From contig QPMI01000658.1 in NCBI GenBank assembly GCA_004431415.1, positions 124,001 to 188,000 of the forward strand: a stretch of 64,000 nucleotides of DNA, written 5' to 3'. Positions 1 through 64,000 of this stretch are shown here, piece by piece (the stretch's first letter is position 1; each line of letters opens with the position of its first letter). The notes under the pieces are model-generated. The model was not told the DNA's origin, searched no databases, and was given only the letters and a program-made list of their open reading frames with translations. The DNA is from Cyanophora paradoxa CCMP329 (taxonomy: Eukaryota; Plantae; Glaucophyta). The translations under genes were made by a program, and so were the position numbers.

Positions 1-3000
1 GCTCGTCCGTGCTCGCCGCGTCCGCCCCACCCTTCTCCTCGCCGCTGGCCGAGTCGGCCGGTGCTTCCGCGCCCTTCTCGTTCTTGGCTGCGCCCCAGGC
101 GCTCCGCTCCGCGGGGCCGCCCGAGAGGATGCGCTCGAGGATGCCGCGTTCCAGCGGCTTGAGGTCCTCCCGCGACTCGGCCCGCACCAGTTCGATGCCC
201 TCGCCCAGCGCCGGGGAGGCGGACGGGCGGCCGGAGCGCGCATACTTGCCGGCGCGGCTGCTCGAGGTCCACGAGATGGTCGAGTCGACGTCGAAGGAGC
301 CGGAGACGGCCGGCGCCCGCAGGCTCGAGCGCCGCGGCCGATGCGTCGGCTCGGCATCGCCGCCGAACGCGGTGACGTGCGAGGCGGCCGGGCCCCGGGC
401 TGACGTGCCCAGGTCCATCGCCGACGGCTCCGCCTTGCGCCCGCCCAACGCGGACTCTGCCGCGGGCGGCGGTCAGGCGCGCGGCGCGCTTGGCAGCGCT
501 CACGAAGCCGGGCGCGCGCGCGCACTCAGGGGCGGCGGCGGCGAGGAAAGGCCGAGGACGTCGAGGGGGCTGTGTGGGCTGTTCGAGCCGGCCCCGAGCT
601 CGAGTCGACAGGCTGCTCCATCTCCTCCCGCTCGTCGTCGCTCCGGCTAAACGCGAGGACGTCGCTGACGACGTGGGGCGGCGTCGGCACATGCGTCCCC
701 GAGTTCGAGCGGCTCGTCCCGGCGGCCACCACCGCCGCGACGTCCTCCATCGAGGCGGGCCGCAGCCGCGCCGTGAGCTTGGGCGACGCCGCGGGGGCGT
801 CCCCACGACCGCGCCGGCGCCGGCGCCCGCCTCGCCCGCCTCGACCGCCAGGGGCGCCTTGAGCTTCATGCTGGCCGAGCGCGGGGCGACGGCGCCGCGC
901 TTGATGCTCGCCGACTTCTGCACGCCGGCGCCGGCGCCGGCCGGCTCGCTCTCGCTGGCCGACTCGTTGCCCTTGCCGCCGCCCCCGCGCTTGCCGTGCG
1001 CGTGCTTCGGGCGCCGCTGCTCCGCCTTGTCGTGCCGCTTCTTCTCGTCGTGCGCGACGTGCGCCGCGTGCTTCGCCTCCTTCCGCTCCGCCCGCTCCTG
1101 CTTCTTCTCCGCCTTGCGCTCCTTGCGCATGCGCTTCTTCTCGGTCTCGCTGTCCTCCGTACCGTCCGTGCGCTGCGTGTGGGCCCCCTCCTCGCCCTCG
1201 GCCCCGGCCCCGGCCTCGCCCTCCCCGCCCTTGGCCGGCTGCGCATCCGCGAAATTCTCGATGCTCTTCGCGCTCCGGAACTTGACCGCCTGCGCAGGCG
1301 AAAACGGTCACCAAGTCAGTTCAGCCGGGGAACGTTAACGGTCGGTTCAGCTCAGGTGAACATGAACGCGCCTTGTCGTCCTCAGCGTCGTCGTCGGAGC
1401 TGGACTCGTCGGACTCGTCGGCGGCGCCGCCGAGCTTCTTGCGCGAGTAGTGCTTCGAGATGGCGCGGATCACGGGGCGCGGCACGTTCATCAGGATCTG
1501 CGAACTCGGCCGCGGCGCCGTCAGACGCGGCCGGCGCGAGATCGAAGAAGCGTAGCGGCGGAGGGCGGCGCAGGCGCGGGCGCAGGCGCGCACCTCGACG
1601 ATGCCCTTCTGCATCGAGTTGACCTTCTTGAACGCCGGCTGCGAGCGCGCGTGGGCATTCGCGAGGCGCCGGTCAGAGAAACGAAGGCGCAGATCGATGC
1701 AGAAATACGCACGCGGAAGACTCCGAAGATCAGGACCATGATGGCCGTGCAGAAGATCCCGAGCATGCCGCCCAGCAGGCCACCGGAGCGCTGGATGGCT
1801 AGGGGGCGAGGGGTTAGCAGGTTAGCTGGGCATAAGAACCAGCGCGCAGACCATTCGTAATCTAATCGCGCGGATGCGAGCGAAAGCGGGAAATAGCGGG
1901 AAAGGAAGCGCAAAAATGCCCCCCAGTCAGCACAAATCTCACCCGGGAATTCCGAAAATCACGATCAAGCATAAGACGGCCGCCAGAGAGATGCCGGACT
2001 GAGAGACGAGAGACACTCTAGAGAGCTCCAGACAGCATCTGCTTCGTACTGACGGGTTAGTGTAACGCGCGCACTCGCTGTTGCTGCTGCCCTCCCGCCG
2101 AAGCTGACTGACTGACGGCCTCCGGGAGCAGAAGGAAGGGAGAGGGACTGTCTTGGGAAAGCGGGGAGAGCGGGTCTTCCACCTCGTCGGTGTAGGCGGT
2201 GACGGCGCGGCGGGAGCCGTCGAGGATGCCGAAGACGCCGTTGCGGATCACCTAACCAGCGCTCAGCCTCGAGGGATAATTATCTCGAGGGCGCCGGGGG
2301 CGCGCGCGCGCGCGCACGAAGCGGAAGAGGGGGTTGGCCTGCACGTCGACTAGGTCCTCCATCTTCGCGAACTGGAATTCGCGCGCCTGCGGATCCGAGC
2401 GGGGCAAGTAAGCAAGGCGCGGGCGGGTCCGGAGATCTAGAGCGGACACTAGGAGAGACCCCCCCTTATAACATACATGTTAGCTACATAGATACACTGC
2501 TATCTATATTGAATCTATATTAACCTTAACAGAGATGTATAAGAGTTTGCTGCTCCGGAGCGCACGTTGTCGCTGTAGAGGTTGCCGGCGTCCCACAGGT
2601 TGCGGATCTGCGTCGTGATGCGCTCCGGCGGGCCCGGGTTCCACGACTCGATCGCGATCGAGGGGGCCGTCCACGCCGTCTTGACGGTCGCGTCCGTCGA
2701 GGCGACGTTGCCCGGCTCGCTCACGAGGTAGAGCATGCGGTGGTACTTCAGGAACTCGTCCACGGCCTGCGAACGCGCGCGGCCCGGCCCTTTAGAACGA
2801 GTCACCCTGAGGCGAATAATCTCAGTTCAGAGGGGCGCACCTCGTTGAGCAGGTTCTGCTGCTCAAGGAAGGTCGCCCCGTCGTTGTCGAACGCGATGAG
2901 GTTCAGCGACCGCACTGCGCCCCGCGCGGTCAGGAGCGGGACGCGACGCGAGGAGCGGGCGGGCGGGGAAGCGGGCGGGCGCGCCGTAGTAGGTGATGTC

Positions 3001-6000
3001 GCTGATGGCGCGGCGCTCCTGGCTGATCGTGCGGCTCCGGTTGATGCTGCGCGCGAGGGAGAGCGCACGTCAGGCCGGAGCTTGAGCTTGAGCTGAGCTT
3101 AAGCCTAAGCTGGGCCGGCGTTCGAATTCGGACCTCTTGCCGTACTGCTCGAAGAGGTCGCGGACGACGACGTACGTCACGGCGATGATCGTCATAAGCA
3201 CGATGATGCCCGTGATGATTCTGCGCGCGGGAAGAGTATTGATTAAGGATTTCAAGGTGAGGACGAGGTCCAAGTGAGCTAGCTGGGGGCGCGGGCGGGC
3301 GGGCGGGCGCACCCGTAGGACAGGCGCTTGACAGCGTCGACCTCCTTGGTCTGGATCTTGTACTCGCGGCCGCGGCGGCGCCGGCGCTTGGCCTGGCCGG
3401 CCTGCGAGGAGCCCTCCGAGCCGGTCCCCTGCGAGTGGCTCCCCGTCCCCGAGCTGTCGTCGTTCGTGCGCGAGTTATCGCCCTGGCTCGAGCCGGCGCC
3501 GCGCAGCTTGGCCTCCTTCTCCTCGATCTCGTCGGCGCGCTGGAACTGCATCGTGGCCTTCTCCGGCTCGTTCGCCACATCCTCCAGGAACGTGCCTGTG
3601 GGCCCCGCGCCCCGTTAGATTGCGCGCTTGAGCTCGCCGCGCGGGGCGGGGCAGGTCGATCCGCACCGTAGGCGCGGAGGAGGACCTTGGAGTTGGGGTA
3701 CTTCTTCACGAGGTTCTCGTAGGCGGAGGTGGCGAGGCGCTTCTCCGCGTAGATCGCCGCGAGCTTCTTGGGGACGTCCTCCACGACCCCCGTCCCCAGG
3801 TTCCCGTTGCTCTTCTTCGCGAGGTACCGCCAGAAGGCCTTCAGCTGGCGCAGGCACTCCTTGTGGTGCTTCTGCGCCTCCCCGTAGAAGCGCTTGAACT
3901 CGAGCATCCCCACGAAGTTGAGCTCCTCGCCGATGGCGCCCCCCGTGTTCGTCTGCTCCCAGTCCCGCCGGATCGACGAGAGCGCGAAGCTGCGCGACGA
4001 AACGGCCCGCGTCAGAGCCGGCAGGCATGGGTGGCGGGCCCCGCGCACCGCATGTCGAAACGGGGCTTGTTGCTCCACGCGCCCTTGAGCTCCAGGAGGC
4101 CGCTGGGCGCGTTCTTGCGGAAGTGGATCAGGTAGCTCGCCTGCGCGAAAGCCCTAGGAGGTGAGCCGCGGCGCCGGCGGCCCCCGCCCCCGCCCGCGCC
4201 CACGCACGTAGGAGATCCGGACGTAGGAAGACTCGGGGAACTGGGCCATGCCGCGCTTGAAGATCGCCTGCGGGTCGACGTCGCGAGGGGTCGGTCAGTC
4301 GGACGTATCAAAAGCGAAGGAGGCGAAAGGCGGACCTCGGCGCGCTCGAGGGCGGCGGGCGAGCGGTCGCGGCGGAGGAAGCGGGTGGCGACCTCGACCT
4401 CGCCCTCCGAGAGGAACTTGTTCTCGGAGAAGTAGCCGCGCAGGAAGAGGCGCCGCCAGCTGAAGTCCTCGTCGTTCAGGTCGTCGCTGTCCATGGCCGC
4501 CGGCTTGGAGACGCGCCGCGCGAAGCTGGAACCGGCGTTAAGGGCCCCGCCGGAGCTCGCGCCGAGGGTCGAGCCCTCCGTGTCGGGGCCCGCCTCGCCG
4601 CCGTCCTCGGCGCACGCGCCGGCCGCCTCGTTCACACTGGCGAGCCGCGAGGAAGACGCCGACTCCGCGTTGAGGTGCCGCCGCAGCACTCTCCGCACGT
4701 ACGTAACTGCGCGCGCCCGGACCGGAGGGCTCAGCAGCGGTCGGTGGGCGGAGCGGGGCGGGCGGGCGGGCGCACGGGAGATGTAGTAGCCGGCGGGGAG
4801 GGCGGCGATGGAGAAGAGCAGGGAGGCGATGGAGGCGACGAGCTTGGTGCCTTCGTCGAGGAAGGAGAGGACGCAGGAGCAGAGCGCGAAGACCGCCGCG
4901 CTCGTCATCAGCGCGCAGCGGAAGGCGTTGATCCGCGGCCGGTAGAACGGCTGCACCGTGATGAGGAAGACTGTGCATGCAGGCGCCAGAGTCAGACGGC
5001 TCGCCTCCCAGGGCGGCGGCGGCGGCGGGTTCGAATTCGGACCGGCGGCGAGGAGCATGAGGACGAAGATGGTGAAGTTGATTGCGGCAACTTGGCTCGC
5101 CGGGACGAGCGCAGTGATGAGGACCTGCCGGGCGGCGGCGCCAGGTCACATATGATCAGCCGCGCGGCGGGGCGGGGCGGGCGGAGCCGGGCGGGCGGCG
5201 GGGGCGGGGTCGGGGGCGGGGCGCGCCATGGCGGTACGGACGAGGAGGTAGAGGAAGTCGAAACGGCCGTGCGGGCGCGACTCGATGTCTCGCGACAGCG
5301 GCTTCCGGTCTGCCGGGGCGGGGCGGGGCGGGGCCGCGCGGTAAGGAGCGGAAAGGAGGGGGAGAAAGAAAGGAAGCGTCCAGGGGCCCACCGTGGTAGA
5401 CGAGGGCCATGAGGCAGGCGTAGGGGACGAAGAGAAGGAGCGCGACGACGCTCACCCCGAGGTAGATCACTGCGCGGGAGGGGTTGAGAGGGGAGGGGGG
5501 GGGGGGAGGGGGGCAGGGGGGGTACTCACGGTGCGTGGCGCTCCAGCAGACTTGGAGGTTCTCTTCGTTGCCCTTCGCCCCGCACCTCACGCCCCACATG
5601 AAGAAGCTGCGCGGGGGGGGGTACGTCAGGCCTTGCGCCGCGAACGGGTGCCGGGCGCGGGGCCGCTCACTTGATGATCGTGATGTAGAAGGCCTGGGCG
5701 GGGTACCCGATTAAACCGCGCGAGGCGAAAGGGCGCGGAACACCGCCGCCCGCGCACCGTGAGCATGATCTTGACGACGACCCGCAGGATCTTGACGGGA
5801 AGCATCATGAAGCGCTGCGTCCTGAAGTTGTACCACACTTGCGTACGCGGGCGGCGGGCGGGGGTCAGAGAATTGATCCCGCTCGGGTCCCAAGCTCGGA
5901 GGCCCCGGAGATCTAGTCTAGACAGGCGCACCGAGGACGCTCAGGCTCATGGCGATGAAGACGCAGCTCGCGGCGAGCCAGAAGAAGAACTCGAGGATTC

Positions 6001-6634
6001 CGGAGTGCGAGTTCATGAAAGAAGCGTAGACGTTCGTGATGCTCTGAAGCCAGCCAACAACGTCCTGCGCAGAGGGCAGGTGAGCGCGTTAACGTTGCTG
6101 GCACCGCGCGCTCAAATTCCGTACCGAGGACCAGGTGTTCCCGGTCGTCATGCTCAGGCCGAGCAGCTGGAGAAAGTCGATGAACTGCGAGCGGCAGCGG
6201 GTGAGCTTGCGAACAGGCCACGAGCTGCTACAACGCGCACCTGCAAGAGAAAGACGCTGATGAAGTTCTTGAACATCGATTTCCGCTTGGCGGCCCGCTC
6301 GCAGAGTGTGTACAAAACGCCGAAAAAAGCGTCCTCCAACCTTCCGGAATCTCAGGACGCAAAAGGGACGCGAGGGATACCCGAGGGACGGCACGCACTT
6401 TCGCTCCTTAAGGTCCTCGCTCTCCATCAGCACAGCGGACTCGTTCCCCGCGCTGACCACGCTGGGTTCGTACCCAGCATCACTTCCTGCTGCTATGCTC
6501 GCTCTCCGACCTGTGCTGACTCCCGGGACTTCGCCGGTAGCGCGCGACGCGTCAACCGCGAGCTGGCCTCCAGAATCCGGATCGCCGCTGAACGTCCGGC
6601 CGCGGCCTTTCAACGAAGACCGCCTGCCGCTCAT
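1..6634 (-). CDS. TmcB/TmcC-like (tiny macrocysts B family) multi-pass membrane protein; multi-exon; runs off the window start
   Basis: ATG at 6634. Spliced exons give family-typical motifs: N-terminal TM helices, PHGRFDFLYLLVRT, QPFYRPRINAFR, FKRGMAQFPESSYV..YASYLIHF, LEFKRFYGEAQKHHKECLRQLKAFWRYL and YENLVKKYPNSKVLLRAYGTFLEDVANEPEKA. Further TM segments follow (IITGIIVLMTIIAVTYVVV; MLGIFCTAIMVLIFGVF..ILMNVPRPVI), then an acidic/Lys-rich region. Family recognised from motifs, no search run. Confidence 0.8.
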
Positions 6635-7168
6635 CTCGATCGGCTTTCGGGGGAACCGCCCCGCAGGTGAAGGGGTGACTTGATCGCGGCGTCAAACTCG
6701 ACTGAGAGCTTCGAATTCGATCGGCGTGCGCGTCGTGTGCGTACGAGCGCGTTCAAGCTTCAAGCTCTCTAGGTTTTCACGTACGCGCTGCTGCTGCTGC
6801 GCTGTGCTCGCAAAGTAGCTCAGCGGCTACTACAGCTCGACGGCCGGGAACTTGCTTCTTCGCCGGGTACCGTAATTCTGAACTTCCATGACGACCCGAG
6901 ATCTTGGCGCACGCCATCGATAGACGAGGATCTGCAAGCAGGCCGGTTGCTTAGCTAGCTAGATCTAGAATCGAAAGGCGTTCTGCTTGCAAAGTAGCCC
7001 GCGGGGGGAGGTCTCGGGGGCGGTACGCGCAAAACCTCGCGGGGCGCGGCCGCGGCCGCTAGCCAGAGCGCGCGACCAGAGGAAAATTGATCTTCAAGAA
7101 CTGCGCTGTTGAAAGAAGCTGAAGGCCTAGGGAGCTAGCCTACCATTCTACCTAGGCGCTGCTAGCGC

Positions 7169-8787
7169 TCAGAGGCGGGAGGCGACGTGGCCGGCGACGG
7201 GGGCGCGGCAGAGGGGGCACTTGTTCTCGATGCGGGGCTGGCACGCTTCGCACACGCACAGGTGCATGCAGGGCATGAGCACCACCTGCGCCGGCGACGT
7301 CAGCCGAGGCGGAGGCGCGCGGGGCGGGGCGGGGCGGGGCGGGGCGGGGCGCACTCGGCGGGGCCGCTCCAGGCAGGCGACGCAGGTCGTGTCCCTGAGG
7401 CGGTCCTCCAGAGCCGAGAGCCGCCCCTGGAGCGCGGTCGCCTCGTCCCGGTCGGCGACGGGGCTCCGCGCCAGGCGCGCGGCGAGGGCGTCCGCCTCCC
7501 GCTCCAGGTCCGAGGCGCGGCGCTCGGCGGACTGCCGCCGGGCGCGCTCCTCGAGAAACAGGCGCCGCAGGGCGCGCAGCTCGACCTGGAGGCCGGCGTC
7601 GCCCGCCGAGCCAGCGCTCCCCGCCGGCGAGGGCGGGCCGGAGCCGGCCTCCTCGCGAGAAGCCGAGCCCGAGCCTCGCCGCTCGCCCCGTGCCGGCGTC
7701 GCGGCGGTCGCCTCCTCCTCTTCGGGGGCGGGGGCGGAGGCGGAGGTGGAGGAGGGGCTGGGTGCGGGCGCGGGAGGGGGCGAGGCGGGTGCGAGGGGCG
7801 CGGAGGAGGGGCGGCGGGGCGCGTGGGGAAGGGCCTCGGCGGCGGCGCGGGCCTGCTGGAACTCCAGGACCGCCTCTATGATCTCATGCGCAAAGTCCCG
7901 CACCCGCGCCTCCTCTGCCGGCGCAGACTCAGCAGCTGGAACAACCGAAGGCGGCGAAGCGAAGCGGGGCGGGGCGGCACCCATGCCGGGGAGCCCGAAG
8001 AGCTCGTCGAGGGTGATGGGGCGCGCCTTGGCGATGACGGAGAGCTGGTCGTTGCTGATGACGTCCCAGGGCGCCAGGTTCTCGTCGTTCAGGTCCTGCA
8101 GGATCTGCGCCGCCGGCATCAGCGCGCGGTTCGGCGTGCGGGCGGAGCCGGCGGGGCTAGATAGCCGTACGCGCCTTTCTCCGAACGACGAGCAGCCTCG
8201 TGAAGCACTCGTTGCTGGTGGGCGTGAGCTCCGCAGCCGCCTGCTTCACGCTGACCTTCGGCTTCCTGGGCCTCAGCGCCGCACCCGAAGACGCTGATAT
8301 AACGATCATTAGCACGCGCGCGAGACGACTGGAGCGGGCGGCGCACCCGCCGAGCCAACCCCGAGGTTGAGCGCTGCAGCCGCTGCCGAACGTTGGAGCC
8401 CGCACACGAGCAAGTTCGAAAGAGAGCTCACCGGCGGGCCCGAGCTTTGAACCAAAGTCGAGGCTCTTCGAAACTGGAAGACGCTAATACACGGTTACGT
8501 TCCCCGCCGCGCCGATCCGGGGTGGCACGGCTCACCGGTTTGGAAGGGCCCGGCTGGCGATCCAGGGGCCTCTTCAACGATGCAGACGCGCTTGAGGCTG
8601 ACGCTAGCTGAGCTGCCTTGGCATTCCGCTGGGCCAGCACGCCGTGCTCGACGGGAAGGCCGGCAGGGACGGACGGGGCATGGCGGAGCTCCGGGTCGCA
8701 GTAGATTGTGAACGGCTGAATGTTTGAGCGCGAGGAAGATGCCTGCAAAGGCCCAGGGCCCCCGACGGAGCGCGTCCGGCCCAGCAT
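7169..8787 (-). CDS. HRDC-domain + coiled-coil + C-terminal C3HC4 RING protein (putative E3 ubiquitin ligase); multi-exon; start uncertain
   Basis: RING after removing one intron: CVACLERPRR|VVLMPCMHLCVCEACQPRIENKCPLCR. HRDC-like: CFTRLLVVRRK..ENLAPWDVISNDQLSVIAKARPITLDELFGLPGMG..RVRDFAHEIIEAV. Stop at 7169-7171. Confidence 0.75.
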
Positions 8788-9207
8788 CGCCGAAATCCTG
8801 TACCCGATTTCAAAAAAACTGCGAAAACTTGTGTGGTACCGGGCAGCACCGCAGCGGCCCTGGAAAAGCGCTCCAGCTGCTCATGGGCACAAGTTCGAGA
8901 AGCCGGCCACCGGCCGACTCCGCGCGCTGCCGCGGAGGCGCGCACCACTTTTGGCCTTGCGCGCCGCCGTGCAGCGGGCTCTCAGTCTAGCAGTGAGACT
9001 GCTTCGTTAAGCTAGGCTTTCTGAAGCTGAGCACTTCCCGAAGCAGCGCGGCGACCAAGCGGCCGCGTCACGACGTGCAAGCGGTCCGCCTGGAACCCGT
9101 TAGCGCCAGCTAGCTGAGCTGCGGCACCCTGTGTGAGTCCCTTGCGGCGCGTCAGCGTCGCGTGAGCTGCGGCATAGGTGGTCAGCGTCAGCCGAGCAGC
9201 GCCGGCG

Positions 9208-12200
9208 ATGCAGACGCAGACGCCGGCGCTCGAGCTATTGGAGGCGCTGCGCCGCACGCGCAGGATCGTCCAGTGCACCACGTCCGACCTCTTCCAGTCC
9301 GCCCGCCCCGCCCGTCTCCCGCCTCCCGCCTTTCGCCTCCCGGCCCGTTGACGCGGGGCGGCGCGCGGGCAGTGGGGACCCCTTCGTGTCTACGGCGGAG
9401 AAGCGCCTGGCGGGGCGGGCGTGGACAGAGGAGGACGGCGTGCTCGGCGGCTCGACGCGGGTGGCCATGCGCCCGCGCCCGCTGGCGGCCCCCGCCGCCG
9501 AAGCGGCGGACCCCGAAGAGGCAGGCCTGTGGAATGACGAGGACGGGGTGTGGGAGGAGCAGCTCGCCGGGGCGTACGCGGATCTGGAGCTGGCGGAGGG
9601 CGTACGGGCCCAAGAGGCGGCCCGGCTTCGGGCAATCTCGACCCTACCCCCCCGCCAGCTTGGCTTCGAGCCGGAACCCGGGGCCGGCCCCGCCCCGGGC
9701 CTCGGCGACGATGACGACGACGACGACGAAGACGCGCCGCGCGTTCGGAGCCCGTACCCCTCCCGCCCCCGCCCCCGCCCCCGCTCCTCCGCCTCCGCTT
9801 CCGCCTCCGCATCGGCTTCGGCGCGTACCCTCCCCCTCACGGCGTCGCTGCCGGCGCTACCCCCCGGGAGCCCGTCCCCCCCGCCTCTCCTCGGCGGACC
9901 GGAAGTTGACATCCTAGAGAGCCTGCGCCGGCCGCCCTCCCGCTCCAGCCTCGAGGTACCCCGGTACCCCCCCTCCCCTCCCCCCCCCTCTCTGAACCCC
10001 CGCGCCCAGGGCCTATGGTGGGGCTCCAAGCCCCGGCCCCGCCCCGCATCCACCGCAAGCCCCGCCGCCGTGCGCACCTCCTCTCCCGCCCCGCCCGCCC
10101 ACTCCGCCGGTCTCTCGCCGACCCGCCGGCGCTGCGCAGCTCCGGCGCTCGCGCTCCCAGAGGAACCCATGGGACCGTTCCTCCTCCTCCCCCTCCCGCC
10201 GGGGCTCTCGCTCCGGCAGCTTCGCCGGCCTCGACGAGGTGCTCCTAGGAGGGCGCCGGATTCCTCCCCCCCCGGACCCGGGGTACGTCCTGGGCCGCCC
10301 CGTCTCGGAGCTGGGCCCCCGCCTCCGGCGCCAGCTCGCGATCGAGGCCCGCGAGGCCGCCTACCGCGCCGCCCTCGCCGCCGACGCCGAAGGTGTACCC
10401 CCCTCCTCCTCCCCCCCCCCTCTTCCTAACTTTCTTCCCTCCCTTCCTTCCTCAGCGCTCGCGGGGGAGCTGCTTCTGGCCGACCTGGCGCCCCGCTCGC
10501 CCACGGCCCTCGCGGCCCTCGCCGCCCGCCTCGCCGCCTCCCTCCACTCCCTCTACGGTCCGTGCTTTCGGCTTTTCATTAGGCTTCATTAAGCTACGGT
10601 CCACTCCCAAACATAGAGCTTCCGGGTTTTCATTAAGAGTCCGCCCGCTCCACGTTAAGGAGTTCCAGGCGCAACGCGCCCTCCGCCGCCGCCGCCCGCT
10701 CACGCCCTTCGGCCCGCCCGCCGGCCCGCCCGCCCCCGCAGTACTAAGAGCTTAAGAGTTTAAGCTAAGAGCTTTTAAAGAAGCTCTAGTTGCAAGGGAG
10801 CTAAAGATCCGCGCCGCACTTAAGCCGCCCGCTCACGACCGCTCACGACCGCCCCCGCAGTGAAACTTAAGCGCTTTGAAATTAAAGAGTTTGAGCTTGA
10901 AACTTCGAACTTAGAACTTAGAAAGTCCGCCCGCTCTTCGTTAGAGAGCTCCAGGCGAAAAGCGCCCTTGCAGTTTCCCTCCTTTTTCTCTGCAGCCCGC
11001 CCGCCTGTCTTGCAACCACGCCGCCCGCTCACGACCGCCCGCCCCCGCAGTCCCGCTGCGCTCGGTCTTCGAGTACTACCGGGACGGCCACCGCGCGTGG
11101 CCCGCCACGCACCGCGCCCTCCTCCGCCGCCTCGCCCTCCGCTTCCCTTCTTCAAAGGCGCCCGACGAGGATTCCCACGAGGGTCCGGGGCCTTCTTCAC
11201 CTTCGCCTTCGCCTTCGCCGCGGCCCGAAGGGGTCCTGGGGCGCCCGGCGCTGGAGCGGCTCTTACAGGACGCCGGCCTAGTCGCCCCGCCCTACGTCCC
11301 GCCCCCGTCCCCGCGGCCCGATCCCCTCTTCCCCTTCTCCCGGAGGCCCTCCTACGCCCCTGCCCCTACCCCCCCTCCTCCGCCTGCCCCCCCTCCTCCT
11401 CCTGGGACTCCCTACCTCACCGCGGCGGAGGTGGAGGAGGCGTACCGGGCGGCCGCCAGCGACGACTTCATGCAGACGATGCGGGGCGCGTACCTCGCGG
11501 CCCGCTCCGGCCTCGCCCGCCCCGTGCGTCCGCACCCGCCTCCGCTTCGCCCTGATTTGATCCGGCCTGATTTGATCCGGCAGGTCACGGCCGAAGCCGC
11601 GGGGCGGCGCCCCTTCTCTTCCGAAGCAGCGGCCCGGCCCGCCACCAGCGGACCGGGGCGACCCTTAGCGGGCCGTCCCCTCTTTCTCGCCCCCCCAGTC
11701 CCCGGGGCCCCCTCGGCCCCCTCCTCCTCCCCCGCCCCCCCCGAGCCCTGCCGCGCCCCCCTCTCTTTCGCCCAGTTCGTGTCTCTCCTTGCCCGCCTGG
11801 CGCACGCGCGGCACGGGCGGGGCGCCCGCTCCTGGGAGCCCGCGGGCCGGCTCGAGGCCCAGCTGGAGCGGCTAGCCTCCGAGGAGCTCTTGCCCCGCGC
11901 CGCCTACGACGACGCGGCGGAGCTTCTAAAGGCGGTACGCTTATTCTTTCTTTTAAGGAGCTTTCTTCTTATTATTATTATTCTTTGTTGTTATGTTAGA
12001 CGCGGGCGCCGCGGGTGCTGGAGGCGCTGGAGGGGTCGGGCCCCGCGCTGCGGGGCCTCTTCCGGCGCTACGCCGTCCAGCGGCCCCTGCCGCCCCCGAC
12101 GCCCCTCGTCACCGCCCCGCCGCCTCCTCCGCCCCCGCCACGGCCGGCCGCGGCGGCTGCGAAGGGGAAGGGAAAGGGCAAAGGTTCGAATCCCGCCCGT

Positions 12201-13136
12201 TTGGCTTTAATTTGTTAGTCCAGCCCCCCAGGCCGCTGAGCTTGACGGGGTCGCGTGCGCAGGCAAGGGCAAAGGAAAGGGCAAGGCAAAGGGGCCGGCG
12301 AAGCCTCCCGAGGAGGCGGGGGCGGCGGGCCCGGTGGCCGAGCCGCCGGCCGGTATCCCCCTGGAGCGCTGGGTAGAGCTATTCTCGGGCCGGGGCGTGA
12401 CGGAGGCCGGCCTTCTCTCCGTCGCGGACCTGGAGTACGTCTTCTCGATCTTCGTACCCGGGCCCCGAGGGCCCAGGGAGGACCCGCTGCTGGCCGTACC
12501 CCCCTCCGCCTCAGCGGCCCCCCCGCCCGACGGCCCCGCCGTGCGTGCGACGCCCCGCCCGCGCGCGTCGAGCCAATTGCAAGCCGTAACCCCCGCGCGC
12601 AGACGATGTCGTACCCCCAGTTCTGCTCGGCGCTGGCGGTGGTGGCGCTGTTTCGGTTCCCGCCGATGCCGCCGGCGTCGCTCCAGGCGGGCCCCGGCCC
12701 CGGGGCCGGCGGGGCGCCCCCCGCGGAGCTGGACCTGGGCCCGCCCCTCTCGCGGCTGCTGGAGCTGCTAAGGCGGCGAGGAATGGAGGCCGACGACGCT
12801 GAGGTCGAGGCGCGCGCCGCGCGCCCTAGCCTAAGCATCCCGCCCCTTCCAATCCTTCTGACTTCCCCTCGCTCGTAGGATAACCAAGCCCGCGCCGCCG
12901 AGGCGGCGGCGGCGGCGGCGGCGGCGGCGGCCGCGGCCGCGGGCGCAGCGGAGGCGGAGAGGGGCCGGGGCCCGCGTCGCCTGCTCTCCATCTCGGCAGC
13001 TGCGGGCTCCCGAAAGTCGGTCGACGCCACAGCGGCGGGGGGCCTCGCCGCGAACCGAGGGGCCCGGCGCCGGCCGGCGCCGCGCGCCGGCCCTCGCAGC
13101 CCTCGGGGGCTCGAGGTCCTCGCGGCCCTCGCCTAG
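9208..13136 (+). CDS. Hypothetical Pro/Ala-rich protein with EF-hand-like/p25-alpha-like helical segments; multi-exon
   Basis: ATG 9208 (MQTQTPALELLEALRR). Exons LSFAQFVSLLARLAHARH, LRGLFRRYA, IPLERWVELFSGRGV..LSVADLEYVFSIF and MSYPQFCSALAVVA. The last exon 12879-13136 is in frame to TAG. The domain call is weak. Confidence 0.55.
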
Positions 13137-13550
13137 GCCCCAGCTCGCCTCTACCCGTCCGCTGTACCGTTTTTTCAGAATGTCTGGCCTCGCGCGCGAT
13201 CGGGCGCGGTCGCTGTGATCACACTAGTACTGCAGATGCGCGCGGGGGCGGCCGCGGGCCGGCCCGGCCCGGGGGCGGGGGCGGGGGCAGACGGCCTCGG
13301 GCCCCGGGAAGAGGCCCGCGGCCGCCGGCCGCCGGCCCCTGCTGGCCTGGCCCCTCAGGCGCCGGCCTGAGCGAAGGCTGATCATGAGCCTCGATCTCGA
13401 ATTTCGAAGGCTCCAAATTTAGAACTTCGGAAGCTCATGCAAGCTCGCAACGGAGCCGGATTCCGGTCCCAATTTCAGGATTCCGGAGCGCTCCGCAGCC
13501 TCCGCTGCGCCCGAGATCGCGCATGCGCAGGCTGCGCAGCGGATCCGGTA

Positions 13551-15242
13551 CCGTAATGCAGAATATTAAGGTCTGCACTTTATTATGTCGTCCCGAAATT
13601 ATGTCGCCTAAAACTCGGCAAAACGACATAATTTGGGGACGTCATAATACGTGCACGCTAAGTCGCCCCGGGCGGAGTTGAACCCTTGCGCCCTCCAGCC
13701 TCGGCGCGGGAACAGCGAGCGCTAGCGACGATGAAGCAGAAGGCCGAAGGCAAAGGCTTGTTCGGTAAGGACAAGGTGCCGAAGTTGCAGCAATCGATCA
13801 CCAAGCTGTTCAACGTGCTGCCGAAGGTCGAGAAGCCCTTGCCGCGGGGCGCGCTCGACGCCAGCAAAGCCAGCACGCCTGAGCAGGCTGCCTTCCGCAA
13901 GCGCGTTGCTAGCGAGCTTGAGAAGCGCGAAGCGAAGCGTCGGGCCGCCGCCGCGTCGCGGCTGCCGAAAACGCGCTGTTCATCCTCGCGCGAGTACAAG
14001 TCGTTCGCTGCTGCTCTTGCGCTCAGTTTTGTGGCCAGCGACGCACTGGAGCATTTAGAACGCGTGCAGTCTATCCTTTCAGATCACAAGCGAGCGCTCG
14101 CGGAGGGCCAGCAGCAGACGCCGCCCGTGGCGCCCACTATGGCCGAGAAAGACGCCGCTTTCCTCAGGTTCCTGGCTGAGCGCTCCGGGCTCGCGGTTCC
14201 CGCGTACGCATCTCTGCCTAAGCAGCTTCCCGACGAGCGGTCCCTGCAGCGCTGGGCGAAGCAGCTAAAGGAACAGCTAATACCTTCGCGCCTCACTCGA
14301 TGTCGCAGTCGAGAAGGTGCTGGTCCCGTGGCGCGACGAGGTTCGGGCGCGCGCCGAGAACCCGGACCTGCGGCCAGTTATCGTGCTCGACAACCACGTC
14401 TCGCACACGAAGAACACGAAGTACATGGAGGAAAGAGGCTTCACGCTCCTCTGGCTGCCCCCCCGCTGCAGCTGTGCGCCTCCGGATCACACCCGCGCAC
14501 GCGCGCGCAGCTAAGCGGTTCCTGCGCAGCGGCGCTTCAGCCCCTCGACCAAGCATTCAACAAGGCGGTCAAGGAGATGATGCGGAGGGAGCTGGCGCTG
14601 TACCTGGTCGAGCTGCGCCGGCGCCGCAAGGTCGCCGATGAGCGGGTCGCGGACGGCACCCGGGTCGCGGACGCGGCGGCGGAGTCTGCAGCTATCAGGA
14701 ACAAGTTCGGAACCTTGCCGCAGGCCCGCGAGCGCTCGGTGGCATGGCTGGCCAAGATCTGGAACAAGATCAGCGACGAGCTCGGGCCGATGGTGCAGGG
14801 CTGCTGGCGCAAGACCGGCTTCTACAACGCTGCGTGGCCTGGGCGGGCGGGCGGCGAGGCGCCGGCCGCGGAAGCGACTTCCGCGGAAGCGACTGCCGAC
14901 GAGCCCGACATCGAGAACGAGTCCGATGTAAGCGACACCGGCCTCAGCGACGCGGAGGAGCTGTCGAGCTCCAGCGACAGCGAGGACGAGGACGAGGAGA
15001 CCTTCGGCAACGAGGACGCCTAGCTAGCTAGCTAAGTCCGACCCTGGCCTCTGAAAGACTAGAACCCAGGACTCTCAGCAGTTGTTGGTCAAGATTTCTG
15101 ACACCCCCCCCCCCAATTTTACCGCCCCATACAAGGCTGAAAATTTCATGCCGACATAATTTGGGGACGTCATAATTCGCATAGAGAAGGCTCGGGTTTT
15201 AAAACGACATAAATTTGCATGACATAATATTGTGTATTACGG
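13551..15242 (+). mobile_element. pogo-like (Tc1/mariner superfamily) DNA transposon, internally deleted
   Basis: TIRs CCGTAATGCAGAATATTA (13551) and TAATATTGTGTATTACGG (ends 15242); TA target duplication at 13549-50 and 15243-44; subterminal ATTATGTCG/CGACATAAT repeats at both ends; DDE_1-type remnant inside. Confidence 0.9.
13731..15023 (+). pseudogene. Defective DDE_1 (pogo/Tigger-type) transposase
   Basis: VIVLDNHVSH..FTLLWLPPRCS-[intron 14474-14529]-SALQPLDQAFNKAVK..GCWRKTG with an acidic tail. The frame breaks near 14278 and the first catalytic Asp region is absent. Confidence 0.85.
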
Positions 15243-15995
15243 TACGTGCACCGACCGTGCACGGTGGACCGTCAACATCGCGGACTCGCGGTCCCGGCCG
15301 GCGTCACCGACTCACCGTCCCGGCCGTCCCGGCGGTCCCGCCGTGACGGCGCCGTCCCGGGGCCCGGCCGCCCGGGTACGTCTCCTCCGAGGCTCGCGAA
15401 TGATCCGAATCGGAAAAAAAGAGCTTGACTGCGGTACTCGGTAGCTCGCGCAACGGAGCTATCGGATTCGGAGGTTTCTTCGGAGCTCTCGAGCGGGGGG
15501 GGCGAGTCCGGGGGGACGCGGATCTGCGTCACGGCGATCCCGGCGACCGCCGGACGCAGGAAGCAATCTGCAGTGTAACACTGTAACTGCCGCTGGCTTC
15601 GGAGCGGGACACGTAAACCGCGGTGCGTGCTCCGGAAATTCGGCTCGAATTCTCTAGCGCGAGCGCTCTCTACCTAGCGAGCGCTTTAGTCTTGTTTGTC
15701 AGTTGCAGCAACCGACCGCGGGCCGGGAATCGCGACCTGAAGCGTGCGCCAGCCGCCGGCGCCCCGCCCGGCCGCCCGGCCGGCAGGCTCGCTAAACGTG
15801 CCAAAAGCCTAAGTGTCGCGCGTACGCATACATTCGAATTCGTGCTCGGCAGTGCGTGGGCCGGGCCGGGACGTTTTAGACTGATAGCTGGCCCCGAGCC
15901 GGGGCCTGCAATTCTCCGCCCTAGCCTGCCGGCCGCGGCCGCCGCTGACCCGCCCGCATCCGCGTACGTACGCAGGGTCGCTCACTTCGAAGGAA

Positions 15996-17188
15996 ATGGG
16001 GCGTCGCGTCAGCGGGGGGCTCGCCCTGGGCGCCCTCCTCCTCCTCCTCTCGGCCTGTCTGGCCCTGGCCCAAGTCCCTGCGGACGCGCCCGCCGAAGCC
16101 CCGCGCCCGATCCTCGACGCGGAACTCGTGCGTCGACGCCCTCCCCGGCCCGGCCCGCCGGCCGGCCCGCTCAACTTTCGGAATGGGCCGCCGGGCTGCG
16201 ACGCTTGACCCGATTGAGCGGACGTTTGCGCTGACGTCGCCGAGAGCTGGCTTTTACATCATAGAGTTTCATTTTGAGCCCCAAGGAAGAATTTAGAGCG
16301 TCGAGATTCCCGCGTCACCCGGTCTTTTTGGATTTCTAAACGCGGGCCGGCCGGGCGCAGCCGAAATGCAAGGATCTGGCGCCCAGCGCGGAGAAGGCGT
16401 GCTACCCCAGTGCGCAGAGCAGACGCCGCCCCTCCCTCTCTCATTCTTCAGACTTGTCATTCTTCTGCAGCCGCTTACGACCTCTTCGCGACCGGCGCGC
16501 GGGTCTTCGGCATCGACGACGCGTGCACGAACAAGCAGCCGGCCAACAACTACACCACCGCCGGCGGCCAGGGCATCGACAGGCCGCAGGCCGGCCTCAA
16601 GATGCGCCGCGTCAACCGCGTCGTGATCAAGGGCCGCTCGAACGCCGGGCCGTGCGCCCGCCCCACCCCCCGGCCCCGCCCCGGGCCCCCCGGCCCTGCC
16701 CGCCCTTCCGATCCCGAGCTGATCCGAGCTCTCCGGCCGCCGCAGGAACTTCTGGACCTACAACGCGAGTGCGTGACGTCCGTCGCGATCGCCGCCTCCG
16801 GCTCCGACTCCGACGTCGACGCGCAATCGATTGCGCCGGCCACGGCCAACACAATGCTGATCCTGTACCCCGCCCGCCCGCAGACATGCGCGCCGTCCTC
16901 CATCCCATCGCCCTCAAGGACGGCGACGCCGACGCGACAGGGGACGCCCTCGCGGCCAAGTACAAGTGCCGCATGCCCCCGTGAGCCCCTCCCCGCCCCC
17001 GCCCCCGCTCCCGCTCCCGCCCCGTCCCCGGCCCGGCGGTCCCTCGTCTACTTCCCCCCCATGAGCCCCGTACGGCTCGGCCCGGCCGTCCCTTGTCTAC
17101 TTTGCCCCGTCCCCGAGCCCCGTACGGCTCGGCCCGGCCGCCCCGGCCGTGAGCCCCTCCCGCCCCCGCTCCCGCTCCCGCCCCCCCC

Positions 17189-17237
<49 letters not shown>

Positions 17238-17552
17238 CGGCCCCGGCCCCGGCCCCGCTCCCGCCCCGTCCTTCTACTTTGCCGTCCCTCCCCGCCCCGC
17301 CCCGGCCCCGCTCCCGCCCACGCCCGCCCCCCCCACCCACCCCTCCACCCCCCCCCCCCCACACACACACACACCCTCCCGCCCCTACTTTGCCCGCCCC
17401 CGCTTCCGCCCCGCCCCCGCCCCGTCCCCAGCCGTCCCTCGTTTACTTTGCTTTCTCCGACTCGGACTGACCGGCGTCGGCTTTTGGGAACGCAGGGCTC
17501 CCGGCTCGGCCCCCGCCGGGCAGCCGCAGCCGACCCCGGCGCCGGCCCCCGC

Positions 17553-17584
<32 letters not shown>

Positions 17585-20500
17585 TGCGCATGCTCTATTG
17601 CAATAATTAATGTTCAGTGCTTGTAGTTCTGCCGAGACCTTTCATATATGATCATGAGCGCTTACAGTTCTGCCTCCGCAGCCTCCGCAGCAGAAGCGCG
17701 GCCTCCTGCAGACCCCCGCGCCCCAGCAGCAGGCGGCCGGCGCGAGCCCCCCGCCTCCGGTCAACCAGGAGCTCCCGATGTGCTTCGGCATCCTCCGGTG
17801 AGCTGAGCTCGCCGCCGAACTCTTTTAACCAAGACTCTTTTGAAGTCTTTTAACGTTATTATTCACGCATAACGAACTCGAGCTCTTTTAGCCAACACTT
17901 GAGGCCGCAATTTTGAGACAGAACTATATTAATATAATGTATACATACTCATCAACCCACCGAACTCATTATTAACCTAGACTTGATCATGAAGCCGAGC
18001 TCTCCTTTGTGAACGTTGACCCTGGAGCGCAGCGCCTTCCCCAACTGCTCGTACGACGGGACGATCGTCCTCGAGTACTTCTCCCACTTCGCCGGTGCGA
18101 GTTAGATTCTTTATAATGCTTTTATATGCTTTTCATAATGTTTCTATATGCTTTTTAGACTCTCCTGATACATATATGCTTTTCTGATTCCGAGCCCGGT
18201 TTCCCTTCGACGCGCAGGCTCGTTCCGCCTGGACCTCAACCTGACGGTGCCGCATCCGGACGGGAACCCACGCAACATGCCCGCCGACAAGGTGCGCCTT
18301 CTTCTTAAGTTCGAGCCTCCGAACTTGTGTCGACGTCGGGCTCATATCGCCCCCGCCTCAATGCGCAGTCCCCTTTCACGGTCAACGTCAAGCCCGGTCC
18401 GCACTCGCGATCTCCACGCTCTGCTTTAGTATCTCTCGGAGTCTGACGGCGGGGTCGTACGCACGCGTGCAGGCCCCACCGACGCCCGTGCGGGTTTCAC
18501 GGCCCGCGGCATCGACGTCCAGTTCACCGGGTGAGCGCTCCTCTTCATATTTAGATGCATCATGGCATGATCAGCGCCGCCCGAATGTGAACGCTGACCG
18601 CCCTAAATCTCGTGCTTAATCATGATCATATAAGCAGAAGCTCTTGAGCTCTTTATAGCAGAAGCTTAGCGATGCTCAACACTAACTCGCTTCTTCCTGC
18701 AGCATGACGAACATGCCCAAGGCGAATGCGGCCGGCGAGGTAGCCTGCAGCGAGTACTTTGTCGCGGAGACGATAGCGGCCCTCGGGGGAAGCACCGCGC
18801 CACCGGCCTGCAAGTGGCGCACCCCGGATGTCCTCCAGGCACGCCAGCCTTTTCTCTCAAGCTTACGCTTATATATGCTCGAGCTTGGCAAGCCAAGTTA
18901 AAATCTAAGCGAAACTAAAATCTCAATCAATAAGCGAAGCTAAAAGCTAAATTAGCTATAGCATCTTTTATATTTAATTTAACGATGCGCCTATGGCGGC
19001 CGCGGCGCAGATCGACGTGCAGGTCTCGTCCGCCGTCACGATCCAGCAGCAGAAGCCGCCCCAGCTGAGCTTTGTCGCCTCCAACGGCATCTCTGCGACG
19101 GGCTACGCGTCGAACCCGCTCGGCGCCTACGTCGTCCCCGTCATGTCGTTCCAGGAGGCGCAGGCCATCATGCAGGGCGAGCAGAAGCAGCAGGGCGCGC
19201 CGCCGGCGGGCCCCCAGCGCGACGAGAAGACCCTCGTGGGCGCCATCCTCGCCCTGAACCTCAAGCCCCGCTACACCGCCTGCGAGCCGGTCGAGGCCAG
19301 CATCGCCGGCCAGAACAACGGCGGGTCCGCATGCGCACACTCGAATTGCAAATTGATACATGTCCTCTGCTCGCCTCTGTGCTCATCTCTTCGATTCGGG
19401 TCGATCGCTCGCAGGACGATCAAGTGGACTCTCACGAGCAGCAACGCGGAGCTGACGGAGGACGCCAAGAAGGAGCTCGAGAAGGGGGCGGACGGCAAGC
19501 GCCCCAACATGCGCTTCAAGGACCTCAAGTCCGGCACCTACGTCATGTCGGTCAGTTAATTAACGTTAACTGAATTTCGAAGTTGTAAAGTAGCCTTACA
19601 TACTAGAAATTTGGATCCTACCTACAACTAACTAGTGATGCCTCGCTGAACAGGTGACGGTGACGACGCGCACGGCGGGCGTCCTCTCCGCGAACCGCAC
19701 CTTCGAGAAGCTCAGCGGCAACGTCCTCACCGCCTCCGCCTTCGTGCCCTTCACCGAGAAGACCGTCGCCCTCGACGGGACGCGCGTCGTCCTGGACGGG
19801 CGCCCGCAGTACCCCAAGAAGTGCCCGGGCGTGGGGGGCTTCTCCGAGCAGAACCTCACCGAGTCGTACAAGGTCACGTGGCGGCGCGACGCCTCCTCGG
19901 CGGCCTTCGCCGCGAACTCGCCCTGCAAGGAGGACACATGGGAGCGGAACAAGTGGGACGTGACGGACTGCCTCGCGCCGGGCGCCACCTACGTCTTCGT
20001 GTTTAAGGTGGAGGTCAAGGGCTCGGCCGAGGTCGATGAGAAGCGCGTGACGCTGACCGTCATCGCGGGCAAGCCGAGTGCGGTCATCGCCGGGGGCTCG
20101 TCCCGCACGGTCGGCGTCGCCAGCGACGTCGCGGTCGAGATGCGCGCGCCCGACGAGTCGGCCACGTACGCGTGGGCCTGCAAGGGCGCCGACGGCACGA
20201 CCGCCTGCCCCGAGAAGCTGCTGACGGCGCTCGCCGGCGCCAAGGCCAAGGTCTCGATCCCCAAGAACACGCTCACCGAGGCCAACGCCGGCTCCTGGGT
20301 CCTGACCGTCACGGTCACGAAGAACGGCCAGTCGGCGAGCAGCGCCCAGACCCTCGTCTACGTCGCCGGCGAGGTCCCGAACCTGGAGATCAAGGCCAAC
20401 CTGCCCCTCTACGCCCGCCCGGCCGCGGCCTTCGGCCTGAACTTCGGCGTTGGCGGCGTCAAGAAGGAGGACGCCTACACCTTCGCGTGGACGGTCTTCG

Positions 20501-23500
20501 TCACGGAGACCAGCGCCGTCCTCTCCGTCGACGGCATGAAGGACGACGACTACACGAAGCCCGGCCTCCGCTTCCCCCCGAACGCGTGCGGGCCGTGTCT
20601 TCAATTTCCGAATTTCCGCAGCCAAGGCCGACGCGACGTCGTCGGCAGGTTCCGGACGCAGGCGGAGAACGGGCAGGCGATCACCGTCCAGGTGGTGGTC
20701 AACGGCAAGTGGACCCTCCAGCAGGCCGCCTCCTTCGTCAAGCCCCCGACCTGCTCGTGCGCGCTGCCCCGGCCTTCTTCTTTGTTTTCTCGCATATATA
20801 TTTTCGATGCCGGCGCCCGTGCACGTGTGCCCGATTCTAATTCGCGGCTTCTTCAGTTTCTTATATGTTTCTTCAGCTTCTTATATGTGTTCTTATATGT
20901 TTCTTATATGCGCGCCGCAGGTCGTCGCCGTGCTGCACGTACTCGGGCGAGGACAAGCTGTACGCTTCCGTCTCCCAGATCACCGTCGCGTGCTCTGGTG
21001 CGTGAAATTAAACCTCCCGGTCCGCCCTTTAGATCTAGATCAGGCTTCGCCTCGCGTCCGACGGTCTGTCTGCATGCCGCGCGCGGCGTTTGACGCGGCG
21101 CGGCCTCGCGCGCGTGTGCGCAGGCTGGAGCAGCGACAACGAGCTGGGCTACGAGGCGCGCCTGCTGAAGCCGTCCATCACGGACGCGGAGCTCTCGAAC
21201 GCGCTGGTCGTCCTGAACCGCGACTCGTCCCGCCCGCTCGCGCCCCCACTCCCCAACCCGAGCATCACCTTCCGCCTCCCGCCTACGGGATCGACGACCG
21301 CCGCCACGTACCGCGTCCTCGTCGGCGTGGTCGACCTCTTCGGCTCGCGCTCGTACGAGATCGTCTCCATCGCCAACGTCGAGCAGCCGTCCGTCGCCGA
21401 GAAGGCGAGCGAGCCCGTTTTCTACTTCAGGATATATATCTTGCTTTAACTTCTGTAGAAGTCATATTACCCGAAACCTTTTAGCGACTTCCCGCCCCGT
21501 TCTTTCATTCTGGAGTCGGCCGTCGTCTAACGGGGGCTCGCGGTCGGGCGCAGAATGCGTTCTTCGATGAGACCCGCGGCGCCCTCAACGCGTTCGTCAA
21601 GAACCCGACCGGTCCGAAAATCGCCGATTTCCCGAAATCCATCGAAATCGCGCCGGGCCGCGTGCTGACTCTCGCTCGCTCGCGCAGGCGACGTCGACAC
21701 GTGCGCTCGCGATTGATTTTATAATATTTCCGTAATATAGCCGCTAGCTACATAGCGAACGATTAATATATAATATATATAATAGACGAATATAGCCGTA
21801 ATATAATATATAATAGACGCGAACGAATATAGCCGTAATATAATATATAATCGCTGCGTCCTGCGCCGCGTGCTGATCACCGGGCTTTGGGGCGGCAGCG
21901 TCTGGTCCCAGATCTCGCAGCTGAGCGCGGCGACCACGACGGCGAACGCGACCTCGAAGCGCATGCGGCGCATTCTCTCGCTGTCGAGCAGCGGCCGCCG
22001 CCTCCTGCAGTCGACGGCGCAGTCGAACGCGCAGACGATGCTGGCGGCTGCCAAGGCGGCGCTCGACGCCAGCACCGCCACCTCCACCACCCTTCTTTCC
22101 GCCTCGGACAGGTGCCGGGACTTCTCGAAAGCATCTTCCGAAAGCACCTCTCACGCGGCTGACGTGGCTGCAATTTCACTTTGATTGCGACAGCTTCCTC
22201 ACCGCCACGCAGTCGGTGGCGGTCAGGTTCGCCGCCTCTGCGGCCCCAGTCGCTCGCTAGCGCTGGCGCCGCCATGACGCGCGGGGCGGGGCGGCAGCGG
22301 CGTCAACGTGAACCTTCTCGATGTCTCGCCCGCCACGACTCTGCTCGACGCCATCGTCACCGGCGTCACCGTGCGCCCCATCTGCTATATATATATATAG
22401 CTACCCGCACCCCACGCCACTTCACCCGCGGCCGACGCTGCAACTGATCATGATCATGGCGCCCGAAATTGACGGACGGAAATTGACGGAAATTGACGCC
22501 CCCGCGCGCGCGCAGAAATTGGCGGACGCGTCGGAGCAGGCGACGGTCTGCAGCTCGTCGCTGCCGAACCAGCTCGTCATCGGCGCCGGCTTCGTCCTCG
22601 GCGGTGCGTGCTACGTATAAGATAGATAAAATCTACCAAATCTATAGCTAGATCTTCTAGAAGATACAGAGATGTTGTTTGAAATCGGTGCGCGCGCACC
22701 AAATCTAGATTTCCCTCGAAATTCCCCCTAGATCTAGATAGATCATCCTCGGCGGTGCGCGCCCGCATCAAATCGAATCTAGATCTTCTAGAAGATACAG
22801 AGATGTTGTTTGAAATCTAGATCTTCTGTTCTAAAGATCGAATCTAGATCTTCTGTTCTTCTGCTTAATCGAATCTATATCTTCTAATCGAATCTAGATC
22901 TTCTGTTCTACAGATTTCGTTCGAAATTCTGAGTTCTGAGTTCTCGGCAGGCACGACGAGCTACGCAAGCCTGAGCCCCCAGACGGCGGTGTACGCCAAG
23001 CTGACGGCGCTCGCCAACTGGCTCAGCAGCACCTGCCTGACCGCGGACGCGGCGGCGAGCGCCTACCCCGCGACCGAGTCGAACCTGCTGAGCAGCGTCC
23101 GCTCGCTCCTGTACATGGAGGTCCGCAAAGTCTAATTACTGTTTCTACCAAGTTTACGACGATAACCTATGTGTATTTTTATCCTTTATTCTAATCGATA
23201 ATATGCATGATAGGTCCGCCGCGTCACGACCGCCGCCACGGGCCTCGGCACCGCCACGGACTACACGCTGCCGCCCGCGGCCATCACCTTCACGCCCGCC
23301 GTGCGTCCTTCGATCCGAATTTCACGAATTTGAATTTCGTGCCGTCCTCTGACGGGCGGTTTCACGTCGACAGAGCTCGTGCCCGCGCGTGGTTGTCAAG
23401 CTCCCCGCGGCACTCGCCTCGGCCACCACCGAGACGAGTGCGTTGCCCCGCCCGGCCGCGGCCCGGCCCGCTTTTGATTTCCATACGATTTCGCCGCAGC

Positions 23501-24066
23501 CGTTACTGTTGTTCACCTGCACACTTGCAACGCGCGCTTCTACGGGAAGGCCACCGGCAGCGCCTTCGTCAGCGGCGCCTGGTCGTTATCGCCCGTCGTC
23601 GGCGTCTCGCTCCGCAAGACGGACGGCACCGAGATCGCCGTCAACTCTGTCAGCACCAACGTCACGCTGGCGATGGCGCCCGCCGCCGCCGCCGTCACCG
23701 GCATGCACTCCTCCCGCGACGGCGCCGCGGTCCGCTCCTTTCATCTGACCCAAAGAGCCTTTATATGTAAATGCATTTAGTAAAAAAATCTAAACGTGCA
23801 TGTTCGGGCAGGTTTTCGCCGTCGACGGCCTCTCGGGCGCGGCGTCGGACGCCAGCGCGACGGGCACGGCGGGCCACCTGACGGACTTCGCGTTCACGTC
23901 GGCGACCAGCACGCAGAGCTCCTCGCAGCAGGCGGGCACGACCACCGGTACCGGCACGACGACGAACACGACGACGACGCCCAAGAACGCGGCCGGCGCC
24001 CTCGGGGCCGGGTTCCTCCCGACGTTCTTCGCCGCCGCCCTCGCCCTCGCCATGCTGGCGCTGTAG
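15996..24066 (+). CDS. Secreted polycystin-1/REJ-like surface protein with GAIN/GPS motif and C-terminal GPI-type hydrophobic tail; many exons
   Basis: Signal peptide MGRRVSGGLALGALLLLLSACLALAQ. REJ-like exons (LAPGATYVFVFKVEV, PSAVIAGGSSRTVG, TYAWAC, YRVLVGVVDLFGS). GAIN-B-like SPVVGVSLRKTDGTEIAVNSVSTNVTL; GHLTDFAF with HLTDFA at 23875-23892; Thr-rich spacer; terminal NAAGALGAGFLPTFFAAALALAMLAL-stop. Confidence 0.8.
16981..17400. repeat. Intronic low-complexity block: poly-C, (CA)n and a repeated GAGCCCCGTACGGCTCGGCCCGGCCG unit
   Basis: Seen directly within an intron of the REJ-like gene. Confidence 0.8.
21719..21850. repeat. AT-rich intronic tandem repeat (AATATAGCCG(TA) / ATATAATATATAAT units)
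   Basis: About three imperfect copies visible. Confidence 0.75.
22620..22925. repeat. Intronic tandem repeat of AATCTAGATCTTCT-type units
   Basis: Multiple imperfect copies; TAGATCTTCTAGAAGATACAGAGATGTTGTTTGAAATC occurs twice. Confidence 0.75.
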
Positions 24067-25140
24067 ATCTCGATCTAGGCGAATTATTGAGATTCAATGA
24101 TTGGTGAGTACTAAATTACAGCTACCGCTGTGTTTCGTTTTCGGGTTTCGGTGTCATATTTAAATTCGAAAGCCTGAGCAGAGTCTGCATCTGTTCGGCT
24201 CAACCGTTGAACCCGATTAAACTAGGGGGAGCGATTGGCGAGAGATCTAGACCGAAGCGCTTGACACGAGCTAGTACGCATCGTAATGCAAATCTAATAT
24301 AATGCTCAGTCTCTCGCGGACGCGGTACAAAATTTTCCTAGATGTAAGGCCATACAAAGGCGACGAGGAAAAGGCCAGTTTCGCGGCGAGCTAGCCGAGC
24401 TAGCATGCGCGCAGCGCGCCCGGTCGGCGTCTTATTGCCCCAGCGTTCGAATCCCGGGAAGGGCAGTTGGAGGGAGCGGGGGGGCCTGGGCGGGCCTTGA
24501 GCTGCCTTGGGCTGAAGAGGGGGCCGGGGCGCAGCGACCTCCGAGCTCGAGGCCAACTTTCGCGCGGCGAGGTTCTGGCGGGAGACCAAAAATGTTTTTC
24601 ATCTCGGCTGATCTAAAACGCACTTCCTACCTGCCCGGTCTCGCGCCAGTCACTCGCTGTGCTCCGCTTTAATTTAATTTCGGCTGGACTTGAATGGCAT
24701 TTTTCGATCAACGACCGATCATATGCATGACCCATCATCCCGAGTCGCGACCCATCGCGACCGTCGGACACGCGATCGCGAGTCGTAAGTTACTCCGAAC
24801 TTACTCGTAACTTAAGAGTCCGACGGTCGTACTGCCGTAAGTTACTCGTGAGTCGTAAGTTTCGTAACACGTGCAGTGGTCGTGCAGTGGACGTGCACTG
24901 AGTGCCACACTGCCACTGATTCAGTGACTACCTGTAACAGTAAGTTGGGGGCTGTAAGTTGCCTGTAAGGCTGTAACTAGTAATATAATTACAATTACAA
25001 TAGACTGCAACTGCAAGCGGCCGGTTCGGAAAACTTCGAGGTTTCAGAGGCCTAAAAGCACGTCTGAATCTGTAAGATGTGCAAATCTACTCGATTTCAA
25101 AAGTTTAGATCGGCGCGGAGGGGCCGGCGGCCGGGCGGGC

Positions 25141-25690
25141 AGGGGGGCGGGGCGGGCGCACGGCCCGGCGTTCGAGCGCTACGAGTTATGGGCCTTAGGC
25201 GGAGTTTCCTGGCGAACTGGGGCCAAACTCCAGGGGCCTGAAGCGGCTGGCAGATCTTGCCCTTATGTAAATTAGCTACCGGGTAGGTTCTAGTAGCCTC
25301 CTGGTACAGTCCTAGTAACCGCCGGCTAGTAAGTTAGCAGTAACTGCCAACAGCAGCTTTTATATAGCATGTGAAATATACCGGCACGTGCCCAATCGGA
25401 AAACACTGGCATTTTCAAGTCGAATTAGTACGGGGACCTCGACGGTCCCAGCGCAGTACTAATTTGAGTCAAAAGGTGTTCCCAGTCTAAAACTCGGCCG
25501 AGTTTTAGTCAATCGACTTGACTCGGAAAAAGTTTGTATGGCGGAAACTGCGCCTAAGGCCCATAACTCGTAGCGCGAGCGGCCCTTGATCACGACGCGG
25601 TTGACGCGGCGCATCTTGAGGCCGGCCTGCGGCCTGTCGATGCCCTGGCCGCCGGCGGTGGTGACTCAGTGAAGTTGTTGGCCGGCTGTC
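25141..25690 (-). pseudogene. Inverted relic of a paralog of an early exon of the REJ/GAIN gene, split by a TIR element
   Basis: The reverse complement of 25576-25688 plus 25150-25176 matches 16536-16665 (QPANN..TTAGGQGIDRPQAGLKMRRVNRVVIKGRSNAGP and the GTGCGCCC donor). Confidence 0.85.
25177..25575. mobile_element. 399-bp non-autonomous TIR element (superfamily unassigned)
   Basis: TIR of about 33 bp, CGCTACGAGTTATGGGCCTTAGGCG(G/C)AGTTTCC. TSD CGAG at 25173-76 and 25576-79, or 2-bp GA if the termini are one base longer. The uninterrupted sequence is the exon at about 16630-16650. Confidence 0.9.
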
Positions 25691-26418
25691 TAGTCGGCGT
25701 CGGCGTCGACCGGTCGAGTCGTCGACGTCGACGGTCGACGTCGACTCGGCGACGCCGTCGAGTCGCGACTCGCGAGTCTCGCGACTCGCGAATCGCGATC
25801 GGCGAAGTACGTTGCTGCTTTCGAGAGGAATTTTATTTCAAATTTTCCGACCTCCGACTCGGGCTCCGAGGAGCGGGGAAAGGTCGAACTTGAAAGGTTG
25901 AGTCAACATGTGCGATTTAATTCCAAGTTCATAGACGTGACGCGGCTGACTCAGTGACGCCAACTTGAAATCACTGAGTCACTGATCATATGCATATGAC
26001 GGGGTGGATAATAATTTAAGATTTATGTGCCATTGGCAGTGACTTATAAATTAGAGACTCATCACTGCCAGGCTGATTAAATATTGACACGGCCCATTAA
26101 TTGAACGTAAAATGTCGGACCGTCTCGATCTCGGAAGTCGATCCGACGTCCGACGGTACCGGTCGAGTCGGGTCGACGCCGGACGTACCGTTAGTGGTCC
26201 GTCATCGGCGTCACGTACCGTGACGTACGACGTCGACGACGACGTCGCGACTCGCGAGTCGCGACCGGTAATCGGTGTACTAATCACTCAGTGATCATGA
26301 GTCACTGAGTAGCACTGATCATGAGTACTAATCAGTGCTCCGTAGCCCTAGACAGTCCCCTAGTAGTACCGAGTACTACGGCGAGTAGTACCGGTACCGC
26401 CGGGCCGGTATCATACTA

Positions 26419-26683
26419 CCGTAAAACACAATATTAATTCGCACGATATTAGTTCGTTTTTAGACCCGGACCCCGACCATAGTAATTAGTTCGGTCTCAA
26501 ATTAGTGCTTTATTCGTTTTCAGTGTATGGGGCGGGGGGTACACGTTGTACCCCGTACCCCACCAGCATTTTCTTAGCGTCCTGTAATTAGTGCGGTCTC
26601 AAATTAGTGCGTTTTTACGGCAAAAAACGCACTAATTTGGTACCGAACTAATATTATGCGCGAACTAATATTCTGTCTTACGG
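26419..26683. mobile_element. 265-bp pogo-type MITE
   Basis: TA|CCGTAAAACACAATATTAATTCG ... CGAACTAATATTCTGTCTTACGG|TA; internal ATTAGTTCG/AATTAGTGC repeats; termini resemble the 13551-15242 element. Confidence 0.88.
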
Positions 26684-27420
26684 TAGTACTACGGTCGTAT
26701 CACTACTAGTAGTATGTGCCGCCGACAGTGCCGGCCCGGCGGGCACTGCCTTACAAGTTAGTGCCGGGCGGCACTGCCGGCCCGGCCCGGCGGCGGATCG
26801 ATCATCGCGCGGCGGCCGATTCATCGGCGATGCCGCACGCACTGCATGCACGCGTACGGCAGTGCCGCGTCATGTGCGGCATGCATACTATGATGTGTGC
26901 CTGCCCGGCCGCGCCCCGGCGGTCCACGCGGCGGAATCCGGGCGGCCCGGCGGATATCGAATCATATTATCGATGTGCATGCGCATGCGCATTGCGCATG
27001 CGCAATGCCACTGTGGCTGCGGTGTTCCCTCGGCCCGGCGGCGCCGGCGCGGCCGGCGGAATTCGAAGTTCAAAACTTGAAAGTTTCACGCACATACTCT
27101 GAGAGTCAGCCATGGCCAGTGCCACGGTGAGCCTTGACTCAAGCTTGGACTCCGGGTCCGAGTCCGGGAGCGAGCCGCGGCCCGCGGAGCGCCGCTCGAG
27201 CTCACTGAGTCAGCGGCTGTTCGCTTCAAGCTTAAGGCCTGCGCATGCGCATGCAACTTGATGCAAGCCTTTGAAGTTGCAGTGGTCAGCCGAAGATCCT
27301 CCAGCCCAAGCGCACTGCGGGCCTGCGGGCCAGCTCAGCGGCTGCAGGCCGCGGCATTGCATGCGCAGCGCTCAGCAGCTTATATTTATTCTTCGCGGGA
27401 ACATTTCAGATACTCATAAG

Positions 27421-30400
27421 ATGCCGCAAAGGAACCAGCGGCTGGCAATGTCAGCCTTGTTGCTGAAGTCCGTGCTCCTGCTGGTTGCGTTTGCGGCCGC
27501 AGCAGTCGCGGCTTCGACCATCCCTCCGAGCAACGTTGACACCCGCGAGACAAAGCACGCTCACCGCTATCACGGTTTCGATGGTTCGGGCGGTGCGCGC
27601 GCGGCACGCACTGATTGCATTTCATTAATATGTTCGCGGCTAACATTAATATTCCGCCCGTAGCGCCATCGGGCTCATTTGTCGGGCGGGCGAAGGGCGC
27701 GGCGCCGCAGCGGCTCCTCGGCTGGGACGCGAAGCGGACGAGAGACCACTCGACGGGCCACATCCACTGGCACACGGCGAAGGACTTCTCCGATGTCTCG
27801 GGCCGGCGCGTGCGCTACAACGTCAACGCAGTGCAGAAGGCGCCGGGTGGGCGGCCCCTAGGCCTGCTCAGCCGCGCATTCCGTTCGGTCGCCTAACTTT
27901 ATTCCCGAGGAAATTTAAACCAGTGGTGGACCTCAACGTCGAGCCTGCGGTCCTCGCCGTCGATTGCTCGGGGTCGCCTGACCGAGTCGACATTCTGCTG
28001 GAGGCAGGACGCAGCCTGGCCTTCGCCCCTGGAGCGTGCGTTCGGCGGATGCGCAGATAGGATCAAGTTGATAATTAGATTCAGGGCCTTTAAAAATGCG
28101 CATTCACGTAATTATGTACTTTGATTTCTTATAACATGCACACGGCCGCAGGATTGTGGTTGGGAGTGAGATCTGGTGCCCTCTTGACGTTTTCAAGCGA
28201 GATCTAGAAGCCCCCTCTGTTTAATTTGCGATCGCGATCGCTCACGCGCCCTGCAGGAAGTGCCCCGCACCAGCGTCGACGTCGCCAAGCGCCACGTCCC
28301 GCAGCGTCGAGTCGCTGGTGGCAGGCCTCATGGTCCGCGTGGTCGGCGTCGCTTATGAGGATTGCGAGCTGCAGCTGGCCATGGCCATGGCCGCCGGCGG
28401 TCGGCAGCAGCGGCTCCGCGGCACCTGCGCGCGGCTCACGGCCGAGCCGGCCTGCCTGGGCGACATCTTCGAGCACCTCGAGATGGACTACTACGAGCGG
28501 GAGAAGGACAAGGCGTGGGCCCCGCACGCGGCGCGCGGCGCGAAGCACCGCCCCGCTGGAGGCTCGCAATCGGATGATATCGATGGCAGCGACGCGCACC
28601 GACGCCTGAGGTCGCCTTTCTTTCAATGCATGTCGACTGCCTTTGTTGCTGCCGCCGGCTAATCTGTTCGCAATTGCAACCTCAGCACGCAGCTCGCATC
28701 GCTCGAGTCCCTGCAATCGCGGAACGACACGATCCTTGACTCCTTCGCGCGTCTGAGTAAGATCTCAACGGCCAGAAAACATGCGAGTTCGTGCACGTGA
28801 CCTGAGACAAGCACGCAGAGCAACGCACGACAAACGTGGCTCGGCCGGACTCCCCGCAAACTCGATCGAGAAATCTACTATTCTTCAAATCTCTCAAAAA
28901 ATGTTGGGCATTCGAACTCCGGTCCGCGCGCGGCCTCCTCGAGTTGAGTTCTGAGACTCGGAATTAAACGCAGTTGTAAAGGCGGTGGTGAGCGTCACCA
29001 AGACGGTTGCATCCGTCGCCGTCAAGAGCGTGGTCTCTGCAGTTGTGAGTCATGTGCATTTTATGCGCGACAGTCGCCGCTGACGAATTTCGTTCGAAAT
29101 CCGATCCCAGCGCGCCAGCACGACAGCCGTTAAATACGTTGTGAACAAAGCCAGCGAGGGCGTCAGGACAGCGGCCGATGCGGGAAAGAAGGTTGTCAGC
29201 TCGGGGGTAACTTACGCGAACAAGGGGCTCGACAAGGCACGCGCTTCCGCAACCACCTGCTGCAGCTGCCTACGTCCGATTCGCTAATTTCGCTCTGCGA
29301 CAGTTCGATCAAGTCACGGGAGGCCACCTCAAAGTTTTGACGGGCCCGGCGAGAGTGGTGGTCAATGGAGTGGGGTCGACCATCATCAACGGTCTGGACA
29401 CGGCAGTGAAGCTGTCAGACAAGGCCGCAAACGCAATCACTACCACTCTCACGGTGGTCGAGTGCGCGACAGGTGCTGCGAAATTTTTTTATCGAAATGC
29501 TGTCTCTGGATCGCGGCCTAGCGTGACGAAACGCACATGTACAGGCACGTGTGAGCTGCCGATCAAGGACACGCTACGGAGCGTCACGTTTAACTACGAC
29601 GAGCGCCGCCAAACGCAGTTGAATAAGGTGACGAGACTGCCGCTCGAGAACGCTTGGTCTGATGGCTGATCATGAGCCGCCCGCGCCCGCCTGCAGCTGC
29701 AGCCGATTGGCTTCCAGTACAATGTGGCAAAGTCCAAGGGCTCTCTAGCCGCTTCCGCCGCGGCGGAGATCATGTTCGATCCCGAGCAGCTGTACTATCA
29801 CGCCGGCGTCGGCGTCAAGATGAAGCTGGTTCTCAAGAACTACAAGATTCTGGATTTCACTTTCCACGGCCCGCCCGACGTCGACGCATCCCTCACAGTG
29901 AATCCCTCCGCGCTTATCTTGCGCGCGCAGTCTTTGCCGAGTCGAAAGCGCGCATAAGCGGATCGCTCGAAGTCAGCATTGAGATCGCCCTCGAGGCTAT
30001 GAAGGAGATCTACTCGAAGGAGTTCACCCCGAAGGCCATCGCCGTAGGTCTGCCCGTCGACGTCGACGTCGGCGTCGTCGGTCGTCGGCGCTGTGGAAAC
30101 GCCTATCTAAACTCTAGCCGCCTCGCAGGCCCCATCATCTTCACATTCCAACCCAGTGTGAGTCGCGCGAACAAGCTTAAGCGCACACCTCTTCCCAGTC
30201 GAATCGCAACTGATTCGGAGCCGGTCTGATCGTTTTCCTTTGCAGGTTGCGGTTCGTGACACACTGCAGCTGTGACATTCAAGCCGCCGTCGAGCACATC
30301 GAAATGACTGCTTACTCTGATCGCAGATAAATATGGGATTCTCCGGAGAAATCAGCTTCAGTCTGCAAGTGAGTCGGCAATCTCTTTTACAGATTCTGGC

Positions 30401-33400
30401 CGATCATAACACTGCTCTCCTTGCAATTGCAGTATGTGGTCGATGCCAGCTTCGAGGTACCCCCCTCTAGATTTCTGCGAGACAACTGTAGTGCGAGTAG
30501 ATCTAGATCGATGTGCGACTGCTCTGTTCCCTCAGATTGGAGTCCAGGCGGGCGCCAAGTACGCTAATGGCAGGCTTGGCCCTGACGTCAGCTGGTGCGC
30601 GCTCCTCAGTTACTCTTCACTCAAGATCCTCCGGATCCCGGCCCTGATATCGATGTCTTTCTTCGCAGGCTGGACAACAAAGCGCCCGTCGTCAAAGTAG
30701 CGAAGTCAGAGCTCTCCACTGAGCTGAGTGAGCGGCTTGCACACAATCTTTAGGCCGTTTGATCCGATATTCTTGGCGATCAGGCTTGGGGATCTTCTTT
30801 GTGTTCGAGCCGTCGATAGGGATCACGGCGGGCGCATACGGCGTGCAGGTCATCGGTGCGCGACAGCGGCCGCAGCTGTGCGGGCGCGCGGGGCCGCCGG
30901 GCCGATCGATCGAAGCGCTCACGAATTCGAACACTGTTCGAGCGCAGGCCTCTCAACTGGGGTGACCTTCCGGGCAGGATTCATCTGGACTCCGGTACTC
31001 GCTTTCATTTCCCTCTGGATCTATCCAGCTGCGCATTCGAATCTCTAGATCTAATACAGCATCTCCAGGTCAGTCCGGACTGCAAAGGAGCGAAGAACTT
31101 CCGCATATCTGCGTCGTGAGCACAGGCCTTTAATTTCGCATGCGATCTGAGAGCCCCTGATGGGACGCGCGCGCGCAGAGTTACTCCTTTCCTCGGAATG
31201 ACCCTCCAGGTCCCCCCCCCCCCCCCCCCCCCTCTCCTTATGTATATAATTACGGCTTCCCTTCCAGGTCACCACCATTGTCAAGAGGCCATCCACGGTG
31301 CTAGCCGTGACAAGGACCGGCTGCCGGAGCTTCGATGCGTCCTGGACGCTGGACGGCGTTGCTGCTGTCGGCGGGGTCAACCTCAGGAGCATTGTTGTGC
31401 AGGTCAGACCCCAGCTCCGCGTTCCGAAGCCATTCGGCCATTGATGCGTGATCTCTGCATGCGCATGCGCAGGTGACCGCCGATTACGCTGCGGAAGCAG
31501 TGCCGACAGGACGGTACCCGCTGAAGACCGCCTACCAGCAGACCACCTCGCTGAAACGGCAAACGACGTTCGTCACCGACGGCGTCACCACCGGGGGCCG
31601 CCACATCTCGACGAACGTGTCCGGGCTCTTCCCGCCGACGTTCAAAGCGGCGGGCGCCGTCTCGTACACGTTCCGCGTCTGGGGCTACGCGGCCGTTGGA
31701 TCCGGTCTCGTCTCGAACAGCGTCGCCATCCGTGACGCCGCGGAGCCGTGCGTCGCGGAGGTCGCAGAACTTCCGCATATCTGCGTCGTGAGCACAGGCC
31801 TTTAATTTCGCATGCGATCTGAGAGCCCCTGATGGGACGCGCGCGCGCAGAGTTACTCCTTTCCTCGGAATGACCCTCCAGGTCCCCCCCCCCCCCCCCC
31901 TCTCCTTATGTATATAATTACGGCTTCCCTTCCAGGTCACCACCATTGTCAAGAGGCCATCCACGGTGCTAGCCGTGACAAGGACCGGCTGCCGGAGCTT
32001 CGATGCGTCCTGGACGCTGGACGGCGTTGCTGCTGTCGGCGGGGTCAACCTCAGGAGCATTGTTGTGCAGGTCAGACCCCAGCTCCGCGTTCCGAAGCCA
32101 TTCGGCCATTGATGCGTGATCTCTGCATGCGCATGCGCAGGTGACCGCCGATTACGCTGCGGAAGCAGTGCCGACAGGACGGTACCCGCTGAAGACCGCC
32201 TACCAGCAGACCACCTCGCTGAAACGGCAAACGACGTTCGTCACCGACGGCGTCACCACCTGGGGCCGCCACATCTCGACGAACGTGTCCGGGCTCTTCC
32301 CGCCGACGTTCAAAGCGGCGGGCGCCGTCTCGTACACGTTCCGCGTCTGGGGCTACGCGGCCGTTGGATCCGGTCTCGTCTCGAACAGCGTCGCCATCCG
32401 TGACGCCGCGGAGCCGTGCGTCGCGGAGGTCGCGCCCACTGCGACACCCTCGCCGAAGCCGACCGCCGTCGGCAACCCGGCGCCGACGCCGACGTCGACG
32501 CCGAAGCCCGCGGGGCCGGTCCCTACGTATACGCCCAGCTGCAGTTTGACGCCCAGCCCTACGCCGAGTTCGACGCCCAGCCCTTCGGCCACCCCGTTGC
32601 CCGCCAATCACCTCTTCGTCACAAAGAATCCAAGCGTAACCGGTACCAAGCCATCGAAGCGGGATGGGCAGGTGCGTTAAACTCTCCAGAGCAAGTTTTC
32701 GAGTTCCGCTTGCAAGCAATCCACGTCACAGGGCGTTGGAGTTACGTACAATGGAGCCGAAAGCCTCTTTGTTGTGGTACATTTATCTTCTTAGGTTCCT
32801 CCAAAACATTCGATCCTCCAGGGAACATTCGATCCTCCAGGGAGGCGCCTGCTTGAAGGATTTTCCAAGTACGGATTATTCAACTCCAGAAGAAAGAGCT
32901 GCCGCAACCTGCTCCGGACAAGCTAGTGCATACTACCACAAACTGCGATTGGACGTCGGTAATTATAAGATAAGACGTGTTGAAGCGGTCGATTGCTGGC
33001 TTCGCTTATAAATACTGATATCGATAATTACATTTCTAATAATTACATTTCCTTCCCACAGTCCCTCCTGCGTGGGAGACGGTCAGCTTCCCCGCTGGTC
33101 TGGAGATCGAAGAAACGGTGAATATTCGCAAGCGCTAGCGCTGCGTCGTAGGGCGCGTTAGCGAGAATGGCCCCTGAATCGGTTGAAGAGGAGGTCAAGC
33201 GTAGTTTACGATGGCCAGCGATACATATACGCGCAAGGCGGTACGCGCTTGGCCGTGCTTCGAATTCGCTTAAGCTTTCACTGCCGATTAGCGTCGACGT
33301 ACTAAGTTCGTTCATGCTCAATGACAGGATACCATCCCGCGGACGGATCCCTCAAAAATTCTGTTCTACGTTTTGGTGCGCGAGCATTCGCAATCGCCGC

Positions 33401-36400
33401 AGGCTTAGGTCACGAACGTTGAATGGCTTTACCCCCAGATCTTCAAACCCTTGCCGGGACCGCGGTGTGGACCAGCGCATCTGACCGCAAGAGAAACGCG
33501 CAATGCGCAGTGCGTAATCTAATGCATCTGCTTTGTTACGAAGCCACCGCGGATGATGACGACTCGCGCGTTGTTGTAGGGCTACCATGACGGCAAGATA
33601 GCTTTCACGGGCGGTCACGGCGGATCATTCAGGAACGGTGAGGCATAGCTTGAGCGCTTATATATTAAGCTTGCAATTGCATCCGCTGGACGCCAACGAC
33701 TTCCGTTCGTTCCAGACCTGGCCCTGTTTGACACTACCGGCAACACGTGGTCGACGAAGTTTGCAGAGGCGGCCGACTCCGGTGCCATCGGAGAAGGGCG
33801 CATCTGCGCGATCCTCGGCGTTTGGCGGCGGGGACGCCAGCGTGTCCCTGACCGGAATGAGGTAGGTTCTAGATGCGAAGACCGACTCGCGTTTTCGCCG
33901 AATGGACCCAATTGAGAGACGGCTCAGATACGCCAACCTTTCGGGTTCCCCGACCGCTTGGACGAACCCCTACTCCGGCTCGCCGACTGTCCCGCCGTCC
34001 CGAATGTTTCCCTGGTTTGTTGTAAGATCCGAGCGACCATGCGGCTGTCGCCAATTTAATTTGATCATGGAGCTTAAGACTGGATCTAGAGAGATTATAT
34101 TAAAACGTTTCGAGCGCAGGCACTGGGTGATGACGGTGAACTCGTACCCGATGTGGGTGCGGCCGGCCGCTTGTTTGTATCTTAACTAGCTTTCGGCCCC
34201 CGTTCTGAATTGATCTCCGTTCACCTCATGATCAGGTCGTCGTCGGAGGGTTCGAAAAACAGTCGGGGCCGAAGTTCTACACTCGAACCGACGCTTGGGT
34301 ATATCCGCATTCAAATTTGAGCGTCTTCATTAATCGGTATCGTACACACTGACAAATGCGGCAGGTTTTCAGGCCCCGTGCGTTTATCTTTTCGTAACTG
34401 CTCCGGACATCGAAATTAAAGTACGTCGCGATTTAGAGCTTTAAAGCTCACTGTCCTTCAGATTGTATGAACGTCTGTGGTTCAAGCGGGTGGCAGAAGC
34501 TGAACGTCAGCGGCGCGTTCCCGATGACAGCAGGTTCGAATTCGTCTAGGACGGCTCGCGATCGCCAGTCATTACCACCTGTACGCGAGCTCATTCGTCT
34601 CCTTCCCGCTTTGCAGAGGGCGCAGGGGGGTATTTCCCTTCCCTCAAACGCGCCTATCTGTTTGGAGGACGGACTCGGACTGCCGGGGGCAATTATTATG
34701 CCTACGAACTCGTCAACGATCTCTACCAGATTGACGTCTCAGGTGCAATGCGTGATTCTAGATCTATAGTGTAGCGACGTGCGCGAAAGCGGTCTAACCT
34801 CGCGGCAGTCTCCTCCGACTGTCCCTGCTCCCGGCGCCGGCTCACGGAACAAGACGACTCTATGCATACGGAATCCTCCGCCAAGGCCGGCCGCGCGCTG
34901 CTGCAGGACGGCGGTTTGTTGAGCGCGTTAAAGAATTTATCGTCCTTGATGCTGGGCGCAGAGCCGGACCCGAGCTTCGTGACGACGGAGAACCCCGTCG
35001 ACATGCGGCTTGCGGCGGCCGCGAACGCGACCAGCGGGCCAGAGGACCCGACCGCGCTCCTCAGCGCCGACGCGGAGCGCTACGACACCAGGTGGACCAT
35101 GGACCGGCAGGCGACGCTCGCCGCGCTCGACCCGCAGGCCCGCAAGTCCTCGAAGCCCTGTCCGGTACTTTTAGCTTTGAATTCTTTGCAAATTCGAGCG
35201 CTGTACATGTCCGAGCGATCTCTCACGCAAAACGTTCATCAGCGATGCGCGAGGCGCAAATCATGGCGTTTGCCCAGCTGCGTCCTGCGGAGTCGGCACA
35301 GGGCGCGCGCTCGTACAACGGCGAAAACGGGACCACCGCAATCGTCATCGACCGAAGTGCGCGGGGGCGGTTTAAAAAAACTTTGGAGGCTTTGAGAACC
35401 GCCGGTCGCTGACAAGGATCGGACCTCAGGTGTCGGGAGCTGCCCGCCTGACCGCAAATTCGCGGGCGCGCTGGGAAGGACCAAGCTGCCCACGCTAGCG
35501 ACCTGCCTAGCTGGAGCTGCCCCCAACCAGCCGAGCGCGACCGCCGATTTCGACGTTGCGGTCTGCTCCATTGTCGTCCCCGTGGCAAACGCAGTGCAGG
35601 TGCCTCATCCTCAAGTTTACTCCCCGTTCGCGCTGCCGGACTGCTGATTCTCGTACAAACAGGTGTCGCTTCCAATTACGAAGTCGGGGCTCTACCGGTT
35701 CCGGGCGCACGACGAGACCGCCAACTCCCCGACGTCACTCGCCATCGATCTCCGCAGCGATGGGTCGTGCGCCCCAATCGCCTGCAGCAGGCCGTCCCGG
35801 GTGCGGTTTGTCGTTCGGGGATGCGTTTTTCGACGCAATTTAGCAAGCCTTTCCCTCAGGCGACGCGACCGAGCTCTGGGCGCTGCTGTACGAGAACAGC
35901 ACGGTGAACGTCAACGTCGCGGCCGTGGCCAGCGGCGCCGCCGGCGCCAACGCGAGCTGCCCGCCGTCGGACGCCGCCGTGCTCGACGTTTCGTTCGAGG
36001 TGCCCGACGACCTTTTCCTTTTGACTTTTCAAATTATCAACAGTTGAATAATAACAACCTAATATAAAGCCATGCATATCTTGACTTCACTTGGCTTTAC
36101 AATAGGCGCCCTACGACGAGCGCGTCTTCGTCGACGCGTCGCTCGCGGAGGAGGGGCTGGGCCCCGACGAGGCCCTGCGCGACCCCGACACCCTCGACCT
36201 GTACTTCGTCGACGTCAACGCCGCGCTCCGCTACGCCTACGGCAGGACCGGCGCTGCGGACGCGGGCCACCCGCTCCAGGTGCGAGCGAACGTAGCGACG
36301 CTCGAATTCGATTTCGCGCGCTGACGATCGCGACGCCGCCTCGTCGCGAGCAGATTGGCATCTTCTTGAAGCCGGGCATGTACTATCAGAGCGTCAACGC

Positions 36401-39400
36401 CTCGTGGGACCTTCCCGCTGTGTCCTTTGCCGCCGGTGCACGCATCTGGGTGCGCTCAGGATTGCCGCGCGCGGTCGCAGGAAAAGTATCCCTGGCGTCT
36501 AATTATATAATGCTTCCATCAGATACGATCCCTCAGCGGGCTTCGCCAGGGGACCAATTCCGCGTACGCGTGATCTCTCACGTCATGCTGCATGTTTGAA
36601 GTGGTTCTGATTTTCGCCATTTCGTTTGCAGGGAGGACACTATTCTGACGTGCGGCGGCATGGGCCACGCGATCTCCCTCTCGCACGCCTCGCCCTCGTC
36701 TCGTTCCTCGGCGTTAGCATCGCCAAGTGCGGCGCGGTGGAGAGCTCCACCCGAGTGGACGCGAGCCGCTCCGGCGCCGCGGTCTCCGTTGTCGGGCTCA
36801 AGGACATCGTGTTCAGGGTACTCGGCCTCTGCCATCTCCGAGCGCGAGCGCGGGCGGCTGATCCCGTTCGCAGAACATCATCTTTGCACGCAACGGCAAC
36901 CAGAACGCAAGCGCAGATGGCCGTGGTGGCGCTGTGGCGCTCTTCGCTGGAGCGTCGGCGGCCTTCGAGAACTGCATTTTCGTGCAGGTGCCGGCACCCG
37001 CGGCTAATAACAAACTATGATCTCCGCTCGTTTGCGCTGACAACGACGCAGAACGACGCGCGCCGAGGCGGCGGCGCCGTTGCCGTCCTCGACGGCAGCG
37101 AGGCACGGTTCGAGGGCTGCGTCTTCTCGAGCAACTCGGCCCCGATCGGCGGCGCCGTTCTGGTGTCCGGCGCCGCGCGGCGTCCTTCCTGCGGACGGGT
37201 TTCCAGGTGCGCAACGCGATCTTGCGGAGGGAGCTGGCCTGGGGCGATTCCGCGCGCGCGTGCCTCCGCAGAGGAACGCGGCGGTCCCTCCGCCGGAGAT
37301 GGAGGACGACACCATTTCCGCCTCGATCGCGATGACGAGCCCGCGGCGGTCGAGAAGTGGCTCGGCGGGGCCGTGGCAGTGCAATCCGCGACGGAGGCAG
37401 TGCGGTTCGACGTCGCAATCTTTGAGGGCAACGCCGCGCACTTCGGCACGGCCATCTCGGCCGCGAGCCGCGTCGTCGTCACGCGCTCTCAAGTGTCGGG
37501 CTCGAACGGAGGGGCCGTGTGGGTCCGGTCGACCGAGGCGCGCCTCGAGCTCACGGCATTCTCCGGGAACGAGAACGTCATGCCGCTGGCCGCCGGAGCC
37601 GTTGCCTGCAGCGGCGCGGGAGCTTCCCTCTCCGTCTTCGCTTCGACCTTCGACGACAACTGGGGGTGTACGGCGGCGCGGCTCGGGTCTTCGACGGGTG
37701 CCGCGCAAACACTTCGCTCTCCGCGTTCTCGCGTGCGCCCCGGCCCGCCGCTTCTGCTCGCCACAGCCCCTCCATTCCGAATCCCTTTTAATATCCGACC
37801 AGGCAACGTGGCGCTGGCGGGGTCCGGGGGCGCCGTGATGGTGGGTCAGGCGGCGGACCCAGGCTCTGCAGTGGCGTCGACCTGGGCATCCTTCGACCAG
37901 GTCGAGTTCCGCGAGAACGTCGCCGGGTTCCAGGACGAAGGGCAGGCGGCGGAATTCGAGGCCGACCCGACGCTCGGCTCCGGTGGCGCGCTAGCCCTCC
38001 TCGCCCCGCTCGACGGGGCCGTGCCCATCTCCGGCTGCCTCTTCGCAAAGAACCGCGCGGCGCTGGGCGGCGGCCTCTTCGCCAATGCGTCCGTGCGCAT
38101 CGACGGCGACACGATCTTCTTCTCGAACGAGGCGGGCTTCCCGTGGTTCGACGCGCACGCCCAGCGCGAGGTCCAGATCGGCGGCGGCGCGCTCCTCGCA
38201 TTCGCGGCCGCGCCGAACCACGTCGGGGGCGCGCTTTTCGCGCTGAACAAGGCACACGGCGCCTTCGGCGGAGGCCTCGCGATGCTCGGGGGGTCGCTGG
38301 AGATCCGCGGTCCGCGCTTCCTGTCGAACGCAGTGCTCGGGCCCGACAGCCAGGGCGGCGGTGCGCGCGCGCGCCCTCCGCGCCACCCTGCGCTGCCAAT
38401 TTCGCACTGAGAAGTGCTTTCGCGCTGCCCAGGTATTTTCGCGCAAAACACGATCTTCCTGGGCGACCCGAGGTTTGTCGCCGCAGGCAACTCAGCCGAG
38501 GGAACTGTGCGTGCTCCCCAAATTGAGACCAGACTCCGAACCCGTCCCAACCTCGAACTCGCGCAGTTCCAGAACGTGTACCTGCTCGGATCCGGAGGCA
38601 GCTCGGGCGCCGCGAACGGGACGGCCTCGGGCGCGGCGGGCGTCGTCAAGTCGTGCGCGTCCTGCTCGGCGTGCCAGGCCTGCGAGCCCGCCACCGGCCG
38701 CTGCAAATTCCCCGCGGACTTCGGTGCGACGCAAACCGCAAACCGCAACAAACCGCTGCTTATCAAATACCAATTAAAATGAAAATACGCAGAGGCGTGG
38801 TGCGAGGCGATCGGCGGGTGCAGCCCCGAGACGTGCCCGTTCGTCTCCGCCGGCACCGCGCGGTTCGACGAGACCGACGGGCTCCGCTCCATCCGCGTAG
38901 AGCTGGACGCTGGCCCGGGCGCCGGCGCCGGCGCCGGCGCCGCCTCTGCCAACGTCAACGGCTCATGCGCCTCCTTCTTCGTCCCGGACACCCTCCGCAT
39001 CCTCGGCGAAGGCGCTTATAACCTCTTTCTTATATTTTTACAGCGCACTATAACACATTCTATAGTTCTAATAAAAAAGCTGTTAAGAAAAAATACTATA
39101 CTACCGCTGAACGCTGACCGTCGACGTCGCGGACATGCGCAGGAGCGTCGTGCGCGCTGGGCTCGAGCTCGGGCGGCGCTCGCAATCGGCGGAAGGCGCT
39201 GCAGTCGACCGGCACCGGCGAGCTGATCGTGCGGCTGGGCGGCGCTTTCTCGGTCGAGCCCGGGGCCGTCCTCGGGCTCCAGCTGGACCTCCTCCCGCAG
39301 CGCTTCCGCTCCGTCTCCAACTCCGCCGTCGTCGAGATCGAGCAGGTGCGGCGACCCTATAATTACTTCAACGCGTGGCGCGCAAGCTGATCACGCGCCC

Positions 39401-39782
39401 CCGACGCCCTCAGACGTCGATCCCCGTCGAGCAGCTCAAGTCTCAGCTGGCGTGGACGAACCGCACCCTCGCGGCGGAGCTGGGGCAGCGCTCCGGATTC
39501 GCCGCCTTTCAGACCGGCCCGACGCCCGCCGACGCGTCTTCGTCCACGATCTCGCCCGGAGCGATCGTCGCCATCGCGCTCGGCAGCGCTGCGGCGGTGC
39601 TCGCCGTGGTCTGGGGCGTCCTGGCCTGGCGGCGCCTCTCCGGATATCGATCCGGACCCCGCCGCCCAGAGCTCGATCGGGATCGCGAACAGCGGCCGAA
39701 CGCGGACGTCGTCCTCGTGCTCGGGGAGACTCGCGATCAGAGCAGGAGGCCGCCCGCGGGCACCGCCACTTTTTTTGTTTGA
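27421..39782 (+). CDS. Giant type I membrane/surface protein: signal peptide, N-terminal domain, FN3, Pro/Thr linker, Kelch propeller, parallel beta-helix (GGA[VL]/FxxN repeats), Cys-rich module, TM; contains frame disruptions
   Basis: Signal MSALLLKSVLLLVAFAAAAVAA. FN3 SYTFRVWGYAAVGSGLVSN. Spliced Kelch blades VVYDGQRYIYAQGGYH..SVLRFD, GYHDGKIAFTGGHGGSFRNDLALFDTTGNTW and AYLFGGR..VNDLYQID. Beta-helix FSSNSAPIGGAV and FAKNRAALGGGL. TM GAIVAIALGSAAAVLAVVWGVLAWRR; stop at 39780-82. Continuity across 33134 is inferred from a Kelch repeat spanning it. Confidence 0.7.
31094..32433 (+). repeat. Direct tandem duplication (~670 bp x2) covering the FN3 exons
   Basis: 31094-31765 and 31766-32433 match apart from poly-C length and a GGG/TGG codon. 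Confidence 0.95.
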
Positions 39783-41092
39783 GATTGCAGATAAATTTTT
39801 GAGGCGTCCACAGCAAGCCCTCTTTCCTAGAAGCTTGAAGCCTTCACCTTGCATTTTTTTCCTAGGCCTTTTTCTGTCATTAAAAGCCTCGACCTTTTTT
39901 CCATTTTTTTCCAGTTCTTTTCCAGCTATATGCCAGGCTGGGCCCCGCTGGGCCCCGCCCCGCGGAATGCGCCGGCGCTTCGTGGACTCGCGAAGCGACG
40001 CACCTCGCATATTCGCGAAGCGACGCACCTCGGTAGTTCTTTAACTTGCATGCGACTCGAGGCTCGAGCTCGCTAGCGATTTCTATCGCGAATCGATTCG
40101 CGACCCGCGGCCGCGTGCCGAGCTCCAGCCTCCAGCTGCAGCCTGCAGGCTGCAGCCCTCAGCCTGCGCATGCAGGCTGCAGCCCGCGGCCTGCAGCTGC
40201 AGACTGCAGTCAACGTTAACGCCGCAGCGGCGCCGGCTGAGTGATCATGAGTTGACAGTGACTCAGTGACTCGCAATCGCGACGCGCGCGCGACGCGCGT
40301 CCGACGGTCGCAACGGATGAGCTGTCCGAGGGTAGTGCAACTTCCAAAAAAAAAGAAAACTTATGAGCTGTCGGGCAACTTCCAAAACAAACGAATGCGA
40401 TATTGTTTTTTTCCTTCACTCGAACTCGGATGACGTTGCTCTAGATCTTAGCAGGTTGGATCCTAGCAGTGGCTAGCACGTCGACAGTGACTCGACAGTG
40501 AGTCGACACTGCAGCTGCTCGCGAAAAAACGTCGGTCCCTACAACTCGCGATCGGTTTTTTCGCGAGCAGTGCGAGGTAGGCTCTTAGCAGGGTGGATCC
40601 TAGCACGGACCCGATCGAGTCCACTGCCGGACCACCGGCGTACCGGGTACTGGATCCGGACCAGGCAGCGCATCACGGCGATCACGCTGCGCATGCCGCC
40701 AGTGCTACTCAGTGACTAGTACAGTAGTATGCCCGGCGCACTGCATGCGGCATGCGCACGTGCACGGGCCCCTAAAGCCTAGTAGCTAGCCAGTACTACG
40801 GCACCGGTACCGGGGTAGTAGGACTCTAGCCTACCGCGGGGCCGGTACCGGTAGGACTCCGTACTACGTATATACGTTAGGGGCCTTGCCAGGCTTGCGC
40901 TAGGGCCAAGTACAACTAGTAGTTCAACGGTTGCAGCCAAGGTGCAGGTGGGCTCGAGCTCCCGGGTCCTTGACAGTGTTGACACGGCGTGCGAGTGACG
41001 GCGCGGGGTGTGGCGCAGGCGCGTGCGTGATTACACGATCTCGAGCGCTTCTTATTCTTTCTTCAAGGACTAGACCACGTATCTTGGCGAAG

Positions 41093-42008
41093 ATGGTGTT
41101 CTCGCCTTTAATGTATTTCAACAACTCCTCGACCGGTCCGTGCGATTTCTCAAGAGCGTGCCGCGCATGCAGCATGTACAGTGCCCGCCGCGCAGGCGCA
41201 CGCAATTGACAATGCGCATGCAGACTACGCCTGCTTCAAGACGTCCGACTGCAGCGGCAGTGGGAACGGCTACTCGGGGAAAACCTATGACAAGATCAAT
41301 GCAGCTGCCGAGTGCTGGGCCGGAGGGGCTACCTACGTAAAGTGGGGCCCCGACTCGAACTCGAACACGATTTGTAAGAGCGTGACCGACTCGGACTTCA
41401 AAGCCGGTGCGAAAATCTGGTTTCGCATGATCATGTCTAGATCTGCCTGCGCATATGCATGCGCACTGACTTCGCAAAGGCTTTAAATGTTATTCTGGGA
41501 GCACCTGCTCGGAAAGCACTCTGCAAGCTGATTTCACAAGCGGAAGCTACCTCCTTGACTATGCTAGCACAATGTGCAACCTTTACGGGCAGTACTGCAA
41601 CTCCTTCAAATTCAATGGCGTGTGCATCCAAAAGAAAACGACGAATTGCAGCTCCAATTGCTCATATAGGACGACGACGACGAAACTCGACGACGATACT
41701 CAGGTGCACCCCTCGAAAAATAAATTAAATTAAACCTGCATGAATTGAGACGTGGCCTGGAAATCTAACCGACGAGCTTGCTATATATGCCATCGGCAGG
41801 TCGTGGGTGGTGAGGATCCGGAGGAGGCCGAGATGGATGCTGCGGAGATCGAGGTGGAGGCGGAAGCGGAGGCCGCGGTGCGCCCTCTCCCGCGGCTGAC
41901 TCCTCAGACTCGATCGCGAGCTCGCCGCGACAATCGCAATCTGAGGCGCCGCGACAGATGCTTGCAATTGCGGACGCTGAGGGCGCCGACTTCGACGCCT
42001 GCGCGTGA
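41093..42008 (+). CDS. Small Cys-rich protein with two related Cys modules and an acidic tail; 5' end uncertain (copy 1)
   Basis: Spliced exons: YACFKTSDCSGSGNGYSGKTYDKINAAAECWAGGATYVKW.., FKCYSGSTCSESTLQADFTSGSYLLDYASTMCNLYGQYCNSFKFN, TTTTKLDDDTQ, VVGGEDPEEAEMDAAEIEVEAEAEAA, MLAIADAEGADFDACA-stop. Confidence 0.6.
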
Positions 42009-43890
42009 TAAATACGCATACCGTAGTACCGCAAACTCCAGCAGCCGAGGCGTGACAAGACTATAGCTAGCACTCTCTCTGAGATTCTCCTTTACCCGTG
42101 CACGTGCCGCAGTGCAGCTTACTTGATTGTATCGTGCTAATGGCTCAGACGGCATGATCATGATCGTGAGACTTCGATTTCGGATGGTTTGTGACCGTTG
42201 AACAGATGCACGCGTATGCATGCACAACTTGGCAAGGTCATCGATTTTTTTTGCAAAAGCCCAACCGGGCAATGTTCGTATTAAAATGACAACAACAGCC
42301 TCCCCGTCGGCGGCATCGAACTGGGGGGGCACCTTATCTTGCTCTAAGGCTCTGCTACCATGCTACCACAACTTAGCTAGCAACGTGTTGAGCTGGAGCG
42401 GGGAGGTCCTAAGGGTGCTGTCGTCCGTGGCCCTGTGGGGGGGAGGGGGGAGGGGGGGGAGGGCACTTCCGGCCAGGTTGGGCGTAGGGAAGGGGTGAGG
42501 AGAAGAGGGGTGCGGGGGAGAGGGGTCTCGGAGGAAAATTAAGCTAGCTGCCACGGCCCGAGTGCCGCCGCCGGGGGCGGGGGCGGGGCGCTGGAGGGCG
42601 GCCGGGGCGGGGCGCGGGAGCCGGGGGCGGGGTGGGGTGCTGGAGCCGGGGGCGGGGGCGGGGCGCTGGAGCCGGGGGGCGGGGGCGGGGCGCTGGCGCC
42701 GGCGGCAGGGGCCGGCTTGGAAGCCGGGTCCGGGCGAGCCTCGTCTGGCTCTGGGGGGGGGGACCGAGCGTACACGTCTCTGTACCGACCTCGGGGAGGA
42801 GGAGTCCGGGTGGGCGCCCTTTGGGCCCAGGCCGGGGGAGAGGGGGCGGGGGCGTGGGCCCGCGGGGCCTGGGCTCTGGGCGGGGGAGGGACCGGCGCGG
42901 GGCGCTAGGGAGTAGGACGTGGGCGCACCCTGCCGTTGTTGTATATCGGACGGCGCCGACGGCCCCGTCGCGCGGCGAGCTCGAGGCGGAGGGGAGAGGT
43001 CGAGATGCAGGGCGAGATCTGCAGGCGCGCGGGCACGTTCTGTAAGGATGGGGCGGCGCGCGCGGCGCCTGCAGCATGGCGGCGGCGTTCGAGGAGCAGC
43101 GGCGGCGGCGCGCGACGGCGGGAGCGTCAGTTTAGAGAGCTGGTGGTTATCGGACATCTGCTATGCGGCGGGTGGCGTGTAAGTGGCCGGGACGGGCCGT
43201 GGCGCATGCGCGGCGATGGCGGGAAACCGGGCGAGGTCTAGGCGGCCGACCGGCGCCGTTTGCGCGTTCTAGGGCTGTAGTATTATACCGGGAGCGGCAG
43301 CGTGCTGTCTGTACTTCCCGCGCGGGGTGCCGGCGAGGTCCTCGACATTCAAAAAGTGGCTCGATGATGTCGGCGGGGCTCCACGACGCTCCGGGGGCGG
43401 GCTGCCGGCTTCGGCGGTCGTGCTGGACGGTGATGTGCTCGTGTCGCCTGGCGGGCTGCGCCCGGCTGGCCTAACTAGCGTTGTCGGTCCACGGGGGTCG
43501 GGTGGAGCTGGCGCGCGACTTTCCGAGCAGCTTGACACGCGGCGTTATCAGGCACCCACGGGTGGGAAGCCTGGCCCGCCGCGCTGCCGTAATCGTCGCG
43601 CGTAATATACCGACTGTAAGTAACAGTAAGTGGGCTATAGCTGTTGTCAAATTCAAATAAGCACTAGCTATAGTCTGACTGCCTCGGGTCCGGAGGCTCT
43701 AGAACTGATCATAAATCGAGCTGCAGCTCGATTCAGAGTCAGCGAAGAAGAGAGAGGGAGGGAGCCGGGCCAGTCAGTCTTCTTCTTCTTCTGCTTCTGC
43801 TTCCCACCCACCCACCCGTCCGTCCGTCTCACCTGGACGGCGCCCTTGAGCTGCGCCCGCTCGCCGCAGTCCGAGTTCGAAGTTCGGCGG

Positions 43891-46240
43891 TCACATGACC
43901 GCGCAGGCCTCGCAGCCCTTCTCCGTTTTGCAGACGGGGCAGCCCTTCGAGAACAGCGAAGTGAGCCCAGGCGGCCAGCGAGGGCCCCGCGGCCGGGCGC
44001 TGGCAGGGCGGGGCAGCCGGGCGCTGGCGGGGCGGACCTTGCAGCCGGTGGCCTGGTGCCGCTTGCGGGTCGCCTCGATGAAGCGCTCGAGCTGCTTCTC
44101 GTCCATGGCCTGCGCGGGGGGCGGCGTCGGCGGCGGCGGCGCCGCGAGTCGAGGGCGCGGGGCCGGCGCCACGCACGTCGAAGTCCGGCACCTCTCTGCC
44201 CTTGGGCGAGGGCGAGGGCGTGGCCCCCCTCTGGCCCGCGGGCGAGGGCGCGGGCGCGGGCGAGGCCGCGGGGGAGGCCGCCTGCGAACGAAGAAGTTTC
44301 GGCGAACGAAGTTTCGGCTATAAATAGCCGGGGGGTACCGGAGGCGCGAGGGAGTCGGGGGCGGTGGGGGCGGCGCCGTTGGGGAGGTGGGGCGCCCCCG
44401 GGGCCCGCCGGAGGGCGGCCTCAAGGCGCTGCGCGTGCTCCCGGTGGTGCCCGGCCCGCCGGCCCCGCCGGGGCCCGCCGCCTGCAGCGCCGCCTCGAGC
44501 TGCGAGGTGCGCGCCAGCCACTCCTTGATCTCCCGCACCTGGCCCTCCAGCGCCGCGGCGCCGCCGCCTTCCGCCCCGCCCCCGCCCCGCCCCCGGGGCG
44601 GAGTGGAGGGCGGCGAGGAGGGACACCAGGTTGGAGACGAAGGACTCGCGCTCGGCGCGGAGGCCGCGCTTGCCGCGCACGCGCTCCGCCAGCGTCTCGA
44701 TGCGGTCCCGTGTCTCCGCCAGCTCCGCCGACGCCCGCTGCAGGCCCTCCCGCCTCTCCTCCAGGTCCTGCGCCCGCCGCAAGCCAAGCCCACCTCAGAG
44801 TAAAGAAGAAGAAGAACGAGGAACTAGCTCGGCTTAATCAAACTAGCCAAATGAAGAACTAGAGCTCAGGATCGATGGGTGGGCGGACGCACGCGGGTGC
44901 GGGCGCGGAGGGCGTCCTTGAGCGCGTTGAGCTTCTCGACGGGGAAGCCGAGCTCGGCCTGCTTCTTCTGCTCGGCCGCCCCTCAGAGTCAGCGAAGAAG
45001 AGAGAGGGAGGGGGAGAGCGAAGAAGAAGAGAGAGGCCTAGGGAGGGAGCCGAGCTATCTATCTAACCAGCTTTCTGGATCTATCTAGTCTTCTTCTTCT
45101 GCTTCCCACCCACCCGTCCATCCGTCTCACCTGGACGGCGCCCTTGAGCTGCGCCCGCTCGATGGCGCACTCCTCGAGGCCCTCCTTCTGCTTCTCGACG
45201 GCCTTGCGGATCTCCTTGAGCACCGAGCGCAGCGTGACGACGTGCCCGGCCAGCATGTCGTACACCTGCGCGGCGGCCGCTGAGCGGGAGCCGGGAGGCT
45301 GGGCGGGGCTGGGCTGGAGCCTGGGCTAGGCAAAGAGGCAATCTCGTTTATCTATCGATCTATCTAGCTGCCGAGGGGCGGCTGAGGGCGAGCCGAGGGG
45401 CGGGGCGGGGCGGGGCGGGGCGGGGCTAGGCAAAGAGTTCAGGAACGCTATAACCATCTTATATCTTGACTGTCTTGAGAACTATCTTAAGCCTGAGATA
45501 CTTTCAATGTTCCTCTGACCTGCTTGGCGGCAGCAAGCTCCTGGTACTTCTCCTGCGCCGTCTCCCGGAACCGCGCGTCCTGCAGCTCCGCCACCATCCC
45601 CTCGTACTCCGTCCGCCGCGCCTGATTAGAAGAGTGAGCGAGAGGGGTACAGGGAGGAGTAGGGGGGTACGCGGCGCGCTCGCTTGCCTGGAGCTCGTCG
45701 TTCTTTGCGAGAATGAGGAGGCGGAGGCCGGTGACCTTGCGCGCCGCTGCTTCCAGCTCGCCCCGCCGCACCTGCCGCCCCGCACGGGGAGAGGTCAGAA
45801 GACACCGGGCGCCTCCTTTCTACCCGTGTACCCCGGCGCGCCCCTTCCATCCGTCCTCACCTGGAGGCGGCGGGCGATCTCGGCCGAGGCCTGCTTGTGC
45901 ACCTCCGCAGGCGACATCTGCCGCCCCGTCGGCTTGGTTGGTTGGTTGGAGGGGGGGGGGAGGAGGGGGGGTACGCACGCCGGAGAGGTCCGCGCCGAGC
46001 GAGGCGACGAGCTCGATGAGGGGGCTCCCCGGCGGTAGAGAGATCGAGGAGCCGGCCTGCGCCATCGACGGAGACGGGAGATGAGGAGGGCTCGGCGGCG
46101 GCGACGCTGCCGCGCTCGGGGCGGGGCGGGGCGGGGCGGGGTCGGGCGGGGGCTACCGGGGCCTTGGAGACCTGCTCGAAGGTCTTCTGCAGGTCTTCCT
46201 TCAGCGCCAGCAGCTTCTCGTGCTCCGCCCTGCGCCCCGG
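43891..46240 (-). pseudogene. 5'-truncated copy of a coiled-coil protein gene with a C-terminal Cys/His cluster (copy 1)
   Basis: Exons EHEKLLALKEDLQKTFEQ, ARRTEYEGMVAELQDARFRE, VYDMLAGHVVTLRSVLKEIRKAVEKQKEGLEEC and RKRHQATGCK..KGCPVCKTEKGCEACAVM-stop. The upstream part is cut by the 46358 junction. Confidence 0.7.
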
Positions 46241-48698
46241 CTGCTTGAGGGGGGGGGGGGGGGGGGGGGGGGGGGGCTGGCTGGGCTAGGGGGGCCGCTA
46301 GGACGCTAGGCTAGAACGAGTGGGAGGGAAGCTAGGAGGGACGGTAGTGGGAGGGAAGCTAGCGCTGCGTCGTAGGGCGCGTTAGCGAGAATGGCCCCTG
46401 AATCGGTTGCAGAGGAGGTCAAGCGTAGTTTACGATGGCCAGCGATACATATACGCGCAAGGCGGTACGCGCTTGGCCGTGCTTCGAATTCGCTTAAGCT
46501 TTCACTGCCGATTAGCGTCGACGTACTAAGTTCGTTCATGCTCAATGACAGGATACCATCCCGCGGACGGATCCCTCAAAAATTCTGTTCTACGTTTTGG
46601 TGCGCGAGCATTCGCAATCGCCGCAGGCTTAGGTCACGAACGTTGAATGGCTTTACCCCCAGATCTTCAAACCCTTGCCGGGACCGCGGTGTGGACCAGC
46701 GCATCTGACCGCAAGAGAAACGTTTTTTTAACGCGCAATGCGCAGTGCGTAATCTAATGCATCTGCTTTGTTACGAAGCCACCGCGGATGATGACGACTC
46801 GCGCGTTGTTGTAGGGCTACCATGACGGCAAGATAGCTTTCACGGGCGGTCACGGCGGATCATTCAGGAACGGTGAGGCATAGCTTGAGCGCTTATATAT
46901 TAAGCTTGCAATTGCATCCGCTGGACGCCAACGACTTCCGTTCGTTCCAGACCTGGCCCTGTTTGACACTACCGGCAACACGTGGTCGACGAAGTTTGCA
47001 GAGGCGGCCGACTCCGGTGCCATCGGAGAAGGGCGCATCTGCGCGATCCTCGGCGTTTGGCGGCGGGGACGCCAGCGTGTCCCTGACCGGAATGAGGTAG
47101 GTTCTAGATGCGAAGACCGACTCGCGTTTTCGCCGAATGGACCCAATTGAGAGACGGCTCAGATACGCCAACCTTTCGGGTTCCCCGACCGCTTGGACGA
47201 ACCCTACTCCGGCTCGCCGACTGTCCCGCCGTCCCGAATGTTTCCCTGGTTTGTTGTAAGATCCGAGCGACCATGCGGCTGTCGCCAATTTAATTTGATC
47301 ATGGAGCTTAAGACTGGATCTAGAGAGATTATATTAAAACGTTTCGAGCGCAGGCACTGGGTGATGACGGTGAACTCGTACCCGATGTGGGTGCGGCCGG
47401 CCGCTTGTTTGTATCTTAACTAGCTTTCGGCCCCCGTTCTGAATTGATCTCCGTTCACCTCATGATCAGGTCGTCGTCGGAGGGTTCGAAAAACAGCCGG
47501 GGCCGAAGTTCTACACTCGAACCGACGCTTGGGTATATCCGCATTCAAATTTGAGCGTCTTCATTAATCGGTATCGTACACACTGACAAATGCGGCAGGT
47601 TTTCAGGCCCCGTGCGTTTATCTTTTCGTAACTGCTCCGGACATCGAAATTAAAGTACGTCGCGATTTAGAGCTTTAAAGCTCACTGTCCTTCAGATTGT
47701 ATGAACGTCTGTGGTTCAAGCGGGTGGCAGAAGCTGAACGTCAGCGGCGCGTTCCCGATGACAGCAGGTTCGAATTCGTCTAGGACGGCTCGCGATCGCC
47801 AGTCATTACCACCTGTACGCGAGCTCATTCGTCTCCTTCCCGCTTTGCAGAGGGCGCAGGGGGGTATTTCCCTTCCCTCAAACGCGCCTATCTGTTTGGA
47901 GGACGGACTCGGACTGCCGGGGGCAATTATTATGCCTACGAACTCGTCAACGATCTCTACCAGATTGACGTCTCAGGTGCAATGCGTGATTCTAGATCTA
48001 TAGTGTAGCGACGTGCGCGAAAGCGGTCTAACCTCGCGGCAGTCTCCTCCGACTGTCCCTGCTCCCGGCGCCGGCTCACGGAACAAGACGACTCTATGCA
48101 TACGGAATCCTCCGCCAAGGCCGGCCGCGCGCTGCTGCAGGACGGCGGTTTGTTGAGCGCGTTAAAGAATTTATCGTCCTTGATGCTGGGCGCAGAGCCG
48201 GACCCGAGCTTCGTGACGACGGAGAACCCCGTCGACATGCGGCTTGCGGCGGCCGCGAACGCGACCAGCGGGCCAGAGGACCCGACCGCGCTCCTCAGCG
48301 CCGACGCGGAGCGCTACGACACCAGGTGGACCATGGACCGGCAGGCGACGCTCGCCGCGCTCGACCCGCAGGCCCGCAAGTCCCTCGAAGCCCTGTCCGG
48401 TACTTTTAGCTTTGAATTCTTTGCAAATTCGAGCGCTGTACATGTCCGAGCGATCTCTCACGCAAAACGTTCATCAGCGATGCGCGAGGCGCAAATCATG
48501 GCGTTTGCCCAGCTGCGTCCTGCGGAGTCGGCACAGGGCGCGCGCTCGTACAACGGCGAAAACGGGACCACCGCAATCGTCATCGACCGAAGTGCGCGGG
48601 GGCGGTTTAAAAAAACTTTGGAGGCTTTGAGAACCGCCGGTCGCTGACAAGGATCGGACCTCAGGTGTCGGGAGCTGCCCGCCTGACCGCAAATTCGC

Positions 48699-49071
48699 TT
48701 TTTTTTTTGCAAAAGTGGACGTCGCATTGATACACCACGGCACATGTATCAATGTTCTACGTGACGTGCCCTTCCGACCGGTCATCTATCTAGCCGAGGG
48801 TGCTAGCTAGGTGCCGGCCATGGGTCGCTCAATATGGGAGGTTCGCCTGAGTGGGGGAGCCATGGTTTTCGGTGATAGCCGTAACCAGACCCACGCGCCC
48901 ACCCCTTGATCAACTCCTCCATCCCTCATGAGCCCTGGAAGTGAAATGTCTCGCAGTCCGCCGCCCTCCCTTGCCGCCGCTCCGCCACGCCTCCTCCTCC
49001 CCACTCCGCCTCCTCCCTCCTCCTCACCTGCGCCCCAGGACCCCGATTAATCGGTGTCCCGTTTTGTCGAG
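48699..49071 (-). mobile_element. 373-bp non-LTR retro-insertion (SINE or 5'-truncated LINE 3' end)
   Basis: T10 at 48699-48708 (poly-A tail on -); 18-bp TSD GCCTGACCGCAAATTCGC at 48681-98 and 49072-89; absent from unit 1 (~35445-35463). Confidence 0.92.
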
Positions 49072-52000
49072 GCCTGACCGCAAATTCGCGGGCGCGCTGG
49101 GAAGGACCAAGCTGCCCACGCTAGCGACCTGCCTAGCTGGAGCTGCCCCCAACCAGCCGAGCGCGACCGCCGATTTCGACGTTGCGGTCTGCTCCATTGT
49201 CGTCCCCGTGGCAAACGCAGTGCAGGTGCCTCATCCTCAAGTTTACTCCCCGTTCGCGCTGCCGGACTGCTGATTCTCGTACAAACAGGTGTCGCTTCCA
49301 ATTACGAAGTCGGGGCTCTACCGGTTCCGGGCGCACGACGAGACCGCCAACTCCCCGACGTCACTCGCCATCGATCTCCGCAGCGATGGGTCGTGCGCCC
49401 CAATCGCCTGCAGCAGGCCGTCCCCGGGTGCGGTTTGTCGTTCGGGGATGCGTTTTTCGACGCAATTTAGCAAGCCTTTCCCTCAGGCGACGCGACCGAG
49501 CTCTGGGCGCTGCTGTACGAGAACAGCACGGTGAACGTCAACGTCGCGGCCGTGGCCAGCGGCGCCGCCGGCGCCAACGCGAGCTGCCCGCCGTCGGACG
49601 CCGCCGTGCTCGACGTTTCGTTCGAGGTGCCCGACGACCTTTTCCTTTTGACTTTTCAAATTATCAACAGTTGAATAATAACAACCTAATATAAAGCCAT
49701 GCATATCTTGACTTCACTTGGCTTTACAATAGGCGCCCTACGACGAGCGCGTCTTCGTCGACGCGTCGCTCGCGGAGGAGGGGCTGGGCCCCGACGAGGC
49801 CCTGCGCGACCCCGACACCCTCGACCTGTACTTCGTCGACGTCAACGCCGCGCTCCGCTACGCCTACGGCAGGACCGGCGCTGCGGACGCGGGCCACCCG
49901 CTCCAGGTGCGAGCGAACGTAGCGACGCTCGAATTCGATTTCGCGCGCTGACGATCGCGACGCCGCCTCGTCGCGAGCAGATTGGCATCTTCTTGAAGCC
50001 GGGCATGTACTATCAGAGCGTCAACGCCTCGTGGGACCTTCCCGCTGTGTCCTTTGCCGCCGGTGCACGCATCTGGGTGCGCTCAGGATTGCCGCGCGCG
50101 GTCGCAGGAAAAGTATCCCTGGCGTCTAATTATATAATGCTTCCATCAGATACGATCCCTCAGCGGGCTTCGCCAGGGGACCAATTCCGCGTACGCGTGA
50201 TCTCTCACGTCATGCTGCATGTTTGAAGTGGTTCTGATTTTCGCCATTTCGTTTGCAGGGAGGACACTATTCTGACGTGCGGCGGCATGGGCCACGCGAT
50301 CTCCCTCTCGCACGCCTCGCCCCTCGTCTCGTTCCTCGGCGTTAGCATCGCCAAGTGCGGCGCGGTGGAGAGCTCCACCCGAGTGGACGCGAGCCGCTCC
50401 GGCGCCGCGGTCTCCGTTGTCGGGCTCAAGGACATCGTGTTCAGGGTACTCGGCCTCTGCCATCTCCGAGCGCGAGCGCGGGCGGCTGATCCCGTTCGCA
50501 GAACATCATCTTTGCACGCAACGGCAACCAGAACGCAAGCGCAGATGGCCGTGGTGGCGCTGTGGCGCTCTTCGCTGGAGCGTCGGCGGCCTTCGAGAAC
50601 TGCATTTTCGTGCAGGTGCCGGCACCCGCGGCTAATAACAAACTATGATCTCCGCTCGTTTGCGCTGACAACGACGCAGAACGACGCGCGCCGAGGCGGC
50701 GGCGCCGTTGCCGTCCTCGACGGCAGCGAGGCACGGTTCGAGGGCTGCGTCTTCTCGAGCAACTCGGCCCCGATCGGCGGCGCCGTTCTGGTGTCCGGCG
50801 CCCGCGCGGCGTCCTTCCTGCGGACGGGTTTCCAGGTGCGCAACGCGATCTTGCGGAGGGAGCTGGCCTGGGGCGATTCCGCGCGCGCGTGCCTCCGCAG
50901 AGGAACGCGGCGGTCCCTCCGCCGGAGATGGAGGACGACACCATTTCCGCCTCGATCGCGATGACGAGCCCCGCGGCGGTCGAGAAGTGGCTCGGCGGGG
51001 CCGTGGCAGTGCAATCCGCGACGGAGGCAGTGCGGTTCGACGTCGCAATCTTTGAGGGCAACGCCGCGCACTTCGGCGCGGCCATCTCGGCCGCGAGCCG
51101 CGTCGTCGTCACGCGCTCTCAAGTGTCGGGCTCGAACGGAGGGGCCGTGTGGGTCCGGTCGACCGAGGCGCGCCTCGAGCTCACGGCATTCTCCGGGAAC
51201 GAGAACGTCATGCCGCTGGCCGCCGGAGCCGTTGCCTGCAGCGGCGCGGGAGCTTCCCTCTCCGTCTTCGCTTCGACCTTCGACGACAACTGGGGGGTGT
51301 ACGGCGGCGCGGCTCGGGTCTTCGACGGGTGCCGCGCAAACACTTCGCTCTCCGCGTTCTCGCGTGCGCCCCGGCCCGCCGCTTCTGCTCGCCACAGCCC
51401 CTCCATTCCGAATCCCTTTTAATATCCGACCAGGCAACGTGGCGCTGGCGGGGTCCGGGGGCGCCGTGATGGTGGGTCAGGCGGCGGACCCAGGCTCTGC
51501 AGTGGCGTCGACCTGGGCATCCTTCGACCAGGTCGAGTTCCGCGAGAACGTCGCCGGGTTCCAGGACGAAGGGCAGGCGGCGGAATTCGAGGCCGACCCG
51601 ACGCTCGGCTCCGGTGGCGCGCTAGCCCTCCTCGCCCCGCTCGACGGGGCCGTGCCCATCTCCGGCTGCCTCTTCGCAAAGAACCGCGCGGCGCTGGGCG
51701 GCGGCCTCTTCGCCAATGCGTCCGTGCGCATCGACGGCGACACGATCTTCTTCTCGAACGAGGCGGGCTTCCCGTGGTTCGACGCGCACGCCCAGCGCGA
51801 GGTCCAGATCGGCGGCGGCGCGCTCCTCGCATTCGCGGCCGCGCCGAACCACGTCGGGGGCGCGCTTTTCGCGCTGAACAAGGCACACGGCGCCTTCGGC
51901 GGAGGCCTCGCGATGCTCGGGGGGTCGCTGGAGATCCGCGGTCCGCGCTTCCTGTCGAACGCAGTGCTCGGGCCCGACAGCCAGGGCGGCGGTGCGCGCG

Positions 52001-52452
52001 CGCGCCCTCCGCGCCACCCTGCGCTGCCAATTTCGCACTGAGAAGTGCTTTCGCGCTGCCCAGGTATTTTCGCGCAAAACACGATCTTCCTGGGCGACCC
52101 GAGGTTTGTCGCCGCAGGCAACTCAGCCGAGGGAACTGTGCGTGCTCCCCAAATTGAGACCAGACTCCGAACCCGTCCCAACCTCGAACTCGCGCAGTTC
52201 CAGAACGTGTACCTGCTCGGATCCGGAGGCAGCTCGGGCGCCGCGAACGGGACGGCCTCGGGCGCGGCGGGCGTCGTCAAGTCGTGCGCGTCCTGCTCGG
52301 CGTGCCAGGCCTGCGAGCCCGCCACCGGCCGCTGCAAATTCCCCGCGGACTTCGGTGCGACGCAAACCGCAAACCGCAACAAACCGCTGCTTATCAAATA
52401 CCAATTAAAATGAAAATACGCAGAGGCGTGGTGCGAGGCGATCGGCGGGTGC

Positions 52453-52893
52453 AGCCCCGAGACGTGCCCGTTCGTCTCCGCCGGCACCGCGCGGTTCGAC
52501 GAGACCGACGGGCTCCGCTCCATCCGCGTAGAGCTGGACGCTGGCCCGGGCGCCGGCGCCGGCGCCGGCGCCGCCTCTGCCAACGTCAACGGCTCATGCG
52601 CCTCCTTCTTCGTCCCGGACACCCTCCGCATCCTCGGCGAAGGCGCTTATAACCTCTTTCTTATATTTTTTTTAAGCCCCGAGACGTGCCCGTTCGTCTC
52701 CGCCGGCACCGCGCGGTTCGACGAGACCGACGGGCTCCGCTCCATCCGCGTAGAGCTGGACGCTGGCCCGGGCGCCGGCGCCGGCGCCGGCGCCGCCTCT
52801 GCCAACGTCAACGGCTCATGCGCCTCCTTCTTCGTCCCGGACACCCTCCGCATCCTCGGCGAAGGCGCTTATAACCTCTTTCTTATATTTTTA
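52453..52893 (+). repeat. ~220-bp tandem duplication of a partial exon plus intron start, unit 2 only
   Basis: 52453-52674 and 52675-52893; single copy in unit 1 (~38822-39040). Confidence 0.9.
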
Positions 52894-54652
52894 CAGCGCA
52901 CTATAACACATTCTATAGTTCTAATAAAAAAGCTGTTAAGAAAAAATACTATACTACCGCTGAACGCTGACCGTCGACGTCGCGGACATGCGCAGGAGCG
53001 TCGTGCGCGCTGGGCTCGAGCTCGGGCGGCGCTCGCAATCGGCGGAAGGCGCTGCAGTCGACCGGCACCGGCGAGCTGATCGTGCGGCTGGGCGGCGCTT
53101 TCTCGGTCGAGCCCGGGGCCGTCCTCGGGCTCCAGCTGGACCTCCTCCCGCAGCGCTTCCGCTCCGTCTCCAACTCCGCCGTCGTCGAGATCGAGCAGGT
53201 GCGGCGACCCTATAATTACTTCAACGCGTGGCGCGCAAGCTGATCACGCGCCCCCGACGCCCTCAGACGTCGATCCCCGTCGAGCAGCTCAAGTCTCAGC
53301 TGGCGTGGACGAACCGCACCCTCGCGGCGGAGCTGGGGCAGCGCTCCGGATTCGCCGCCTTTCAGACCGGCCCGACGCCCGCCGACGCGTCTTCGTCCAC
53401 GATCTCGCCCGGAGCGATCGTCGCCATCGCGCTCGGCAGCGCTGCGGCGGTGCTCGCCGTGGTCTGGGGCGTCCTGGCCTGGCGGCGCCTCTCCGGATAT
53501 CGATCCGGACCCCGCCGCCCAGAGCTCGATCGGGATCGCGAACAGCGGCCGAACGCGGACGTCGTCCTCGTGCTCGGGGAGACTCGCGATCAGAGCAGGA
53601 GGCCGCCCGCGGGCACCGCCACTTTTTTTGTTTGAGATTGCAGATAAATTTTTGAGGCGTCCACAGCAAGCCCTCTTTCCTAGAAGCTTGAAGCCTTCAC
53701 CTTGCATTTTTTTCCTAGGCCTTTTTCTGTCATTAAAAGCCTCGACCTTTTTTCCATTTTTTTCCAGTTCTTTTCCAGCTATATGCCAGGCTGGGCCCCG
53801 CTGGGCCCCGCCCCGCGGAATGCGCCGGCGCTTCGTGGACTCGCGAAGCGACGCACCTCGCATATTCGCGAAGCGACGCACCTCGGTAGTTCTTTAACTT
53901 GCATGCGACTCGAGGCTCGAGCTCGCTAGCGATTTCTATCGCGAATCGATTCGCGACCCGCGGCCGCGTGCCGAGCTCCAGCCTCCAGCTGCAGCCTGCA
54001 GGCTGCAGCCCTCAGCCTGCGCATGCAGGCTGCAGCCCGCGGCCTGCAGCTGCAGACTGCAGTCAACGTTAACGCCGCAGCGGCGCCGGCTGAGTGATCA
54101 TGAGTTGACAGTGACTCAGTGACTCGCAATCGCGACGCGCGCGCGACGCGCGTCCGACGGTCGCAACGGATGAGCTGTCCGAGGGTAGTGCAACTTCCAA
54201 AAAAAAACGAAAACTTATGAGCTGTCGGGCAACTTCCAAAACAAACGAATGCGATATTGTTTTTTTCCTTCACTCGAACTCGGATGACGTTGCTCTAGAT
54301 CTTAGCAGGTTGGATCCTAGCAGTGGCTAGCACGTCGACAGTGACTCGACAGTGAGTCGACACTGCAGCTGCTCGCGAAAAAACGTCGGTCCCTACAACT
54401 CGCGATCGGTTTTTTCGCGAGCAGTGCGAGGTAGGCTCTTAGCAGGGTGGATCCTAGCACGGACCCGATCGAGTCCACTGCCGGACCACCGGCGTACCGG
54501 GTACTGGATCCGGACCAGGCAGCGCATCACGGCGATCACGCTGCGCATGCCGCCAGTGCTACTCAGTGACTAGTACAGTAGTATGCCCGGCGCACTGCAT
54601 GCGGCATGCGCACGTGCACGGGCCCCTAAAGCCTAGTAGCTAGCCAGTACTA

Positions 54653-56400
54653 GTGGCCCGGCCGCGTTTTGGCGCGCCGGGGGTGCAAGGGGGGAATCTG
54701 GATCTAATGAAAGAGTAGTAGTGGATTGAACATGCACGGGGCAGATATAGATCGACCCCGGCCCAGCGCGCGCGGCAGGTTGAAGTAGACAGAGATTATA
54801 TATGATTGTAAAGAGTAGGAAAGGGCTGTTATGCAGAGGCTGCGATCTAACCGAATAAAGAAAAGACTGAATGAACGGCCAGATTAAGCGCACTGTATAT
54901 GAAAGATTGTTCTGGAGCGAAAAAACGCTGCGCATCATTTGTGTGCGCGCGGCCTACCGCTAACCCTGAACAGCTGGCTAAAAGATGATGGTGCTGTCTG
55001 CAGAGGGCTCGCCGTAAACATAGGCGATCCAGGCCTTCTGCAGGGGGTCGGGGCGGAAGTCGACCATGGGGGTGAGCGGCAGCCAGCGGCGCCGGTCCTG
55101 AAGACTAACGACAGGGTACCGCCAGAGGAAGAGGTGACGATAAGCCTGTGGGAGGGCTTCTGTGGTCTTCAGCAGCCGCGAGTGCTTCGACTGTTGCTAA
55201 AGCGAAGGCGACGGCCTCCTCGCGGATGGGGGGGAAGCCAGGCCGGTCGGGGAGCTCGCGGACGAGGATGAGCAGGGGACTCTCAGCCGCTCCGAGCACG
55301 GACACGAGACCGGCGACGTCGGGGGCCGCTTCTGACGGCCAGGTGGACGCGGCTTGCCGGTATCCGTCCGGCGGGAGCACAAGCGCGACGGCGCCCGCAG
55401 AAAGCCGGCTGAGCGCGAGGCCGAGCCAGGAGGCGTCGTCGGCGGAGGCAACGACGAGCCCCCCAACAGCCAGAGGCGGTCCCGAAGCCGGCCGCGACAT
55501 CACGTAGCAGCGGAAGACACTGTCGGCCACCTCCATCGCGAAGGGGATCCCGGAGCTGCGGATGGTTCAGATGATGCTGACTTCAGAGACGGAGGCCGCT
55601 CGGCGGTCGCACCTGGTTCGACGCGTTACACTTGTGCTCGAGGTCCTCGCATGCTGGCGTGAGGAGCCTTCATTCAGTGCGCCGCTGAGGAGACGAATCA
55701 CGGTGTACCCAAGGCCACGCCGCTGAAATTGATCTGCTGAAGCAGTAGCTGCGCGGGCCTCGTGTGTCGTTTGTTTGAGGACGGGAGATGAGGCAGTGTC
55801 CTAGCAGCACTCTGAGCGTGCCGCTCGCGTGTCCTAGCCGCTCGCAGAAGGGATAATTTTTAAGAAATTCCGTGCGGCGTACGCGGCGCAGTGCGAGAAA
55901 GTGGAAATCTAGAGGAGATCGAGCAAGACAGCTAGGGAGAAGTGGTTCCATGCAGAACCGCGCAACGAAGAGCAAGGCGTAAGCAACGCACTGCGAGGAA
56001 GCCGAAATCTACAGGAGACAGCTAGCTATAGGGAGAACTGGTTCCATGCAGAACCGCGGAAGGAATTCGAAGACCGGAATGAGAGAGAAGTTGCTTTCCA
56101 GGCTTCAGGTCAAGGAAAACTGGTCTTCGCTAGAACCGCGGAAGGAATTCGAAGATCGGAATGTGAGAGAAGTTGGTTTCCAGGCTTCAAGTCAAGGAAA
56201 ACTGGTCTTCGCCCTCGAAAACCTTTTTTGCATGGACGGCCGCAGCGACAAACACGTGTCGCTGCAAGCGAATTTCCACCCATTTTTTTCCCGCGTTGCA
56301 AACTGGACCTCGAAAACGGCCTCATAGAAGAATTTTGGCTGAAGCGAGGGAACGGGAAGCAAGGGGGGGAAGACCTTCGGTCTTCTTTTCCCCCCTTGCA
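54653..56400 (-). mobile_element. Non-autonomous Helitron2/Helentron-like rolling-circle element (~1.75 kb)
   Basis: Asymmetric 13-bp inverted repeats TGCAAGGGGGGAA (54684-96; reverse complement at 56388-400); 5' terminal hairpin 56359-56400; GC hairpin 54657-54681 followed by CTAG on the - strand; internal tandem repeats; empty site at 40795-40798. Confidence 0.75.
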
Positions 56401-56698
56401 ACTACGGCACCGGTACCGGGGTAGTAGGACTCTAGCCTACCGCGGGGCCGGTACCGGTAGGACTCCGTACTACGTATATACGTTAGGGGCCTTGCCAGGC
56501 TTGCGCTAGGGCCAAGTACAACTAGTAGTTCAACGGTTGCAGCCAAGGTGCAGGTGGGCTCGAGCTCCCGGGTCCTTGACAGTGTTGACACGGCGTGCGA
56601 GTGACGGCGCGGGGTGTGGCGCAGGCGCGTGCGTGATTACACGATCTCGAGCGCTTCTTATTCTTTCTTCAAGGACTAGACCACGTATCTTGGCGAAG

Positions 56699-57614
56699 AT
56701 GGTGTTCTCGCCTTTAATGTATTTCAACAACTCCTCGACCGGTCCGTGCGATTTCTCAAGAGCGTGCCGCGCATGCAGCATGTACAGTGCCCGCCGCGCA
56801 GGCGCACGCAATTGACAATGCGCATGCAGACTACGCCTGCTTCAAGACGTCCGACTGCAGCGGCAGTGGGAACGGCTACTCGGGGAAAACCTATGACAAG
56901 ATCAATGCAGCTGCCGAGTGCTGGGCCGGAGGGCTACCTACGTAAAGTGGGGCCCCGACTCGAACTCGAACACGATTTGTAAGAGCGTGACCGACTCGGA
57001 CTTCAAAGCCGGTGCGAAAATCTGGTTTCGCATGATCATGTCTAGATCTGCCTGCGCATATGCATGCGCACTGACTTCGCAAAGGCTTTAAATGTTATTC
57101 TGGGAGCACCTGCTCGGAAAGCACTCTGCAAGCTGATTTCACAAGCGGAAGCTACCTCCTTGACTATGCTAGCACAATGTGCAACCTTTACGGGCAGTAC
57201 TGCAACTCCTTCAAATTCAATGGCGTGTGCATCCAAAAGAAAACGACGAATTGCAGCTCCAATTGCTCATATAGGACGACGACGACGAAACTCGACGACG
57301 ATACTCAGGTGCACCCCCTCGAAAAATAAATTAAATTAAACCTGCATGAATTGAGACGTGGCCTGGAAATCTAACCGACGAGCTTGCTATATATGCCATC
57401 GGCAGGTCGTGGGTGGTGAGGATCCGGAGGAGGCCGAGATGGATGCTGCGGAGATCGAGGTGGAGGCGGAAGCGGAGGCCGCGGTGCGCCCTCTCCCGCG
57501 GCTGACTCCTCAGACTCGATCGCGAGCTCGCCGCGACAATCGCAATCTGAGGCGCCGCGACAGATGCTTGCAATTGCGGACGCTGAGGGCGCCGACTTCG
57601 ACGCCTGCGCGTGA
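56699..57614 (+). CDS. Small Cys-rich protein, copy 2
   Basis: Near-identical to 41093-42008; one G-run indel in an exon, probably a sequencing error. Confidence 0.55.
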
Positions 57615-59513
57615 TAAATACGCATACCGTAGTACCGCAAACTCCAGCAGCCGAGGCGTGACAAGACTATAGCTATATATATATAGCTAGCACTCTCTCT
57701 GAGATTCTCCTTTACCCGTGCACGTGCCGCAGTGCAGCTTACTTGATTGTATCGTGCTAATGGCTCAGACGGCATGATCATGATCGTGAGACTTCGATTT
57801 CGGATGGTTTGTGACCGTTGAACAGATGCACGCGTATGCATGCACAACTTGGCAAGGTCATCGATTTTTTTTGCAAAAGCCCAACCGGGCAATGTTCGTA
57901 TTAAAATGACAACAACAGCCTCCCCGTCGGCGGCATCGAACTGGGGGGGCACCTTATCTTGCTCTAAGGCTCTGCTACCATGCTACCACAACTTAGCTAG
58001 CAACGTGTTGAGCTGGAGCGGGGAGGTCCTAAGGGTGCTGTCGTCCGTGGCCCTGTGGGGGGGGAGGGGGAGGGGGGGAGGGCACTTCCGGCCAGGTTGG
58101 GCGTAGGGAAGGGGTGAGGAGAAGAGGGGTGCGGGGGAGAGGGGTCTCGGAGGAAAATTAAGCTAGCTGCCACGGCCCGAGTGCCGCCGCCGGGGGCGGG
58201 GGCGGGGCGCTGGAGGGCGGCCGGGGCGGGGCGCGGGAGCCGGGGGCGGGGGTGGGGTGCTGGAGCCGGGGGGCGGGGGGCGGGGCGCTGGAGCCGGAGG
58301 GCGGGGGCGGGACGCTGGCGCCGGCGGCAGGGGCCGGCATGGAAGCCGGGTCCGGGCGAGCCTCGTCTGGCTCTGGGGGGGGGGGACCGAGCGTACACGT
58401 CTCTGTACCGACCTCGGGGAGGAGGAGTCCGGGTGGGCGCCCTTTGGGCCCAGGCCGGGGGAGAGGGGGCGGGGGCGTGGGCCCGCGGGGCCTGGGCTCT
58501 GGGCGGGGGAGGGACCGGCGCGGGGCGCTAGGGAGTAGGACGTGGGCGCACCCTGCCGTTGTTGTATATCGGACGGCGCCGACGGCCCCGTCGCGCGGCG
58601 AGCTCGAGGCGGAGGGGAGAGGTCGAGATGCAGGGCGAGATCTGCAGGCGCGCGGGCACGTTCTGTAAGGATGGGGCGGCGCGCGCGGCGCCTGCAGCAT
58701 GGCGGCGGCGTTCGAGGAGCAGCGGCGGCGGCGCGCGACGGCGGGAGCGTCAGTTTAGAGAGCTGGTGGTTATCGGACATCTGCTATGCGGCGGGTGGCG
58801 TGTAAGTGGCCGGGACGGGCCGTGGCGCATGCGCGGCGATGGCGGGAAACCGGGCGAGGTCTAGGCGGCCGACCGGCGCCGTTTGCGCGTTCTAGGGCTG
58901 TAGTATTATACCGGGAGCGGCAGCGTGCTGTCTGTACTTCCCGCGCGGGGTGCCGGCGAGGTCCTCGACATTCAAAAAGTGGCTCGATGATGTCGGCGGG
59001 GCTCCACGACGCTCCGGGGGCGGGCTGCCGGCTTCGGCGGTCGTGCTGGACGGTGATGTGCTCGTGTCGCCTGGCGGGCTGCGCCCGGCTGGCCTAACTA
59101 GCGTTGTCGGTCCACGGGGGTCGGGTGGAGCTGGCGCGCGACTTTCCGAGCAGCTTGACACGCGGCGTTATCAGGCACCCACGGGTGGGAAGCCTGGCCC
59201 GCCGCGCTGCCGTAATCGTCGCGCGTAATATACCGACTGTAAGTAACAGTAAGTGGGCTATAGCTGTTGTCAAATTCAAATAAGCACTAGCTATAGTCTG
59301 ACTGCCTCGGGTCCGGAGGCTCTAGAACTGATCATAAATCGAGCTGCAGCTCGATTCAGAGTCAGCGAAGAAGAGAGAGGGAGGGAGCCGGGCCAGTCAG
59401 TCTTCTTCTTCTTCTGCTTCTGCTTCCCACCCACCCACCCGTCCGTCCGTCTCACCTGGACGGCGCCCTTGAGCTGCGCCCGCTCGCCGCAGTCCGAGTT
59501 CGAAGTTCGGCGG

Positions 59514-61846
59514 TCACATGACCGCGCAGGCCTCGCAGCCCTTCTCCGTTTTGCAGACGGGGCAGCCCTTCGAGAACAGCGAAGTGAGCCCAGGCGGCCA
59601 GCGAGGGCCCCGCGGCCGGGCGCTGGCAGGGCGGGGCAGCCGGGCGCTGGCGGGGCGGACCTTGCAGCCGGTGGCCTGGTGCCGCTTGCGGGTCGCCTCG
59701 ATGAAGCGCTCGAGCTGCTTCTCGTCCATGGCCTGCGCGGGGGCGGCGTCGGCGGCGGCGGCGCCGCGAGTCGAGGGCGCGGGGCCGGCGCCACGCACGT
59801 CGAAGTCCGGCACCTCTCTGCCCTTGGGCGAGGGCGAGGGCGTGGCCCCCTCTGGCCCGCGGGCGAGGGCGCGGGCGCGGGCGAGGCCGCGGGGAGGCCG
59901 CCTGCGAACGAAGAAGTTTCGGCGAACGAAGTTTCGGCTATAAATAGCCGGGGGTACCGGAGGCGCGAGGGAGTCGGGGCGGTGGGGGCGGCGCCGTTGG
60001 GAGGTGGGGCGCCCCCGGGGCCCGCCGGAGGGCGGCCTCAAGGCGCTGCGCGTGCTCCCGGTGGTGCCCGGCCCCGCCGCCCCGCCGGGCCCGCCGCCTG
60101 CAGCGCCGCCTCGAGCTGCGAGGTGCGCGCCAGCCACTCCTTGATCTCCCGCACCTGGCCCTCCAGCGCCGCGGCGCCGCCGCCTTCCGCCCCGCCCCCG
60201 CCCCCGCCCCCGGGCGGAGTGGAGGGCGGCGAGGAGGGACACCAGGTTGGAGACGAAGGACTCGCGCTCGGCGCGGAGGCCGCGCTTGCCGCGCACGCGC
60301 TCCGCCAGCGTCTCGATGCGGTCCCGTGTCTCCGCCAGCTCCGCCGACGCCCGCTGCAGGCCCTCCCGCCTCTCCTCCAGGTCCTGCGCCCGCCGCAAGC
60401 CAAGCCCACCTCAGAGTAAAGAAGAAGAAGAACGAGGAACTAGCTCGGCTTAATCAAACTAGCCAAATGAAGAACTAGAGCTCAGGATCGATGGGTGGGC
60501 GGACGCACGCGGGTGCGGGCGCGGAGGGCGTCCTTGAGCGCGTTGAGCTTCTCGACGGGGAAGCCGAGCTCGGCCTGCTTCTTCTGCTCGGCCGCCCTCA
60601 GAGTCAGCGAAGAAGAGAGAGGGAGGGGGAGAGCGAAGAAGAAGAGAGAGGCCTAGGAGGGAGCCGAGCTATCTATCTAACCAGCTTTCTGGATCTATCT
60701 AGTCTTCTTCTTCTGCTTCCCACCCACCCGTCCATCCGTCTCACCTGGACGGCGCCCTTGAGCTGCGCCCGCTCGATGGCGCACTCCTCGAGGCCCTCCT
60801 TCTGCTTCTCGACGGCCTTGCGGATCTCCTTGAGCACCGAGCGCAGCGTGACGACGTGCCCGGCCAGCATGTCGTACACCTGCGCGGCGGCCGCTGAGCG
60901 GGAGCCGGGAGCTGGGCGGGGCTGGGCTGGAGCCTGGGCTAGGCAAAGAGGCAATCTCGTTTATCTATCGATCTATCTAGCTGCCGAGGGGCGGCTGAGG
61001 GCGAGCCGAGGGCGGGGGGGGCGGGGCGGGGCGGGGCTAGGCAAAGAGTTCAGGAACGCTATAACCATCTTATATCTTGACTGTCTTGAGAACTATCTTA
61101 AGCCTGAGATACTTTCAATGTTCCTCTGACCTGCTTGGCGGCAGCAAGCTCCTGGTACTTCTCCTGCGCCGTCTCCCGGAACCGCGCGTCCTGCAGCTCC
61201 GCCACCATCCCCTCGTACTCCGTCCGCCGCGCCTGATTAGAAGAGTGAGCGAGAGGGGTACAGGGAGGAGTAGGGGGGTACGCGGCGCGCTCGCTTGCCT
61301 GGAGCTCGTCGTTCTTTGCGAGAATGAGGAGGCGGAGGCCGGTGACCTTGCGCGCCGCTGCTTCCAGCTCGCCCCGCCGCACCTGCCGCCCCGCACGGGG
61401 AGAGGTCAGAAGACACCGGGCGCCTCCTTTCTACCCGTGTACCCCGGCGCGCCCCTTCCATCCGTCCTCACCTGGAGGCGGCGGGCGATCTCGGCCGAGG
61501 CCTGCTTGTGCACCTCCGCAGGCGACATCTGCCGCCCCGTCGGCTTGGTTGGTTGGTTGGAGGGGGGGGGAGGAGGGGGGTACGCACGCCGGAGAGGTCC
61601 GCGCCGAGCGAGGCGACGAGCTCGATGAGGGGCTCCCCGGCGGTAGAGAGATCGAGGAGCCGGCCTGCGCCATCGACGGAGACGGGAGATGAGGAGGGCT
61701 CGGCGGCGGCGACGCTGCCGCGCTCGGGGCGGGGCGGGCGGGGCGGGGTCGGCGGGGGCTACCGGGGCCTTGGAGACCTGCTCGAAGGTCTTCTGCAGGT
61801 CTTCCTTCAGCGCCAGCAGCTTCTCGTGCTCCGCCCTGCGCCCCGG
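59514..61846 (-). pseudogene. 5'-truncated coiled-coil protein gene, copy 2
   Basis: Copy of 43891-46240, cut by the 61964 junction. Confidence 0.7.
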
Positions 61847-61963
61847 CTGCTTGAGGGGACGGGGGAGGGGGGGGGGGGGGGGGGCTGGCTGGCTAGGGGG
61901 CCGCTAGGACGCTAGGCTAGAACGAGTGGGAGGGAAGCTAGGAGGGACGGTAGTGGGAGGGAA

Positions 61964-64000
61964 GCTAGCGCTGCGTCGTAGGCGCGTTAGCGAGAATGGC
62001 CCCTGAATCGGTTGCAGAGGAGGTCAAGCGTAGTTTACGATGGCCAGCGATACATATACGCGCAAGGCGGTACGCGCTTGGCCGTGCTTCGAATTCGCTT
62101 AAGCTTTCACTGCCGATTAGCGTCGACGTACTAAGTTCGTTCATGCTCAATGACAGGATACCATCCCGCGGACGGATCCCTCAAAAATTCTGTTCTACGT
62201 TTTGGTGCGCGAGCATTCGCAATCGCCGCAGGCTTAGGTCACGAACGTTGAATGGCTTTACCCCCAGATCTTCAAACCCTTGCCGGGACCGCGGTGTGGA
62301 CCAGCGCATCTGACCGCAAGAGAAACGCGCAATGCGCAGTGCGTAATCTAATGCATCTGCTTTGTTACGAAGCCACCGCGGATGATGACGACTCGCGCGT
62401 TGTTGTAGGGCTACCATGACGGCAAGATAGCTTTCACGGGCGGTCACGGCGGATCATTCAGGAACGGTGAGGCATAGCTTGAGCGCTTATATATTAAGCT
62501 TGCAATTGCATCCGCTGGACGCCAACGACTTCCGTTCGTTCCAGACCTGGCCCTGTTTGACACTACCGGCAACACGTGGTCGACGAAGTTTGCAGAGGCG
62601 GCCGACTCCGGTGCCATCGGAGAAGGGCGCATCTGCGCGATCCTCGGCGTTTGGCGGCGGGACGCCAGCGTGTCCCTGACCGGAATGAGGTAGGTTCTAG
62701 ATGCGAAGACCGACTCGCGTTTTCGCCGAATGGACCCAATTGAGAGACGGCTCAGATACGCCAACCTTTCGGGTTCCCCGACCGCTTGGACGAACCCCTA
62801 CTCCGGCTCGCCGACTGTCCCGCCGTCCCGAATGTTTCCCTGGTTTGTTGTAAGATCCGAGCGACCATGCGGCTGTCGCCAATTTAATTTGATCATGGAG
62901 CTTAAGACTGGATCTAGAGAGATTATATTAAAACGTTTCGAGCGCAGGCACTGGGTGATGACGGTGAACTCGTACCCGATGTGGGTGCGGCCGGCCGCTT
63001 GTTTGTATCTTAACTAGCTTTCGGCCCCCGTTCTGAATTGATCTCCGTTCACCTCATGATCAGGTCGTCGTCGGAGGGTTCGAAAAACAGTCGGGGCCGA
63101 AGTTCTACACTCGAACCGACGCTTGGGTATATCCGCATTCAAATTTGAGCGTCTTCATTAATCGGTATCGTACACACTGACAAATGCGGCAGGTTTTCAG
63201 GCGCCGGCCCCGTGCGTTTATCTTTTCGTAACTGCTCCGGACATCGAAATTAAAGTACGTCGCGATTTAGAGCTTTAAAGCTCACTGTCCTTCAGATTGT
63301 ATGAACGTCTGTGGTTCAAGCGGGTGGCAGAAGCTGAACGTCAGCGGCGCGTTCCCGATGACAGCAGGTTCGAATTCGTCTAGGACGGCTCGCGATCGCC
63401 AGTCATTACCACCTGTACGCGAGCTCATTCGTCTCCTTCCCGCTTTGCAGAGGGCGCAGGGGGGTATTTCCCTTCCCTCAAACGCGCCTATCTGTTTGGA
63501 GGACGGACTCGGACTGCCGGGGGCAATTATTATGCCTACGAACTCGTCAACGATCTCTACCAGATTGACGTCTCAGGTGCAATGCGTGATTCTAGATCTA
63601 TAGTGTAGCGACGTGCGCGAAAGCGGTCTAACCTCGCGGCAGTCTCCTCCGACTGTCCCTGCTCCCGGCGCCGGCTCACGGAACAAGACGACTCTATGCA
63701 TACGGAATCCTCCGCCAAGGCCGGCCGCGCGCTGCTGCAGGACGGCGGTTTGTTGAGCGCGTTAAAGAATTTATCGTCCTTGATGCTGGGCGCAGAGCCG
63801 GACCCGAGCTTCGTGACGACGGAGAACCCCGTCGACATGCGGCTTGCGGCGGCCGCGAACGCGACCAGCGGGCCAGAGGACCCGACCGCGCTCCTCAGCG
63901 CCGACGCGGAGCGCTACGACACCAGGTGGACCATGGACCGGCAGGCGACGCTCGCCGCGCTCGAGCCGCAGGCCCGCAAGTCCCTCGAAGCCCTGTCCGG
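61964..64000 (+). repeat. Tandem amplicon unit 3 (partial; truncated Kelch-region exons)
   Basis: Same junction as 46358. Lacks the 46723 poly-T insertion and has a private 6-bp insertion near 63201. Confidence 0.95.

Follow-up and report, generated by a model that had tools for sequence, protein, structure and literature searches.

The GAIN domain and its GPS cleavage site are mostly viewed as a means of presenting a tethered agonist to a 7TM bundle or to the polycystin core. According to a 2025 survey (PMC11697300), GAIN/GPS is known from two families only, adhesion GPCRs and PKD1-like proteins. The locus described here, from the glaucophyte Cyanophora paradoxa, raises the question of whether such a module may also stand in an ectodomain that ends in a lipid anchor and carries no signalling domain. 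An earlier note on this DNA had proposed such a protein, namely a polycystin/REJ-like ectodomain with a cysteine-free GPS site, self-cleavage, a GPI-type tail and force-dependent shedding.

Gene structure and transcripts

The window, which is the whole stretch of 64,000 nucleotides that was analysed, is GC-rich eukaryotic DNA in which introns are short and AT-richer. The gene corresponds to tig00021572_g22411 (EukProt tig00021572_g22411.t1), and its public protein model of 1073 aa is referred to as P0001. It extends from about 15996 to 24066 on the plus strand, comprises roughly 30 exons and is transcribed. Its parts are as follows:

15996..16087, plus strand: putative first exon, opening with a signal-peptide-like sequence, MGRRVSGGLALGALLLLLSACLALAQV (ab initio exon-chaining script only)
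17496..19550, plus strand: upstream coding exons, before or missing from the annotated start (in-phase GT/GC-AG chain)
17496-17583, 17691-17797, 18033-18094, 18218-18291 and 18369-18396, plus strand: upstream exons 1-5 of 9 (exon chain)
18473-18530, 18703-18838, 19011-19324 and 19415-19550, plus strand: upstream exons 6-9 of 9 (exon chain)
19654..20585 (932 bp), plus strand: large exon with the core of the REJ domain (Pfam REJ; identical to P0001 residues 157-466 at 100% identity)
20649-20756, 20921-20997 and 21124-21404, plus strand: exons that complete the REJ-like region (RNA joints in X6 and X7)
21554-21611, 21688-21700, 21899-22111 and 22194-22226, plus strand: exons 1-4 of 7 of the mostly helical region (RNA joints in X6 and X7)
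22298-22370, 22516-22603 and 22951-23120, plus strand: exons 5-7 of 7 of the mostly helical region (RNA joints in X6 and X7)
23214-23300, 23374-23437 and 23500-23729, plus strand: exons of the strand-rich region (RNA joints; alignment with the paralog P0002)
23730..23811, plus strand: phase-0 GT..AG intron within the GPS-like stretch, between RDGAA and VFAVDG (spliced RNA contigs)
23812-24066, plus strand: last exon (stop TAG at 24064-24066)

The RNA and DNA contigs of four public runs (X1, X3, X6 and X7) were aligned to positions 20000-25900. X6 and X7, which belong to one study, each contained a contig of about 3.4 kb that skipped every intron from 20586 to 23811, so that the intron downstream of the large exon (20586-20648) is confirmed by RNA. 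X1, which comes from a different study, gave perfect pieces of two exons. Run X3 was colinear with the window, intron 23730-23811 included, and is therefore DNA. The same intron was spliced out in X6, where the shorter flank of the joint measures 71 nt, and in X7, where it measures 27 nt. Exon 23500-23729 (frame 0) reads ...VTVVHLHTCNARFYGK...VTGMHSSRDGAA, and its part from 23541 onwards joined to 23812-24063 (frame 1) translates to ...VTGMHSSRDGAA / VFAVDGLSGAASDASATGTAGHLTDFAFTSATSTQSSSQQAGTTTGTGTTTNTTTTPKNAAGALGAGFLPTFFAAALALAMLAL, followed by TAG. This is exactly the C-terminus of P0001, and the peptide, its split point and its stop had been read correctly in the earlier note.

The spliced contigs of X6 and X7 also established a GC-AG intron (21405-21553) and a micro-exon of 13 nt (21688-21700), and presented 22604-22950 as one single intron. 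The transcripts lack both the ASEP of P0001 and its 20-residue stretch DLDRSSSAISFEILSSEFSA, which falls in a gap of the alignment between P0001 and P0002. The ASEP (4 codons, 21405-21416) and the stretch DLDRSSS...EFSA (about 20 codons, within 22604-22950) are retained-intron inserts in the P0001 model.

The 5' part of the gene also departs from the public annotation. The annotated ATG of P0001 lies at 18993, and 18993-19010 is intron on the exon chain. Measured along the transcript, the X6 and X7 contigs start 1298-1299 nt before position 20000 and so pass the annotated ATG by about 484 nt. On the exon chain, the 5' ends of both contigs would fall at a (CAG)n run near 17547, presumably a natural spot for an assembly to break. 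The chain was traced in phase by the ab initio script to an ATG at 15996, where it opens with a typical signal peptide; none is present in the public models P0001 and P0002, and a signal peptide at 15996 is thus a prediction of the exon chain. The public gene model looks wrong in three places, with a truncated N-terminus and the two retained-intron inserts. The domain and fold analyses below refer to P0001 as published, with the ASEP and 20-residue inserts and with a shorter N-terminus than that of the exon chain.

Several other features were observed along the window. One predicted exon contains a (CAG)10 run (17555-17583) that codes for poly-Q, apparently the point at which both RNA contigs break off. 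A large intron includes long tracts of low complexity at 17150-17400, made up of poly-C, (CA)n and CCCCG-rich sequence, and a further GC donor at 18839 appears in the exon-chain model only. Upstream of the gene, 13548-15245 is transposon-like: terminal inverted repeats (13548-13606 and 15152-15245), with 30-nt outer arms that are 80% complementary and 25-nt inner arms that are 92% complementary, enclose an ORF of 445 aa (13686-15023, plus strand) that had no significant match in Pfam. Downstream, the summed contig depth of the DNA run X3 rose from about 28 to 6,900-64,000 at 24137-24727 and was 600-1,200 at 25122-25712; highly repeated sequence therefore begins about 70 bp past the stop of the gene. 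ARAGORN detected no tRNA in the repeat region (24137-24727/25122-25712), although a stretch near 24446 resembles GGTTCGAATCC. The plus strand also contains two nearly identical stretches that look coding (31452-31802 and 32120-32677); both start with SLHAHAQVTADYAAEAVPTGRYPLK and had no match in Pfam, and the second runs on into a Pro/Thr/Ser-rich region. A second copy of the gene was not found in the window by tblastn with P0001 and P0002.

The REJ domain and a distant paralog

The coding part of the large exon (19654-20583) matched the Pfam REJ profile (PF02010) with an E-value of 2.9e-14 and 53 bits, against a cutoff of 25. P0002, a second Cyanophora paradoxa protein (EukProt tig00000980_g6139.t1, 1065 aa), matched the same profile over positions 11-416 of 452 (E 3.9e-20, 72.3 bits), and a precomputed PF02010 assignment is present for P0001. 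The Pfam scan of full-length P0001 listed no REJ, unlike the scan of the exon, and bias filtering is suspected. As the REJ match lies above the Pfam gathering score, placement of the protein in the PKD1/REJ family is supported at the level of the sequence, in agreement with the polycystin/REJ-like ectodomain that had been claimed earlier. Beyond REJ nothing was recognised: PLAT and PKD-channel gave zero Pfam matches in P0001 and P0002 at E-values up to 10.

Relatives of the protein proved to be few. A HMMER search of 1.84 billion proteins with the 310-aa exon 19654-20583 returned four at E < 0.001, namely P0001 (100% identical), P0002 (28% identical) and two weak short hits, and therefore no deep alignment could be built. 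Between P0001 and P0002, homology extends over the C-terminal halves (29% identity, E 4e-27), and no relative other than P0002 was detected for this half of P0001. Word-index protein searches with the REJ exon, P0001 640-1073 and a two-sequence profile returned P0001 alone, and a feature search of the ESM Atlas with the C-terminal halves of both paralogs gave no result. In a metagenome scan, 600 patterns were matched by the C-terminal alignment, of which none was confirmed, and an exact look-up of the P0002 locus found no record.

The HLT site and the region ahead of it

The candidate cleavage site lies in the last exon:

23875..23895, plus strand: H1011-L1012-T1013-D-F-A-F, candidate GPS cleavage site (L/T) with its tethered strand (conserved in P0002)

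The cleavage consensus H-L-[T/S]-x-F-A is present in both paralogs, as H1011-L-T-D-F-A-F in P0001 and as H1016-L-T-L-F-A-F in P0002. Apart from x, every residue of HLTxFAF is invariant between the two and stands at the same place, in proteins with only four His residues each. By chance, a protein of such composition should contain H-L-[ST]-x-F-A 3e-4 times. Given that the full H-L-T triad is conserved in two distant paralogs, the site is argued to be under selection. The earlier description of an intact H-L-T-x-F-A with the GPS Cys and Trp replaced fits these data: P0001 has no Cys beyond residue 922 and no Trp beyond residue 940, which leaves the GPS stretch without either.

The four cysteines (two disulphides) and two tryptophans that are canonical for the GPS (PMC3321182) were not found in P0001, and P0002 keeps W995, at -22 from the P1 Leu. 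The site region of P0002 reads ...SSADGGASWSEVGFAGVTRDGTTLSGTSTHLTLFAF and retains W995-S-E-V-G-F1000, with F1000 17 residues ahead of the P1 Leu. In rat latrophilin-1 the disulphides are C801-C832 and C820-C834, and P1 is L837 (Arac et al., PMC3321182). The corresponding positions, counted from the P1 Leu, are occupied as follows:

-22: W995 in P0002, F991 in P0001 (aligned)
-17: C820 in latrophilin-1, F1000 in P0002, L996 in P0001 (aligned, at -16)
-5: C832 in latrophilin-1, G in P0002, G in P0001
-3: C834 in latrophilin-1, S in P0002, A in P0001

The loop before the site is one residue shorter in P0001 than in P0002. At position -22, latrophilin-1 has the Trp of the GPS consensus W-S-x-x-G-C. 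Judged by its residues, a GPS-like pattern is recognisable, with hydrophobic or small residues in place of the cysteines, and the W-S-x-x-G-F of P0002 at the distance of the second GPS cysteine supports a cysteine-free GPS. Further upstream, four cysteines are conserved between the paralogs (768/792, 834/838, 894/895 and 922/924), and the strand-rich region contains the conserved pair C894/C922, a VHLHxC motif and an SxDG Asp-box-like turn.

The turn before the site also fits the sialidase Asp-box S-x-D-x-G-x-x-W, as SADGGASW in P0002 (985-1000) and SRDGAAVF in P0001 (983-996). The sialidase Asp-box matches were considered as an explanation and account for the SxDxGxxW turn of P0002, not for the whole region. 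RGMs are autoproteolytic, GPI-anchored proteins, and an RGM C-terminal fragment was matched among the PDB sequences (E 0.015, 18.8 bits). This match was rejected as chance or generic beta-sandwich likeness because the aligned part follows the cut in RGM and precedes the HLT here, and because the score is low.

The position of the site within the protein can be compared with that in known families. In every known REJ protein the GPS comes after REJ and before the first membrane segment (PMC1934368; PMC3321182), and the GAIN domain sits immediately ahead of that segment (PMC3321182). In P0001, about 380 residues, modelled at low confidence as helical and then strand-rich, lie between REJ and the site, and the only hydrophobic segment follows directly, with 36 residues from the P1' Thr to the hydrophobic end (23 in P0002). 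The PKD1 GAIN has up to eight subdomain-A helices (PMC11697300), and the size and the helix-then-strand order of the Cyanophora region appear right for a GAIN of the PKD1 type. The region encoded at 21554..23120 would be the candidate for subdomain A and that at 23214..23729 the candidate for subdomain B.

The succession of REJ, helical/strand region, HL/T site and first hydrophobic segment, together with the H-L-T triad, is shared with polycystin-1 (PKD1) and PKD1-like proteins. Unlike PKD1, the Cyanophora protein has no PLAT, no 11-TM region and no channel-like domain, it has no Pfam GPS match, and its GAIN is a candidate only. It likewise resembles the GAIN domains of adhesion GPCRs (latrophilin-1, 4DLQ; BAI3, 4DLO; PMC3321182) in that H-L-T-x-F-A ends a region of about 380 residues, modelled as helical plus strand, directly ahead of the membrane, and in the W-S-x-x-G of P0002 at the canonical distance. 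It differs from them in lacking the 7TM, the two bracing disulphides and any sequence or fold match.

Searches for a GAIN domain by profile, sequence and structure gave little. Pfam GPS (PF01825)/GAIN had zero matches in P0001, P0002 and their C-terminal parts at E-values up to 10, and profile and single-sequence searches of the PDB sequences returned zero GAIN chains. The AlphaFold model of P0001:610-1073, built from a two-sequence alignment, had a pLDDT of 40.3 and displayed helices followed by strands, with some helices alone at pLDDT 70; the helical region 21554..23120 reached a pLDDT of 55-78 at best. For P0002:858-1032, also from a two-sequence alignment, the pLDDT was 38.5, and the strands were seen in low-confidence AlphaFold models alone. 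A Foldseek search with this P0002 model (pLDDT 38.5) gave a best match at E 2.2, with 4DLQ at rank 23 (E 4).

The absence of GPS/GAIN matches in Pfam and among the PDB sequences, the missing canonical cysteines (all four) and the missing Trp of P0001, the AlphaFold models without a confident fold, and a P0002 SxDxGxxW turn that resembles sialidase Asp-boxes as much as a GPS speak for another reading. Here, the C-terminal region would not be a GAIN domain, and HLTxFAF would be an uncleaved conserved strand in a lineage-specific beta domain of a plain adhesion or matrix protein. We consider this rather unlikely, since the motif lies precisely where REJ proteins have their GPS, behind REJ and directly ahead of the only hydrophobic segment, the H-L-T triad is invariant at 29% identity in paralogs with 4 His each, and the W/F-x-x-x-G-hydrophobic spacing agrees with the numbering of the second GPS cysteine. 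Homology of the helical-then-strand region to GAIN is instead regarded as probable, given this arrangement and the modelled order of secondary structure. Whether the site is cut is a separate matter. GAIN cleavage is described as an N-O acyl shift, and the cleavage turn of known GAIN domains is held by two disulphides (PMC3321182). As both bracing disulphides are lost here, cleavage is uncertain, and autoproteolysis at H-L/T, as suggested by the conserved motif, is possible and somewhat doubtful.

The C-terminal tail and a candidate tether

P0001 ends 61 residues past the HLT site, and its single hydrophobic segment lies at the very C-terminus. No 7TM domain was found after the site, nor a PLAT and 11-TM/channel-like region. 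The tail consists of two parts:

23896..23985, plus strand: Ser/Thr-rich stalk, TSATSTQSSSQQAGTTTGTGTTTNTTTTPK (56% S+T over T1013-N1048)
23986..24066, plus strand: GPI-type C-terminal signal with omega N1048-A-A, spacer GALGAG, 17 hydrophobic residues and TAG (rule-based check)

The 36 residues from T1013 to N1048 are 56% Ser/Thr, and the stalk is probably O-glycosylated. P0002 has no such stalk, and its linker measures 23 residues. Small omega sites, a spacer and a hydrophobic end with no further residues form the pattern of a GPI signal and not that of a stop-transfer anchor. Both paralogs conform to the omega, spacer and hydrophobic rules of the rule-based script. The last charged residue of P0001 is K1047, and P0002 ends in G1041-A-A, PALGPA and 16 hydrophobic residues, with zero charge in its last 30. 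A search of the literature on GPI in Cyanophora found no relevant paper. On these sequence features, GPI anchoring is slightly favoured.

Two other readings of the C-terminus were weighed. The hydrophobic end of the same ectodomain could be a true C-terminal TM helix of a tail-less type I protein, as the final 25 residues in P0001, and some 32 in P0002, suffice to span the bilayer and REJ proteins with one TM exist (SpREJ1, 8, 9; PMC1934368). Zero residues, charged or not, lie beyond the hydrophobic stretch, and small residues occupy omega, omega+1 and omega+2 in both paralogs (N-A-A in P0001, G-A-A in P0002), 24-25 residues from the end; this makes a TM helix a less likely, still appreciable, alternative to the GPI signal. 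The 3' end itself might be incomplete, with a rarer isoform in which the last exon is joined to TM exons lying downstream. Contig assembly drops rare isoforms, and the two RNA assemblies that span the 3' end come from one study; an X6 contig covering 23861-24079 nevertheless passes the stop, the depth past 24136 is zero, and neither a joint nor a loose end leads out of the last exon (23812-24066) in the X6 and X7 contigs, which end at 24079. Moreover, 24100-27600 held no coding-like stretch of at least 40 aa on either strand, and P0002 ends in the same way. Such an isoform is highly improbable, and splicing on into TM exons, which would have refuted the earlier proposal, was not seen in these assemblies.

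The layout without a signalling bundle is not unprecedented. In the sea-urchin REJ family, SpREJ1, 8 and 9 have one TM, one member has two and SpREJ10 has no predicted TM (PMC1934368), and such a layout therefore has precedent within the PKD1/REJ family. The rule that GAIN/GPS precedes a 7TM or 11TM region, on which the earlier note had relied, is accordingly incomplete. As in SpREJ1, 8, 9 and 10, the Cyanophora protein carries REJ and then a GPS-type site near a single anchor, with no PLAT, channel or 7TM, and, as proposed here, it may be likened to the SpREJs as an extracellular adhesion/recognition protein. It differs from the sea-urchin proteins in its glaucophyte host, in a GPS stretch without the four canonical cysteines and in a GPI-signal-like anchor without cytoplasmic residues; C-type lectin and PKD repeats were also not detected in it.

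The reading that we favour, and consider fairly likely, is that of a secreted PKD1/REJ-family protein with a divergent GAIN domain, a cysteine-free GPS-like site and a GPI-type tail. Its parts would follow one another as an N-terminal region, REJ, about 380 helical-then-strand residues, HL/TDFAF, a mucin-like Ser/Thr stalk and a hydrophobic C-terminus. The helical-then-strand region would most likely be a divergent GAIN domain, and the tail most likely a GPI-attachment signal with omega near N1048, so that the outer leaflet of the membrane would display an O-glycosylated, secreted REJ ectodomain that lacks a channel, a PLAT domain and a 7TM bundle. Were the site cut in the manner of polycystin-1, only non-covalent contact with the buried TDFAF strand of a lipid-anchored glycopeptide (about 36 residues) would retain the large N-terminal fragment, and force could pull this fragment off. 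Of the interpretation first offered for this DNA, the REJ-like character, the conserved Cys-free HL/T-x-FA site and the GPI-type tail have stood; the GAIN fold found no backing in Pfam or the PDB sequences, and shedding is what we infer from the proposed arrangement. That the protein combines a self-cleaving GAIN-type module, free of disulphide brace and signalling bundle, with a GPI-held REJ ectodomain as a purely mechanical, force-releasable tether is a speculative proposal, to which we assign a low probability.

For now these observations are of limited value, since fold, cleavage and anchor are inferred and REJ proteins with one TM or none were already known from sea urchin. The novelty lies in the glaucophyte lineage, in a GPS without cysteines and in a GPI-type end that has no cytoplasmic tail. 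The analysis corrects the public gene model and adds an expressed Cyanophora member to the REJ proteins. Such a protein would also make two questions testable, namely whether a GAIN fold can cleave without its disulphide brace and whether the GAIN/GPS module can have a stand-alone mechanical or shedding role. If the proposed tether is true, this early-branching alga would provide evidence that strand-held shedding, and not agonist exposure, was the older use of GAIN.
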